Origin: a bacterium HR40
GTDB taxonomy: Bacteria > Pseudomonadota > Alphaproteobacteria > Geminicoccales > Geminicoccaceae
Direction: 5' to 3'
Assembly: GCA_002898275.1 (NCBI GenBank)
Contig: BEIQ01000001.1
Span: forward strand, 239,899-303,898
DNA: 64,000 bases
Below are positions 1-64,000 of this stretch, one piece after another. Every line of letters starts with the position of its first letter. Position 1 is the first letter of the stretch. Made by a program: the position numbers and the translations under genes. The notes under the pieces are model-generated. The model searched no databases and had not been told where the DNA came from. It worked only from the letters and a program-made list of their open reading frames with translations.

Positions 1-267
1 CTCCACTTCGAATGCTGCTACTATCGTGCCATCGAGTTCGCGATCGCCAACCGGCTCGCCCGGGTAGAGGCCGGAGCCCAGGGTATGCACAAACTCCTGC
101 GCGGTTACGAGCCGGTGTGGACGTGGAGTGCCCACAAGTTCCGCGACCCGAAGCTGTCGGCCGGGGTCGCCGCCTTCGTGGCTCGCGAAGGGATGCGGCT
201 CGAGCGCGAATTCGCCGAACTCCGCTCGCTTCTCCCCTACGCTCGCGAGGCCGGCCGCACGGGTTAG
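1..267 (+). CDS. C-terminal fragment of a FemAB-like/GNAT-fold protein (COG3146 / PF04339-type); 5' end lies outside the window
   Basis: Frame 1 is open from base 1 to the stop at 265-267. The translation LHFECCYYRAIEFAIANRLARVEAGAQGMHKLLRGYEPVWTWSAHKF resembles the conserved C-terminal core I recall for this family (CYY..IE.AI ... GAQGEHK..RGY.P). Confidence 0.55.
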   Translation, partial: LHFECCYYRAIEFAIANRLARVEAGAQGMHKLLRGYEPVWTWSAHKFRDPKLSAGVAAFVAREGMRLEREFAELRSLLPYAREAGRTG

Positions 268-331
268 GCTCGCGAATCCGGCGCGTCGCGGCTAGAAGGC
301 CGGTGTCGGAGGCATCGAGACCGGAGGGTCC

Positions 332-2644
332 ATGGGCCAGTTCGGCATCGGTCAGGCCGTTTTGCGCAAGGAAGATTGGCGACTCGTCACCGGCCGGGGC
401 TGCTTTACCGACGATCTGCAGCCCGAGGGCTGTCTTCATGTCGCCTTCGTTCGCTCACCGCACGCCCATGCGGAAATCCGCGCCATGGATCTGTCGGCCG
501 CCCGTGCGGTGCCGGGGGTGGTGGCGGTGTTGACGATCGAGGATCTCGATGCCGCAGGCATCGGGCCGCTGCCGTGCATGACCCTCTACAAGAACCGCGA
601 CGGCTCGCCGATGGCGGAGCCAACGCGCCCGGTGCTCGCACGCGGGCGCGTGCGTTTCGTCGGCGACCCCGTCGTGGCGGTGATCGCGGAGAGTCGTCAT
701 GCCGCGCGCGACGGGGCGGAAGCGGTCGCCATCGACTGGGAACCGCTGCCGGCGGTGGTCGACCTCGCCCGTGCCTTCGACCCCGAGGCGCCGCAGATCT
801 GGCCCGAGGCGCCGGGCAATCTCGCCCTCGACTGGGAGATCGGCGACCCGCAGGCGGTGGATCGGCTGTTCGCCGAGGCGGAGCGGGTGATCGAGCTCGA
901 ACTCGTCAACAACCGCATCGTCGTCAACCCGCTCGAGACTCGCGCCTGTCTTGCCGAATACGACCCGGCGACGGATCGTCTGACGCTGACGGTGGGAAGC
1001 CAAGGCGTGCATTCGATGCAGGCCATCCTGGCGGAACGCGTGCTGCGAATCCCGAAGGAGAAGCTGCGGGTCAAAACCCACGACGTCGGCGGCGCCTTCG
1101 GCATGAAGATCTTCGTCTTTCCCGAATATCCGGTGTGCCTGCATGCGGCTCGACTGCTGCGGCGACCGGTCAAATGGGTGGCGGAGCGAAGCGAATCCTT
1201 CCTCGCCGACAGCCACGGTCGAGATCATCTCACGAGGGTCGCGATCGCGGTCGATCCCGATCACCGCATGACCGCCATCCGCGCCCAGGTCCAGGCCAAT
1301 CTCGGCGCTTACCTCTCGCAGTTCGGCCCGTTCATCCCGACCGAATGCGGCGCCCAGATGTACGTGGGAGTCTATCGCTTCCTGGCGGCGCACTTCCGCG
1401 TCCGTTGCGCGTTTACCAACACCCAGCCCGTCGATGCCTATCGTGGCGCCGGCAGGCCCGAGGCCAGCTACGCGGTGGAGCGGGCGGTCGACTATGTGGC
1501 TCGGGTCTTGGGCGAGGATCCCGTGGCGTTCCGCCGGCGCAACTTCATCCCGGCCTCCGCCATGCCCTACCGCACGGCCTTGGGCTATACGTACGATTCC
1601 GGGGATTTCGCGCGCCTCACCGAACTCGCTCTCGAGCGCGCCGATCTCGCCGGCTTTCCTGCCCGTCGTCGAGCGAGCGAGGCCCGGGGCGAGCTGCGCG
1701 GGCTGGGGATGGCCTATTACATCGAGCGTTGCGCCGGCGGTGCGGACGAGAGTGCGCGTGTCCAGGTCCTGCCCGAAGGGAGGGTGCGCATCTTCATCGG
1801 CACCATGAACAACGGTCAGGGGCACGAGACCGCCTATGCCCAGATCGTTTGCCACGCGCTCGGGGTGCCGTTCGATGCCGTCGACGTGATCCAGGGCGAT
1901 ACCGATCTCGTGCGCACCGGCCGCGGCACCGGTGGTTCGCGCTCGTTGCCAGTCGGGGGTGCAGCGCTCGAGCGGGGCGTGCGGGCAGTGCGCGAGCGGG
2001 CACGGCGGCTCGCGGCCGACATGCTGGAGGCATCGGAGGTCGACGTCGTCTTCGAGGAAGGACGTTTCCGAGTGGCCGGCACCGACCGCGCGGTGGGGCT
2101 GTTCGAGGTAGCCGCGCGCGCCGGCGAAGGCGGTCTCGACAAGACCGCGAGCTTCAAGCCGGACGTCCCCACGTTTCCGAACGGCTGCCACGTGTGCGAG
2201 GTCACCGTCGACCGGGAAACCGGCAGGGTCAGGATCGAGCGCTACACCGTCGTCGACGACGTCGGGGTCGTCCTCAATCCGCTCTTGCTCGCCGGCCAAG
2301 TGTATGGCGGCATTGCTCAGGGGGTGGGGCAAGCGCTGCTCGAGGAAGTGGTCTTCGACTCCGCGACCGGCCAGCTGCTTTCCGGCTCCCTCCTGGACTA
2401 TGCCCTGCCGCGTGCCGACGACCTGCCCGCGATCGACTTCTCCTACGTCGAGATCCCGTGCACCACCAACCCGCTCGGCCTCAAGGGCGCCGGCGAGGCG
2501 GGGGCGATCGGCGCACCGCCGGCGGTCATCAACGCGGTCGTCGACGCCCTGGCACCTCTCGGCATCCTCCACGTGGACATGCCAGCGACCCCGAAGCGGC
2601 TTTTCCGACTCCTGAGGTCGGCCAGCTCCGGTCGGGCCCGCTGA
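332..2644 (+). CDS. Xanthine dehydrogenase / CO dehydrogenase family molybdopterin-binding large subunit (form II CoxL-like)
   Basis: 770-aa ORF with GGAGGG just upstream of ATG 332. The N-terminus reads [22 protein letters not shown]. The active-site loop [12 protein letters not shown] carries the AYRGAGR variant, not the AYRCSFR of form I CODH. Confidence 0.9.
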
Positions 2645-2724
2645 GGCATCCTCGGGTGCGAGTTCCGCCGATCGCCGGCCGGGCCGGCCTGCGCTAAGCT
2701 CGTCGACAACATGCGGGAGTGGCG

Positions 2725-3894
2725 ATGGGCCTTTCGATCCTCATGGTGGCGGCCTGCCCGTTCCCCTCGAGGCGCGGCACGCCCCTGCGCGTCCAGCGGC
2801 TCGCCGAAGCCCTGATCCGCCGTGGCCACCGCGTCGAGATCGCCACCTACGCCGTGGCCGAGGTGGCGGAGGAGACGGGGCTGGTGGTTCGGCGTGCCGG
2901 AAGGCCGGAGGTGCGGCCGATGCCGCCGGGGCCCAACTGGCGAAAACTCCTCCTCGACCCGCGGCTCGCCCGACTGATCGGTCGCCGCCTCCGCGAAGGC
3001 CGCTTCGATCTCGTCCATGCCCACCACGTCGAGGGTGTGTTCGTGAGCGCGGCGGCCTGCCGACGCCACCGCCTGCCGCTCGTCTACGATGCCCACACCC
3101 TCGTCGGCACCGAACTCCCCACCTTTGCCCCGCGCCTGGCTCGGCCTCTCTCCCTCTTGGGCGGGCTCGTCGACCGGCTCGCTTGCCGTCTGGCCGATGG
3201 CGTCCTCGCCGTGACTCCGGACATTCGCGACGCTCTCGTGAATCGTCTCGGGGTCGCGGCGGATCGCGCCGTGGTGGCCATGAACGGGGTGGAGATCGAG
3301 ATCTTTCGCGCCGCCGATGTCGAGCCTGAGCCCGCAACCGTTTTCTACAGTGGCACCACCGCCGGCTACCAGGACCTCGATCTGTTGCTGCGCGCCTTCG
3401 CTCGGGCACGACGCGAGGCAACGGAGCTCCGGCTCGTCCTTTCGCTCTCGGGTGACGACAGCCAGCTCAAAGCCCTCGCCGGCGAACTCGGCATTGCCGA
3501 TGCCCTCACCATCGTGGCCGACTCCTTCGCCCGACTGCCCGACCGGCTCGCCCGCGCCGCGATAGTCGTCCTGCCGCGCACCCATTGCGACGGCATCCCG
3601 CAGAAATTGCTGAACTATATGGCAGCGGCGCGGCCGGTCGTGGTGAGCGCAGGATCGGCCAAGATCGGTCGCCACGGCGAGGAGCTCCTCGTGGTACCCA
3701 ACGGCGACGTCGCAGCCTTCGCGGCCGCCATCCTCCGGCTGCATCGCGACCCTGCCTTGGCCGAGCGGCTCGGGGCGGCGGCGCGACGCTTCGTCGAGGC
3801 CCGCTGCAGCTGGGAGGCGACGGCGATCGGCGCGGAAGGACTCTATGCCCGTCTGCTCGCTCCCGCCGCCGATCCGGCGGTCACGGGAGGCTGA
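2725..3894 (+). CDS. Glycosyltransferase family 4 (GT-B fold)
   Basis: The N-terminus [34 protein letters not shown] is typical of GT4. The C-terminal nucleotide-sugar region reads [22 protein letters not shown] 2725 is preferred over GTG 2719 because GGGAG ends 6 nt upstream of it. Confidence 0.85.
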
Positions 3895-5065
3895 AGAGCT
3901 CCGGCGCCAGACCGAGGCGGGCGAGATCGGCGGCGACTTCCTCGCGGTAGATGGCATTGGCGACGACCACGACATCGGGACGCAGATCGCGCAGCCTTTC
4001 CGGCGACACGATCTCGTGCCCGCTACCGGCGAGGAATTTCCCCCACTTGTAGGGGTTGATGTCGACCACCGCCTGGATCTCCGGGCCGAGCCCGAGAGTG
4101 GTGAGCAGCGACACCGCCTTCGAGCCCGAACCCCAAAGGGCGACTCGCCGACCGGCAGCGTACCAGCCGCGGATCCGGGAATCGAGCTCGGCCAGGGTCT
4201 GGCGCACCCCGGTCGCGAAGTCGGCGACCCATTCGCCTATGCGCCGGACAGCCTCGCGGTCGATCGCGGAAGGGCGAGCGGACGGTGTGGCCGCCGGGCG
4301 TGCCTCCAGCATGAGATATTGGTCGTCGTAGGCGCGATAGAGGCGGTCGATGGCAAAGCCGCAACGCCGGAACAAAGAGGCGAGGCTGGCGTCGGTGAAA
4401 TAGCTGCAGTGCTCGTAGTAGATGTCCCAAAATGCCCGTTCGCACAGCACCCGCTTCATGTCCGGAAGTTCAAAGAAGACGATGACATCTTTCCGCTCGC
4501 CGATGGTCGTGCGGATCTGAGAGACGAAGTCGTGTACGGGCTGGATATGCTCGAGAGTGTGACGGCAGGCGATGTAGTCGGCCTCGATATGGGCGTAGGC
4601 GGGACCGTAGAAGTCGCGGATGAAGGTCAGGCGATCGAGGGCGGGCGAGCGAATGCGCTCGGGCCGCACCCCCGGATCGATGCCGATGCCGCGCGCTCCC
4701 GTGCGCTCGCAGAGGAGGCACAGGAATTCGCCCTTGCCGCAGCCGATTTCCAGCACGGTGCGGTTGGCGAGGCCGAAACGCGCCGCGTGGTCGTCGACGA
4801 TCTCCTCGAGGAAGCGACGGAAGCGCGGCGAGAACGCTTGCGTCTCTTCGTAGTCGGGGGAATAGCCCTCGAGCGCCGGGTCGAAGAGACGGTTCTCGAT
4901 GAACCCACAGTCGCGACAGAAGACGAGCTCGAGATCGCCTCTGGGAAAGGCGAGGGCTTGTTCGCGAGTTCCCACCATGAGGCAGCTGTGTACCGGGATG
5001 CCGCGGAGTCGGTAGAAGGGCTCGAGGTCGCGGCTGCCGCAGGACTGACAGGTGTCGACGGGCAT
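3881..5065 (-). CDS. NDP-hexose C-methyltransferase family protein (TylCIII-type: Zn-ribbon + class I SAM MTase + C-terminal C-MT domain)
   Basis: 394 aa. It has an N-terminal Cys4 motif (CQSCGS...CRDCG), the SAM motif VLEIGCGKG, and a C-terminal Rossmann-like segment [14 protein letters not shown]...[12 protein letters not shown]. It is a paralogue of the adjacent gene. Confidence 0.85.
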
Positions 5066-5098
5066 GGGTGTCGGGATCCGGGCTTTCGAGAGGAGGAG

Positions 5099-6334
5099 CT
5101 AGAGGATCTCAGGGTCGGGAACCGGCACCACGAACCTTCCGCCACGCGCCCGAAAGGCCTGCTGCTGGCGGAGGATCTCGTCGGTGATGTTCCAGGAGAG
5201 GATCAAAAGATAGTCCGGTGGGTCGGCGAGGATCGCCTCGGGCGGACGGATCGCCAGTCGCACACCCGGGATATAGCGTCCCTGCTTGTGCGGGTTCCGG
5301 TCCACCACATAGTCGAGGAACCGCGCGTCGATGCCGCAGTAATTGAGCAAGATGGTGCCCTTGGCAGCAGCTCCGTAGCCGACGATCCGGGCGCCTTGCC
5401 GCTTCAACTCCGTCAAAAGCGCGAGGAGCTTCGCCCGCAGCGCCTCGATCCGTTCCCCGAAGCGGACATAGAAGGCAAAACGGTCGATCCCTGCCGCCCG
5501 TTCCTCCTCGAGGAGCGTCTCCACGCCCGAATCCGGATGGCCGCACGGGGTAACGAACAGCCGCAGCGAGCCGCCATGGATGGGCAGCCGCTCGACCCGA
5601 GCCAACACGAGCCCGTGCCGGGCGAACAGGGTCCTCGCGGCGTGCACCGAGAAATAACACAAATGCTCGTGGTAGATCGTGTCGAAGGCCGTCTTCTCGA
5701 CGAGATCGCGCACATAGGGGACCTCGATCACTGCCACGCCCTCCGGCTTCAGGAGCGTGGCGAGACCGGCGACGAAACCGTTGGTATCGGCCACATGGGC
5801 GAGCACATTGTTGGCATGGATGACGTCCGCCTGACGACCCTCGGCGCGAAGGCGGAGGGCGAGGTCGAGGCCGAAGAAGGTCACGAGGGTGTCGATGCCG
5901 CGCCGTCGGGCCTCGGCAGCCGGCCCGGGTGCAGGATCGATGCCCAGGACGGGAATGCCGCGCGCCCGGTAGAACTGCAGCAGATAGCCGTCGTTGCTCG
6001 CGATCTCGACCACCAGCGAGCGGGGCCCGAGCCGGCCTTCGGCGAGGCGGGCCTCCACATTGGCCCGGGCGTTGTCGACCACGGTCTCCGACACCGAGGA
6101 GAAGTAGGGATAGTCGCTGTCGAAGAGGATTTCGGGTGCCACCGTGTGCTCGATCTGGACGAGCGTACAGTCCTCGCAGAAGGCGACATCGAGGGGAAAG
6201 CGCGGCTCGGGCGAAGCGAGCTGATCGGACCGCAAGAAGCCGTCCGAAAGGGGCATGTCCCCGAGGGAAAGGAAGCGTCGCAGCTGGCGAGAGCCGCAGC
6301 TGCGGCAGCCTTCGATGCGAACGACCTCGCTCAT
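5099..6334 (-). CDS. NDP-hexose C-methyltransferase family protein (TylCIII-type)
   Basis: The real start is taken at [15 protein letters not shown] (ATG complement 6332-6334); the longer upstream ORF is Arg-rich. It has the Cys4 motif CRSCGS...CEDC, the segment VVEIASNDG, and the C-terminal [14 protein letters not shown]...[12 protein letters not shown]. The start overlaps the stop of the upstream SDR gene by 4 nt. Confidence 0.88.
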
Positions 6335-7362
6335 GCCGCACGCAGCCAGCGGAGATCGCGCGTGAGCCGGCCTGCACCCTGCAGCGCCCGGATATGGTCG
6401 AGGCGAATGAAGCGCGGCCCTGGGAAGCTCGTGGCGTCGATGCCATGTTCCAAAAAGGCGCGATAGACCTGCTCGATGCCCCGCCGCACCGTCCATCGCG
6501 TGCGAAAGCTCGGCACCCGCGCTGGCAGCTTGTCGCAGTTGACGCGGTAGTTGCGAATGTCGGCGCTGGCCCCGGGTGCGAAGGTCACTTCGGCGTTTCC
6601 GACCACTTCCGCGACCATGGTGGCGACCTCGCGCACGCGGTAGTTCTCGCTGGTGGCGCCGACGTTGAAGGCCTCGTTCCACACCGCCTCGCGCGGCGCT
6701 TCGAGGACGGCGAGGAAGGCGCGGGCGATGTCTTCGATGTGGACGAGCGGTCGCCACGGCATGCCGTCGCTCTTGATCAGCACTTTGCCGGTGGTGACCG
6801 CGTAGCCCACGAGATTGTTGACCACGAGGTCCCCGCGCAGCCGCGTCGAGACGCCGTAGGCGGTGGCACTGCGCAAGAACACGGGAGTGAAGGAATCGTC
6901 GGCGAGCTTCGCCACATCCCGTTCCGTCCACACCTTGCTCTCGGCATAGGGGGTGACGGGATTGAAGGGGGCCGTCTCGTCGAGGATATCGTCGCCCGCG
7001 GCCCCATAGTTGCTACAGGACGACGCGAAAACGAAACGCTCCACTCCCGCCCGCTTGGCGAGTTCGGCGAGACGTACCGAGGCCCGCCAGTTGACGGCGT
7101 AGGTGATCTCGGGGTCGAGATTGCCGTGCGGGTCGTTGGAGATGCCTGCCAAGTGCAGGACGGCGTCGAAGCCCCGCAGGTCCGCGAGTTCGACGTCGCG
7201 GACATCCCGCCGCAGCACCGGAACGTCGAGGGGGCTCGGTCCGAAACCGCAATCGGCGAACAGGAAGCTGTCGAGACCGGTCACCTCGTGGCCACGCTCG
7301 AGCAGCATGGGCACGAGGACGTGACCGATGTACCCGTCATGACCCGTCACCAGGACGCGCAT
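6331..7362 (-). CDS. Extended SDR, NAD-dependent epimerase/dehydratase family (epimerase/reductase-like catalytic signature)
   Basis: The start is taken at [16 protein letters not shown] (GxxGxxG). The catalytic region reads ASSCSNYG ... TPYAESK (S + YxxxK). The TDE-type motif of 4,6-dehydratases is not evident. Confidence 0.85.
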
Positions 7363-7367
7363 GCGCG

Positions 7368-8138
7368 CTACTCCCAAATCTTCCACGGGGCCTCGCCGCT
7401 CTCCCACAGTTTCTCGAGCCGCACCTTGTCGCGCAGCGTGTCCATGCATTGCCAGAAGCCTTCGTGCCGGAAGGCCATGAGCTGGCCGTCCCGGGCGAGG
7501 TTCTCGAGCGGTTCCTTCTCGAACTGGGTATGATCGCCCTCGATATAGTCGAACACCCCGGGTTCCAGCACGAAAAAGGCGCCGTTGATCCAGCCCTCGC
7601 GCATCTGCGGCTTTTCCTCGAACGAGACCACTTGGTCGCCGTCGAGTTCGAGCCGTCCGAAACGCGCCGGCGGCCGCACGGCGGTGACGGTGGCGAGCCG
7701 ACCATGCCGGCGGTGGAAGGCGAGGAGCTTATGGAGATTGACCGTGGAAACTCCGTCCCCCCAAGTGAGCATGAAGGTCTCCTTGCCAATCCGCGGAGCA
7801 AGCCGCTTGATGCGACCGCCGGTATTGGTGTTGATGCCGGTATCGACCAGCTCCACCACCCAGTCCTGTTCGTGTCGGCTTTCCGTTATCACCTCGCCGG
7901 TGCCGAGCTTGACGGTGATGTCGCTATTGAGGGCACAATAGTCTACCATGTATTTCTTGATATACTCGCCCTTGTAGCCGAGAGCGATGACGAAGTGCTT
8001 GAAACCGTACCATGAATAATGCATCATGATATGCCAGAGAATGGGACGGCCGCCGATCTCCACCATCGGCTTGGGCTTCAGTACCGTCTCCTCCGACAGC
8101 CGCGAGCCCACTCCGCCCGCCAGGATCGCAACTTTCAC
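7368..8138 (-). CDS. rfbF: Glucose-1-phosphate cytidylyltransferase
   Basis: The GTG start at 8136-8138 (complement) is preceded by GGGAG. The sequence [61 protein letters not shown] is the highly conserved RfbF/DdhA N-terminus. 256 aa. Confidence 0.92.
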
Positions 8139-8257
8139 GGCACGTACTCCCGACGCCGAGACAGGTTCTCGTTCCGATCCCGCGCAGCAATAGCCCCTCG
8201 ACTGCACCTTGCACAAGACGACAGAGACGCACCGAGGTGTCGATCGGGCCAGCTCCC

Positions 8258-8857
8258 TCAGCGCGGTGCCGCCCTCACCGCGGCCGCCATCTCCTGCGCC
8301 AGCAGGCTGACCGTTTCGCTCAATGCCGCCACCAGCGCTTCCGTGTCCGCGCCGGTGACCGGGCGGTCGATGCGGCTGCGGCGGGAGATCAGCCACTGAC
8401 CGTCCCGTTCGCGTATCAGGGTCCAGCGCGCGTCGAGGCGCGCTTCCCCGGTCGGGGTCGCTTCGAAGGCGAGCACCTCGAGCTGCAGCCGGAAGGCCAG
8501 GGGTGTGGGAGTGTCGGCGGGAAGCAGGCGCACTTCGTTTGCAGGGAGCAGCGCTTCGAGATCGTCGGCGAGCACGCGTCCCAGGTGCTCGGCGAGCGGC
8601 TCGGGCCAGCTGTCGCGGTCGGCGAGCTCGAGCCGATGGGAGCCGCTGCGGCGGACCAGCTGGGAGCGATCGAGATAGCGCGCCACCGTCACCGGGCCGA
8701 GGCCGATCGCTTCCCGATATGGAACGGTTCCCGGTGGGTGGGGTGCGATCGGCCCCAAGGTCCAATAGCGCGCCGGCGCGGCGGGCGGTGGCGTGCAGCC
8801 GCCACCGACCAGCAGCGCGAGGGGGAGGACGGTCAGGACGGTGCGTCGGCGGATCAT
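8258..8857 (-). CDS. PqiC-type (DUF330/YmbA-like) ABC-transport auxiliary lipoprotein
   Basis: The signal peptide ends in the lipobox-like LLVGGGC. The size (199 aa) and position immediately downstream of pqiB, with a 4-nt overlap, fit PqiC. Confidence 0.75.
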   Translation of the reverse strand: MIRRRTVLTVLPLALLVGGGCTPPPAAPARYWTLGPIAPHPPGTVPYREAIGLGPVTVARYLDRSQLVRRSGSHRLELADRDSWPEPLAEHLGRVLADDLEALLPANEVRLLPADTPTPLAFRLQLEVLAFEATPTGEARLDARWTLIRERDGQWLISRRSRIDRPVTGADTEALVAALSETVSLLAQEMAAAVRAAPR

Positions 8858-10545
8858 GGGGCTCTGCCGCGGATGAGGGCCTGCGGATTGCGCTCGAGAT
8901 AATCCGCGAGATCGCGAAGAGCGCGTGCCGCCGCTGCCACTTCTCGGGTGACTTGGGCGAGATCGTGGCGCAGGCGCGAGTCCGGGCCGAGGAACTCGCG
9001 GGTGGTCGCGAAGGCGGCTTCGGCTTCGCTAGCCGCTCGCCCCGTCCGCTCGGCCGCCGCGCGCAGGCCGGCGACCAAGGGGCCGAGTTCGGATTCGAGC
9101 CGTTCGGCAGTGCGGGCGAGAACCGCGGTCGCTCGCTCGATCGCCGTCAGCGCACCGCCCAGGCGGGGATCGCGCAACAGCCCGCGCAGGTCGGTGATCG
9201 CCCCTTGCAGCTCTTGCACCACGGCGTCGAGCGGCAAGGCGGCAAAGCGCTCGAGCGCGCCTTGGAGAGAAGCGGTGAGCGCCTCGAGCTCCGGCGGCAC
9301 GGTGGGCAGAACCGGCAGGTCACCCGAGAGGTCGAGCCTGGCCGGCGGGGCGTTGGCGAAGAAGTCGAGTCCCACCACCAGTTCGCCCGTGAGGAGATTG
9401 CTCGACTCGAGCCGGGCGCGGAGGCCGCGGCTGACCAGCTCGGCCACGGCGTCGAGATCGAGGGTGGATGCGCCCTCGCCCTGCACGAGCCCGAAGCGCT
9501 GGAGCTGCACCTCGATGACCACCGGCACTCGCACTTCCGTGGTGCGCGGGTCGAAGTGCAGGCCGACGCTCGTCACCCTACCGACGGGCATGCCGCGGAA
9601 CTCCACCCGCGAGCCCGGCCTCAGTCCCCTGACCGAGCTCTCGAAATAGACGAGGAACGGTTGGCCGCGGGCGAGACTCTCCTCCTCGAGGCTGCGTTCG
9701 CTCGCATGCAGGGGAAAGCGCGCTCCTTCCGGCGCGGGCTCGGCATCCGGCCGCGGACTGTCGAAGGCGATACCCCCGGTCAGGAGCGCCTGGACGGATT
9801 GCAAGCGCAGATACACACCACCTCCCGCGGTCCCGAATTCCACCCCGCCGGCGTGCCAGAACCGGCTGTAGGGGGTGACGAGACGGTCGAAGGGCGAGCG
9901 CACGTACACGAGCACGCGGACGCTGCCGCTGTCTTGGGCAAGCTCGACCCCGAGCACCCGGCCCACTTCGATGCCGCGGAAATAGACGGGCGAGCCACGG
10001 TCGACGCCCGCGAGAGCGTCGGCTTCGAGCACGAATCTTCGCCCCGGCTCGTCGAGCCGGATCGGTGGCGGCTCGTCGAGCCCGCGGAAGTGCCGGGCGG
10101 TCTCCGCGGCGCGTCCCGGATCGACCTCCACATAGGCGCCGGAAATGAGAGTGCCGAGGCCGCTCACGCCGCCCACTCCGACCCGCGGCCGCACCACCCA
10201 GAAGCGGGAATCGGCGGCGAGCAGCCGCTCGGCGCCGCGAACGAAGCGCGCCGTGACCACGACCCCCGAGAGATCGGAGGCGATCTGCAGCCGCTCCACC
10301 GTGCCCACCTCGACCTCGCGGTACTTCACCTTGGTCTTCCCCGGCTCGAGACCCTCGCCGGTACGGAAGGTGATGGTCACCGCTGGCCCGCGTTCGGCGA
10401 GCGTGGTCCACACCAGCCAGCCCGCTACCAGTGCCGCCACGAAGGGGATCGCCCAGATCAGCGATAGGCGGGTGACGCGGCTGGCGCGCGCTTCCGGCAG
10501 CCACTCGTCGGCGCCATCCTCATGGACGTTCGGGGCTTCGGCCAT
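8854..10545 (-). CDS. pqiB: PqiB / MlaD (MCE) family intermembrane transport protein
   Basis: 563 aa with an N-terminal TM segment (LSLIWAIPFVAALVAGWLVW) followed by repeated MCE-like segments (GLEPGKTKVKYREVEVGTV, GSPVYFRGIEVGRV, GSRVEFRGMPVGRV). Confidence 0.88.
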   Translation of the reverse strand: MAEAPNVHEDGADEWLPEARASRVTRLSLIWAIPFVAALVAGWLVWTTLAERGPAVTITFRTGEGLEPGKTKVKYREVEVGTVERLQIASDLSGVVVTARFVRGAERLLAADSRFWVVRPRVGVGGVSGLGTLISGAYVEVDPGRAAETARHFRGLDEPPPIRLDEPGRRFVLEADALAGVDRGSPVYFRGIEVGRVLGVELAQDSGSVRVLVYVRSPFDRLVTPYSRFWHAGGVEFGTAGGGVYLRLQSVQALLTGGIAFDSPRPDAEPAPEGARFPLHASERSLEEESLARGQPFLVYFESSVRGLRPGSRVEFRGMPVGRVTSVGLHFDPRTTEVRVPVVIEVQLQRFGLVQGEGASTLDLDAVAELVSRGLRARLESSNLLTGELVVGLDFFANAPPARLDLSGDLPVLPTVPPELEALTASLQGALERFAALPLDAVVQELQGAITDLRGLLRDPRLGGALTAIERATAVLARTAERLESELGPLVAGLRAAAERTGRAASEAEAAFATTREFLGPDSRLRHDLAQVTREVAAAARALRDLADYLERNPQALIRGRAP

Positions 10546-11812
10546 GGTCCGTTCCGACGGCGTCCCAGATCAGGCGGGGATCGAAGCTGTGGGAGGCGAG
10601 CATGGTCAGGATGACCACCAACGCGAAGGCGGTGGCGCCGCGGCCGGGTTCGATGCTCGCCACCTGGCCCACCCCGACGAGGGCGGTGAGGATCGCGATC
10701 ATGAACACGTCGATCATCGACCAGCGGCCGACGGCCTCCACCACTCGGTAAAGCCTCGTCCGTTCGCGCGGTCGCAGGCGGCTACGGAGGTGAACCGAAA
10801 GGAGCAGCAGGGCGAGGCCGAGGATCTTGAGCACCGGAACCACCATGCTGGCGAAAAAGACGAGGGCGGCGAGGGGCCACATGCCGGTCTCGATCAGCTG
10901 GCGCACGCCGGCCAGGATGGTATCGGGCTCGCCGCGGCCGAACCAGGTGACGCGCATCACCGGCAGGAGGTTGGCGGGCACATAGAGGGCGGTCGCGGCC
11001 ACGAGCAGCGCCCAGGCGCGAGCCATCGCATAGGGCCGCCGGCGGTGGAGGACTGCTTCGCACCGCGGACAGTGCAGGACGACACCGGGGGTCGTGGAGG
11101 GCAAGCGCACGAGCTGCCGGCAGGCGTCGCATGCCGACCAGTTGCGGCTCGCAGCGAGGCGCCCCGGGTCGCCACGGGCCTGCGGCTGAAGCCGCTGCCA
11201 CACTTCGAGGGGCTCGAGCACCGCCTCGGCGGCGGCGAGCAGGACGATCACCCCGACGAAGGCGAAGAGCGCGGGGCCCAGATGGACTTCGGCGAGATCG
11301 CGGAGCTTCACCCAGGCGACCAGCACGCCCAAGAGGTAGACCTCCGTCATCGCCCAGGGATGCAGCCGTTCGACCTCGCGGAAGACGCGGGCTGAAGCCG
11401 GCCGCGGTCGGCCGCGGGCGAGGGGATCGAGCACCCAGAGGGCGGCGAGGAGTCGCACCGTCGGGATGAGGAACATGACGAGGAAGACGGCAGCTGCGAG
11501 GAGGCCATGGCCGGCCTGCCACAGCGCCAGGGCGCCCGAAAGGAGCGTGCTGCCCTGTTCGCGGCCCTCGTAGTCGAGGGTCATGAAGGGCAAGAAATTG
11601 GCAACCGCCCACAGCGGCAGGGCGGCCGCGAGCAAGGCCCGGGCGCGCTCCACCGTTCCCCGGCGGCCGCGGTAGAGCACCGCGCCGCAGCGTCGACAGC
11701 AGGCCACGGCGCCTTCGGGGAGCGCCGCCATCGCGTACAGGGCGTCGCACTCCGAACAGGCAACGAGCGGTGCTACTCTCTCCCGCGAGCGAGGCGGGAT
11801 CGTCGCGTTCAC
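10520..11812 (-). CDS. pqiA: Paraquat-inducible protein A family membrane protein
   Basis: It has two homologous halves, each with a Zn-ribbon (CSECDALY...CRRCGAVL and CDACRQLV...CPRCEAVL) followed by TM segments. GTG 11812 is chosen because the longer ORF would run into hemB. The start is uncertain. Confidence 0.8.
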   Translation of the reverse strand: MNATIPPRSRERVAPLVACSECDALYAMAALPEGAVACCRRCGAVLYRGRRGTVERARALLAAALPLWAVANFLPFMTLDYEGREQGSTLLSGALALWQAGHGLLAAAVFLVMFLIPTVRLLAALWVLDPLARGRPRPASARVFREVERLHPWAMTEVYLLGVLVAWVKLRDLAEVHLGPALFAFVGVIVLLAAAEAVLEPLEVWQRLQPQARGDPGRLAASRNWSACDACRQLVRLPSTTPGVVLHCPRCEAVLHRRRPYAMARAWALLVAATALYVPANLLPVMRVTWFGRGEPDTILAGVRQLIETGMWPLAALVFFASMVVPVLKILGLALLLLSVHLRSRLRPRERTRLYRVVEAVGRWSMIDVFMIAILTALVGVGQVASIEPGRGATAFALVVILTMLASHSFDPRLIWDAVGTDHGRSPERP

Positions 11813-11831
11813 GGACACCGAACCACCGGCT

Positions 11832-12878
<1,047 letters not shown>

Positions 12879-13302
12879 CTACCCTTTAGATCCCGACCGG
12901 CGTCACGGCAACCTCGCGCAAGGACGCGCCATCCCTCGCCTCGAGGCCGCCCCGTCGTGGGACCGCACCTTCGGGCTGCGGACCTCGGGTGCGAGGACGA
13001 GCTCACCCGCCGCACTCACGGCCCCGAATGCGCCGATCGGCGACAAAGGTGTCGCCGCCAGCGTCCCGGCGACGTCGCTTGCCCTAAGCGGGCGCGGCGC
13101 CAGCCCAGGGGTGGGGATTCGCGAAAAGAAAATGCGGGGTTTCGCCCATGTGCGTCCCGTCTCGCCGCGGACCTTGCGGGACGGCAGCGACAAAAGGGGT
13201 CGCGGATGTCTCGCGCGAAGGCGAAAGCGCGCCCTTTGCGGCGGACGAACACACGCTCGCATATCCGGGCGAGGCGCTTTTAGGTGGGCTCGCCGAGCCG
13301 GG

Positions 13303-13692
13303 CTATTCGCGCACCACGACATAGCCGCGGCCGCGCAAGCAGTTGGCCACGGCGCGGTTCTGCTCGTCCCAGCTGCTATAGAGGCCGTAGCCGAGACCAC
13401 CCAGACCGCCGAGAGCCGCACCCTGCCACAACCCGTGCGCCGGTTTGCCGGCGATCACCCCGACGAGGGTACCGGCGGCAGCGCCCGCCGCTGCCCCCAC
13501 CGCCGCCGAGGTGCCGACTTGCTGCTGCGGCGAACGCTGCGAGGCGAGGGTTTGGCATTCCCGGAGATCGTAGGCGTATTGCTCGCGCGTCCGACCCGAG
13601 GCCTGCAGGTCGACGAGCGGTTCGTAGTTGCGCTCCTGCGCGGTGCAGCCGGCGAGCAAGAGGACAAGGCCAAGGAGGATCGGTCTGCGCAT
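13303..13692 (-). CDS. Small lipoprotein with glycine-zipper C-terminal region
   Basis: The signal peptide MRRPILLGLVLLLAGC has a canonical lipobox. A Gly/Ala-rich zipper (AAVGAAAGAAAGTLVGVIAG...GAALGGLGGLGYG) follows. GGAAATGGAG lies upstream of the ATG. Confidence 0.75.
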   Translation of the reverse strand: MRRPILLGLVLLLAGCTAQERNYEPLVDLQASGRTREQYAYDLRECQTLASQRSPQQQVGTSAAVGAAAGAAAGTLVGVIAGKPAHGLWQGAALGGLGGLGYGLYSSWDEQNRAVANCLRGRGYVVVRE

Positions 13693-13771
13693 GGCTGCTC
13701 CATTTCCCTACCGGCATCCGGCCGGCCCTCATGATCTCGGATCGACAGCCGGCCGCGGCAAGCCCGCGCGC

Positions 13772-16157
<2,386 letters not shown>

Positions 16158-16162
16158 GGACC

Positions 16163-17677
16163 ATGTTCGATCCCGGTCGTTCCGATCTCACGCTCGGCAT
16201 CGTCGGCACCGGCACCATGGGCCGCGGCATCGCCCAGGTCGCCGCCGAGGCGGGCTGCCAGGTGCTGCTTTGCGACGCACGGGCCGAGGCGGTAGCTGCC
16301 GCTCGCGACGAGCTCGCCCGCATCTGGCAAAGGCTCGCCGAACGCGGCAGGCTCGATCGGGGACGCGCCGGGGCGCTGCCCGGGCGGCTCGCAGAGGCCC
16401 GCGGCCTGGGCGAGCTCGCCCCCTGCGATCTCGTGATCGAGGCCATCGTCGAGGATCTCGAGGCCAAACGGCAGCTGTTTCGCGACCTCGAGGCGGTGGT
16501 ACGGGATGAGTGCGTGCTGGCGACGAACACCTCCTCGCTTTCGGTGACCGCGATCGCCGCCGTCTGCCGCCGCCCCGAACGCGTTGCCGGCTTTCACTTC
16601 TTCAATCCCGTGCCGCTCATGCGGGTCGTCGAAGTGATCGACGGCCTGCTCACCGCTCCCTCGGTCGGCGAGGCCCTTGCCGGGCTCGCCCGCCGCTTCG
16701 GCCACCGCCCCGTGCGGGTGCGGGACATGCCTGGCTTTCTCGTCAATCACGCCGGCCGCGGCTACACCACGGAGGCCTTGCGCATCCTCTCGGAAGGGGT
16801 CGCCGACGAGGCGGAGATCGACCGCGTGCTGCGCGAAGCCGCGGGTTTCCGCATGGGTCCCTTCGAGCTCCTCGATCTCACCGGTCTCGACGTGTCGGTG
16901 CCGGTGATGGAGCAGATCTACCATCAGTTTTACGAGGAACCGCGCTTCCGTCCGGTGCCGATCTTGCGTCGGCGGCTCGAGGCCGGTCTGCTGGGGCGCA
17001 AGAGCGGGCGCGGCTTCTACCGCTATCGCGAGGGCAGGGCCGAGGTGCGGGCGCCGGAACCGCCGCCGCAGCTGCGGCCGGCCAAGGTGTGGGTGGCGCC
17101 CCTCGCCCATGCCACCCGGGTGCGCGAGCTCGTTCGCCGGCTCGGTGCCGAGGTGGTCGAGGGCAGGGCACCGGAGGATGGTCTTCTGGTGGTGGCCCCG
17201 GTCGGCGACGACGCCACCACGACGGCCCGTGCCTTCTCCCTCGATGCCCGCCGGGTGGTGGCAATCGATCCCTTGTGCGGGCTCGACTCCCATCGCACCC
17301 TCATGACCACCCCGGCGACCGATCCCGAGATCGCCGCCCAAGCGCGAGGGCTCTTCGCCGCGGACGGGGTGCCGGTGACCTGTGTGCACGATAGCCCGGG
17401 CTTCATCTGCCAGCGGGTGCTCGCCACCATCGTCAACATCGCCTGCGAGATTGCCCAACAGCGAATCGCCGCCCCCGCCGACATCGACGAGGCGGTCGGT
17501 CTCGGCCTCGGCTACCCCAAAGGACCGCTCGCCTGGGGCGACGAGCTCGGGGCGGAGACGGTGATGGCGATCCTCCAGGCCCTGCAGCGGATCACCGGCG
17601 ATCCGCGCTACCGCCCGAGCCTGTGGCTCAGGCGACGGGCGATGTTGCGCCTCTCGTTGCTGGCCGCCGAAGGCTGA
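16163..17677 (+). CDS. 3-hydroxyacyl-CoA dehydrogenase, long (about 500 aa) PaaH/PaaC-like form
   Basis: The Rossmann motif is LGIVGTGTMGRGIAQ, with FHFFNPVPLMRVVEV and a duplicated C-terminal domain (GFICQRVLATIVNIA...GYPKGPLAWGD). Only the last 504 aa of the 1349-aa track ORF are credible. Confidence 0.9.
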   Translation: MFDPGRSDLTLGIVGTGTMGRGIAQVAAEAGCQVLLCDARAEAVAAARDELARIWQRLAERGRLDRGRAGALPGRLAEARGLGELAPCDLVIEAIVEDLEAKRQLFRDLEAVVRDECVLATNTSSLSVTAIAAVCRRPERVAGFHFFNPVPLMRVVEVIDGLLTAPSVGEALAGLARRFGHRPVRVRDMPGFLVNHAGRGYTTEALRILSEGVADEAEIDRVLREAAGFRMGPFELLDLTGLDVSVPVMEQIYHQFYEEPRFRPVPILRRRLEAGLLGRKSGRGFYRYREGRAEVRAPEPPPQLRPAKVWVAPLAHATRVRELVRRLGAEVVEGRAPEDGLLVVAPVGDDATTTARAFSLDARRVVAIDPLCGLDSHRTLMTTPATDPEIAAQARGLFAADGVPVTCVHDSPGFICQRVLATIVNIACEIAQQRIAAPADIDEAVGLGLGYPKGPLAWGDELGAETVMAILQALQRITGDPRYRPSLWLRRRAMLRLSLLAAEG

Positions 17678-17786
17678 AGGGAAGCGGCAGAACGCCGCCA
17701 GCGCGCACCGCCGGGCGTCCGACTCTCCCTTGTCGGCCGAGCAGAGGCGGATCACACTCGGTGGGGGGAGCCGTGGGAGATCGGCC

Positions 17787-18137
17787 GTGTACGTGGTGGT
17801 GTTCGAGTTCGAGCTCGATCCAGAGAAGGGGGACCGCTACTTCGAGCTCGCCCGCTCGCTGCGACCGGAGGCCGAACGGATCGATGGCTTCGTTTCGGTG
17901 GAGCGGTTCGAGAGCCTGACGCGCCCGGGCCATTATGTCTCGGTGTCCTTCTGGCGCGATGCGGCGGCGATCGATCGCTGGCGGCAGCATGCCGAGCACC
18001 GCCGCGCCCAGGCGGAGGCCCTCGAACGGAATCTGTTCCGGGATTTTTGCATCACCGTCGCCGAGGTCGCGCGCAGCTACACCTTGGCCGAGGTGGAGGC
18101 AGCGCGCTCCGAGGGCCGTGTCGGCTGGGCCGGCTGA
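17787..18137 (+). CDS. Antibiotic-biosynthesis-monooxygenase (ABM) domain protein
   Basis: The sequence VYVVVFEFELDPEKGDRYFELA...FVSVERFES...YVSVSFWRDAAAIDRWR looks like a ferredoxin-like ABM fold. GTG 17787 is preceded by GGGAG. An alternative TTG start lies at 17730. Confidence 0.7.
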   Translation: MYVVVFEFELDPEKGDRYFELARSLRPEAERIDGFVSVERFESLTRPGHYVSVSFWRDAAAIDRWRQHAEHRRAQAEALERNLFRDFCITVAEVARSYTLAEVEAARSEGRVGWAG

Positions 18138-18209
18138 GCCCGAGAGCCCAGCCGAGCGGGTCGCGGGCGCGTTGCCAAGCCGGGATCTCGCCACTATCTT
18201 GGCCGCGGT

Positions 18210-18286
18210 CGGAGCGTAGCGCAGCCTGGTAGCGCATCAGTCTGGGGGACTGGGGGTCGCCGGTTCGAATCCGGCCGCTCCGACCA
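18210..18286 (+). tRNA. tRNA-Pro (anticodon GGG)
   Basis: The cloverleaf was folded by hand. The acceptor stem cggagcg pairs with cgctccg. The D arm is gcgc-agcctggta-gcgc. The anticodon arm is tcagt-CTGGGGG-actgg, placing GGG at positions 34-36. The T arm is gccgg-ttcgaat-ccggc, and a 3' ACCA is encoded. Confidence 0.95.
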
Positions 18287-18332
18287 TGGTTCCTTTCCTC
18301 GTCCATCGCCCCACCACCCGGGTTTGGCGCCG

Positions 18333-18713
18333 ATGCGCCGGGTGACCGTTCTAGATCTCGATTCGGCGAAGCGCGCGCTGGCCGAAGGCGAGGCGCGGGG
18401 CGAACAGGTGCTCCTCGTCAGTCCGAGGGACGGCGTGGCGCAAGCAGGAGCCGCCTTCTTCGTGGCGCTGGCCCGCGAGCTCGGCCATGACGTCGTCATC
18501 GATGCCTCGGGATATCCGGGCTATGCCCTCGAGGCGCTGCGGCTCGGAGCGCGTACGGTCCTCTTTCGCGGCGATCCCCTGCTGCGGCGCCGCCTCGACC
18601 GTCTCGCCCGCCGTCAGGGCGGCCGGGTATTGGGGCGGCTCCCTGCCGCGGCCAGCAGTCGCGTGGCCAGCGGAGGCGTCCGGGGCCTTCCGCGCACGCC
18701 CGAGGACGGCTAG
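18333..18713 (+). CDS. Hypothetical protein (no family recognised)
   Basis: The ORF is open with G/C-rich third codon positions typical of genes here. ATG lies at 18333 and an in-frame TTG at 18324. It lies between tRNA-Pro and the aldolase gene. No motif was recognised. Confidence 0.45.
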   Translation: MRRVTVLDLDSAKRALAEGEARGEQVLLVSPRDGVAQAGAAFFVALARELGHDVVIDASGYPGYALEALRLGARTVLFRGDPLLRRRLDRLARRQGGRVLGRLPAAASSRVASGGVRGLPRTPEDG

Positions 18714-18764
18714 GCTGCAGGTCGCCACGTTCTATCGCATCGGTCCCGGAGTGCGAGGAGACCC

Positions 18765-19682
18765 ATGAGCGAACGGATACGCCAGATCCTCGGCTGGTAC
18801 GAGAGCGATCCGCCTGGCGTCAAGGCGAACCTCTACCGCATCCTGATGCATGGCCGTCTCGCCGGTACCGGCAAGCTCGTCATCCTGCCCGTCGACCAAG
18901 GGTTCGAGCACGGTCCCGCGCGCAGTTTCGCCTCCAATCCGCCGGCCTACGATCCGCACTATCTCTACGAGCTCGCCATCGAGGCGGGTCTTTCCGCCTA
19001 TGCCGCACCGCTCGGCCTGCTCGAACAGGGCGCTGACACCTTCGCCGGGCGCATTCCGACGATCCTCAAGCTCAATTCGGCCAATAGCCTGCACGCCGGC
19101 ACGCCCGACCAGGCGATCACCGCCACCGTCCGGGACGCGCTGCGGCTCGGCTGCGCGGGGGTGGGCTTCACCATCTATCCCGGCTCGGACGCCTGCTACG
19201 GGATGATGGAAGAGCTCAGGGAGATCATCCGCGAGGCCAAGAGCTGCGGGCTCGTGGCCGTGGTTTGGTCCTATCCGCGCGGCGGCAAGGTGAGCAAACA
19301 GGGCGAGACCGCGCTCGACATCGTCGCCTACGCCGCCCACATGGCAGCCCTCATGGGCGCCAACATCATCAAAGTCAAACCTCCTTCCGAGGTCGTCGAC
19401 CTCGACGCCGCGCGGTCGACCTACGAACAGGTGGCGATTCCCCGCGCCACCCTCGCCGAGCGCGTGCGCCACGTGATGCAGGCGGCGTTTGCCGGCAAGC
19501 GGCTGGTCGTGTTCAGCGGCGGCGAGGCGAAGGATACCCAGGGCTTGCTCGACGAGATTCGTCAGATCCGCGACGGCGGTGGATCCGGCTCGATCATCGG
19601 TCGCAACAGCTTCCGTCGCCCCAAGGCGGAGGCGCTCGACCTGCTCGACCGGGTGATCCGCATCTACCGCGGCGAGCTGTGA
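18765..19682 (+). CDS. Class I fructose-bisphosphate aldolase (DhnA/FbaB, DeoC/LacD-family type)
   Basis: The sequence GKLVILPVDQGFEHGP...IPTILKLNSANSL...IIKVKPP is characteristic of the archaeal-type class I aldolase family. 305 aa. Confidence 0.85.
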   Translation: MSERIRQILGWYESDPPGVKANLYRILMHGRLAGTGKLVILPVDQGFEHGPARSFASNPPAYDPHYLYELAIEAGLSAYAAPLGLLEQGADTFAGRIPTILKLNSANSLHAGTPDQAITATVRDALRLGCAGVGFTIYPGSDACYGMMEELREIIREAKSCGLVAVVWSYPRGGKVSKQGETALDIVAYAAHMAALMGANIIKVKPPSEVVDLDAARSTYEQVAIPRATLAERVRHVMQAAFAGKRLVVFSGGEAKDTQGLLDEIRQIRDGGGSGSIIGRNSFRRPKAEALDLLDRVIRIYRGEL

Positions 19683-20341
19683 GGGACGAGGAACCCTGGC
19701 TGACCCCGGAAGAGGCGGGCTGCCGTCTCCTCCTGCATCTCTCGCCATCCGTCCTGGAGACGATAGGGTTGGAGGAGCTTTCCGATCTGCTCGCCTTGCC
19801 CGAGGTCGCGGGGCTCGTGATCGAGACCGAGGGGATCGCCGAAGACCGGCTGCGGCGGGTGGCGGCGACCGCCGAGGGGCAGCAGAGGGCGTGCCTGCTG
19901 GTCGACGGGATGCAGGCCATCGCCCGTGTCGGGGCCCATGGGCTGCACCTGCGGGACTGGAAGCGGGTCAGCGAGGCGCGGCGGCAGCTGGGCGCCGGCT
20001 GGATCCTCGGCGCGAGCTGCGGCCTTTCGCGTCATGCCGCCATGGTAGCGGGAGAGGGCGGTGCCGACTATGTGCTGTTCGGCGAGCTCGGCAACGAGCT
20101 CGGCGAGCATTGGCGGCAGCACGCGACGCTCGTTGCCTGGTGGGCGGAACTGTTCTACCTGCCCTGCGCCGTCGCGCTCGGCACCGAGCTCGCGCACGCC
20201 CGGGCCATGGTCCGGGAAGGAGCCGATTTCCTCGTGCCGACCGTGGTCAGTTCCGACGGCACACCGACATCCCCGCGCGGCATCCGCGAGCTCGCTTCGG
20301 AGCTGGCCGCGATGCATCCGAGAGGAACCGGAGAGCGATGA
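19679..20341 (+). CDS. Thiamine-phosphate synthase (ThiE)-like TIM-barrel protein
   Basis: GTG 19679 overlaps the aldolase stop (GTGA). The sequence LLVDGMQAIARVGAHGLHLRD...ILGASCG...GADYVLFGE resembles ThiE-family proteins, but the canonical GVHLGQ-D-D stretch is diverged. Confidence 0.65.
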   Translation: MRDEEPWLTPEEAGCRLLLHLSPSVLETIGLEELSDLLALPEVAGLVIETEGIAEDRLRRVAATAEGQQRACLLVDGMQAIARVGAHGLHLRDWKRVSEARRQLGAGWILGASCGLSRHAAMVAGEGGADYVLFGELGNELGEHWRQHATLVAWWAELFYLPCAVALGTELAHARAMVREGADFLVPTVVSSDGTPTSPRGIRELASELAAMHPRGTGER

Positions 20342-20904
20342 AGATCAGTGTCAACGACATGAAGCCCGGCATGGTCATCGAGCATCGCGGTCGGCTGTGG
20401 CGGGTGGTGAAGACCGAACATGTCAAGCCCGGCAAGGGGCCCGCCTATCAACAGGTGGAGCTCAAGGGCTTGCCCGAGGGAACGAAGCTCAACGAACGCT
20501 TCCGGGCTGCCGATTCGGTGGAGCGGGTGCGGCTCGAGGAAACGCCTCACCAGTTCCTCTACGACGATGGCGAGCGGTTGCACTTCCTCAATCAGGAGAC
20601 CTTCGACGAGGTCGCTCTCGACCGCAGCCTGCTCGGTGAGCGGGCGGTCTGGCTCGAGGAAGGGATGGTGGTCAATCTGCTCGTCCACGAGGGTCGGCCG
20701 ATCGACGTGGAACTGCCAGAAACGGTGGTGCGTACGGTGGTGCAGGCCGATCCGGTGGTCAAAGGGCAGACCGCGGCGGCCTCCTACAAGCCGGCGGTGC
20801 TCGACAATGGGGTGCGGATCATGGTGCCGCCGCATATCGAGAGCGGCGCCCGGGTCGTGGTCGATACCCGGGACGGCACCTACGTCGAACGCGCCCGCGA
20901 GTGA
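20338..20904 (+). CDS. efp: Elongation factor P
   Basis: The sequence is MKISVNDMKPGMVIEHRGRLWRVVKTEHVKPGKGPAYQQVELKG. 188 aa. The ATG overlaps the upstream stop (ATGA). Confidence 0.95.
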   Translation: MKISVNDMKPGMVIEHRGRLWRVVKTEHVKPGKGPAYQQVELKGLPEGTKLNERFRAADSVERVRLEETPHQFLYDDGERLHFLNQETFDEVALDRSLLGERAVWLEEGMVVNLLVHEGRPIDVELPETVVRTVVQADPVVKGQTAAASYKPAVLDNGVRIMVPPHIESGARVVVDTRDGTYVERARE

Positions 20905-20914
20905 GGCGGACACG

Positions 20915-21721
20915 ATGCCACGACGTTCCGCCAACATGGAGATCATGGTGCGCGCCGCGCTCCGAGCGGCGCGCTCGCTCGTGCGCGATTTCGGCGAGGT
21001 GGAGCAGCTGCAGGTGTCCATCAAGGGCCCGGCCGATTTCGTCTCCGCTGCGGATCGTCGCGCCGAGCAGATCATCTTCGAGGAGCTCAGGCGGGCACGC
21101 CCGGGCTGGGGCTTCCTCTTGGAGGAGAGTGGCGAAGTCGTCGGCGAGGACCGCGAGCGCCGCTGGATCGTCGACCCTCTCGACGGCACCACGAACTTTC
21201 TCCATGGCGTGCCGCACTGGGCCATCTCGATCGCCCTCGAAGAGCGCGGCGAGATCACCGCGGGGCTGATCTACGACCCGGTCAAGAACGAAATGTTCGT
21301 CGCCGAAAAGGGCGAGGGTGCGTACATGAACGAACGCCGCATCCGCGTCTCGAGCCGACGCGAGATGGGCGCGGCGTTGATCGGCTGCGGCCTGCCGGTG
21401 GGGGTGTGGGAGGGGCGCCGCACCTTCGGACGACAGATGGAAAGGGTGGCCGATCAGGTGGTCGGCCTGCGCCGCATGGGCACCGCCTCGCTCGATCTCG
21501 CCTATGTGGCGATGGGCCGCCAGGACGGCTTCTGGGAGTTCGGTCTCAAGCCTTGGGACATGGCCGCCGGCATCCTGCTGGTGCGGGAAGCGGGCGGTCT
21601 CGTCGGTCGGCTCGAGGGCGACGAGGCGCTCATGAGCAAGGGTACCCTCGTGGCCGGCAATCCCTGGATCTACGAGAAACTGCGGGCGACCCTCGAGGCG
21701 GTGACGCAAGGCAACGGCTGA
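20915..21721 (+). CDS. suhB: Inositol monophosphatase family protein
   Basis: Motifs seen are FLLEESG, WIVDPLDGTTNFLHG and WDMAAGILLVREAGG. 268 aa. Confidence 0.92.
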   Translation: MPRRSANMEIMVRAALRAARSLVRDFGEVEQLQVSIKGPADFVSAADRRAEQIIFEELRRARPGWGFLLEESGEVVGEDRERRWIVDPLDGTTNFLHGVPHWAISIALEERGEITAGLIYDPVKNEMFVAEKGEGAYMNERRIRVSSRREMGAALIGCGLPVGVWEGRRTFGRQMERVADQVVGLRRMGTASLDLAYVAMGRQDGFWEFGLKPWDMAAGILLVREAGGLVGRLEGDEALMSKGTLVAGNPWIYEKLRATLEAVTQGNG

Positions 21722-21829
21722 TCGCCACGGCCCGGGACGGGGATCGTCGGCATTTTAGGGATTTTCGCGGCGAATCCGAAACGAATGATTGCGCGCCGTG
21801 GTTAATTTTCGCTTGCTGGTTATGCCCGC

Positions 21830-21930
21830 CCGGCGCATAAGGTTAGCGTGTTCATGGGATTCCCCTGTGACACCCGACTTGAGGCGTTTCCTCCCTACCC
21901 CTGGCCGCGGGCTCTGCCCGCGGCTTTTTT
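21830..21930 (+). ncRNA. Candidate small RNA (or structured suhB 3'-UTR end) terminating at an intrinsic terminator
   Basis: The stretch is non-coding and lies downstream of an AT-rich, promoter-like patch. Line 21761-21820 has 30/60 G+C. It contains an exposed-looking CCUCCC motif (21890-21895) just 5' of a perfect terminator. The 5' end is a guess. Confidence 0.3.
21904..21930 (+). terminator. Rho-independent terminator (plus strand)
   Basis: An 8-bp all-G/C stem gccgcggg (21904-21911) pairs with cccgcggc (21917-21924), with a 5-nt loop ctctg, followed immediately by T6 (21925-21930). Confidence 0.8.
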
Positions 21931-21939
21931 CTCGGCTGC

Positions 21940-23238
21940 TCATCCGACCGGAGCGAGTTCGCGGCGCAAGAGCAGGGCCTCGCTCTCGGGAAGCCGTTCG
22001 ACGTCGCTCTCGCGAAGCAAGGCTCCCTTGGGCACTGCACGTCTGAGGGCCACGCCGTGGGCGAGGCCGATCGGCAGCAACCCTTCGCGAGCGGATCGTT
22101 CGGCCGGCACCAGCTTCCCCCAAACGCAAAAGCCTCCCTCGCCATCCAGGACCTCGCCCTCGCGCAGGTCGCGCTTCGCGCAGGCTACCACATCGGCACG
22201 CCATTCCCGGGTACTGCCGGTGGCCTCGCGCCGCACCACCGCATTGGCGATGCTCACCGCGAGTTCGAGTCCGATCAGGTGATAGGGCCGCCACAGCGCC
22301 GAGAAGCGGCCATCGGGATCGGTCACCATCCCATAGTCGGCGAAGCACCGCGCGGCGTACTCGCTCGGTGCCTCGATCACCACATAGACACCGAAGCGGA
22401 GGTCGTCGCGCACCGGCCGACCGTCCCGCTCCATCGACGACACCACCTCGACGATCCCCGCCCGCTCGAGCTGGCCGCCGAGCTCGCGCGGACGCAGCAC
22501 GAAGGGGAGATCGTGGGTGCCACAGGGGGGGAAACCGAGCCCCTCGGTGGGCACGCCGAGACCGGTGGCGTTCGCCACGGCAGCCATCTCGATCGACGAC
22601 TTCGTCCCGTCGAGGAACGAGTTGAACATCTTGGGGTTCATCCCGGAAGCGGCGGCGCGCTCGGGGGAGAGCCCATAGTGACGCCACACTGTCTCCGGCG
22701 TCGAGGCGTGGAAATCGGGATGGTACTTGGTGCCTTTGCCAGCCGCTACGACCGGAAAGCCGCACAGCCGCGCCCAGTCGACGAGATCGCAGATGAGCGC
22801 CGGCTGGTCGCCCCAAGCCATGCTGTAGACGAGCTCGCGCTCGCGTGCGCGGGCGGCGAGCGCCGGGCCCACGAGCACGTCGGCCTCGACGTTGACCATC
22901 ACCAGATGGAGGCCGCGGGCGATCGCGAGGAGCGCGTGGCGGGTCCCGGCCAGGGGATCGCCGGTCGCCTCGACGAGCAGGTCGAGATCCGGCCGGTCGA
23001 GCGCCGCCTCGAGGTCGTGAGTGAGGAAGAGGGCAGCACGCTCGGCCTCGGTCCAGCCCGCCGCAGCGAGATTGCGGCGGGCCCGTTCCGGGTCGAGATC
23101 GACCACGGCGGCGATCTCGATCGCCGGGACCCTTCGGACTTGGGCCAGGAACATCGTCGCGAACTTGCCGCAGCCGACGACCACCACCCGCGCCGGCCGG
23201 CGGCGGGCAGCAAGCTCCCGCAGCCGTTCGCTCAGCAT
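21940..23238 (-). CDS. NAD(P)-binding oxidoreductase with C-terminal SAF domain (COG4091, predicted homoserine-dehydrogenase-like)
   Basis: The Rossmann N-terminus is RVVVVGCGKFATMF. The central region reads AWGDQPALICDLVDWA...AAGKGTKY. The C-terminal segment is SAF-like (AKRDLREGEVLDGEGG). 432 aa. Confidence 0.75.
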   Translation of the reverse strand: MLSERLRELAARRRPARVVVVGCGKFATMFLAQVRRVPAIEIAAVVDLDPERARRNLAAAGWTEAERAALFLTHDLEAALDRPDLDLLVEATGDPLAGTRHALLAIARGLHLVMVNVEADVLVGPALAARARERELVYSMAWGDQPALICDLVDWARLCGFPVVAAGKGTKYHPDFHASTPETVWRHYGLSPERAAASGMNPKMFNSFLDGTKSSIEMAAVANATGLGVPTEGLGFPPCGTHDLPFVLRPRELGGQLERAGIVEVVSSMERDGRPVRDDLRFGVYVVIEAPSEYAARCFADYGMVTDPDGRFSALWRPYHLIGLELAVSIANAVVRREATGSTREWRADVVACAKRDLREGEVLDGEGGFCVWGKLVPAERSAREGLLPIGLAHGVALRRAVPKGALLRESDVERLPESEALLLRRELAPVG

Positions 23239-23322
23239 CGTGCTCTCCCCCGGATCGGCGATCGCTCGCTTAGAGCTTCCTCGCTCTCCCGTCCAGAAGC
23301 GACGGTGACGGCCTTGCCGCTG

Positions 23323-24147
23323 TCATTTCCGGCGAGCGAGCAGCTCGCACGCGCCCAGCCGGCCATCCGCGAGGGCTGCCGCGAGATGGGCGATTTTTTC
23401 GCGAAAACGCTCGCCCATCACGATGGGAGCGGATCCACCGGATTCGCCGCTGAGCCGCAGCGCCCGCTCGTGGCTCCTCTGCATGGACTCGCGGGCGAAC
23501 GCGCTGCGATCGCGGAGCGCCACCACTCTCAAGCCCGCTGCTTCGACCAGCGCCACGAGCTCGTCCACCGAGACGAGATGACTCATCTGCGGGCTCTCCG
23601 CCCACGGGACCGGCAGGTCCGGCTCACCCCTCGCGCGCACCAGATCGAAGATCGCGAAATTGGCATCCGGCTTCAGTACGCGCGCCGCTTGCCGGTAGAA
23701 GCCCGGCTTGTCGGCGATGTTCATGCCGACGTGGATGGTATAGGCGGCGTCGAAACTCTCGTCCGAAAACGGCAGCTGGCAGGCGTCGGCGACGAGCATG
23801 TGCACGCGATGGGCGAGGCCGACCCGTCGCGTGAGTTCCCTTGCCGCCGCTACCAGCTCGAAGGTGAGGTCGATACCGGTGACGTGGCAGCCGGCGGCGA
23901 GAGCGAAATAGCGGGCGGCACCGCCGAGCCCGCTGCCGATGTCGAGCACCTGCATGCCCGGGCCCAGGGCCAGCAGTTCGCCGAGCGAGCGCGTGGCGGC
24001 GCGACCGCCCACGTGCATCTCGTCGAAGCCCTCGAGATCTTCCGGCGCGAGCCGGTCGGGGTCGTGGCCGCTGCGCGCCAGCGCCACCAGCAGCCGGTCG
24101 AGGAGACCGCCGCGCGTATAGTGACGGCAAATGTCGGAGCGGCTCAT
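23323..24147 (-). CDS. Class I SAM-dependent methyltransferase
   Basis: The start is taken at MSRSDICRHY (ATG complement 24145-24147). Motif I is VLDIGSGLGGAARYF, and the post-I segment is VTGIDL. 274 aa. The start overlaps the pyrE stop by 4 nt. Confidence 0.85.
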   Translation of the reverse strand: MSRSDICRHYTRGGLLDRLLVALARSGHDPDRLAPEDLEGFDEMHVGGRAATRSLGELLALGPGMQVLDIGSGLGGAARYFALAAGCHVTGIDLTFELVAAARELTRRVGLAHRVHMLVADACQLPFSDESFDAAYTIHVGMNIADKPGFYRQAARVLKPDANFAIFDLVRARGEPDLPVPWAESPQMSHLVSVDELVALVEAAGLRVVALRDRSAFARESMQRSHERALRLSGESGGSAPIVMGERFREKIAHLAAALADGRLGACELLARRK

Positions 24148-24869
24148 CCGCCGGTCCCCTCCTGGCCTTCGGCGGCGAAGGGGATCGCGCCGATGCCGCC
24201 ATGGTCGCGCGACCAGGCGAGCGGATCGGCGAGGAAGGTCTCGATATGGCGGCAGGTGGCGGCATCGAAATAGCCGGTCCGACGGGCCTCGGCGAGCACA
24301 TCCCGCCATGTGGCGAGCCAGTGGAGTCGCAGGCCATGGCTCTCGAGCCGCGCCAGCGCCTGGGGAAAGACGTCGTAGTAGAAGATCACGACCGCTTCGC
24401 TCACACGGCCACCCGCTTCGCGCAGCGCCTCGGCGAATCCAAGCTTGCTGCCGCCGTCGGTGGTGAGGTCCTCGACCAGCAACACGTCCGTTCCCGGCTC
24501 GAGCGCCCCCTCGATGCGCGCGTTGCGGCCAAATCCCTTGGGCTTCTTGCGCACGTAGAGCATCGGCAGGGCGAGCCGGTCGGCGAGCCAGGCGGCGAAG
24601 GGAATGCCCGCCGTCTCGCCGCCCGCCACCGCCTGGACCCGCTCGAAGCCAACCGCCTCGAGCACGAGCCCCGCGAGCAATTCGACGATCGTCCGCCGCA
24701 CGCGCGGGAAGGAGATGATCCGTCGGCAGTCGATATAGACCGGGCTGGCGAGACCGGAGGTCAGGACAAAAGGCTGATCGGGTCGAGCGAGCACCGCCTC
24801 GATCTCGACGAGAGCTTTCGCCGTGAGCCGGGCTGCTGTCGCGGCATCGGTCCATCCGCTCGCCAACAC
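24144..24869 (-). CDS. pyrE: Orotate phosphoribosyltransferase
   Basis: The PRPP loop is VLLVEDLTTDGGSK, with FVLTSGLASPVYIDCR. The GTG start is chosen because GAGGAGG lies 5 nt upstream; the longer 329-aa ORF is rejected. Confidence 0.88.
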   Translation of the reverse strand: MLASGWTDAATAARLTAKALVEIEAVLARPDQPFVLTSGLASPVYIDCRRIISFPRVRRTIVELLAGLVLEAVGFERVQAVAGGETAGIPFAAWLADRLALPMLYVRKKPKGFGRNARIEGALEPGTDVLLVEDLTTDGGSKLGFAEALREAGGRVSEAVVIFYYDVFPQALARLESHGLRLHWLATWRDVLAEARRTGYFDAATCRHIETFLADPLAWSRDHGGIGAIPFAAEGQEGTGG

Positions 24870-25181
24870 GTCGACCTCCTCTCGCGCCGAGCCATGCCCA
24901 TAATGGGTCGGAGCTCGGCGTCCGACCAGAAGGCGCTCGGGGTCGAAGAACGCCGCTTGTGGTGCGTTGCCGACACCGGCAAATGCGAGAGCCGCTGGCT
25001 GCGGCAAGGCCGCCACGCGGCGCTCCGAAATACAGCCTTTGCGCTGCCGACCGTCTCTGTGCGGCGGGTGGGAGAGGGTTAAGTTTAGCGCGGCCTCGCC
25101 TCTCGGGGCGGGAGAAGGAGGTCCTTCGGGCAAGCCCGTCGCGTCGCGGGCACCGGATCGAAAAGAGGGCGCAGCCGAAAG

Positions 25182-27383
25182 ATGGCGGAAACGGGCTTTT
25201 CAGGGCTGGCCGTACGATACGGCACGCTGCGGCGCAGCCACGAACTCGTCCGCATTGCAGGTGCCCTGCGCCGAGCGGGTGTGCGGGCGCTCGCCATCAA
25301 GGGACCGGCATTGGCGGTCGTCATCGGCGATGCTCCCGACAGCCGCCTTTCGGGCGACCTCGATTTCCTCGTCCCCCACGCCGAGGTCGAGGCGGCCGGC
25401 CAGGTGCTGAGGATGCTCGGCTTTGTGCCGCGGCCGCGTTCCAACGGGCTCGCTCGTCAGATCCACTTCGTGCGCAGCGACCCGCCCTTTCGCGTCGACC
25501 TGCACTGGCACGTCGCTCCCGCCCACATCGCCCTCCCCCTCGATCTCGAGCGCATGTGGCGCGAACGCACGGTCTTGACGGTTCACGGTCGGCCGGTCGA
25601 CACGCTGTCGGTGGTCGACCATCTTTTCCTCGCCACCTTCTACTGCATCAAGGAAGCGCCGCGCGTCGAGCACCGTTATCTCCTCGATGTGTTGCGCCTC
25701 GCCAGCCTCTTCGAGCGAACGGCGTGGCGACGGTTGCGCGAACGGGCGGAGGAGGCGCGCGCGGTGCGTATCGTCGCCATCGCCGTGCGCACCGCCTTCG
25801 CCGCCGCAGGAGAACCCCTCCCGCGGGCGTTCGCCGAGCTCTTTCCCGAGGAAGAGGCGGTGGCCGCGGCGGTCGACGACCTGCTCGCGCGGGCGAGGGA
25901 TCCGCGCAGTGCCATCAAGCACCGGATCGCGACCTATCTCGCCCACTTCTTTCATCACGGGCGCTACCGCGAACACTGGCGCGACCGCCTACGGCCGATC
26001 CTGCTCTTGCCGCTCTTCCTCCTCTTGCCGGAGGACGACGATGTCGAACGGGCGGCTGCGAGTGGCCGCAGCCCCTATGTCGAACGCCTGAAGCGGCTCA
26101 GCGAGGTGGTGGCCGTGCTGCGCGAGGCCCGCGCGCGCCGACGCGCCGACCGAGAATTCGAGAGGGCGCTGGGCCGAGCCGATACCCGCTTGCGACCGGC
26201 AGCCGACGTCGAGCTTCACCTTCTCGCCGATCGCGGGCTGCTCTTCGCCCCGCATTCGGGGGAGCTCTGCGCTCTCACCACGAGCGCCACCTGGATCTGG
26301 TGCGCGCTCTGCGAGGGTCTGGACTTGGGGGAGGTGCGAAGCGCGTTCGCGCGTGCCTTTTCTCTGCAGCCCGACGAGGCCGAGCGGGTGATCGCCGATT
26401 TGCTGCGCGCGTGGTGGCGCCATGGCCTGCTCGCGGATGCGCCGCGGCCGCCGGCGAAGGCTCCGGCCACTCCCGCCGCGCCTGCCGCGCCAGCAGCCGA
26501 GCTTCCACCGCCGTCGGGGGATGGGCTCGACCTCGAGCTCCGTATCCGCGACCTCCGCTACGGGCTGGCGCTTGCCCGTCCTGCCGCCCCCGGGGTGCTG
26601 CCGTTTCTCGCCCACTGGCAGGATGGCGGTTTCGCCGCAGCCCGTCCCGCCGAGTGGATTTCCGCCCGGGTCGACCAGGCCGATGGCGAGTGGCGCGTGG
26701 TCATCGACGGACAGCTGCGAGCCGCCACCTTCGCGCTCGCCCAACTCGGGCCCGAGGTGCAATACGCTCTCGCCATCGATGCCGCTCGCCGCCGCGGCTA
26801 CGATCTGTGGCTCGATGCCAGCATGCTGGCGGACCGGGACGGGGCCGTCCTCCTCATCGGTTCCTCGCTGTCCGACAGCCTGCCCTTGGCCTTCGCCCTC
26901 GCTCGGCAGGGTCTCGAGCGCGTGGCGGATCGATGGGTGCTGCTCGCGGGCGAGCCTCTGCGAGCGATGGGTTTGCCGGTCTCCGCCGGCATCGGGCCAG
27001 AGGAGTGGGAAGAGCTCCGCCGTCGCCATCCCGAGATCGCCGGCGGTGCGATACCCCGGGATGGCGACGGCTGCTTCGAGGCCTTTCTGGCTCCGCCCTC
27101 TGGCGAGCGGACCGGCAGCGAGGCGCTTGCCGTGCGACTGCTCGTCTTCCCCCGCCGGCGAGAAGGAGCTGCGACCGTCCTCGCTGCTGTCGATCCCGCA
27201 GAGGCGCTGGAACTGCTCCTCACCGAGGGCCTCGCCGAAGAGGTGCAGTTCGATGCCGGGCGGGTCGAGCGACTGATCCGCTGGATCCGGGAGGTGCCGG
27301 CGGTCCGCCTCGATTTCGGCGATCCAGAGGAAGCGGCTTGCTGTCTCCTCGCTCGCGGGCGCTCGCCGGCCGGGACGGGCTGA
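25182..27383 (+). CDS. Three-module fusion protein: NTP_transf_5-type nucleotidyltransferase + PqqD/RRE-like domain + HprK-related kinase-like domain (P-loop apparently degenerate)
   Basis: One uninterrupted 733-aa ORF. The first ~270 aa carry AIKGPALAVVIGDAPDSRLSGDLDFLVPH...LGF. Residues ~340-417 read VELHLLADRGLLFAPHSGELCALTTSATWIWCALCEGL...ADLLRAWWRHGLL (PqqD-like). After a Pro/Ala linker, residues ~448-733 are HprK-like, with LLIGSSLSDSLPLAFAL where GxSGxGKST is expected. Confidence 0.7.
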   Translation: MAETGFSGLAVRYGTLRRSHELVRIAGALRRAGVRALAIKGPALAVVIGDAPDSRLSGDLDFLVPHAEVEAAGQVLRMLGFVPRPRSNGLARQIHFVRSDPPFRVDLHWHVAPAHIALPLDLERMWRERTVLTVHGRPVDTLSVVDHLFLATFYCIKEAPRVEHRYLLDVLRLASLFERTAWRRLRERAEEARAVRIVAIAVRTAFAAAGEPLPRAFAELFPEEEAVAAAVDDLLARARDPRSAIKHRIATYLAHFFHHGRYREHWRDRLRPILLLPLFLLLPEDDDVERAAASGRSPYVERLKRLSEVVAVLREARARRRADREFERALGRADTRLRPAADVELHLLADRGLLFAPHSGELCALTTSATWIWCALCEGLDLGEVRSAFARAFSLQPDEAERVIADLLRAWWRHGLLADAPRPPAKAPATPAAPAAPAAELPPPSGDGLDLELRIRDLRYGLALARPAAPGVLPFLAHWQDGGFAAARPAEWISARVDQADGEWRVVIDGQLRAATFALAQLGPEVQYALAIDAARRRGYDLWLDASMLADRDGAVLLIGSSLSDSLPLAFALARQGLERVADRWVLLAGEPLRAMGLPVSAGIGPEEWEELRRRHPEIAGGAIPRDGDGCFEAFLAPPSGERTGSEALAVRLLVFPRRREGAATVLAAVDPAEALELLLTEGLAEEVQFDAGRVERLIRWIREVPAVRLDFGDPEEAACCLLARGRSPAGTG

Positions 27384-27401
27384 GGCAGGTCGTTCGGGGA
27401 T

Positions 27402-28484
27402 TCACGCGCGATCGAAATCGAGCGTCACCTCGGCGGTGAGCGGTCGCGCCTGACATGTCAGGACGTCGCCGGCGGCGAGATCGCGTTCGTCGAGGGCGTA
27501 GTTGGTGAGCAGTTCCACCTTGCCTGCGACGAGTCTGGCCCGACAGGTGGCACAGACCCCGGCGCGGCAGGAGAACGGGAGCTCGAGACCGAAACGGCGT
27601 GCCGCCTCGAGCACGGTCTCGGCCCGAAACGGCATGTCGAACTCGTGGCGCTCGCCATCGAGGATGACGGTGATGCGGGCGCGGTCGCCACTCGTCTCGA
27701 TCCGCGGCGCGGTCTCGAGCACCGGTCGCGGCCGGTTGCCCTCGGCGGTGAAATACTCGAAGAGGATGCGTTCGGCGGGAACGCCGAGAGCGAGAAGCGC
27801 GTCGGAAACGGTTTGGATCATCGGCGCCGGCCCGCACACGAACCAGCGATCGACCTCCGAAACCTGGAAGAGCCGACCTGCCCAGGCCCGCACCTTCTCG
27901 GCATCGATGCGGCCCGAGAACAGCTCGAGCGCCTCGCTGACCTCGGCCGAGAGCACGTGATGCAGGGCCAGACGTTCCATGTAGAGGTCCTTGAGGTCGG
28001 CGAGCCCCTCGCGGAAGATGATCGAGGAGGTGTTGCGGTTGCCGTAGAAGAGGGTGAAGCGGCTGTGCGGCTCCTCCTCGAGGATCGCCTTCAGGATGCC
28101 GAAGATCGGGGTGATACCGCTACCGGCGGCGAACGCCACATAGTGCCGCCGCGCTCCTGGATCGGGAGTGTGGGCGAAGCGACCGGTGGGTGGCATCGCT
28201 TCCAGCCGATCGCCGACCGCGAGACGCGCGTTGGCGAAACCCGAGAAGCGCCCGTGCGGCTGGCGCTTGACGGCGATCCTGAGGGTGTCTTCTCGGGGCG
28301 TCGAACAAAGGGAATAAGTGCGCCGGACCTCCGCACCGTCGACCACCGCCCGCACCACGAGATGCTGTCCCGGACGGAAGCGGAACGCCGGCTTGAGCTC
28401 TTCCGGCACGGCCAGGGCGATCGACACGCACTCCGCAGTCTCGCGGCGGATCTCGACCACCGGCAGGGGATGGAAACGGGCCAT
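27402..28484 (-). CDS. Ferredoxin-NAD(P)H reductase with C-terminal plant-type 2Fe-2S domain (PaaE/PaaK-like)
   Basis: The sequence is [16 protein letters not shown]...FRPGQHLVV...RTYSLCS (RxYS FAD motif). It also has [11 protein letters not shown] and the C-terminal [13 protein letters not shown] cluster motif. 360 aa. Confidence 0.85.
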
Positions 28485-28660
28485 GGCGGGCTCCCGGTTG
28501 CTCTAGCGGACAGCGGACGATCGGGCAAAAACGCGTCGGCACGCCGCGGCCCTCTCGGCCCACCGGCCGCAGCCCCTATATGGGACGCGATCCGCGGGCA
28601 TGGCGAGAGCGCCGTTGTCGCGGCTCCCCTCAAAAGTCGAGGCAAGCGGGACGGTCCAGC

Positions 28661-29671
28661 ATGCACGGGCGAATTTTCTCGGGCATCCAACCCACCCACG
28701 GCATCCATCTCGGTAACTACCTCGGGGCGATCCGCAACTGGGTGGTGCTGCAGGATTCGGGGGCGTACGAGTGCATCTACTGCATCGTCGATCAACACGC
28801 CCTCACCACTCTGCACGATCCCGGCGCGATGCGTGCCAACACTCGGGAAGTGGCAGCAGCTCTGCTCGCCTCCGGGATCGATCCCGAGCGCTCCATCCTG
28901 TTCGTGCAGAGCCATGTACCGGCGCACACCCAACTCTACTGGGTGCTCGGCTGTGTGACGCCGCTCGGCTGGCTCAACCGGATGACCCAGTTCAAGGAGA
29001 AGGCAGGGAAGGACCGCGAGGGTGCGCCGCTCGGTCTCTATGCCTATCCCGTGCTCCAGGCAGCCGACATTCTCGCCTACCGCGCCACGCACGTTCCCGT
29101 GGGGGAGGACCAGAAACAGCATCTGGAACTGTCGCGCGACATCGCCGGGGCCTTCAACCGCAAGTTCGGCGTCGACTATTTCCCTTTGCCCGAGCCGATG
29201 ATCCTCGGCGAGGCGACGCGCGTGATGTCGCTCCGCGACGGCACGAAAAAGATGAGCAAATCCGACCCCTCCGACATGTCGCGCATCAACCTGACGGACG
29301 ATCCCGACACCATCGCCCTCAAGATCCGCCGCGCCAAGTCCGACAGCATTCTCGGGATCTGGTACGACCCCGAGAACCGGCCGGAGGCATCGAACCTGCT
29401 CACCATCTACGCGGCACTCGCCGAGCGACCGCGAGCGGAGGTCGAGGCGGAACTGCGGGAGACCCCGTTTTCCGCTTTCAAGACGCGACTCGCCGAGCTG
29501 GTGATCGAGAAGATCGCCCCCATTTCGGCGCGCATGCGCGAATTGCTGGCCGAGCCGGCAGAGATTGACCGGCTGCTCGCGCGCGGCGCCGAACGGGCCG
29601 CTGCCATCGCCATCCCGATCCTCGAAGAAGTCTACCGCATCGTCGGCTTCCTGCCGCCGGTGTCGCGCTGA
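28661..29671 (+). CDS. trpS: Tryptophan--tRNA ligase
   Basis: The start is taken at [23 protein letters not shown] (HIGH-type motif). The KMSKS motif is present as KKMSKSD. 336 aa. Confidence 0.93.
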
Positions 29672-29740
29672 GGGGCGGCTTGCGGCAGGCGCGCGCAGCG
29701 GTCGACACGCGCGGCAATTCCTGCCGAGCTCGAGGGGTGC

Positions 29741-29761
29741 GGGCGGCAGAATCTGCCGCCC
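29741..29761. promoter_or_regulatory. Perfect 21-bp palindrome (10-bp arms); candidate enhancer-binding-protein site upstream of the fliC sigma54 promoter, or a trpS-distal hairpin
   Basis: gggcggcaga-a-tctgccgccc. The arms are exact reverse complements. The centre lies about 70 nt upstream of the -24 element and 80 nt downstream of the trpS stop. No T-tract follows. Confidence 0.4.
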
Positions 29762-29814
29762 GACTCCGGCAGGCCTCCGGTCGCCGGGGGAGCGGCGCGG
29801 CCGTCCGTGGGAGT

Positions 29815-29830
29815 TGGCACGGTCCCTGCA
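29815..29830 (+). promoter_or_regulatory. Sigma54 (RpoN) -24/-12 promoter for fliC
   Basis: TGGCAC-ggtcc-CTGCA compared with the consensus TGGCAC-N5-TTGCA. The GG and GC dinucleotides are correctly spaced. It lies about 80 nt upstream of the fliC ATG. Confidence 0.65.
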
Positions 29831-29908
29831 TGACAGGTCGTGCCGGTATCGCCGGCCATGGGGCACGAGGCCCCGTGCGGTTCGACCTTCAGGTAGAAGG
29901 AGCCTGTC

Positions 29909-31039
29909 ATGGCCAACAGCATCGTCACCAATCAGGCCGCCAATTCCGCCCTGCGTTTCTTGCAGTTCAACGGCGCTTCGGCCTCGAGTTCGGTCGCCAA
30001 GCTCAGCTCGGGCTCGCGCATCGTCAAGGCGTCGGACGATGCCGCTTCGCTCGCCGTCGGCACCAAGCTCAAGGCCGACGTCACGGCGCTCAAGCAGGCC
30101 GCCGTGAACGCCAGCCATGCCACGAGCGTGCTGCAGGTGGCGGACGGTGGCATGGCGCGGATCAGCGATATCCTGCAGCGGATGAAGTCGCTCGCGGTCC
30201 AGGCCTCGTCGGGCTCGGTGTCGGACAATGAACGCGCCTTTCTCGACCAAGAATATCAGCAGCTTTTGACCCAGATCGACGACATCGCCGCCCAGACGCG
30301 CTTCAACGGCCAAGCCCTCCTGAACGGGGCGGCAGCCAAGCAGATCGCCAACGTCAGTCTGAACTCCAGCTTTACCACCGCTGGCGGCACCGCGACCGTG
30401 ACGCTCACGGGCAATCCTGATGCAGCGACCGGTTATACGGTGGACTTCACCGCGGCCACCGGCACCTTCACCTTGACCGACGGCACCAACACGCTTGCCA
30501 CGGTGGTCAAGGACGTCTCTAGCCTCGTGGTGTTCGATGGCACCGTCGACTTTTCGGACTTCGGCGTCCGTCTCGCGATCAGCAATCTCGATGTCAGCGG
30601 CGACGTCAGCGGGCTCGTCACTTTCGACGTCACCGGCAGCGGCACCATGCAGTTCCAAGTCGGTGTCGATTCCACTGACAGCATCAGCGTGTCGCTGAGC
30701 TCGCTCACGACCGCCGCCTCGGATCTCAACCTCGCCGGCAGCGGCGTGGCCACCCAGAGCGCTGCTCAGGCGGCGAACAACGCCCTCGACACGGCCATCG
30801 CCACGGTCAACGCGGCACGGGCGGAAGTGGGCGCGATGATGTCGCGGTTCGAGTTCGTTTCGGCCAATCTCGCCACGTCCATCGAGAACATGGACGCGGC
30901 GCGATCCGCTCTCATGGATGTCGACGTGGCGGCCGAAATGACGCAGTTCACCTCGGCTCAAGTCCTCATGCAGGCCAACGTCGCCATGCTCGCCCAGGCC
31001 AATCAGCTGCCGCAGAACCTGCTGCGGTTGCTGCAGTAG
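29909..31039 (+). CDS. fliC: Flagellin
   Basis: The conserved N-terminal D0/D1 is SGSRIVKASDDAASLAVGTKL...ISDILQRMKSLAVQASSG...NERAFLDQEY. The C-terminal part is RAEVGAMMSRFEF...AAEMTQFTSAQVLMQANVAMLAQANQLPQNLLRLLQ. GAAGGAG lies upstream. Confidence 0.95.
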   Translation: MANSIVTNQAANSALRFLQFNGASASSSVAKLSSGSRIVKASDDAASLAVGTKLKADVTALKQAAVNASHATSVLQVADGGMARISDILQRMKSLAVQASSGSVSDNERAFLDQEYQQLLTQIDDIAAQTRFNGQALLNGAAAKQIANVSLNSSFTTAGGTATVTLTGNPDAATGYTVDFTAATGTFTLTDGTNTLATVVKDVSSLVVFDGTVDFSDFGVRLAISNLDVSGDVSGLVTFDVTGSGTMQFQVGVDSTDSISVSLSSLTTAASDLNLAGSGVATQSAAQAANNALDTAIATVNAARAEVGAMMSRFEFVSANLATSIENMDAARSALMDVDVAAEMTQFTSAQVLMQANVAMLAQANQLPQNLLRLLQ

Positions 31040-31052
31040 CGCTTTCCCTTCC

Positions 31053-31078
31053 GGCCGGAGGGTCCGCACCCTCCGGCC
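31053..31078 (+). terminator. Strong stem-loop directly after fliC (attenuator/terminator or mRNA-stabilising hairpin; no U-tract)
   Basis: A perfect 11-bp stem ggccggagggt (31053-31063) pairs with accctccggcc (31068-31078), with a 4-nt loop ccgc. It starts 14 nt after the fliC stop, inside the 59-nt gap before flaG. Confidence 0.5.
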
Positions 31079-31098
31079 GCTGAAGCGGAGTCCACGCC

Positions 31099-31461
31099 AT
31101 GACCACGACCCTGCCGGTACCCTCTCCCCAGGCCTCGCTGGTGGCCGGCAGCACGGTGGCGCCGGCCGCCGCAGCACCACGAGCGGATCCTGCCGCGCGT
31201 GTCGATCCGGCGCCGGCGATTACGCCGCACCGCGATCGCACCGACCTCGAGGCGCTGTTGCGGCGAGCGGCAGCCGAGCGCCATTCCGGTCGCGAGGTGG
31301 CGGTCAGTCTCGGACGCGACCAAGTGACGGACCATGTCGTGGTACGGGTGCACGACCGGACCACCGGGGAAGTGATCGAGCAATATCCGCCCGAGGAGCT
31401 GCTCCGTTTCTTCGCCGCCGCACGCGGCGAGAGCGGGCGTCTCCTCGATATCCAGAGCTGA
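31099..31461 (+). CDS. flaG: FlaG family flagellar protein
   Basis: 120 aa. The C-terminal part RDQVTDHVVVRVHDRTTGEVIEQYPPEELLRF matches the FlaG signature (V..V.D..TGEVIRQIP.EE). It lies between fliC and fliD. Confidence 0.8.
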   Translation: MTTTLPVPSPQASLVAGSTVAPAAAAPRADPAARVDPAPAITPHRDRTDLEALLRRAAAERHSGREVAVSLGRDQVTDHVVVRVHDRTTGEVIEQYPPEELLRFFAAARGESGRLLDIQS

Positions 31462-31474
31462 GCGGAGGCCTGCC

Positions 31475-33208
31475 GTGACCTCCTCGATCCAGTTCGGTAC
31501 CCTGCGCACCGACGGCGCCACGGCACGGCTCTTCGGCACGAGCTCGGGCATCGACACCGATCGCCTGATCGATGCCCTCGTCCAGGCCAAGCGGTTGCCT
31601 GCCGTGCGTCTCGAGAGCCGGATCGCTCGGAACGAAGCCAAGGTGGCGGCGCTGCGGGAGCTCTCGGGGCTCCTCGCGCGCATCCGCGACGCGGTCGCCG
31701 GTCTTCGCAACCCCCCGGGGGTCTTCGGCGTCAAAGAAAATGTCTTCGAGGCCAAGGACGTGTTCTTGAGTGCGAATACGGCCACCGCCCCGAACGCGCT
31801 GTTGGCCGCGAGCGCCGCCCCCGAAGCCGAGCCCTCCGCCTATTCCCTGGTGATCGAGCGGCTCGCGACCGCCCACAAGCTCGCCTCCGACAGCGTCGCT
31901 TCGGGAACCGTCACTCTCGCCGACGCCTTCAACGGCGGGGTCGATTTTCGCGGTCAGTTCGCGCTCGGGCTTGCCGGTGGCGCGTCGGCCACCGTGACCG
32001 TCGATGGCGCTATGGATATCTACGACCTCGAGGCGGCCATCGACGCTGTCAGTACCACCACCGGGGTCGAGGCCTCCGTCCTCAAAGTCGCCGACGACGA
32101 CTTCCGGCTCTTGCTCGCGGCCAAGGAGACCGGCAAGGCGATCCAATTCACGGCCATCTCCGGCACCAACGTTCCCGACCTCGTCGGCCTCACCACGGGC
32201 GGCGCCGCCAGCCGGAAGCATGAGCTGCAAGCGGCCCAGACGGCCAAGCTCGCCATCGACGGGGTGACGGTGGAGCGATCCTCCAACCTGGTCGACGACG
32301 TCATCCGCGGGGTCAAACTCAATCTCTTCAAAGCCGATCCGTCGACCACCGTAACGGTCGAGGTGCAGCGCTCGGCGAGCCGTGTCAAGGACGCGATCAC
32401 CGAGCTCGTCGATGCTGTCAACGCCTTCCGCGACTTCGTCGAGCGCCATCGGCAGGTATCGGAGAACGGGGAAGTCCCGGAAAACGCCGTACTGTTCGGC
32501 AATGCCACCTTGCGGAGTGCCGCCGCCACCCTCGGCGACGAGCTGGCCCGCAGCGTGGCGGGTCTACCGGCGGGCAGCCTCGCCCATCTCGCCGACATCG
32601 GCGTGACCCTCGATTCCGCGAACCGGCTCGTGGTCGACGAGGCGGCCCTCGAGGATGCGCTTTTGACTCGTTTCGACGACGTGCGCCGGCTGTTCGAGTT
32701 CTCCTTCGCCGCGAGTTCGGCCGACCTCAGGGTCTACGGGCGCACCAATGCGCTCGCCGACACCAGCTTCACCGTGGACATCGTGGATGCCGACGGGGAT
32801 GGAGCGATCGAGAGCGCGACCATCGACGGTGTGGCGGCCGATGTCCGCGGGGGGCGCATCGTCGGTCGCGCCGGCACCGCCTACGAAGGGCTCGAGCTGC
32901 TGTGGGTCGGTCGCGGGAGCACGTCGATCACGGTGAACGCGACCCAGGGAATTGGCGATCGGCTCTACAACGCGCTTCGAGCGATGCTCGACGAACAGCG
33001 CGGCGCGCTGCCGCGGGAGATCGCGCAGTTGACCGCGGACAACGATCGCTACGAGGTCGATATCGAGAAGATCGACGAGCGAGTCGAAAGGTTTCGTCAA
33101 TCTCTGATCGATAAGTTTGCGGCGCTCGAGAGGACGCTGTCCATGCTCAACGTCCTGTTGGGTCAGGTGCGGGCGCAGATCGAGGCGTTCTCCGGCAAGA
33201 GCGACTAA
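31475..33208 (+). CDS. fliD: Flagellar filament capping protein
   Basis: GTG start. It has the N-terminal SGIDTDRLIDALVQAKRLP and a heptad region. The C-terminal part is FRQSLIDKFAALERTLSMLNVLLGQV. 577 aa. Confidence 0.9.
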   Translation: MTSSIQFGTLRTDGATARLFGTSSGIDTDRLIDALVQAKRLPAVRLESRIARNEAKVAALRELSGLLARIRDAVAGLRNPPGVFGVKENVFEAKDVFLSANTATAPNALLAASAAPEAEPSAYSLVIERLATAHKLASDSVASGTVTLADAFNGGVDFRGQFALGLAGGASATVTVDGAMDIYDLEAAIDAVSTTTGVEASVLKVADDDFRLLLAAKETGKAIQFTAISGTNVPDLVGLTTGGAASRKHELQAAQTAKLAIDGVTVERSSNLVDDVIRGVKLNLFKADPSTTVTVEVQRSASRVKDAITELVDAVNAFRDFVERHRQVSENGEVPENAVLFGNATLRSAAATLGDELARSVAGLPAGSLAHLADIGVTLDSANRLVVDEAALEDALLTRFDDVRRLFEFSFAASSADLRVYGRTNALADTSFTVDIVDADGDGAIESATIDGVAADVRGGRIVGRAGTAYEGLELLWVGRGSTSITVNATQGIGDRLYNALRAMLDEQRGALPREIAQLTADNDRYEVDIEKIDERVERFRQSLIDKFAALERTLSMLNVLLGQVRAQIEAFSGKSD

Positions 33209-33228
33209 CGAAGAGGAGTGCCGCGCAG

Positions 33229-33666
33229 ATGACGGTGCAGCTGGCGGCGCGGGCCTTCGATGCCTACGGCCGCGCCAGCGCCACGATCCCGCCGCTTGAG
33301 CAGATCGTGATGCTCTACGATGCCGCGATCCTGAGGGTGAAGGAGGCGCGTGCAGCGATCGAGCGGGGCGACGTCGAGGGGCGTTTCCTGTCGACCCGCA
33401 AGGCGATCGCCATCCTCGAAGCCCTGCAGTCCTGCCTCGATCACGACAGGGGCGGGGAGATCGCTCGCTTGCTCGACCGCTGCTACACCTATTTGATCCT
33501 GCGGCTCGCGGAGGTGAACCGTCGCAACGCCCCAGCGTTGTGCGACGAGATCCTCGACCGTCTCGGCGAGCTCAGGAGAGCGTGGGCCGAGCTTTCCTCC
33601 CGCCCGAGCGGGCTTTCTGGCGGGGATCGCACCGCCGTCCCGCTCGCCGCGGCGACCACTGCCTGA
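33229..33666 (+). CDS. fliS: Flagellin export chaperone
   Basis: 145 aa. The sequence YGRASATIPPLEQIVMLYDAAILRVKEA...KAIAILEALQSCLD...IARLLDRCYTYLILRL shows the FliS four-helix pattern. It lies immediately after fliD. Confidence 0.88.
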   Translation: MTVQLAARAFDAYGRASATIPPLEQIVMLYDAAILRVKEARAAIERGDVEGRFLSTRKAIAILEALQSCLDHDRGGEIARLLDRCYTYLILRLAEVNRRNAPALCDEILDRLGELRRAWAELSSRPSGLSGGDRTAVPLAAATTA

Positions 33667-33694
33667 AGCCGGCACCGTCGCCTCGGCCGGCGCG

Positions 33695-33726
33695 GTTGCA
33701 GCCCGGGTCCGGCGTCCTTATATCTG
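33695..33726 (+). promoter_or_regulatory. Sigma32 (RpoH)-type heat-shock promoter for dnaKJ, alphaproteobacterial consensus
   Basis: The -35 element is GTTG (33695-33698). It is separated by 18 nt from the -10 element CTTATATCTG (33717-33726), which fits CYTATNTNNG at every specified position. It lies about 100 nt upstream of the dnaK ATG. Confidence 0.65.
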
Positions 33727-33828
33727 CCACGCTGGAAGATTCCGGGCCGCCACCGAAAGTCCTGCCCTGGCGTCGGTCGACCGGGGCGGACGTCCCGGTC
33801 GCGCATCGCTCACCGCGAGGGGTCGAGA

Positions 33829-35742
<1,914 letters not shown>

Positions 35743-35826
35743 CCCCAGGTCGAGGGATGAGGGTAGCGGTGGAGGGGGCAGACGGCCCGCTCCACCGCCT
35801 CTCCGGACGGTGCGGAACGACCCTGG

Positions 35827-36954
35827 ATGGCGAAGCGCGACTATTACGAGGTCCTCGGCGTCGATCGCCATGCGAGCGAAGCGGAGATCAAGCGCGCCTT
35901 CCGGCAGCTCGCGCTGCGCTGGCATCCGGACCGCAATCCGGGCGACAAGGAGGCCGAGGCGAGGTTCAAGGAAATCAACGAGGCCTACGAGGTGCTGCGC
36001 GATCCGCAAAAGCGCGCAGCCTATGACCAATTCGGCCATCGCGCTTTCGAGCCAGGAGGCGGGGCAGAAGCTCGGGGAGGGTTCGATTTCACCAGCTTCG
36101 CCGACGCCTTCGAGGACCTGTTCGCCGACTTCATGGGTGGTCGGCGGCGCCAGTCGGCGACGCGCGGTGCCGATCTCCGCTTCAACCTGACGATCACCCT
36201 CGAGGAGGCCTTTACCGGCAAACGGGCGCAGATCCGGATACCGACCGCAGTGCCCTGCGAGGCCTGCTCGGGCACCGGCAGCGAAGGTGCCGCCGATCCC
36301 GTACCTTGCCCGACCTGCCGCGGGTTGGGCCGCGTCCGCGCCCAGCAGGGATTCTTCACCATCGAACGGACCTGCCCGCGTTGCCAGGGTAGTGGACGCA
36401 TCGTTCGCGATCCCTGCCGGGAATGCGGGGGCAGCGGCCGCGTCCAGCGGGAGAAGGTGCTGGCGGTCAACATTCCAGCGGGAGTCGAGGATGGCACCCG
36501 CATTCGGCTGGCCGGCGAGGGCGAAGCCGGAATCCGTGGCGGACCGCCGGGCGATCTCTACATCTTCGTCACCGTCGCGCCGCATCGGGTGTTCCGGCGG
36601 GAGGGCAGCGATATCTGGTGCCGGGTGCCCATCCCCATGACCACCGCAGCCCTCGGCGGCACGGTGGAAGTGCCCACCATCGAGGGTACGCGCGTGCGCG
36701 TCCAGATCCCGGAAGGGACGCAGACCGGCCGCCAGATCCGCCTCAAGGGAAAGGGCATGACCCCGCTCCATGGCGGGGCGCGCGGCGATATGTTCGTCGA
36801 GCTCGTGGTCGAAACCCCGGTCAATCTCACCAAGAAGCAGAAGCAGCTCCTGCGGGAGTTCGAAAAGGCGAGCGCCGAACAGCAGGGACACCATCCGGAA
36901 TCGGAAGGGTTCTTCGCCAAGGTCAGGGAGTTGTGGTCAGAGCTGCGCGAATAG
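35827..36954 (+). CDS. dnaJ: Molecular chaperone DnaJ
   Basis: The J-domain carries HPDRNPGD, followed by a G/F region and four CxxCxGxG repeats ([32 protein letters not shown]). 375 aa. Confidence 0.97.
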
Positions 36955-37609
36955 TCGGATCGGCGACGAGGACCACGAGGTAGCTCCCGGGTACGATCAG
37001 CGACAGCAAATTGTGCAGCCGCTCGCCCGGCGAAGAGGGGAGACGCCGCAGGCCGGCGGTCGCGGCGACGGTGGCGAGTTGCCGGGCTGTGAGATGGCGA
37101 AACGGCGGCATGCGACCGAAGCGCGCCTGGAGCCGGTGGAGGAGGGCGCGCGGATGGCGCGGATGGGGCATGAATACAGCGATCCGACCGTCGGGGCGCA
37201 GCAGCTGCGCGGCGCGCGCCAGCGCCAGCGCGGGATCGGCCATATGTTCGAGGCTGCCGATGAACAGCACGCCGTCGAAGGTGCCGAGCTCTTGCGCGGA
37301 CGCGTCCTCGATGGCGCACACGCGGTACTCGAGCCTCGTCGGTGCCGAGCGGGAAAGATGGGCGCGCGCCTCGCGGATCATCCCCGGCGCACAGTCGATC
37401 CCGATCCCACGATGGACGATGTGGGCGAGCTCGGCCAGTTGCTCGCCCGTCCCACAGCCGACGTCGAGCACGCAACTCTGCGAGCCGAGTCGCAAAGCCG
37501 AGACCAGCCGCCGCGTCCGCCAAGCGCGCAGCAGGCGGGCCGGAAGGCTCGTCCCGTGACGGCGTCGCCAGGATCGCGCTGCGCGGTCCCCGGGTCGGTC
37601 GAATCCCAT
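36923..37609 (-). CDS. Class I SAM-dependent methyltransferase
   Basis: Motif I is [15 protein letters not shown], with [11 protein letters not shown] and [11 protein letters not shown]. 228 aa. Its 3' end overlaps the dnaJ 3' end by 32 nt (convergent). Confidence 0.75.
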
Positions 37610-37935
37610 CGCCCTCTCGAGATGCCCGACAACGCCCGGCTCGTGCCCGGACGGCCGCCACTTCCGTCGGGCGGCAGGCGCGCCGTCCTTCTGACATACC
37701 CTGAAGCCGTGGAGAAGCCGACCCGAGCGGGACCGCGACCGAGAAGGATCCCGATCTGCGGTTCCAGCTGGGCTCCAGCTCGGTGGGAACGCGGGGATCC
37801 CGCCTTTCGCATCCGACCCCCGCAGCCTTCCGCCGGTACGCGGGTCGGCGACGGCCTTGCCAGGCTCCCGAAGTCGTCACTGGCGTTCTCGAAAAAAATC
37901 GTCAACACTAACGATGAGTGACGGGAGCCGTCGCC

Positions 37936-39813
37936 ATGCACATCGCGTCCAGGTTCTGCATCCTTCGGTATGTATTGCGTCTCGCCGCGGGCCTAGCCCT
38001 CTCGACGGCCCTTTCCAGCCATCCGGGCGTCCGGGCGGAAAGCTTGCCGGGGGTCTCTCGTCTCGCCCGGCCGCAGTCGTTCGAGCTCGGCCTCGCCTCG
38101 ACGGCGACCGGCTCGCCCTTCGCCACGCCCAACGTCTATGCGTTGCCGGGCGCGACGAGCGTCTACGACGTGCGCGTCGGTCGGGCGATCGTTTTCGGCG
38201 ACAGCTATTCCATCACTCGCGACGATCCCTACGGGGGGCCGCCGCGCTGGCCGTTCGAGATGTGGAACGAGCAACTCGTGCGCGAGGGTCTGTTCGCCGA
38301 GCTCGCGAACTTCGCCATCGGCGGTTCGGTCGCGCGCGGCTGTGCCCGCCGTAGCCTGTGTGCCCAGTACGGCAGTTGGCAGAGAGAGGGGGGCGGCTTC
38401 CGCGACGGCGACCTCACCATCTTGTGGTTCGGCCAGAACGATCTGAGGCGGCCGGAACTCCTCGGCGCCAGCCTCGCCGGCTACCGCAAACATCTGAACC
38501 TGTTGCGCGCCAGCGGCGCTACGGCGGCAGGGCGCAAGATCCTGGTGACGCTGATCCCCGACTGGGGCCGCAGGCCGATCGGCACGCCCGAGGATTCGGC
38601 CCGTACGGCTTTCTTCAACGATCGGCTCGTGGCGATCGCCCGCGATCTCGGAAGAAAGGTGATCCCCGTCGATCTCTATTCGGCCTTCAATCGAGTGTAC
38701 GCGGATCCGGCAAAGTTCGGTCTGACCAATGTCGCCACGGCCGATCCAGCCGCTGCGACGGACACGAGCATTCTCTTTTACGATGACGAACATTTCGGCC
38801 GCCGGGGGCAAGAGATCGCGGCCACCGTCTTTCGTCACTATCTGACGGCCGGCTGGGATTGGGCGGCGCGGCTCGGAGCCGGTGCCAAGGCCGCGCGGCG
38901 TTTCGCCGAGGACCTGTCGAGCGGGCTCGTCTTCGGCTTTCCGGCCTTCGGCGGAACGGATGCGGTGAGCGTCTTCCAATTCGGCGTGGCAAGCGAATCC
39001 GAACCGCAACCGTTCGACGACACTCCGGCCACCCGCTTTTCCGCCGAGGCTCTGGGCGGCAGCGCCGCTGCGGGGAGTGGCACCGGCATCAGCTTGGCCC
39101 TGGGCCCGGATGCTCGGCTGACCTTTGCCACCGGCTCCTACGGGGAGCAGGTGGAACGCGGCGATCCCAGCGGCTTCCGCGACACGCGGCTCGCCGCCCG
39201 CGCCTTCGGCCTGGTTCTGGAGCAGCGGGCTTGGGGGCTCGACTGGGTGAGCCGGATCGATCTCACCGCGGGCCGGTTCGTCGAACGGCGCCATCATCCG
39301 CTCACCGGCGAGGTCACGCGCGGTGCCGGCGATTCCTCGGCCTTCGCGATCGGCCAGGCGGTCGAGGCTCCGTTCCGTCTCGGCGGCTTCGGGTTCACCC
39401 CATGGGCGGAGATCGCCTTCGAGCGCCACGAAATGGGGAGCATGACCGTCCCCGATCCCCTCTTCGGCAGTGTCCGTTTTGGCAGCACTGCCGTCGACGA
39501 CACCATCGCCTCCTTCGGCCTGCGCTTCCTCGCCCCGCCGATCCGCCTCGGCGCCAGCCAGATGGTCATCGGCGGCAGCCTCGCTCGTCGCAAGGGCTTG
39601 GACAGCGGGCAGAGCGAAGTGACCATCCGCGAGGGGCTCGCGGCGCGCAGCGAAACCATCGATCTCGGCCGCACGGACGAATGGTCCGCCTCGCTCGTCG
39701 CCTCGCTGCCGATCGGCGAGAACGGCGGGCTCGATCTCGCATGGACGGCGATCGACCGCTCGAGCGAAGGCTTCGACCATTCGGCGATGGCGCGTTTGTC
39801 GTTCCGCTTCTGA
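37936..39813 (+). CDS. SGNH/GDSL hydrolase fused to a C-terminal autotransporter beta-barrel (EstA-like)
   Basis: The signal-peptide-like N-terminus is MHIASRFCILRYVLRLAAGLALS. SGNH block I is FGDSYS, block III is GQND and block V is DDEH. The C-terminal ~270 aa are beta-strand rich and end in MARLSFRF (terminal aromatic). ATG 37936 has GGGAG 8 nt upstream; an alternative GTG lies at 37918. Confidence 0.85.
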   Translation: MHIASRFCILRYVLRLAAGLALSTALSSHPGVRAESLPGVSRLARPQSFELGLASTATGSPFATPNVYALPGATSVYDVRVGRAIVFGDSYSITRDDPYGGPPRWPFEMWNEQLVREGLFAELANFAIGGSVARGCARRSLCAQYGSWQREGGGFRDGDLTILWFGQNDLRRPELLGASLAGYRKHLNLLRASGATAAGRKILVTLIPDWGRRPIGTPEDSARTAFFNDRLVAIARDLGRKVIPVDLYSAFNRVYADPAKFGLTNVATADPAAATDTSILFYDDEHFGRRGQEIAATVFRHYLTAGWDWAARLGAGAKAARRFAEDLSSGLVFGFPAFGGTDAVSVFQFGVASESEPQPFDDTPATRFSAEALGGSAAAGSGTGISLALGPDARLTFATGSYGEQVERGDPSGFRDTRLAARAFGLVLEQRAWGLDWVSRIDLTAGRFVERRHHPLTGEVTRGAGDSSAFAIGQAVEAPFRLGGFGFTPWAEIAFERHEMGSMTVPDPLFGSVRFGSTAVDDTIASFGLRFLAPPIRLGASQMVIGGSLARRKGLDSGQSEVTIREGLAARSETIDLGRTDEWSASLVASLPIGENGGLDLAWTAIDRSSEGFDHSAMARLSFRF

Positions 39814-39938
39814 GCCGTCCACCAGCGACCTCTTGGCGATCGTCGGCTAGGGATCCGCGGATACTGCATGCACCCGGATATGCAAGGCGACGATCGGAGC
39901 CTTGCGGGCCGACAGCCGCCGCGCCACAGGAAGGCGCC

Positions 39939-40973
39939 ATGGCCGTACCCCATGTGGTCCCGCTCGCCCATCTGCCAGGTGTTCCCCCCGTCCCAGGAGG
40001 CGGCTGCTGGGGGCCGGCCGACGATCGTCCGCCGCTCGTTCCCGATCCGTCGCGCCCGGCCCATCTCGCGGTGGTGGTCGATACCGAGGAGGAATTCGAC
40101 TGGAATCATCCGGGGGATTCCTCAGCGCGGAGCGTGTCAGCCATCGCCGCCCTGCCATATTTCCACGAGCTCTGCCGCGCCTACGGACTCGTTCCGACCT
40201 ATGTCGTCACTTGGCCAGTGCTGGCCTCGGATCGGGCGAGCGGGCTGCTCGCCTCCTGGTGGAAAGCGGGGGAGGCGCGCCTCGGCATCCACCTCCATGC
40301 CTGGGTCACGCCCCCCTTCGAGGAACCGACCGAGGAGACCTTCCAGGCCAATCTGCCGGCCGAGCTCGAGCGGGCGAAGCTGGACCAGCTCTGCACTCTT
40401 TTTCGCGAGCGGTTCGCGGTCGCGCCGGTGATTCACAAGGCCGGGCGGTACGGCATCGGCTCGCAAACGCTCCACAGTCTCGTCGACCTCGGCATCACCA
40501 TCGACACCAGCCTCTCGCCGCCCTTCGATTATCGCGATCGGGGCGGGCCCGATTTCCGGCACACGCCCGTTCATCCCTGTTGGCTCGTGCCGGGGCGTCT
40601 GTTCGCGATACCCACCACCGGCGGCTACCGGGATCCCTGGCTTCGCCGGGCCGCGCGGGTCGCCGGCCTCGGCCGCATGGTGCCGCGCCTGCGGGCTGCT
40701 TCCCCGACGCGCCTGTCGCCGGAAGGGGGGGATTTCCCGAGTCTCAAGGACTTAACGCGCCGGCTCTTCCGCCAAGGGGTGCGGGATTTCACTTTGTCGC
40801 TCCACAGTCCGTCGCTCCAGCCGGGCTGCACCCCCTATGTCCGCGACGTGGCCGATCGTCAGCTCCTGATGGACACTTGCCGCCGCTATTTGCGCTGGTT
40901 CGCCGGCGAGTTCGGCGGCCGGCTCGCGACTGTCGAAGGGATGGTCATTTCTCACTGGGACCGTGCACCGTGA
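39939..40973 (+). CDS. WalW-like / polysaccharide-deacetylase-like protein
   Basis: The sequence HLAVVVDTEEEFDWNHP...YGLVPTYVVTWPV...LGIHLHAWVTPPF...VIHKAGRYGIG resembles the WalW/NodB-like family as I recall it. Only the last 344 aa of the 704-aa track ORF are credible. Confidence 0.6.
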   Translation: MAVPHVVPLAHLPGVPPVPGGGCWGPADDRPPLVPDPSRPAHLAVVVDTEEEFDWNHPGDSSARSVSAIAALPYFHELCRAYGLVPTYVVTWPVLASDRASGLLASWWKAGEARLGIHLHAWVTPPFEEPTEETFQANLPAELERAKLDQLCTLFRERFAVAPVIHKAGRYGIGSQTLHSLVDLGITIDTSLSPPFDYRDRGGPDFRHTPVHPCWLVPGRLFAIPTTGGYRDPWLRRAARVAGLGRMVPRLRAASPTRLSPEGGDFPSLKDLTRRLFRQGVRDFTLSLHSPSLQPGCTPYVRDVADRQLLMDTCRRYLRWFAGEFGGRLATVEGMVISHWDRAP

Positions 40974-41017
40974 CTGCTGCGACTCTCGTCCATTCCTCGC
41001 GCCCGCGTCGAGACACA

Positions 41018-42145
41018 ATGGCCCTGACCTTCGCGGTCGAGCCGGTCGTGCATCGGGAAGCGGTCGAAACCCTCTGGCGACGCTTGGAGGCTGAGGCCGA
41101 CGGCCATTTCTTCACCAGCTGGACATGGATCGGGGCTTGGCTCCGGCACGTCGAACGGCCTGTCTATTTGCTGCGCGCGGAGGAGGCGGGAGAGCCCGTC
41201 GCCCTCGGCCTCTTCTGTGTCCACCGGCAGGTGCGCTGGAAAGTGCTGCCCGTCACCACTCTGCAGCTCGCCGCCACGGGGGACGACGCCTTCGACCTCA
41301 TTACCGTCGAATACAACGATCTCTTGGTGCGCGCCGACGGTGCCGAGGCCATCCGGGCAGCCGTCTGGCGCTGGCTGGGCGGACGCGACCGGTTCGCCGA
41401 TGTCGTGTTCGACGAGATCCATCTGCCGGGCGTGACCGCGGCGACCGGTCGGGCAGCGGCCACCGCCTCCGGCCTTGCCGGTCGCGTCTACGCCCGCAAG
41501 CCGCTCGCCCTCGTCGACCTCCAGGCGGTGCGGGCTTGTGGACGACCTTGGCCCGAAATGTTGGGCAGCAACACCCGCTACCAGCTCCGCCGTGCCCTCC
41601 GCCTCTATGGCGAGCGTGGCGAGCCGCTCCTCGAAGCGGCAGCGGATGTGCCGACCGCGCTCGAATGGCTCGAGCAGGCGGGCGAACTGCATCAGCGGCG
41701 ATGGACAGCGAAGGGACGTTCCGGCGCCTTCGCGTCGCCGTTCTTCGTGGCGTTCGCCCGCGAACTCGTCCGGCTCGGCGTTCCGGAAGGCACAGTCGAG
41801 ATGCTACGGATCCGAGCCGGCAGCCACGTGATCGGCTATCTCCAGAACTTCGTCTACCGCGGCCACGCCTTCTATTATTTCGGCGGCTTTGCCTACGAGG
41901 AGGATCCGCGCATCAAACCCGGCCTCGTTGCCCACCACCTCGCGGTGTTGCGCTATCTCGAACGCGGCTGCCAGATCTACGACTTCGGCGCCGGAGCCTT
42001 CCGCTACAAATACCAGCTAGGCCAGCCGGGCCCGGACATCGAGACTTGGATCCTCCGCCGACCCCGCGTCGCGCTGGAACTCGAGGACTTGGCTCGTCGT
42101 CTGCGGGCCCGCTGGCGGGCACGCCGCCAGCGGGCGGAGGGCTGA
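41018..42145 (+). CDS. FemAB-like GNAT acyltransferase (Acetyltransf_6 / CelD-like)
   Basis: The sequence is FFTSWTWIGAWL...ITVEYNDLL...TRYQLRRALR...HVIGYLQNFVYRGHAFYYFGGF...KPGLVAHHLAV...YDFGAG..YK. 375 aa from ATG 41018. An in-frame GTG at 40970 overlapping the walW-like stop (GTGA) is an alternative start. Confidence 0.7.
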   Translation: MALTFAVEPVVHREAVETLWRRLEAEADGHFFTSWTWIGAWLRHVERPVYLLRAEEAGEPVALGLFCVHRQVRWKVLPVTTLQLAATGDDAFDLITVEYNDLLVRADGAEAIRAAVWRWLGGRDRFADVVFDEIHLPGVTAATGRAAATASGLAGRVYARKPLALVDLQAVRACGRPWPEMLGSNTRYQLRRALRLYGERGEPLLEAAADVPTALEWLEQAGELHQRRWTAKGRSGAFASPFFVAFARELVRLGVPEGTVEMLRIRAGSHVIGYLQNFVYRGHAFYYFGGFAYEEDPRIKPGLVAHHLAVLRYLERGCQIYDFGAGAFRYKYQLGQPGPDIETWILRRPRVALELEDLARRLRARWRARRQRAEG

Positions 42146-42156
42146 GCCCTGGCTGC

Positions 42157-42918
42157 TCAGCCCGCTTCCCCGACCCGGGCTTTCTCGGCCTCGGCGAGGA
42201 GTCGAGCGGTTGCCGTCTCGATGCGCTCCTCGAGCAATTGCATGAAGCGATCGCGGTCCAGGCCGGGTGGTATGGGCTCGAGGAATTCGACGAGAACGGT
42301 GCCGGGTCGCTTGAGGAAACTGCGCCGCCCCCAGAATAGACCGGAGTTGAGCGCCACCGGCACGCAGGGTACGGCGAGGGCGCGGTAAAGGGCGGCCACT
42401 CCGGGCTTGTAGGCAGGAGGCGCACCGGGCTCGCGGCGCGTGCCCTCGGGGAAGATCAGGACCGACTCTCCCCGCGCCACGGCCTCGCGTGCACCCGCCA
42501 CGAGGGACCGCAGGGCTCGGGCCCCCTCGCCCCGGTCGATCCGGATATTGCCGGCGCGCAAGAGGTAGGTGCCGAAGAAGGGGATGCGGGTCAGCTCCTC
42601 CTTGAGGCCGACGGCGAGGTCCTCGACCAGCAGATGGAACGTCAGCGTCTCCCACGCCGACTGGTGCTTGCTCGCGATGAGGACGGCACCGGCGGGCAGG
42701 CGGTCGCGGCCCCGTACCTCGTAGTGCAGGCCGACGATGCTGCCGAGCAACCGCTGAATGCCCCGCTCCCAGAAGCGGGCATAGGCGCGCACCTGCCGGC
42801 GGTCCCAGAAGGGCAGAAACGGCAGACCGGCGAAAAGGCAGACGACGGTCCACCCGAAGAAGGCGAGGTTGAAGACGGTCGCCCGCAACACCGTGAGCAC
42901 GTCCGCCATCCGCGGCAT
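42157..42918 (-). CDS. plsC: 1-acyl-sn-glycerol-3-phosphate acyltransferase
   Basis: It has the SKHQSAWET (HX4D/E block) and IFPEGTR motifs. The start is either MPRMADV (42918) or MADV (42909). Confidence 0.88.
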   Translation of the reverse strand: MPRMADVLTVLRATVFNLAFFGWTVVCLFAGLPFLPFWDRRQVRAYARFWERGIQRLLGSIVGLHYEVRGRDRLPAGAVLIASKHQSAWETLTFHLLVEDLAVGLKEELTRIPFFGTYLLRAGNIRIDRGEGARALRSLVAGAREAVARGESVLIFPEGTRREPGAPPAYKPGVAALYRALAVPCVPVALNSGLFWGRRSFLKRPGTVLVEFLEPIPPGLDRDRFMQLLEERIETATARLLAEAEKARVGEAG

Positions 42919-42979
42919 CCCTCCTCTGCCGTGCTTGCCTGGTGCGAGCAATGGCGTGGGCGCAGCGGCTGACAAGGGC

Positions 42980-43855
42980 TCAGCGCAACCGGGCGAGGCC
43001 GCGAAAGGCGGCTGTGCGGGCGGAGAGGGTGACGAGCAACACCATGACGACGGGGACGGTCGCGAGCAGCACCCAGTGGACGGGGCGGAGGGCCACTTCC
43101 TGACCGATCCCGCCACCGAAACGACGGGCGAGCTCGACGACGGCGAGAAAAGCGAGGACGCCGGCAGCGAATCCCAGAGCGGCGCCGCGAAGTGCGGTGG
43201 TGAGGGCGTGCAGCTCGAACTGTCTCGCCACATAGCGGTCGCTCGCGCCCATGAGGCGCAGCAGGTCGACCGTTTCCTCGTGCCGATCGAGACTGTTGCG
43301 AGTCACCAGTATCGTCGTCACCCCGGCTACCGCCAACACGACGACGCCGAGACCGATGCCGACGGCTCGGGCGATCCGGCCGATGGCGTGCGTGACGGTG
43401 GGTGGACTCGCCGCACCCACCGTGACCTCGGGCACGAGTTCCCGCAGTTCGGCCTCGAAGCGCGCGAGATCGGCGATCGCCGCCGGGCGCAGAGCCACAT
43501 CGATCAGACGCGGCAACAGGAGCAGACCCCCCTGCGGCTCGTGACCGGCAGCAGGCTGCGGATCGCTCAGGCCCGCGAGCTCGCTCTCTGGAACCGGCTC
43601 GGCATAGAGGACCTCGGGGCGGGCCCGCAGGAACTGGAGCAGCCGTTGTTCGGCCTCCGCCGCGCGGTCGGCGGATATGGCGATGGCGAGGGTCACCATC
43701 GCCGGCCGGCGGGCCGCCTCCCGCACTGCCGCATCGCCGGCGACGCCCACGGCGAAGGCACACACCGCGAGCAGGGTCAGGCCGACGACGATCCATTGCA
43801 GGAAACGGCTCGCCGCTGTACCGGCGAGGGGAAGGTCGAGTTCGAGTTCGCGCAC
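42980..43855 (-). CDS. ftsX: Cell division ABC transporter permease-like protein FtsX
   Basis: GTG start 3 nt after the ftsE stop. It has one N-terminal TM segment, a periplasmic domain and three C-terminal TM segments (GIGLGVVVLAVAGVTTILV...LGFAAGVLAFLAVV...WVLLATVPVVMVLLV). 291 aa. Confidence 0.85.
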   Translation of the reverse strand: MRELELDLPLAGTAASRFLQWIVVGLTLLAVCAFAVGVAGDAAVREAARRPAMVTLAIAISADRAAEAEQRLLQFLRARPEVLYAEPVPESELAGLSDPQPAAGHEPQGGLLLLPRLIDVALRPAAIADLARFEAELRELVPEVTVGAASPPTVTHAIGRIARAVGIGLGVVVLAVAGVTTILVTRNSLDRHEETVDLLRLMGASDRYVARQFELHALTTALRGAALGFAAGVLAFLAVVELARRFGGGIGQEVALRPVHWVLLATVPVVMVLLVTLSARTAAFRGLARLR

Positions 43856-43858
43856 ACT

Positions 43859-44590
43859 TCACTCCGCTGCCTGCCGGGCAAGCCCCTCGGTCACGCGCAC
43901 GATCCGGCCGGCATCGAGCTCGATCGCTCCGAAGGGGTGGTGGCGGAGCAGCTCGTGGTCGTGGGTGGCCATGAGGATCGTGGTCCCTTGGCGATGCATC
44001 TGCGTAAAAAGGTGCATCACTCTCTTTCGTCGGCGCGAATCCAGATTGCTCAGGGGTTCGTCGGCCAGCAGAAGGCTCGGGCGGGTGATCACGGCACGGG
44101 CGATGGTCACGAGTTGCCGCTGTCCCATGGAGAGCTGTCCCGGGCGACATTCCATGCATTCGCCGAGCCCGAGCCAGGACAGCATCTCGGAGACGTACAT
44201 CGCGATCTGCTCCTCGGCGAGGCCGCCGATGCGCAGCGGCAGGGCGACGTTGTCGAAGGCCGAGAGATGGTCGAGCAGCCGGAAATCCTGGAAGACAACG
44301 CCGATGCGGCGTCGCAGCGACCCGCGTTGCTCTCGATCCAGTTGGCCGACGTCGCGGCCGAACAGTTCCACGATCCCCCGCGACGGCGGATGCGAGAGGC
44401 TCAAAAGCCGCAACAGCGAGGTCTTGCCGGCACCGCTCGGACCGGTCAGGAAGAAGAACGTTCCGGCCTTGATCGCGAGGTCGAGGTCGCACAGAACCTC
44501 CTCGCCGCGGTCGTAGCGCATGCCGACCGACTGCAACCGGAGAACGACGGTGTCCGGCGGTTCCACAGGCATCCTCGGTCCGACGACCAT
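43859..44590 (-). CDS. ftsE: Cell division ATP-binding protein FtsE
   Basis: Walker A is GPSGAGKTS, the signature is LSMGQRQ and Walker B is LLLADEP. The start is at 44590 (MVVGPRM) or 44572 (MPVEPP). Confidence 0.9.
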   Translation of the reverse strand: MVVGPRMPVEPPDTVVLRLQSVGMRYDRGEEVLCDLDLAIKAGTFFFLTGPSGAGKTSLLRLLSLSHPPSRGIVELFGRDVGQLDREQRGSLRRRIGVVFQDFRLLDHLSAFDNVALPLRIGGLAEEQIAMYVSEMLSWLGLGECMECRPGQLSMGQRQLVTIARAVITRPSLLLADEPLSNLDSRRRKRVMHLFTQMHRQGTTILMATHDHELLRHHPFGAIELDAGRIVRVTEGLARQAAE

Positions 44591-44668
44591 GGTCGAAGAA
44601 TTGGCACAAGCTGGGCGAATCGTCCAGAAGGTCGTTCTACTCGTGCGTGAGACCGGCGAGGCCAGGGC

Positions 44669-45346
44669 ATGATCCTCACCTGTCCCAGCTGTGGCACCCG
44701 GTTCCGGGTCGATGCCGCGGCTCTGCTGCCTGCGGGCAAGCTGGTGCGCTGTTCGCAGTGCGGTCATCGTTGGTTCGCCGAGCCGCCACGCGAATCCGGG
44801 GGATCGGTCGCTCCCGTGGCGGCCGAGGCGGAGCCCTGGGAACCCCCATCGGAACCGATCCCAGAGCCCCCGGCGCAGACATCGGGGGCTGTCGCCCGGG
44901 CGGCGTCGAGCGGCGCGATGCTGGGCTGGCTCGTGCTGCTGCTCGTGCTCCTGGTCCTGGCTGGGTTCGTGGTGGGGCGCAACGAGATCGTGACCGCGTT
45001 TCCGCAGACCGCTCCTCTCTATGGCTACCTCGGCCTGCCGGTGACCGTACCGATCGGGCTCGAGTTCCGAGCGCTCACCTCACGGCGCGCGAACGAGAGC
45101 GGCAGCGAAGTGCTCGTAGTCGAAGGCGAGATTCACAACGTCGCGGACAGCGAGCGGCTGTTGCCACCGGTGCGGGTCTCGCTCGTCGACGCCAATGGGC
45201 GGGAGCTCGATTTCGGTCTGTTCGACGCGCCCCAGCGCAGCCTGCCGCCCGGTGGTATGACGCGCTTTAAGGCGGAGCTCTTCGATCCGCCGTCCAATGC
45301 CGCGAGCTTCGTCGTGACCTTTGCCGAGCGCCCGATCCAGCCGTGA
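44669..45346 (+). CDS. MJ0042-type zinc-ribbon / DUF3426-like membrane protein
   Basis: The sequence is MILTCPSCGTRFRVDAAALLPAGKLVRCSQCGHRW, followed by a Pro/Glu-rich linker, one TM segment (MLGWLVLLLVLLVLAGFVV) and a C-terminal beta-rich domain. Confidence 0.8.
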   Translation: MILTCPSCGTRFRVDAAALLPAGKLVRCSQCGHRWFAEPPRESGGSVAPVAAEAEPWEPPSEPIPEPPAQTSGAVARAASSGAMLGWLVLLLVLLVLAGFVVGRNEIVTAFPQTAPLYGYLGLPVTVPIGLEFRALTSRRANESGSEVLVVEGEIHNVADSERLLPPVRVSLVDANGRELDFGLFDAPQRSLPPGGMTRFKAELFDPPSNAASFVVTFAERPIQP

Positions 45347-45801
45347 AGCCCGGGCGCCCGACGCCGATGGACCGGGCGCTGGCAGCGGCGCGGGAGGCCG
45401 CAGCGGCCGGCGACGTGCCGGTCGGCGCCGTGCTCCTCGGACCCGACGGCCAGCTCCTCGCGGTTGCCGGCAACGCCGTGGAGCGCCTCTGCGATCCCAC
45501 CGCACACGCCGAGATCCTGGTCCTGCGCGAGGGGGCGCGAAGGCTCGGGACGCCGCGCCTCTTCGGCTGCGATCTCTATGTCACCCTCGAGCCCTGCCCG
45601 ATGTGCGCAGGCGCCATCGCCCTCGCCCGCATCCGCCGCCTCTATTTCGGAGCTGAGGATCCCAAGGCTGGGGCGGTCGTGAACGGCGCGCGGCTGTTCG
45701 ACTTGCCGACCTGCCACCACCGACCCGAAGTCTATGGCGGCATCGGCGAGCGAGCGAGCGCCGACCTGCTCAAGGCCTTTTTCCAGCAGCGGCGCGACTA
45801 G
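45343..45801 (+). CDS. tadA: tRNA adenosine(34) deaminase
   Basis: It has the CDA zinc motifs HAEILVL and PCPMCAGA. GTG 45343 overlaps the upstream stop (GTGA). An alternative ATG lies at 45367. Confidence 0.9.
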   Translation: MKPGRPTPMDRALAAAREAAAAGDVPVGAVLLGPDGQLLAVAGNAVERLCDPTAHAEILVLREGARRLGTPRLFGCDLYVTLEPCPMCAGAIALARIRRLYFGAEDPKAGAVVNGARLFDLPTCHHRPEVYGGIGERASADLLKAFFQQRRD

Positions 45802-46715
45802 GCGCGGCGGCCGGTGAACGGCACGCTGCCGCGGCGGCGTGTCGTTCCGACCAGGGTCGGCGCCGTTCCGCTCCCCCCGGCCATGGCGAGGAGGCGACGG
45901 ATCCGCTCCTCGGTCGGCGGGTGGGTGCGGAACAGGGCGGAGAGCGACGAGCCGACGAGCGGGTGGACGATGAAGAGCGGCGCGGTCGCCGGATGGGTCT
46001 CGGCGGTGGGCAGCAGACTGTGGCTCGCGAGGGCTTCGATGCGCGCGAGGGCGGAGGCGAGGGCTGCGGGATCGCCGCAGATGCGCGCCCCCTCGCGATC
46101 GGCCTCGTATTCGCGGGCGCGGCTGATGGCCAGTTGCAAGAGGGTCGCGGCGAGCGGTGCCAGCACGAGCATGAGCAGGGTGCCGATCGCGCCGAGCGGA
46201 TGGTTGCGCTGGTCCGAGCTGCCACCGAACAGCCAGAAGACGTTGGCGAGGAAGGCGATGGCACCGGCGAGGGTGGCGGCGACCGTCATGGTGAGCGTGT
46301 CGCGGTTGCGGATGTGGGCGAGTTCGTGGGCGATGACGGCGGCCAGTTCGCGGCGGTCGAGCGCGGCGAGGAGACCCGAGGTCACCGCCACGGCGGCGCG
46401 CTCGGGTGTGCGCCCGGTGGCGAAGGCGTTGGGCTGTGGCGCTTCGATCAGATAGAGTCGCGGCATCGGCAGCCCGGCACGACGGGCGAGCTCGCCGACG
46501 AGCGACCAGAGGTCGGGGGCGCTGCGAGGATCCAGCGGCCGCGCGCCATGCGCCGCGAGGGCGAGCCGGTCGGAGTTCCACCAGGCGAAGAGATTGGTGA
46601 GCAACGCCAAAGCCAACGCGACGAGTGCCCCACCTTCGCCACCGAGCACAAAGCCCACGGTAACGAAGAGCCCGGTCAGGGCAGCGAGCAAAAGCGTGGT
46701 GCGGACGAAACCCAT
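45798..46715 (-). CDS. htpX: Zinc metalloprotease HtpX
   Basis: The sequence is MGFVRTTLLLAALTG..., with PNAFATG and the HEXXH motif as HELAHIRNRD. 305 aa. Its 3' end overlaps the tadA 3' end by 4 nt. Confidence 0.92.
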   Translation of the reverse strand: MGFVRTTLLLAALTGLFVTVGFVLGGEGGALVALALALLTNLFAWWNSDRLALAAHGARPLDPRSAPDLWSLVGELARRAGLPMPRLYLIEAPQPNAFATGRTPERAAVAVTSGLLAALDRRELAAVIAHELAHIRNRDTLTMTVAATLAGAIAFLANVFWLFGGSSDQRNHPLGAIGTLLMLVLAPLAATLLQLAISRAREYEADREGARICGDPAALASALARIEALASHSLLPTAETHPATAPLFIVHPLVGSSLSALFRTHPPTEERIRRLLAMAGGSGTAPTLVGTTRRRGSVPFTGRRA

Positions 46716-46855
46716 AGCCCTCCTCTCGCGCAATTGGCCAAAGGCAATATGGGCGGACAGCGGCGAGTGGGGAGAGGGCCGCGTGCAGGAGGCATTAACC
46801 GTCCGCTAAGAGGGTGCGGCTACAACGCCCCTGGGGCCCCACGGCAGAGCCTCGG

Positions 46856-47734
46856 ATGCTCGCGATCATCGGCATTGTCCTCGTCTTCGGCATGGTGTTC
46901 GGCGGTTACATGCTCGCCGGCGGGAAGTTCGGCGTCATCCTCAAGGCCGCCCCGTTCGAACTCATGATGATCGGCGGAGCCGCCGCCGGCTCCTTCCTGA
47001 TCGCCAACGGTCCGGAAGTGGTCAAAGGGGCGCTCGGCGACGTCAGTCGCGTGTTCTCGGGTCCGAAATGGAAGAAGGACGACTACCGTGATTTGCTCAC
47101 TCTCATGTTCATGATCGTAAAGCTCCTGAAAACTCGTGGAGTCCTCGTGCTCGAGCCGCACGTCGAGAAACCGGAAGAGAGCACGCTATTCTCGAAATTC
47201 CCGAAGATACAGCAAGATCATTTCGCGCTCGCTTTCATCGCCGATACGCTGCGCATGATGACCATGAGCATGGACGATCCTTTTCAAGTCGAGGAGTGCA
47301 TGCAGCGGCAGCTCAAGAAGCATCACGCGGAAGTGCATGCCCGTGCCGCTGCCCTGCGGAACATGGCCGACGGCATGCCAGCGCTCGGCATCGTCGCCGC
47401 CGTTCTCGGAGTCATCAAGACCATGTCGGCGATCGACCAGCCGGTGGCGATCCTGGGCGGTATGATCGGCGGCGCTCTCGTCGGGACCTTTCTCGGTGTG
47501 TTCCTCGCCTACGGGCTCGTCGGTCCGATTGCCGCGCGCCTCGACCAGACCTACGAGCAGGATCACCAATTCTACCTCATCATCCGCGATTGTCTCGTCG
47601 CCTATTTGCAGGGCCATTCCGCGCCGATAGCCGTCGAAGTGGCTCGCGGCAACGTACCTTCGAGCCTGCAGCCCTCCTTCCACGAGCTCGACGAGCATCT
47701 CAACAGCCTGCCCGCCGATCCGCTTGCGGCATGA
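46856..47734 (+). CDS. motA: Flagellar motor stator protein MotA
   Basis: The sequence is MLAIIGIVLVFGMVFGGYMLAGG...MPALGIVAAVLGVIKTM...GALVGTFLGVFLAYG. 292 aa, followed by motB. Confidence 0.92.
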   Translation: MLAIIGIVLVFGMVFGGYMLAGGKFGVILKAAPFELMMIGGAAAGSFLIANGPEVVKGALGDVSRVFSGPKWKKDDYRDLLTLMFMIVKLLKTRGVLVLEPHVEKPEESTLFSKFPKIQQDHFALAFIADTLRMMTMSMDDPFQVEECMQRQLKKHHAEVHARAAALRNMADGMPALGIVAAVLGVIKTMSAIDQPVAILGGMIGGALVGTFLGVFLAYGLVGPIAARLDQTYEQDHQFYLIIRDCLVAYLQGHSAPIAVEVARGNVPSSLQPSFHELDEHLNSLPADPLAA

Positions 47735-47740
47735 TCCGCC

Positions 47741-48787
47741 ATGGCGCTCGAGAACCAGTCGATCATCGTCAAGAAGGTCGTCGAGGAAGGCGGGCACGGC
47801 CATCACGGTGGGGCTTGGAAAGTGGCCTACGCCGACTTCGTCACCGCCATGATGGCCTTCTTTTTGCTCCTTTGGCTTCTCAGCACGGCCAGCAAGGACA
47901 CTCTCAAGGGGCTTGCCGAGTTCTTCAGCGACGCGCAGCAGAATCGCGGTCAGCCAGGGGGCGTGGGTGGAGTCCTCGAAGGCATCACCGTTACCCCGTT
48001 CGAGCCAATCCAACCCGAGACCAGTTCGCCCTTCACCTTCCAGCTGTCGGTGCCGATGGGCGAGGAGCGTCAGGATATGGAGCCCACCTTCGCGCTGGAT
48101 CTGAGCGAGGAATGGGGTTCGGACGCGGACCGCCGCCGGCAGCAGACAGGGGAGGTGGAACGTTTCGAGGCGGCGCGCGAGCGACAGCAATTCCGGGCCG
48201 CCGAAGAGGCGATCCGCGAAGCGCTCGAACGCTCGCCCGATCTCCAGGCCTATCGCCAGAACCTGCGCATCGAGCAGACACCCGAAGGTCTTCGCATCGA
48301 GATCCTCGATCAAGAGCGCACACCGATGTTCCCGGTGGGCAGCGATCGCATGTATCCGGTGCTGCACAGGCTCCTTCAGGTGGTGGCGGCGGCGGTGCGC
48401 GATCTGCCCAATCGGCTCTCCATCCGCGGTCATACCGACGCTCGGCCGTTCCCGCCGGGCGCGGACATGGACAACTGGAAGTTGTCCGCCAACCGGGCCA
48501 ATGCCGCCCGACGAGTCCTGATCGAGGCGGGCGTGCCGCCGGAACGCGTGGCCGAGGTGGTGGGTAGGGCGGACACGGAGCCGCTCGTTCCCGAGGATCC
48601 CATGGATGCCCGCAACCGCCGGATCTCGATCGTCCTCCTCACCCGGGCCCACGGTCCGGCACGGGCGGAAGACACGAAACCGAGCGGTTCGGCGGGCGAC
48701 GGCGGCGCTGCTCTGCTTCCCGATCCGGGGACGACGGCAGGCCCCGACAAGGCTCCTCCGGCGCCGACGGAGGAGCGGGGGCACTGA
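47741..48787 (+). CDS. motB: Flagellar motor protein MotB (OmpA-like C-terminal domain)
   Basis: The sequence is GGAWKVAYADFVTAMMAFFLLLW (plug/TM with the conserved Asp). The OmpA-like domain is IRGHTDARPF...NWKLSANRANAARRVLIEAG. 348 aa. Confidence 0.92.
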   Translation: MALENQSIIVKKVVEEGGHGHHGGAWKVAYADFVTAMMAFFLLLWLLSTASKDTLKGLAEFFSDAQQNRGQPGGVGGVLEGITVTPFEPIQPETSSPFTFQLSVPMGEERQDMEPTFALDLSEEWGSDADRRRQQTGEVERFEAARERQQFRAAEEAIREALERSPDLQAYRQNLRIEQTPEGLRIEILDQERTPMFPVGSDRMYPVLHRLLQVVAAAVRDLPNRLSIRGHTDARPFPPGADMDNWKLSANRANAARRVLIEAGVPPERVAEVVGRADTEPLVPEDPMDARNRRISIVLLTRAHGPARAEDTKPSGSAGDGGAALLPDPGTTAGPDKAPPAPTEERGH

Positions 48788-48885
48788 GGAGAGGAGGAGT
48801 CGCCGGAGGATGGCCAGGCGACCTCGCCGTACCGAAGGGATCGGTTGGCCGACCGGGCTCTCGACGGTACGGCCTTGCCGGCGCT

Positions 48886-50943
48886 TCAGCTGCGCCCTTC
48901 CCGCCACCAGGCGAGGCCAGCGAGCACGAGCAGCGCAGCTAGGCTGAGAGCGGGATGGAACAGCGGGATCCGCTCGGTCGCCGTGACGATGTAGCGGTCG
49001 CGGTCGCGCAGGCCGATCCAACCGCGACCGAAGGCCCGCCTTCCCTCCGCGACGAGCCGCAGATCGGGCACTCCCGCGGTGGCCAGGCGGAGGACGGTGC
49101 CGCCGGTCGTCTCCGCTACCGGTGCGAGCACCTCGGTCGTGGACACCATGCGCTCGAGTTCGCGCGGGGCGATCGGGTTCGGCGCGGCGAAGGTGGTGCG
49201 GGTGCCGTCGCTCACCCGCCACAGGCCTTCCTCTGTGGCGTCGAGACGGTGCCGCGCGATCCCGTCGGCGTCCGGAACGAGGGTGAGGCTGCGGCGCTCG
49301 CCCGCGGGCGACGTCACCTCGACCGTCACCGGCTCGGGGTTCAAGGAACGGCGCTCGATCTCGATGCCGCCTTCGACCGGACGAGCCAGCAACGCCTCCT
49401 CCTCGAGCTCGGGTTCCCGCATCAGCCAATGCACGAGTCGACGCAGCAGCACGCTTTGGGGCCCCCCTCCCTCGAAGCCGCGTGCCCACAGCCAGGCCTG
49501 GTCGGACAGCAGCTGGGCCACCCGGCCGCGTCCGACCCGGTCGAGGACGAGAAGCGGGCGTTCGCCAAAGCCCTGGAGCAGCACTTCGCCGCGGGCCGGC
49601 TCGGTGTCCACGAGGCGCAGCCAGCGGCCCCAGTCGGGACGCTCGGGATCGGTAGCGAGTCCTCGAGTTACCGGATGACGGCGGCCGACCGCGGTAGGGT
49701 GCGGCAGATAGGGACGCTCGTACACTTGACCGGTCGGTCGCGCCGGCAGGATGCGAGCGAGCGGGGTGCGGTAGAGGCTGTCGGGGGAGGCGAACTCGGG
49801 TCCCGCCGCCTCGAGCAGCGCGCCGCCCTCCTCGACGTAGCGGGCGATGTTGTCGAGATAGACGAGGGGCAGCAGGCCTCGCCGGGCGTAGCGGTCGAAG
49901 ATCACGAGGTCGAATTCGGCGAGCTTGAGCTCGAACAACTCGCGGGTCGGGAAGGCGATGAGGGCGAGCTCGTGGATGGGCGTGCCGTCTTGTTTCTCCG
50001 GCGGCCGCAGGATGGTGAAGTGAACGAGGTCGACCGAAGGATCGGCCTTGAGGAGATTGCGCCACACGCGCAGCCCCTGGTGCGGCAGACCGGAAATCAA
50101 CAGCACCCGCAGGCGGTCGCGCACGCCGTTGACCAACAAAGCGACCCGATTGTTGCGGGTGGTGATCTCGCCGGGCAGGGCTTCCACCTCGAGCTCGAAC
50201 GCGCTCGCTCCCCCTTTGTCGAGGGTGAACGGCAGTCGCGTCGAGGTGCCCGGAACGACCGAACGTTGGGCTATGACCTCGCCGTCGCGTCGCAGGATCA
50301 GCCGTGCCGGATCGCCGGTCGGCGACGGCAGATCGTCGACCCGCACCACGAGCTCCTGGGGTTCGCCGACGACGGCAAAGGTGGGGGCCGCCTCCACCAC
50401 GAGGGAGCGGTCGCGCTCGTCCGGCCGACCGGTGATCAGCGCATGGAAGGGCACGCTTTCGGGCAACAGACGCGCGGCCAGGCCGACATCGTGGACGAGA
50501 CCGTCGGTGACCGCGATCACCGCCGCGAGACGGTCGGAGTCGATTCCCTCGAGCGCCCTGCGCAGAGTGGTGAACAGCGGCGTGCCCTCGCGACCATCGC
50601 CGACCACCGTCGCTTCCTCGACCGTCACACCCGGCAGACGGGCGAGACGTTCGCGCAGGAGGGCGAGAGCCTCGTCGGTCTGTTGCGGCCGCGGCTCGAG
50701 CTTCTGGCTGGGGGAGCGGTCGGCGACCAACAGCACGGTGTCGGGGAGAGGCCGCCGCTCCTCGCGATGGAGCGCCGGGTCGAGCAGCGCGAGGAGCAGG
50801 AGAGCGAAGAGGGCGGCACGCAGCAGTACGCCGCGTGCCCGGCGCCAGATCCCGTAGGCGACGACGAGCAGGGCGAGAAGGCCGAGGACGGCGATCGCCC
50901 ACAGCGGGAGCAGGGGCTGGATCAAAAGAGCCGTTCCGTTCAC
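48886..50943 (-). CDS. Membrane-anchored vWA-like / class I glutamine-amidotransferase-like protein (fourth gene of the MoxR operon)
   Basis: Two N-terminal TM segments are followed by VLLVADRSPSQ (a DxSxS MIDAS-like motif). The central part LRVLLISGLPH...FDLVIFDRY...YVEEGGALLEAAGPEF is GATase1-like. A C-terminal TM segment is present. The start overlaps the upstream gene stop by 4 nt. Confidence 0.7.
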   Translation of the reverse strand: MNGTALLIQPLLPLWAIAVLGLLALLVVAYGIWRRARGVLLRAALFALLLLALLDPALHREERRPLPDTVLLVADRSPSQKLEPRPQQTDEALALLRERLARLPGVTVEEATVVGDGREGTPLFTTLRRALEGIDSDRLAAVIAVTDGLVHDVGLAARLLPESVPFHALITGRPDERDRSLVVEAAPTFAVVGEPQELVVRVDDLPSPTGDPARLILRRDGEVIAQRSVVPGTSTRLPFTLDKGGASAFELEVEALPGEITTRNNRVALLVNGVRDRLRVLLISGLPHQGLRVWRNLLKADPSVDLVHFTILRPPEKQDGTPIHELALIAFPTRELFELKLAEFDLVIFDRYARRGLLPLVYLDNIARYVEEGGALLEAAGPEFASPDSLYRTPLARILPARPTGQVYERPYLPHPTAVGRRHPVTRGLATDPERPDWGRWLRLVDTEPARGEVLLQGFGERPLLVLDRVGRGRVAQLLSDQAWLWARGFEGGGPQSVLLRRLVHWLMREPELEEEALLARPVEGGIEIERRSLNPEPVTVEVTSPAGERRSLTLVPDADGIARHRLDATEEGLWRVSDGTRTTFAAPNPIAPRELERMVSTTEVLAPVAETTGGTVLRLATAGVPDLRLVAEGRRAFGRGWIGLRDRDRYIVTATERIPLFHPALSLAALLVLAGLAWWREGRS

Positions 50944-53687
50944 TGTCCCAGCCTCTCGAGCAGAGCCGGCACGTGCACTTGGTCGGTCTTGTAGTTGCCG
51001 GTGAGGGCGTACATCACGAGGTTCACCCCGAAGCGGCGTGCCATCTCCCGCTGGCCTTCGCCGCCCGGCACGACCGGCAACAGCGGATTGCCATAGTCGT
51101 CCACGGCCCAGGCTCCAGCCCAGTCATGGGCGCCGATGACCACTCGCGAAACGCCGTCGTTGATGCCAGGCGGCGCCTCGTCCACCCATACCGGTTGGCC
51201 GGTGAAGCGGCCCGGGAAATCCTGCAACAGGTAGAAGGCGCGAGTGAGAGCGTGGTCGGGCGGCACTGGCACCAGTGGCGGAAGGTCGAGGCCGCGCAGG
51301 AGCTGGGCGAGCCGTCGCTCCCCCGGTCCGCCACCGGCTTCCCCCGGCAACAGCCGGGCGGCATCGCCGGTGTCGAAGACGATCATGCCGCCGTGTTGGA
51401 GATAATCGTCGACACGCTCCAGGGTCCCTTCGGGCAGCTCCGGATGCTCTGGCGGCACCGGCCAATAGAGGAGAGGAAAGAGGGCGAGTTCGTCCGAGGC
51501 CAGGTCGACGGCCACCGGTTCGCCCGGTTCCACCGAGGTGCGGCGGGCGAGCACCAGGCCGAGTCCCGCGAGCCCTGCCTTGCTCACGCGATCGACCTCG
51601 GGAATGCCGGTGCGCACATAGGCGAGACGGGTCTCGGCGAGGAGGGCGGCGTAACGATGGCCGAGATCCTCCTCGCCGTGGCCGCTCACGGGGAAGGACA
51701 GGGCGACCGCGACGGCGGTCGCCATCGCCGGCTTCGTGCGCAGAAGGCCGCGCAACGCGAAGCCGATGAGCGTATCGAGAAGGGCCAAAAGCAGGGCCGA
51801 CAGCAACAACAGATGCCCCAAGGCGAGCTCGCGGTCGGCGACATAGCTGCGAACCGTCGGCGCGAGTGCGGCCATGTCGACGGCGATGGTGTCGCGGACG
51901 GCGTCTTGCAGATTGAGGGCGATGCCCGCTGCCTCGCTGCCGGCGACGCGCGCCGCCTCGACCGGCACCCAGAGGCCGGGCGGCGTTTTCGGTCCCGGCC
52001 GAACGCGGGCGAGCTCCGAGGCTGGCAGCGGCACGAGGTCGGGCGGTGGGGCGGTCAGTCGGCCGAGCCCGTCGAGGACCCGCTCGGCGTCCAGGAGTCC
52101 CTCGGGCGTGCCGCCGGTACCCGCGGCCAGGGATGCGACCCGGCGCATGAGATCGATGAAGAGGCGTGAGAGCGGCAGGGTGCTCCAGCTGGTGTTGGCG
52201 GTGGTGTGCACGAGCACGAGCCAGCCCTGACCCAGACGCCGGCCCGTCACGATCGGTGTGCCGTCGGCGAGGGTGGCGAGGGTGCGTGCCGCGAGCTCCG
52301 GACGGGGTTCGGCCAACACCTGGCGGTAGACCACCACCTCGGGATCGGGCTCGAGGCCAGCGAACGGACCCTCTGGCGGAAAGGGGGCGAAGCGCGCCGG
52401 CTCCGACCAGGACAGCGCGCCGCCGAGCACGCGATCGCCCTCCCGGAGCTCGACCGGAAGAAGCGGATCGCCTCCGGCTGCCAGCTTCGGGCCGGCGAAG
52501 CGCAGCAACACTCCCCCGCGCTCGACCCACGCCCGCAGCGCCGTCACTTCGCCCTCCGACAGGCGGCCGACATCGGCGAGCACGATCATGGAAACCGGCC
52601 GTTCCACCAGCCGCTCGAGGCGGTCTTCGACGATACCGGCATAGGGTTCGAGCGCGCGGCGGATGAAGTACAGTTCGGAGAGCAGGGGCTGGCTCTCGAC
52701 CTCGTCGAAGGAGCCGGCGAGCCCGACGACCCGCCGCCGCCAGCGCTCGTCGAACAGGACCACGGTGCCGGCCCCGGCCACACCCTCGACTTCGAGTCGG
52801 GCGATCCGATTGGCCACCTCGAGCGGCAGCTCGAGCCGGGCGCTGCCCGCCCGCGCCCCCGCCGGCAGCTCGACCGGCACCCGCGCCAGCACCTCCCCCG
52901 CCGGACCGCGCGCCAGCACGGCCAGGGCGCTCGCACCACCCACCGAGGACGGGCGCAGCAATTCGATCCCGAGTCCCTCGCCCGCTTCCCGGGGCTCGAG
53001 CAGGAGCATGGCCCGTTCCGCCGGCGGATCGGCAAATACCTGCAGCGGTCCGAGCCGCCGCAGTTGATCCGCGAACTGCCCCATGATCGGCCCGCCATCG
53101 CCGTCCTCGACGATGCCATCGGCAAGCCAGGCGACCTGCAGCGAATCGGGAGCGAGATCGGCGAGAGCGGCCATCGCCGCGCGTCGGTCGACGGGCCAGG
53201 GGGAGGGCAGGAGGTCCATGACCTCGCGTCGCAGGGCGGCGGCATCGCTCCGCCGCAGGGTCGTACCGTCGCGCCCCGGGGCAGTGCGCAGGAGCAGGAC
53301 CGGAAGGCCGCGGCGTTCGGCCGCGGCGAGCAACGAGTCGAGAGTGCGCAGCCGCTCTTCCCAGCGCGGGGCGGCGGCCCAGCCGTCGTCGAGGACCAGC
53401 AACAGCGGGCGCTCCGGCAACAGCTCCCGACGCGGGTTCAACACCGGACCCGCCATGGCGAGAATCAGCAAGGCTGCGATCGCCATGCGCAGCAATAGCA
53501 GCCACCACGGAGTGCGCGCGGGGGTTCGCTCCGGGCTCACGAGCCGCCGCAGGATGAAGAGCGGGGCGAAGACCACTCGCTTGGGTGCCGGCGGGATGGC
53601 GCGCAGCAACCACCAGATGGCGGGCAGCAGTGCGAGCGCCGGGAGCAGCCAGGGCTGGGTAAAGGCGAGCGGACCAAGTTCCCACAT
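50940..53687 (-). CDS. BatA_N double-TM domain + DUF4159 domain protein
   Basis: The N-terminus FTQPWLLPALALLPAIWWLLRAIPPAPKRVVFAPLFIL is the aerotolerance-regulator N-terminal type. The C-terminal part GGMIVFDTGD...FYLLQDFPGR...GAHDWAGAW...GVNLVMYALTGNYKTDQVHV is DUF4159-like. 915 aa. Confidence 0.75.
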   Translation of the reverse strand: MWELGPLAFTQPWLLPALALLPAIWWLLRAIPPAPKRVVFAPLFILRRLVSPERTPARTPWWLLLLRMAIAALLILAMAGPVLNPRRELLPERPLLLVLDDGWAAAPRWEERLRTLDSLLAAAERRGLPVLLLRTAPGRDGTTLRRSDAAALRREVMDLLPSPWPVDRRAAMAALADLAPDSLQVAWLADGIVEDGDGGPIMGQFADQLRRLGPLQVFADPPAERAMLLLEPREAGEGLGIELLRPSSVGGASALAVLARGPAGEVLARVPVELPAGARAGSARLELPLEVANRIARLEVEGVAGAGTVVLFDERWRRRVVGLAGSFDEVESQPLLSELYFIRRALEPYAGIVEDRLERLVERPVSMIVLADVGRLSEGEVTALRAWVERGGVLLRFAGPKLAAGGDPLLPVELREGDRVLGGALSWSEPARFAPFPPEGPFAGLEPDPEVVVYRQVLAEPRPELAARTLATLADGTPIVTGRRLGQGWLVLVHTTANTSWSTLPLSRLFIDLMRRVASLAAGTGGTPEGLLDAERVLDGLGRLTAPPPDLVPLPASELARVRPGPKTPPGLWVPVEAARVAGSEAAGIALNLQDAVRDTIAVDMAALAPTVRSYVADRELALGHLLLLSALLLALLDTLIGFALRGLLRTKPAMATAVAVALSFPVSGHGEEDLGHRYAALLAETRLAYVRTGIPEVDRVSKAGLAGLGLVLARRTSVEPGEPVAVDLASDELALFPLLYWPVPPEHPELPEGTLERVDDYLQHGGMIVFDTGDAARLLPGEAGGGPGERRLAQLLRGLDLPPLVPVPPDHALTRAFYLLQDFPGRFTGQPVWVDEAPPGINDGVSRVVIGAHDWAGAWAVDDYGNPLLPVVPGGEGQREMARRFGVNLVMYALTGNYKTDQVHVPALLERLGQ

Positions 53688-53690
53688 GGC

Positions 53691-54585
53691 TCAGTCGACC
53701 GCCACCGGTGCCAGCATGCCGTAAAGCAAAAGAAGACCACCCGCCGCCGGCCGGTCCGTGCGGTGGCTGGCAAAGGCCCAGCCGCGGCGGCTGAAGCTGC
53801 GCTTCAGGCTGTCGCGGTGGAAGGCGAATAGCTCCCGGTAGCGCGCCCGCACCTCGGCGACATTGCCGACGAGCATCCGGCCCTCGGCTTCCGGTCCCTC
53901 GAACAGTACCCGACCGTCGAAGGACAGTTCTTCTTCCCCCGGATCGACGATCTGCAGGGCGCCACCGGCGATCGCTCGGCCCGACCAAAGCTCGAGACGG
54001 GAGCTCCACTCTTCGACGGGGAGCATGAAGTCGGAGAGCAACACCACGCGCGAGAACCGCGGCAGCTGGGCGGGAGGGGCGACACTGTCGCGGTCGGCGG
54101 CGGCCACCAGTTGCCGGCAGAAGGCTTCGAGCCCCGCCCGGCCGGTGCGCGGCGCCTCGCCGCTGCCGAGAAGGGCCACCTTCTCGCCCGCCCGCACGAG
54201 CAAGACCGTGAGGGCGATGGCGAGCAACACCGCCCGGTCACGCTTGCACTCCCGCGCGAGGAAGGAGGCTTCGGCCATGGACGGCGAGAGATCCGGCCAG
54301 ATCCAGACACTCTGGGCGGCCTCCCATTCCTGCTCGCGGACGAAGTAGCCGTGGCTCGCGCGGGCCGACTGCCGCCAATCGATGCTGCGGGCGTCGTCGC
54401 CTGGTTGATAGCTGCGGAACTGCCAAAAGGTCTCGCCGATGCCGGTCCGCCTGCGGCCGTGCACGCCTTGGGCGACCGTGGCAGCGACCCGCTCCGCCTC
54501 GACGAGCAAGGCGGGTAGCCGCTCGCCCAGTTGCTCGCCGCGTTCGCGCAGCCCCGAAAATCCGGGCAGACGGCCAGGGCTCCGG

Positions 54586-54596
<11 letters not shown>
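53691..54596 (-). CDS. DUF58 (vWA-like) protein
   Basis: The sequence is GETFWQFRSYQPGDDARSIDWRQSAR...VWIWPDLSPSM (DxSxS). 301 aa. The start overlaps the moxR-like stop by 11 nt. Confidence 0.85.
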
Positions 54597-55593
<997 letters not shown>

Positions 55594-55695
55594 CGCGTCC
55601 CGCCGTTCTGGACGGTTGGTTCTGCGACCTTACATATCGCACGGAACGACGAGGGAAACGACTCCCTTCGCGTACCGAAATGGACCGGAGGCGGC

Positions 55696-56223
55696 ATGCG
55701 CGGCTCGTGGGATCCGGGCGCGGTGCTCGCGGAGCTCGCCCGCAGCGGTGGCGACTGTGGCACACCGCCGATGCGCATCGACCGCGACGGCCGCTGGTGG
55801 CACGAGGGCCGACCGATCGTGCGACCGGAGCTCGTGCGCCTGTTCGCGACCGCTCTTTGGCGTGCTGCTGACGGTCGCCACTGGCTGCTCACGCCCTACG
55901 AGCGCATTCCCGTCGAAGTCGAGGACACAGCCTTCTTGGTGACCGGGATGTCCCACGAGGGCGAGGGACGCGAACGGACGATTTGGCTTCGGACCAACCT
56001 CGGCGAAGAAGTGGTGCTCGATCGCGACCATCCCTTGCGCCTACGCTCCAGGGGCGACGGCGCACCGGTGCCGGTCGTCGTCCTCGATCGAGGTCTCGAG
56101 GCGCGGGTGACCCGGCCCGTCTATTACGAGCTCGCCGAGCTCGCGCTTGCCGACGGCCACGAGAGGGGCTTGGGCGTGTGGAGCCGCGGCAGCTTCTTCC
56201 CGCTCGCGGACCAGGAGGCATGA
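55696..56223 (+). CDS. DUF1285 domain protein
   Basis: The sequence IDRDGRWWHEGRPIVRPELVRLFATAL...YERIPVEVEDTAFLV matches the DUF1285 pattern as I recall it. 175 aa. It is divergent from the MoxR operon. Confidence 0.7.
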   Translation: MRGSWDPGAVLAELARSGGDCGTPPMRIDRDGRWWHEGRPIVRPELVRLFATALWRAADGRHWLLTPYERIPVEVEDTAFLVTGMSHEGEGRERTIWLRTNLGEEVVLDRDHPLRLRSRGDGAPVPVVVLDRGLEARVTRPVYYELAELALADGHERGLGVWSRGSFFPLADQEA

Positions 56224-56849
56224 GGGTCCGACCGATCGGGGAAAGGCCGGGCTTTCGCGAGGCATTGCGACGCGGGCTGGGCGATCCCCGCCGGATCGAC
56301 GGCGCGGTCGCGAGCGCAGAGGAGGCGGGTTTAGAGGGACGCCGGTTGGTGCCGGCCGCGGTGCTGGTGCCGATAGTGGGTCACGCCTCGGCCCCCACCA
56401 TCCTGCTCACTGTCCGCACCGACCATCTCGAGCATCATGCCGGCCAGATCTGCTTTCCCGGCGGACGCATCGAACCGCAGGATCGGCATCCTGTGGCCGC
56501 CGCTCTGCGCGAGGCGGCAGAGGAGACCGGGATCGACCCCGCTCGGGTCGAGATCCTCGGCAGCCTGCCGCCGCACGACACGGTCACCGGCTTTCGCATC
56601 CACCCAGTGGTGGGCTGGCTCGAACCGCCGGTGGAATGGCATCCGGATCCCTTCGAGGTGGCCGAGGTCTTCGAACTTCCCCTCGCCGTCGCCCTCGCAT
56701 CCGCGAGCTATCGCCGCGAGAGCGGCGGGGATGGGGCGGTCGGCCGGGGCTACTGGGTGCTGATGTGGCAAGGGCGCCGCATCTGGGGCGCGACTGCGCG
56801 TATCCTGCGCCAGTTCGCATCGATCTTCGAGGGGGGAGAGGAGGGGTGA
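56220..56849 (+). CDS. NUDIX hydrolase, CoA pyrophosphatase type
   Basis: The Nudix box is FPGGRIEPQDRHPVAAALREAAEETGI. The ATG overlaps the upstream stop (ATGA). 209 aa. Confidence 0.85.
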   Translation: MRVRPIGERPGFREALRRGLGDPRRIDGAVASAEEAGLEGRRLVPAAVLVPIVGHASAPTILLTVRTDHLEHHAGQICFPGGRIEPQDRHPVAAALREAAEETGIDPARVEILGSLPPHDTVTGFRIHPVVGWLEPPVEWHPDPFEVAEVFELPLAVALASASYRRESGGDGAVGRGYWVLMWQGRRIWGATARILRQFASIFEGGEEG

Positions 56850-57118
56850 CCCGCATTCTGCTCACCGCCACCCTTCCCTTTCTCCTGCCGTTCGTCGTCT
56901 GGCTGGCCTGGGGGTCGCTCACCCGGCGCGGCCGACCCTCGCTCGAATCGGTGCCATGGTACGGCCTCACCATGACCGGGCTCGTGGCGATGTGCGCGAG
57001 TCTGATCGCCCTCGCCTTGGTGGGCGGCCACGCGCCGAACCGCTACACCTCGCCGCGTCTCGAGAGCAGTCGGGTCCTGCCCGCCATGGTCGAGCCGATC
57101 CGGCATGAGCAGCACTGA
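56846..57118 (+). CDS. Small two-TM membrane protein (hypothetical)
   Basis: The GTG overlaps the Nudix stop (GTGA). The hydrophobic segments are ILLTATLPFLLPFVVWLAW and LTMTGLVAMCASLIALALVG. Its 3' end overlaps the cca start by 14 nt. Confidence 0.55.
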   Translation: MTRILLTATLPFLLPFVVWLAWGSLTRRGRPSLESVPWYGLTMTGLVAMCASLIALALVGGHAPNRYTSPRLESSRVLPAMVEPIRHEQH

Positions 57119-58418
57119 GGCCGTGACAGCGGAGCCGGGCGATCCAGAGCGGCCGCTCGCCTGCGCCCGCTTCCTCCACGATCCCGACACCCAGCGGGTG
57201 CTCGATGCCCTCGAGGCGGGGGGCAAACCCGTACGCTTTGTCGGTGGTTGCGTGCGCGACGCGCTGCGCGACCGGGCTCTCGACCCGACCGACCTCGATC
57301 TCGCCACTCCGGAGCCGCCCGAGCGGGTGATGGAGCTCCTCGAACGGGCGGGAATTCGCGCGATTCCGACCGGAATCGAGCACGGCACGGTGACGGCCTT
57401 GTGCGGGCAGCGGCGCTTCGAGATCACCACGCTCCGGCAGGATGTCGATACCTTCGGGCGTCGCGCCCGAGTGGCCTTCACCGCCGACTTCGAGGCCGAT
57501 GCGGCGCGGCGCGACTTCACCATCAACGCCATGAGTGCCGACCGCGAGGGCCGTCTCTACGACCCCTTCGGCGGCCGTGCCGACCTCGTGGCAGGTCGCA
57601 TCCGCTTCGTCGGCCGGGCCCGCGAGCGGATTCGCGAGGACTATCTGCGCATCCTGCGCTTTTTCCGCTTCTACGCCCGTTTCGGCCGGCCACCTGCCGA
57701 TCCCGAGGCGCTCTCCGCCTGCGCCGCCGAGGCTGCCGGCCTCGCCCGTCTGTCAGCCGAGCGCATCCGCGAGGAGCTGCTCCGCCTGCTCGAGGCGCCG
57801 GGAGCGGTGGAAAGCCTCGAGCTCATGCGCGAGACCGGCGTGCTCGACCGCATCTTCCCCTGGCCTCCCAACATCGAGCGGCTGCGTCAGCTGCTGCGCG
57901 TCGCTCCCGAGGCGGACGCGATCGTGCGCCTCGCGGCCCTGCTGCGCGCCGCGGACCGCGGAGCGGAGGAGATCGACGCCTTTGCCCGGGCTCTCAGGCT
58001 GTCGAACCGGGAGCGCGAGCGACTCGTGACGCTCGCCACGGCGCCGCTTCCCGATTCGGAAGCGGCCGAGCGGGTGCACCGCGAACGGGTATTTCGTCTC
58101 GGCGCCACCGCCTACGCCGACCTCCTGCGCCTCGCCGCGGCCGAGCGCGGAACCGATGCCGACCGGCTGCAGGCCCTGCTGGCCCTCGTCGCGAGCCTCG
58201 ACGTTCCGGTCTTTCCGTTGCGGGGCGCCGATATCGTGGCGCGTGGCGTTCCCCCCGGACCCGCGGTCGGCGCATTGTTGCGGGCCGTCGAGGCGTGGTG
58301 GCTCGAGCAGGACATGCGTCCCGACTACGAAGACTGCCTCGAACGGCTCGAACGCCTCATCGCCGAAGGAAAGCCGAACGAGCGAGGCCGAAGCGACGGC
58401 GATGCGCGTCCAGGCTGA
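57105..58418 (+). CDS. cca: CCA-adding enzyme / poly(A) polymerase family tRNA nucleotidyltransferase
   Basis: The sequence is RFVGGCVRDALRDR...DLDLAT...GIEHGTVT...RRDFTINAM. 437 aa. Confidence 0.9.
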   Translation: MSSTEAVTAEPGDPERPLACARFLHDPDTQRVLDALEAGGKPVRFVGGCVRDALRDRALDPTDLDLATPEPPERVMELLERAGIRAIPTGIEHGTVTALCGQRRFEITTLRQDVDTFGRRARVAFTADFEADAARRDFTINAMSADREGRLYDPFGGRADLVAGRIRFVGRARERIREDYLRILRFFRFYARFGRPPADPEALSACAAEAAGLARLSAERIREELLRLLEAPGAVESLELMRETGVLDRIFPWPPNIERLRQLLRVAPEADAIVRLAALLRAADRGAEEIDAFARALRLSNRERERLVTLATAPLPDSEAAERVHRERVFRLGATAYADLLRLAAAERGTDADRLQALLALVASLDVPVFPLRGADIVARGVPPGPAVGALLRAVEAWWLEQDMRPDYEDCLERLERLIAEGKPNERGRSDGDARPG

Positions 58419-58475
58419 GGGATCGGCCGTCGTACCGTTGACCCTCGGCTGGCGGCGCGCATATCGGGATCGCCA

Positions 58476-58946
58476 ATGGTTTCGAGGGCAATGGCCGGGA
58501 CTTCCCCGATCCGCGAGGAAGAGGCGCGCATTCGCGAGGAGTTCGCGCTCTTCGACGATCCACGCGGCCGGCTCGAATACATCATCGAGCTCGGCAAGGG
58601 GCTGCCGCCGCTCGAGGAGAGCGCGCGAACCGAGGCCAACCGGGTGCGCGGCTGCCAAAGCCAGGTGTGGCTCGTCGCCGATTACGATCCGGCAAGCGAC
58701 CGATTGAGCTTTCGCGCCGACAGCGACGCGCTCATCGTACGCGGGCTGATCGCCCTTTTGCTGCGCCTCTATAGCGGCCGCCATCCGGCGGAGATCGCCA
58801 GCCACGAACCCGAGGTATTCGAAGACATCGGGCTGAGCCGTCTGCTCACGCCCGGGCGACAGAACGGCCTGTGGTCGATGATCCGGCGGATCCGGGAGAT
58901 CGCTTCGGTGTACGCGGGCAGGGCCGCAGCGGTGTCCGCCGGCTGA
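58476..58946 (+). CDS. sufE: Cysteine desulfuration protein SufE
   Basis: The sequence is RLEYIIELGKGLPPL...NRVRGCQSQVWL (acceptor Cys) ...SDALIVRGLIALL...TPGRQNGL. 156 aa. Confidence 0.9.
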   Translation: MVSRAMAGTSPIREEEARIREEFALFDDPRGRLEYIIELGKGLPPLEESARTEANRVRGCQSQVWLVADYDPASDRLSFRADSDALIVRGLIALLLRLYSGRHPAEIASHEPEVFEDIGLSRLLTPGRQNGLWSMIRRIREIASVYAGRAAAVSAG

Positions 58947-59020
58947 TCCCGCATCCCGCCCCGAGATGGGCTTGCCTCGCCGCGGCATTTCTGCTCCGAG
59001 CGGGGCGCGCAACGAGGGAG

Positions 59021-59794
59021 ATGCCGTCGATGTCGAGCCTGTTCTGGCTTGAGCAGCGCATCGCGCTGGTGACAGGGGCTTCGCGCGGGCTTGGCTTTGC
59101 CGTAGCGGAAGCGCTCGCGGCACATGGGGCGCACGTCCTCGTCAATGCGCGCACGACGGAATCGGCGCAACGCGCGGCAGCGCAGCTCAAAGGCTTGGGC
59201 TATGCGGCGGAGGCGCTCGCCTTCGACGTCACCGATGCCGTCGCCACACTCGAGGCGATCGAGAAGATCCGCGAGGTCCACGGACGGCTCGACATCCTGG
59301 TCAACAACGCCGGCATCCAGCACCGCGCGCCCCTGCCCGACTGGACCGACGGCGATTTCGAACGGGTGATCCAGGCCAATCTCGTCGCCTGCTTCCGGCT
59401 CGCCCGCGAGGCCGCACGGGTGATGCTGGACCGCGGCTTCGGCCGTATCATCAACATCGGCTCGGCCGTGGGCTTCCTGGCGCGCCCCACCATTCACGCC
59501 TACGCCGCCGCCAAGGCCGGCCTGCATGGGCTCACCCGCTCCCTGGCCGCCGAACTCGGGCCCAGGGGTGTCCTCGTCAATGCCGTCGCGCCGGGCTTCT
59601 TTGCCACCGACATGAACGAGGCGCTTTTGGGCGATCCCGAATTCCGGACGTGGGTGGAACGGCGCACACCGGTCGGACGCTGGGGTCGGCCGCACGAGCT
59701 CGGCGGAGCGGTGGTGTTCCTTGCCTCGGATGCAGCCACTTACGTCAACGGCGCCATCATCTGTGTCGATGGCGGCCTCACCGCGACCATGTGA
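59021..59794 (+). CDS. Classical SDR oxidoreductase (gluconate-5-dehydrogenase-like)
   Basis: The sequence is ALVTGASRGLGFAVA (TGxxxGxG), with NNAG and YAAAK (YxxxK). 257 aa. GAGGGAG lies upstream of ATG 59021. Confidence 0.88.
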   Translation: MPSMSSLFWLEQRIALVTGASRGLGFAVAEALAAHGAHVLVNARTTESAQRAAAQLKGLGYAAEALAFDVTDAVATLEAIEKIREVHGRLDILVNNAGIQHRAPLPDWTDGDFERVIQANLVACFRLAREAARVMLDRGFGRIINIGSAVGFLARPTIHAYAAAKAGLHGLTRSLAAELGPRGVLVNAVAPGFFATDMNEALLGDPEFRTWVERRTPVGRWGRPHELGGAVVFLASDAATYVNGAIICVDGGLTATM

Positions 59795-59813
59795 GAGCGC
59801 GCGACGCCGATGG

Positions 59814-60206
59814 TCAGTAGATGAGGCCGAGTTCGAGCTGGGCTTCTTCGGTCATCATCGACGGGTGCCAAGGGGGATCCCAGACGATATTGACCCGGCA
59901 GTCCTTCACTCCCTCGATCGCGCGCACCTTGGCCGCTACTTCCTCGGGTAGACTTTCCGCGACCGGGCAGTGCGGCGAGGTCAGGGTCATATCGATGACC
60001 ACCGTGTTGTCGTCCTCGACGTCGATCTTGTAGACGAGCCCGAGCTCGTAGATGTTGACCGGGATCTCCGGGTCGTAGACGCTACGCAGCTGCTCGATGA
60101 TCTTCTCGCCCAGCCGGCCCACCTCTTCGAGCCGGCGCTTGCGGGCTTCCTCTTCGGCATCCGGTTCGAGCGCAGCCGCGGCCCGATCGATGGGATCCTC
60201 GTGCAT
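59814..60206 (-). CDS. SUF-system Fe-S assembly protein (DUF59 / SufT-like)
   Basis: The sequence is VYDPEIPVNIYELGLVY...MTLTSPHCPVAESL...VWDPPW. 130 aa. It lies immediately downstream of sufS. Confidence 0.88.
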   Translation of the reverse strand: MHEDPIDRAAAALEPDAEEEARKRRLEEVGRLGEKIIEQLRSVYDPEIPVNIYELGLVYKIDVEDDNTVVIDMTLTSPHCPVAESLPEEVAAKVRAIEGVKDCRVNIVWDPPWHPSMMTEEAQLELGLIY

Positions 60207-60215
60207 GACACGTCC

Positions 60216-61472
60216 TCAGCGGAGCATGCCGACGATGCGCCGCAGCGAGGTTGCGAGCGCATCGATCTCGGCATGGGTGTTGTAGACGCCGATCGACATC
60301 CGGGCGCTTGCCGCGAGCCCCAAGCGGGCATGCAACGGCATGGCGCAGTGGTGACCGGTCCGGATGGCGATACCGTCGAGATCGAGCAGCATGCCGATGT
60401 CCTGGGGATGCACGCCGTCGATGGTAAAGGCGAGCACGCTCGCCCGCCGCCGAGGCGAACCCAGAATGCGCAGTCCCGGGACTCCAGCCAGCGCCGCCTC
60501 GGCGTGAGCGAGAAGCTCGCCCTCGTGCCGGGCGATGGCCTCGAGGCCGAGGTCTTCGACAAAGCCGATCGCTTCGGCGGAGGCGACGATACCGGCAATA
60601 TCCGGGGTTCCCGCCTCGAAGCGGAAGGGGATGTCGTTGAAGGTGGTGCCGGCAAAGCTCACCCGTTCGATCATGTCGCCGCCGCCCTGCCAGGGCGGCA
60701 TGGCTTCGAGCAGCTCGGCCCGGCCCCACAGCACACCGACCCCGCTCGGCCCATAGAGCTTGTGCATGGAAAAGACGAGGAAGTCGGCGTCGAGGGCGCG
60801 CAGATCGACCGGGAAGTGTTGCACTGCCTGTGCAGCGTCCACCAGCACCGGTACCCCCCGCCGGCGGGCGAGGGCCACCATGTCGGCGACCGGGTTCACC
60901 GTGCCGAGCACGTTGGACACCCAGGTGAAGGCGACGAGCTTCGTGCGCGGCCCGATGCGCTCGGCAAAGGCGTCGAGATCGACCTCGCCGGTAGGGGTGA
61001 TGGGCGCCGGCACCACCCTGGCCCCGGTCCGCGAGGCGACGAGCTGCCACGGGACGATGTTGGCGTGGTGTTCCATTTCGGTGACGAGGATCTCGTCACC
61101 GGCGGCAAGCCGCGGCAACAGGAAGGCGTAGGCGACGAGATTGATCCCTTCGGTGGCGTTGCGCACGAACACGATCTCGCGCCAGTCGGCGGCGCCGAGG
61201 AAGGCCTGCACCCGTCGTCGCGTGCGATCGTGCAGCTCCGAGGCGCGCTGGCTCAGCTCGTAGACCCCGCGGTGGATATTGGCGTAGTCGCGCTCGTAGA
61301 AGCGGGTGAGGGCGTCGATGACCCGCTGCGGCTTCTGCGCGCTGGCCGCGCTGTCGAGATAGACGAGGGGACGGCCATGGACCCGGGTGGCGAGGATCGG
61401 GAACTGGGCCCGCACCGCCTCGACATCGAGGGAGCCCGTCGTTGCGATGGCTGCCGGCTGGAGCGCGTTCAC
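60216..61472 (-). CDS. sufS: Cysteine desulfurase, SufS type
   Basis: The sequence is FPIL...LVYLDSAASAQKP...FSMHKLYGPSGVGVL (PLP Lys) ...RTGHHCA (active Cys). The GTG start overlaps the sufD stop. Confidence 0.95.
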   Translation of the reverse strand: MNALQPAAIATTGSLDVEAVRAQFPILATRVHGRPLVYLDSAASAQKPQRVIDALTRFYERDYANIHRGVYELSQRASELHDRTRRRVQAFLGAADWREIVFVRNATEGINLVAYAFLLPRLAAGDEILVTEMEHHANIVPWQLVASRTGARVVPAPITPTGEVDLDAFAERIGPRTKLVAFTWVSNVLGTVNPVADMVALARRRGVPVLVDAAQAVQHFPVDLRALDADFLVFSMHKLYGPSGVGVLWGRAELLEAMPPWQGGGDMIERVSFAGTTFNDIPFRFEAGTPDIAGIVASAEAIGFVEDLGLEAIARHEGELLAHAEAALAGVPGLRILGSPRRRASVLAFTIDGVHPQDIGMLLDLDGIAIRTGHHCAMPLHARLGLAASARMSIGVYNTHAEIDALATSLRRIVGMLR

Positions 61473-62824
61473 ACCAGGCCCTCCGCCTCCAGCATCTCAC
61501 CCCCCGGCACCCGCTCGAGGACCGCCTGGCGGGCGAGCCCGACGAGCACGGGATCGCGAAAGCGCTCCAACACCTCGCCGGCATAGGCGTAGACGAGCAG
61601 GGACTCGGCTGCTTCCTTCGGCAGGCCGCGCGAACGCAGGTAGAAGAGGGCCTGGGCATCGATGTCGCCGACGGTGGCGCCGTGACTGCAGCGGACATCG
61701 TCGGCGTAGATCTCGAGCTCGGGCTTGGTGTCGACCTCGGCCTCGTCGGAGACGAGCAGATTGTTATTGGCCTGGTAGGCATCGGTTTTCTGGGCGTCGC
61801 GATGGACGATGATTTTGCCGGCAAAGGCGGCATGCGCCTTGTCCTCGATCACCCCCTTGTAGAACTGGTTGGAGTGGCACCGCGGGGCGCGATGATGGAC
61901 GCGGATCAGCGTGTCGACGTGCTCGTGCCCGCGCGGCATGTAGACGCCATTGAGCAACGCCTCGATGCCTGGCCCATCGAGGACGAGTTCGCTCTCGTTG
62001 CGCACGAATCCCCCGCCGAGGGTGGCGACATTGTCGAGAAGCCTCGCCCCGGTCTCGAGCCGCATGACGGTCCGGCCGAGAAAGCTCGTCGCTTCATCGC
62101 CCAGCTGGAGCTTCTCGCGCACGAGCCGGGCGCCCGCCCCCAAGTCGATCTGGAACACCAGATTGGTGAGCACCGGGCCGGGTACGGCTGCTGCGTGCAC
62201 CTCGAGCAAGTGCAGCGAGGCTTTCTCGCCCAGGCGGAGATAGAGGCGGGGATGGGTCATGGTCGCCGAAGCCTCGCCGGCCGACAGGAACAGCAGCTGC
62301 AGCGGCGCCTCCACTTCGACCCCATCCGCTACCTCGATGAGGGCACCGCATTCGGTGAGCGCGGTATTGAGAAAGGTGAAGCTGCGACCGTCGTCGAGCC
62401 CGGCCAACACTTCGGCGACCCGGCCGGGCATCTCGGCGATGGCGCGGGAAAGGCTGGTGATACGGACACCCTCGGGCAGCCCGCCCAGGTGCGACAGCTC
62501 GGGTAGAGGATGGCCGTTGGCGAAGACCAGTCGCCTCGCCGAGGTCCCGCCCGCGAACCAGCGCGACAGTTCGGCGAGCGGGAGGTCGGGCCGACGGGCG
62601 AGCGCCATCGGCCGGTTGATCACCCGCAGCACCGGCGAGAATTTCCACTCCTCCGCCTTCTGGGTCGGAATGCCGAGCTCCAAAAAGCGAGCAAAGGCGG
62701 TCTCTCGGATCCGCGCGAGGGTCTCCACCTCCCTTCCGGGAAGCCGCTGCCGCACCCGCTCGAACAGGCTGCCGAGTTCGGGCACCGGCTCCGCGCGCCG
62801 CCTGGCGACAGCGAGGCTCGTCAT
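61469..62824 (-). CDS. sufD: Fe-S cluster assembly protein SufD
   Basis: 451 aa. The C-terminal part reads GKIIVHRDAQKTDAYQANNNLLVSDEAEVDTKPELEIYADDVRCSHGATVG. It lies between sufC and sufS. Confidence 0.93.
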   Translation of the reverse strand: MTSLAVARRRAEPVPELGSLFERVRQRLPGREVETLARIRETAFARFLELGIPTQKAEEWKFSPVLRVINRPMALARRPDLPLAELSRWFAGGTSARRLVFANGHPLPELSHLGGLPEGVRITSLSRAIAEMPGRVAEVLAGLDDGRSFTFLNTALTECGALIEVADGVEVEAPLQLLFLSAGEASATMTHPRLYLRLGEKASLHLLEVHAAAVPGPVLTNLVFQIDLGAGARLVREKLQLGDEATSFLGRTVMRLETGARLLDNVATLGGGFVRNESELVLDGPGIEALLNGVYMPRGHEHVDTLIRVHHRAPRCHSNQFYKGVIEDKAHAAFAGKIIVHRDAQKTDAYQANNNLLVSDEAEVDTKPELEIYADDVRCSHGATVGDIDAQALFYLRSRGLPKEAAESLLVYAYAGEVLERFRDPVLVGLARQAVLERVPGGEMLEAEGLV

Positions 62825-62825
62825 C

Positions 62826-63581
62826 TCAGGCTGCCTCTCCGAACGCTTCGTAGCCCTTCTCCTCGAGTTCGAGGGCGAGTTCCTTGCCGCCCGAACGCTG
62901 GATGCGGCCGTCGACCATCACGTGCACGACATCCGGTGCGACATAGTTGAGCAGCCGCTGATAATGGGTGATGACGAGAAAGGAACGCTCGGGCGAGCGC
63001 AACGCGTTCACGCCTTCGGCGACCGTCCGCAGCGCATCGATGTCGAGGCCCGAATCGGTCTCGTCGAGGATCGCGAACTTCGGCTCCAGCATGGCGAGCT
63101 GGAGGATCTCGTTGCGCTTTTTCTCGCCACCCGAAAAACCGGCGTTGACATCGCGTTTGAGGAGCTCGTCGCGGATTCCCACCAGCTTCGCGGCGGAGCG
63201 CAGCTTGCGCATGAATTCGCTGGGTGCGATCTCGCTCTCGCCGCGCGCCTTGCGAATGGCGTTGAGCGCCTGACGAATGAAATACATGTTGGCGACGCCG
63301 GGGATCTCGACCGGGTACTGCATGGCGAGAAAGAGGCCAGCCGCTGCCCGCTCTTCGGGCTCCATGGCGAGGAGATCCTGGCCCAGGAACTCGACCCTGC
63401 CGGAGGTCACCTCGTATCCCTCCCGACCCGCCAGCACATAGGCGAGGGTGCTCTTGCCGGAGCCGTTCGGCCCCATGATGGCATGGACTTCGCCATGGCC
63501 GACGGTCAGCGAGAAGCCCTTGAGGATCTCGCGGTTTTCGACCGAGACATGGAGATCGCGAATCTCGAGCATAGGAGTCAT
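62826..63581 (-). CDS. sufC: Fe-S cluster assembly ATPase SufC
   Basis: The start is taken at MTPMLEIRDLHV. Walker A is GPNGSGKST, the signature is FSGGEKKRNEILQ and Walker B is FAILDETDSGLD. 251 aa. Confidence 0.95.
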   Translation of the reverse strand: MTPMLEIRDLHVSVENREILKGFSLTVGHGEVHAIMGPNGSGKSTLAYVLAGREGYEVTSGRVEFLGQDLLAMEPEERAAAGLFLAMQYPVEIPGVANMYFIRQALNAIRKARGESEIAPSEFMRKLRSAAKLVGIRDELLKRDVNAGFSGGEKKRNEILQLAMLEPKFAILDETDSGLDIDALRTVAEGVNALRSPERSFLVITHYQRLLNYVAPDVVHVMVDGRIQRSGGKELALELEEKGYEAFGEAA

Positions 63582-63600
63582 GGTCGTTCCTGTTCCGGCT

Positions 63601-64000
63601 TTAGCCGACACTGCCTTCGAGCGAGATGCCGAGCAACTTCCTGGCCTCGACGGCGAACTCCATCGGCAGCTCGTCCATGACCTCGCGGCAAAACCCATTG
63701 ACGATGAGTGCCACCGCATCCTCTTCGGAAATGCCGCGCGAACGGCAGTAGAAGAGCTGGTCGTCGCTGATCTTGCTCGTCGTCGCTTCGTGTTCGGCTT
63801 TGGCAGAGCGGTTCTTGACCTCGATGTAAGGCACCGTATGGGCGCCGCAGCGATCGCCGATCAACAGCGAATCGCACTGGGTGTAGTTCCGGGCGCCTTC
63901 CGCCGACCGCTGGATGCGCACCAGACCGCGGTAGGTGTTGTCGGAACGACCGGCGGCAATGCCCTTCGAGACGATGCGCGAACGCGTGTTGCGGCCGATG
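63601..64000 (-). CDS. sufB: Fe-S cluster assembly protein SufB (C-terminal part; the gene continues beyond the window)
   Basis: The frame is open to the window edge. The sequence reads [28 protein letters not shown]...[35 protein letters not shown]...LPMEFAVEA. Confidence 0.93.

What the first reader, a model, noticed from the sequence alone, without database searches (positions are those of the whole stretch)
25182..27383. Solitary 733-aa gene fusing a nucleotidyltransferase, a PqqD/RRE peptide-binding domain and an HprK-like domain with a degenerate P-loop
Seen in the sequence:
- One uninterrupted ORF contains three modules.
- Residues ~1-270 look like an NTP_transf_5-type nucleotidyltransferase (AIKGPALAVVIGDAPDSRLSGDLDFLVPHAEVEAAGQVLRMLGF).
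- Residues ~340-417 (nt ~26199-26432) look like PqqD (LLADRGLLFAPHSGELCALTTSATWIWCALCEGLDLGEVRSAFARAFSLQPDEAERVIADLLRAWWRHGLL).
- A Pro/Ala linker (APRPPAKAPATPAAPAAPAAELPPP) follows.
- Residues ~448-733 resemble HprK-related kinases. Where that family carries GxSGxGKST, this protein reads LLIGSSLSDSLP (nt ~26850-26879), with no Gly-Lys-Ser/Thr.

Established knowledge:
- These three modules normally occur as separate neighbouring genes in the uncharacterised HPr-rel-A neighbourhoods (TIGR04352/TIGR04353-type).
- They also occur in kinase- or nucleotidyltransferase-tailored lasso-peptide clusters.
- PqqD domains are RiPP leader-peptide recognition elements.

Inference:
- This may be a self-contained peptide- or protein-directed nucleotidylyl-transfer or sensing machine in which the kinase-like module has become a pseudoenzyme scaffold.
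- No cyclase, protease, transporter or convincing precursor gene is adjacent. The neighbours are pyrE and a PaaE-like reductase. The substrate is therefore unknown and the arrangement does not match any described system I know.
Basis: partly seen in the sequence, partly recalled or inferred. Interest (0 to 1): 0.7.

Follow-up and report, generated by a model that had tools for sequence, protein, structure and literature searches.

The report
Kinase-dead orphan of a peptide-modifying enzyme
This 733-residue gene fuses a nucleotidyltransferase, a peptide-binding domain and a dead kinase; it is an orphan of a so far undescribed bacterial system that modifies small export-signal peptides, and this genome has lost the peptide gene from the locus.

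Summary
Window 25182-27383(+) is one ORF with three domains: an NTP_transf_5 nucleotidyltransferase, a PqqD/RRE fold and an HprK-like domain. The HprK-like domain has no Walker A Lys and no 'GK' anywhere in the protein.

- **A real family.** The fusion is not an artefact. Full-length orthologues sit in the same pyrE / PaaE-like synteny, and about a dozen 50%-identity clusters exist. Nearly all of them carry an intact 'PGSGKT...TDE' site.
- **A missing partner.** Every relative with an intact site that I could inspect (5 loci, about 4 independent) has an adjacent 60-80-aa gene. It encodes a twin-arginine (Tat) signal (RRxFLxKAGK, hydrophobic stretch, AxA), an invariant Tyr and a variable basic tail.
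- **The same peptides elsewhere.** They also flank split versions of the system, with a separate NTase gene and a PqqD-kinase gene.
- **Absent here.** The window (64 kb) and two other orthologues with decayed kinase sites lack the peptide gene. These losses happened at least twice independently.
- **Uneven decay.** The window protein keeps 27/29 conserved NTase positions and 8/8 RRE positions, but only 28/49 kinase positions.

Best reading: a peptide-less derivative with a pseudokinase scaffold, whose NTase and RRE have stayed under selection. Its present substrate is unknown. I found no paper describing the parent system.

The parts
25182..27383 (+). Gene for the 733-aa NTase-RRE-pseudokinase fusion protein. 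It is identical in length and nearly identical in sequence to GBD42792.1 of 'bacterium HR40'.
   Evidence: ORF and translation; codon-position GC; full-length orthologues at 34-51% identity; cluster members.
25215..26186 (+). NTP_transf_5 nucleotidyltransferase domain plus its helical extension (residues 12-335). The catalytic-type residues G41, D59, D61, D106 and H108 are retained.
   Evidence: Pfam PF14907 E=2.6e-27. Foldseek matches MenT1, ANT(2'')-Ia and LnuA with TM 0.65-0.69. 27 of 29 family-conserved columns are kept.
26199..26432 (+). PqqD-like RiPP recognition element (RRE), residues 340-417.
   Evidence: Pfam PqqD 22.2 bits. Foldseek matches TbiB1 bound to its leader peptide with TM 0.87-0.92 and rmsd about 1 A. 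8 of 8 conserved columns are kept.
26439..26522 (+). Pro/Ala-rich linker, residues 420-447, of variable length among orthologues.
   Evidence: Alignment A1; pLDDT below 50 for residues 425-446.
26523..27380 (+). HprK-like domain, catalytically degenerate (pseudokinase), residues 448-733.
   Evidence: TIGR04352 E=1e-4 here, against 1e-25 to 1e-30 in homologues. Foldseek matches HprK/P 3tqf and 1kkl. Only 28 of 49 conserved columns are kept; the losses are polar or catalytic and the hydrophobic core is retained.
26850..26885 (+). Relic of the Walker A loop. LLIGSSLSDSLP replaces LLPAAPGSGKTC; the Lys position is Ser566 and the Thr position is Leu567.
   Evidence: Alignments; no 'GK' in the protein.
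26814..26816 (+). Asp545 in place of the family-invariant His. That His aligns with the His before the P-loop of Coxiella HprK.
26925..26933 (+). 'ADR' in place of the conserved 'TDE', which aligns with 'CDD' of Coxiella HprK. The acidic second residue is lost (E584R).
24867..25181 (.). Intergenic region of about 315 bp between the divergent pyrE and the fusion gene. Relatives have about 660 bp here, containing the Tat-signal peptide gene. No such gene or remnant is present in the window.
   Evidence: Regex, tblastn, blastn, peptide-HMM and local-alignment searches, compared with L016-L019.

Best explanation
**What the gene is.** It is the fused form of a two-enzyme peptide-modification cassette.

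**The intact system.**
- It consists of an NTP_transf_5 nucleotidyltransferase and a PqqD(RRE)-HprK-like kinase. These are separate, translationally overlapping genes, or they are fused as here.
- It also has one or two small precursor genes. Each encodes a canonical Tat signal (RRxFLxKAGK, a hydrophobic region and a basic c-region ending in AxA), then an invariant Tyr, then a variable Gly/Arg/Lys/His/Pro-rich tail.

**Inferred mechanism for intact systems.**
1. The RRE docks on the conserved signal/leader.
2. The P-loop kinase phosphorylates the core. The invariant Tyr is the only universally conserved hydroxyl.
3. The NTase elaborates that site by nucleotidylyl or phospho-sugar transfer, as PsmK and PsmN do in pseudomycoidin.
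4. Tat and signal peptidase then export and release the peptide. This would explain why the cassette has no dedicated protease or transporter.

**What is shown for the window lineage.** The peptide gene is gone from the locus and the kinase active site has decayed: the Walker A Lys/Thr, the preceding His and the Glu of TDE are all lost. The kinase fold's hydrophobic core, all RRE columns and 27/29 NTase columns are retained.

**What I infer for the window protein.** It can no longer phosphorylate. It is kept as an NTase-RRE protein with a pseudokinase scaffold, and it acts on or binds a substrate that is not encoded nearby. That substrate could be an unlinked Tat-leader peptide or protein.
For: - **Domains.**
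- **Orthologues in identical synteny.**
- **Peptide gene and P-loop state go together.** The peptide gene is adjacent in all 5 inspected fusion loci with an intact P-loop: L002, L004, L005, L006, L007 and L016-19.
- **Where the peptide is absent.** It is absent by regex and by a 19-sequence HMM from the window, L022, L001 and L003, whose P-loops are degenerate. Best E is above 1 there, against below 1e-21 in the positive loci.
- **The same peptide family flanks split systems.** L020, L021, L023/24 and L026.
- **The peptide family is large and stereotyped.** 192 hits; 126/130 have RRxF[LIVM]; 119/126 have a Tyr 25-37 residues later. TIGR01409 TAT_signal reaches its cut-off in 2 of 4 tested.
- **The losses are independent.** P0005 is sister to the intact P0002 (100% bootstrap) and the window is basal (73%).
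- **Constraint differs by domain.** NTase 27/29, RRE 8/8, kinase 28/49 conserved columns kept; Fisher p=0.0007.
- **The kinase domain diverges faster without a P-loop.** Its identity is 36-44% in P-loop-less lineages and 60% between intact ones, at similar NTase divergence.
- **A degenerate P-loop is rare.** 137 of the top 150 representatives have G.GK[ST]. Of the other 13, three keep SGKT and five are fragments that lack the kinase domain.
- **Functional precedent.** In lasso pathways an HPr-kinase homologue phosphorylates the precursor and an NTase adds hexose to the phosphate (PMC8498205 and PMC6993621).
Against: - No biochemical data exist for any member. The modified residue, the chemistry and Tat export are inferences.
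- The rest of the genome could not be searched, so an unlinked peptide gene is neither shown nor excluded.
- Recent dN/dS against a 98%-identical relative is high: 0.60, against 0.08 or less in neighbouring genes. That fits relaxed constraint.
- However, an intact peptide-bearing pair at the same shallow divergence gives 0.47, and a deeper pair gives 0.24. The test therefore does not discriminate.
- The window protein alone has lost two conserved NTase columns (D51A, W146D).
- The peptide/P-loop correlation rests on 8 loci, about 4 plus 3 independent lineages.
Confidence: 0.6

Rival explanations
1. Functionless relic. After the peptide gene was lost, the whole gene became dispensable and is drifting toward a pseudogene. 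It is still an open frame only because the loss is recent and stop codons are rare at 70% GC.
For: - The cognate peptide gene is absent.
- The kinase site is destroyed.
- dN/dS is 0.60, not significantly below neutrality (binomial p=0.08). It is far above the neighbouring genes (Fisher p=0.001).
- Two conserved NTase columns are lost only in the window.
- An 826-aa off-frame ORF over the same DNA shows how easily long ORFs persist at this GC content.
Against: - If the whole gene were neutral, the NTase and RRE should have lost conserved columns at the kinase domain's rate of 29-43%. They lost 0-7% in three separate lineages.
- There are no frameshifts in any of three peptide-less lineages or in four near-identical variants.
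- The kinase hydrophobic core is retained, and AF2 folds the domain with pLDDT of 80-90.
- The intact-system control has a similar shallow-divergence dN/dS of 0.47.
Confidence: 0.27
2. A tailoring enzyme of a lasso-peptide pathway, or of another classical RiPP pathway, whose core genes lie elsewhere.
For: - HPr-kinase homologues, NTases and PqqD-type RREs all occur in lasso clusters.
- The RRE's best structural match is a lasso B1 protein.
- There are weak NF033530 lasso_PqqD hits in homologues.
Against: - No cyclase, B2 protease or ABC exporter lies next to the gene here or in any of more than 12 related loci. The flanking genes are housekeeping and syntenic.
- The associated peptides have Tat signals. 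They do not look like lasso leaders and cores.
Confidence: 0.03
3. The kinase domain is still active through a non-canonical nucleotide site, or the P-loop lies elsewhere in the domain.
For: The domain fold is preserved.
Against: - No GK, GK[ST] or G-x4-GK occurs anywhere in the protein.
- Three separate catalytic elements are lost together: the His, Walker A and the acidic residue of TDE.
- Other family-invariant polar residues are lost as well: K527, N536, K605, H625 and R627.
Confidence: 0.04
4. The fusion is an assembly or frameshift artefact that joins separate genes.
For: In split systems the NTase and PqqD-kinase genes overlap by 4 bp, so a single-base error could fuse them.
Against: - The same fusion, with a long helical and Pro/Ala linker region, is found in independent assemblies and samples.
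- These include four 96-100% identical variants, five orthologues at 34-51% identity, and about a dozen 50% clusters.
Confidence: 0.01

Closest known systems
Lasso-peptide tailoring pair PsmK/PadeK (HPr-kinase homologue) and PsmN (NTase), acting with a PqqD-like B1 RRE (paeninodin, pseudomycoidin; PMC8498205, PMC6993621)
   Same: The three protein folds are the same. The logic also matches: leader recognition, phosphorylation of a hydroxyl on the precursor, then NTase-dependent decoration of the phosphate. PsmN, like this NTase, models on ANT(2'').
   Different: - There is no lasso cyclase, protease or exporter.
- The precursors carry Tat signals and an invariant Tyr, not a C-terminal Ser.
- The enzymes are fused.
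- In the window the kinase is dead and no precursor gene is present.
NCBIfam 'HPr-rel-A system' (TIGR04352 HprK-related kinase A, TIGR04353 PqqD family peptide chaperone). It is defined by bioinformatics only. I found no paper on it.
   Same: It is the best-scoring NCBIfam model for the C-terminal domain, and it has the same set of domain types.
   Different: - Scores are far below the family cut-offs: 21.5 bits in the window and 80-104 bits in homologues, against 200. PqqD_rel_X scores at most 26.7 against 35.
- This is therefore a sister family.
- Here the PqqD and kinase are one polypeptide.
SynChlorMet cassette proteins ScmC (HprK-like) and ScmD (PqqD-like)
   Same: There are weak hits to TIGR04249/PF27840 ScmC and to TIGR04248 ScmD in family members. 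This is again an RRE paired with an HprK-like protein.
   Different: All scores are well below cut-off. No radical SAM/SPASM partner is present.
RiPP precursors (DUF2282 peptides paired with DUF2063-type RREs) that carry a Sec-dependent signal peptide ahead of a variable leader region (PMC12710340). From my own knowledge these are the 'bufferins'.
   Same: A general-secretion signal sits at the N-terminus of the precursor. From my own knowledge, these systems have no dedicated protease or exporter.
   Different: - The signal is Sec, not Tat.
- The modifying enzymes are different (from my own knowledge, MNIO/DUF692 enzymes).
- The resemblance is conceptual only.
Tyr-directed NTases GlnE and GlnD (from my own knowledge, not tested here)
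   Same: They are Pol-beta-superfamily NTases that nucleotidylylate a specific Tyr hydroxyl. This is a precedent for the invariant Tyr being the target.
   Different: No detectable sequence relationship was tested. Their targets are folded proteins, not leader-bearing peptides.

Membership tests
Pfam PF14907 NTP_transf_5 | HMM score above the gathering threshold | tested here: met
   96.4 bits against 31.2, E=2.6e-27, residues 12-205. The match starts at profile position 50, as in all orthologues of this clade.
Pfam PF14907 NTP_transf_5 | NTase catalytic-type motifs (hG[GS], DxD, third Asp) | tested here: met
   K40-G41, D59/D61 and D106-x-H108 are invariant across the fusions, including the window. 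The fold matches ANT(2''), LnuA and MenT1. Activity was not tested.
PqqD / RiPP recognition element (PF05402) | HMM score above the gathering threshold | tested here: not met
   22.2 bits against 23.4. Several homologues pass, at 23.8-34.7 bits.
PqqD / RiPP recognition element (PF05402) | Winged-helix RRE fold (three-stranded sheet plus three helices) | tested here: met
   The AF2 model has strands 344-365 and helices 367-413. Foldseek against TbiB1-leader complexes gives TM 0.87-0.92 and rmsd 1.0-1.4 A.
PqqD / RiPP recognition element (PF05402) | Binds a leader peptide | not testable with these tools
   A conserved candidate leader (RRxFLxKAGK...) exists in relatives, but binding is untested.
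NCBIfam TIGR04352 HprK-related kinase A | Score above the equivalog cut-off of 200 bits | tested here: not met
   21.5 bits in the window; 80-104 bits in intact homologues.
HprK/P-type P-loop kinases | Walker A GxxGxGK[ST] | tested here: not met
   IGSSLSDSL sits at the aligned site, and there is no GK anywhere in the protein.
HprK/P-type P-loop kinases | Conserved His before the P-loop and an acidic pair after it (xDD/TDE) | tested here: not met
   H545D, and TDE reads ADR.
HprK/P-type P-loop kinases | HprK/PEPCK-like fold | tested here: inconclusive
   Foldseek against 3tqf and 1kkl gives probability 0.9 but TM of only 0.43-0.44. Sequence-profile E=0.066. Homology is secure only through the intact homologues.
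Lasso-peptide biosynthetic cluster | Adjacent lasso cyclase (C) and leader protease (B2) | tested here: not met
   Neighbours within about 6 kb are DeoC, EF-P, an inositol phosphatase, a DRL oxidoreductase, a methyltransferase, pyrE, a PaaE-like reductase, TrpRS and flagellin. The same holds in related loci. The remaining genes of the 64-kb window were not individually profiled.
Tat-leader peptide + NTase + RRE-kinase cassette (undescribed; defined here) | Orthology of the enzyme to fused or split NTase and RRE-kinase proteins | tested here: met
   Full-length alignment, shared synteny and tree.
Tat-leader peptide + NTase + RRE-kinase cassette (undescribed; defined here) | Adjacent RRxFLxKAGK...AxA..Y precursor gene | tested here: not met
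   None in 64 kb by regex or HMM. The rest of the genome was not searchable.

The most novel reading that the evidence does not exclude
The intact relatives would define a new class of ribosomal peptide products. In it, a genuine twin-arginine signal peptide doubles as the RRE-recognised leader, a Tyr next to the signal-peptidase site is phosphorylated and then nucleotidylylated or glycosylated, and Tat plus signal peptidase replace the usual dedicated exporter and protease. The window's kinase-dead, peptide-less protein would be a repurposed survivor of that system. Its RRE would still bind Tat-type signals, and its NTase would modify or chaperone unlinked Tat substrates.
Probability: 0.15. 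Interest if true: 0.85.

Novelty: new variant of a known kind. Interest (0 to 1): 0.6.

Why it matters
- **A new system.** Following this odd solitary gene uncovers a widespread cassette that I could not find described. Hundreds of enzyme clusters and about 190 peptide clusters were detected. The cassette pairs an RRE-kinase and an NTase with small Tat-signal peptides that carry an invariant Tyr.
- **A link between two fields.** If the peptides are modified before Tat export, this would connect RiPP biosynthesis to the general Tat pathway. It would also supply a new post-translational chemistry on Tyr.
- **A natural experiment.** The window copy and two other lineages show repeated co-loss of the peptide gene and the kinase active site, while the NTase and RRE are retained. 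That assigns the peptide to the kinase by phylogenetic profile. It also shows a pseudoenzyme in the making.
- **The limit.** The window gene on its own is a degenerate member with an unknown present-day role.

Tried and rejected
It has no start codon, lies antisense to pyrE and has no homology to the peptide family.
- **A remnant of the peptide gene in the window's intergenic region.** tblastn, blastn, the peptide HMM and a shuffled-control local alignment found nothing above chance.
- **An apparent minus-strand peptide match in the L001 intergenic region.** It is an Arg-rich spurious ORF.
- **An upstream frameshift hiding a longer NTase N-terminus.** All clade orthologues start at the same point, 'MRAS'.
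- **The syntenic methyltransferase (23323-24150) as part of the system.** I tested this because NTase-methyltransferase fusions occur in other variants (P0007, L026). It shows only generic class-I similarity, with E of 0.001 or worse over 57 aa.
- **An anti-phage defence system.** There are no PADLOC hits.
- **Direct sequence search of the PDB.** No hits for the full protein.
- **dN/dS as proof of decay.** This was undermined by the intact-system control.
- **Literature searches.** Searches for TIGR04352, HprK-related kinase, PF14907, and Tat-signal RiPPs found nothing relevant.
Full report
**1. The observation**

Window 25182-27383(+) is a single 733-codon ORF starting with ATG. Its codon-position GC is typical of coding sequence in this roughly 69% GC DNA: 0.79/0.52/0.81. 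Longer or overlapping ORFs in other frames are high-GC shadows. Examples are 24959-27439(+) at 826 aa and 25989-27029(-).

The three domains are supported as follows.
- **NTase.** Pfam finds NTP_transf_5 at residues 12-205 (E=2.6e-27).
- **PqqD.** Pfam finds PqqD at residues 354-417 at 22.2 bits, just under the 23.4 cut-off.
- **HprK-like.** NCBIfam finds only a weak HprK_rel_A match at residues 505-722 (E=1e-4, 21.5 bits against 200).

An AlphaFold2 model built on six sequences has mean pLDDT 74. I compared it with the PDB.
- The N-terminal domain matches the NTases MenT1, ANT(2'')-Ia and LnuA (target TM 0.65-0.69).
- The middle domain matches the lasso RRE TbiB1 bound to its leader (TM 0.87-0.92, rmsd 1.0-1.4 A, 26% identity).
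- The C-terminal domain matches HprK/P and PEPCK (probability 0.9, TM about 0.43).

The locus otherwise consists of housekeeping genes.

**2. The fusion is real and the P-loop loss is derived**

The word-indexed search found an identical protein and five full-length homologues at 34-51% identity. An exhaustive profile search of 1.84 billion representatives gave three kinds of hit.
- About a dozen further full-length fusion clusters.
- Hundreds of proteins of about 400 aa that cover only the PqqD and kinase part.
- Other N-terminal fusions. One is a GlcNAc-transferase-PqqD-kinase protein, P0061.

Only one locus turned up in 185,579 species genomes, an uncultured Geminicoccaceae MAG. The metagenome scan added only one more full-length fusion. 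The three-domain fusion is therefore rare.

In the alignments nearly every member reads 'LHAAML...LLPAAPGSGKTCL...HTDE'. A profile of this domain aligns those motifs with the His, the P-loop and the 'CDD' of Coxiella HprK. The window instead reads 'LDASML...LLIGSSLSDSLPL...VADR'. 'GK' occurs nowhere in the protein. Of the 150 best representatives, 137 have G.GK[ST]. Of the other 13, three keep SGKT and five are fragments that lack the kinase domain.

**3. What the relatives have that the window lacks**

Orthologues P0003, P0004 and P0005 (loci L001, L002, L003) lie in exactly the same synteny: DeoC, ThiE-like, EF-P, inositol phosphatase, DRL oxidoreductase, methyltransferase and pyrE on one side, then the fusion, then the PaaE-like reductase, TrpRS and flagellin.

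Loci L002, L004, L005 and L007 have a small gene just upstream of the fusion. L006 has one just downstream. Its product has these features.
- A canonical twin-arginine signal: RRxF[LI]xKAGK, a hydrophobic stretch, and a basic c-region ending in AxA.
- An invariant Tyr one to five residues after the AxA.
- A variable tail, for example GYRRHGGSGGGHRRGRGRGHDRFHE or LYFPKFPDFPSFPGMN.

TIGR01409 TAT_signal reaches its cut-off for two of the four peptides tested.

Searching with the peptide profile gave 17 relatives and, after widening the profile, 192 relatives. Of 130 inspected, 126 carry RRxF[LIVM]. Of those, 119 have a Tyr 25-37 residues later, and 68 have it at exactly +34. Many end in Gly/Lys/Arg/His-rich tails.

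The contexts of these peptides are consistent.
- P0159 sits in the window's synteny, next to a 725-aa fusion with an intact P-loop.
- More distant peptides sit beside split systems, with an NTP_transf_5 gene followed by a 392-400-aa PqqD-HprK-like gene carrying 'PAAPGSGKT...SDE'. In L023/L024 the two enzyme genes overlap by 4 bp.
- One locus has two peptides, a PqqD-ScmC-like protein and an NTase-methyltransferase fusion.

The unit is therefore an NTase, an RRE-kinase and one or more Tat-leader peptides. I found no paper on it.

**4. The window is a peptide-less, kinase-dead derivative**

A regex and a 19-sequence HMM run over six-frame translations find the peptide with E below 1e-21 in every locus with an intact P-loop. 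They find nothing (best E above 1) in four places:
- the 64-kb window;
- its 98%-identical relative L022;
- L001 (P0003, P-loop 'AAADLPRTG', 'SAE');
- L003 (P0005, 'AAGSDKS').

The pyrE-fusion spacer is about 315 bp in the window and 307 bp in L001. It is about 660 bp where the peptide gene is present. No remnant is detectable.

A neighbour-joining tree on the NTase and RRE domains gives the following.
- The syntenic clade has 99% support.
- P0005 is sister to the intact P0002 (100%).
- The window is basal (73%).

The peptide gene and the P-loop were therefore lost together at least twice, and probably three times.

**5. Pseudoenzyme or pseudogene?**

I took the columns conserved in at least 13 of 14 fusions with an intact P-loop and counted how many the peptide-less proteins keep.

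| Domain | Conserved columns | Window | P0003 | P0005 |
|---|---|---|---|---|
| NTase | 29 | 27 | 29 | 29 |
| RRE | 8 | 8 | 8 | 8 |
| Kinase | 49 | 28 | 29 | 35 |

The lost kinase columns are polar or catalytic: K527, N536, H545, the P-loop, E584, K605, H625 and R627. The kept ones are hydrophobic core. NTase against kinase retention in the window gives Fisher p=0.0007.

Domain identities tell the same story. The kinase domain is 36-44% identical in P-loop-less lineages and 60% between two intact ones, at comparable NTase divergence. Uniform neutral decay cannot produce this pattern. The NTase and RRE stayed under selection while the kinase site decayed. No frameshift has appeared in three lineages or in four near-identical variants.

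Against this, dN/dS between the window and L022 is 0.60 (26 non-synonymous, 16 synonymous). The flanking reductase gives 0.08 and TrpRS gives 0. However, an intact, peptide-bearing pair at the same shallow divergence gives 0.47, and a deeper pair gives 0.24. The family simply evolves fast: the window protein is 47-51% identical to the syntenic-clade orthologues, whereas most flanking proteins are 70-92% identical. The recent ratio therefore does not discriminate. I favour a retained NTase-RRE protein with a pseudokinase scaffold (0.6) over a drifting relic (about 0.27).

**6. Mechanism: what is shown and what is inferred**

Shown:
- the domain folds;
- the conserved NTase motifs;
- the dead kinase;
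- the linkage of the enzymes to Tat-leader peptides with an invariant Tyr;
- the co-loss of the peptide gene and the kinase site.

Inferred by analogy with paeninodin and pseudomycoidin, where an HPr-kinase homologue phosphorylates the precursor and an NTase adds hexose to the phosphate:
1. The RRE binds the conserved signal/leader.
2. The kinase phosphorylates the core, most plausibly the invariant Tyr. In some cores (P0172) it is the only hydroxyl residue.
3. The NTase, or in P0061 a glycosyltransferase, decorates that site.
4. Tat and signal peptidase export and release the product, which would account for the absence of a dedicated protease or transporter.

The His/Gly/Arg-rich tails hint at metal or envelope binding, but that is speculation. 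For the window protein only the NTase and RRE steps remain possible, and its substrate is unknown.

**7. Comparison with known families, and verdict**

The protein works like the lasso-peptide tailoring enzymes but is not part of a lasso cluster. It resembles the NCBIfam HPr-rel-A and SynChlorMet ScmC/ScmD proteins but fails their cut-offs. It is not a defence-system protein by PADLOC.

- the pseudoenzyme reading is right;
- 'self-contained and unlike anything' is a derived state of a two-component cassette.

Novelty: a new variant of a known kind (RRE-guided peptide tailoring). The parent cassette itself appears undescribed.

Noticed in passing
window 24959-27439 (+) and 25989-27029 (-): An 826-aa ORF in another + frame and a 346-aa antisense ORF overlap the real gene. 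Both are high-GC shadow ORFs with no domain evidence. They are a caution for ORF-length arguments in this genome.
   Followed up: partly
window 25110-25121: A strong Shine-Dalgarno-like GGGAGAAGGAGG lies in the pyrE-fusion spacer with no start codon 5-12 nt downstream. The real gene's ATG at 25182 has only a weaker AAGAGGG 12 nt upstream. I found no similarity to the peptide-gene leaders of relatives.
   Followed up: partly
window 23323-24150 (-): A class-I methyltransferase (best hit the DVU_1556 family, below cut-off) is conserved in synteny between the DRL oxidoreductase and pyrE in all related loci. It is not specifically related to the methyltransferase that is fused to the NTase in other variants of the cassette.
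   Followed up: yes
L026 7411-11368 (NCBI CCZJOZ010000041.1): A cassette variant with two tandem Tat-leader peptide genes (96 and 80 aa), a PqqD-ScmC-like protein (355 aa) and a convergent NTP_transf_5-methyltransferase fusion (666 aa). P0061 is a GlcNAc-transferase-PqqD-kinase fusion. The tailoring module appears to be interchangeable.
   Followed up: partly
P0024 (696 aa), P0047, P0067, P0093: Other family representatives also lack G.GK[ST]. P0024 reads 'GEPGAVK' and has no TDE. These may be further independent pseudokinase derivatives. Their genomic context could not be fetched.
   Followed up: no
Peptide family P0159-P0288: Many predicted mature peptides are rich in His/Gly/Arg/Lys repeats, for example HGHGGSNSHGHGGSHGHGHG. 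One was named 'Spy/CpxP family chaperone' by JGI, and one gives a weak ZraP hit. A periplasmic metal-binding role is conceivable but was not tested.
   Followed up: no
window 42327 (-): This is the only RRxFLxxxG match in the window outside the searched locus. It lies internal to a longer protein (…GRRSFLKRPGTVLVEFLEP…) and is not an N-terminal signal, so it is not a candidate precursor.
   Followed up: partly
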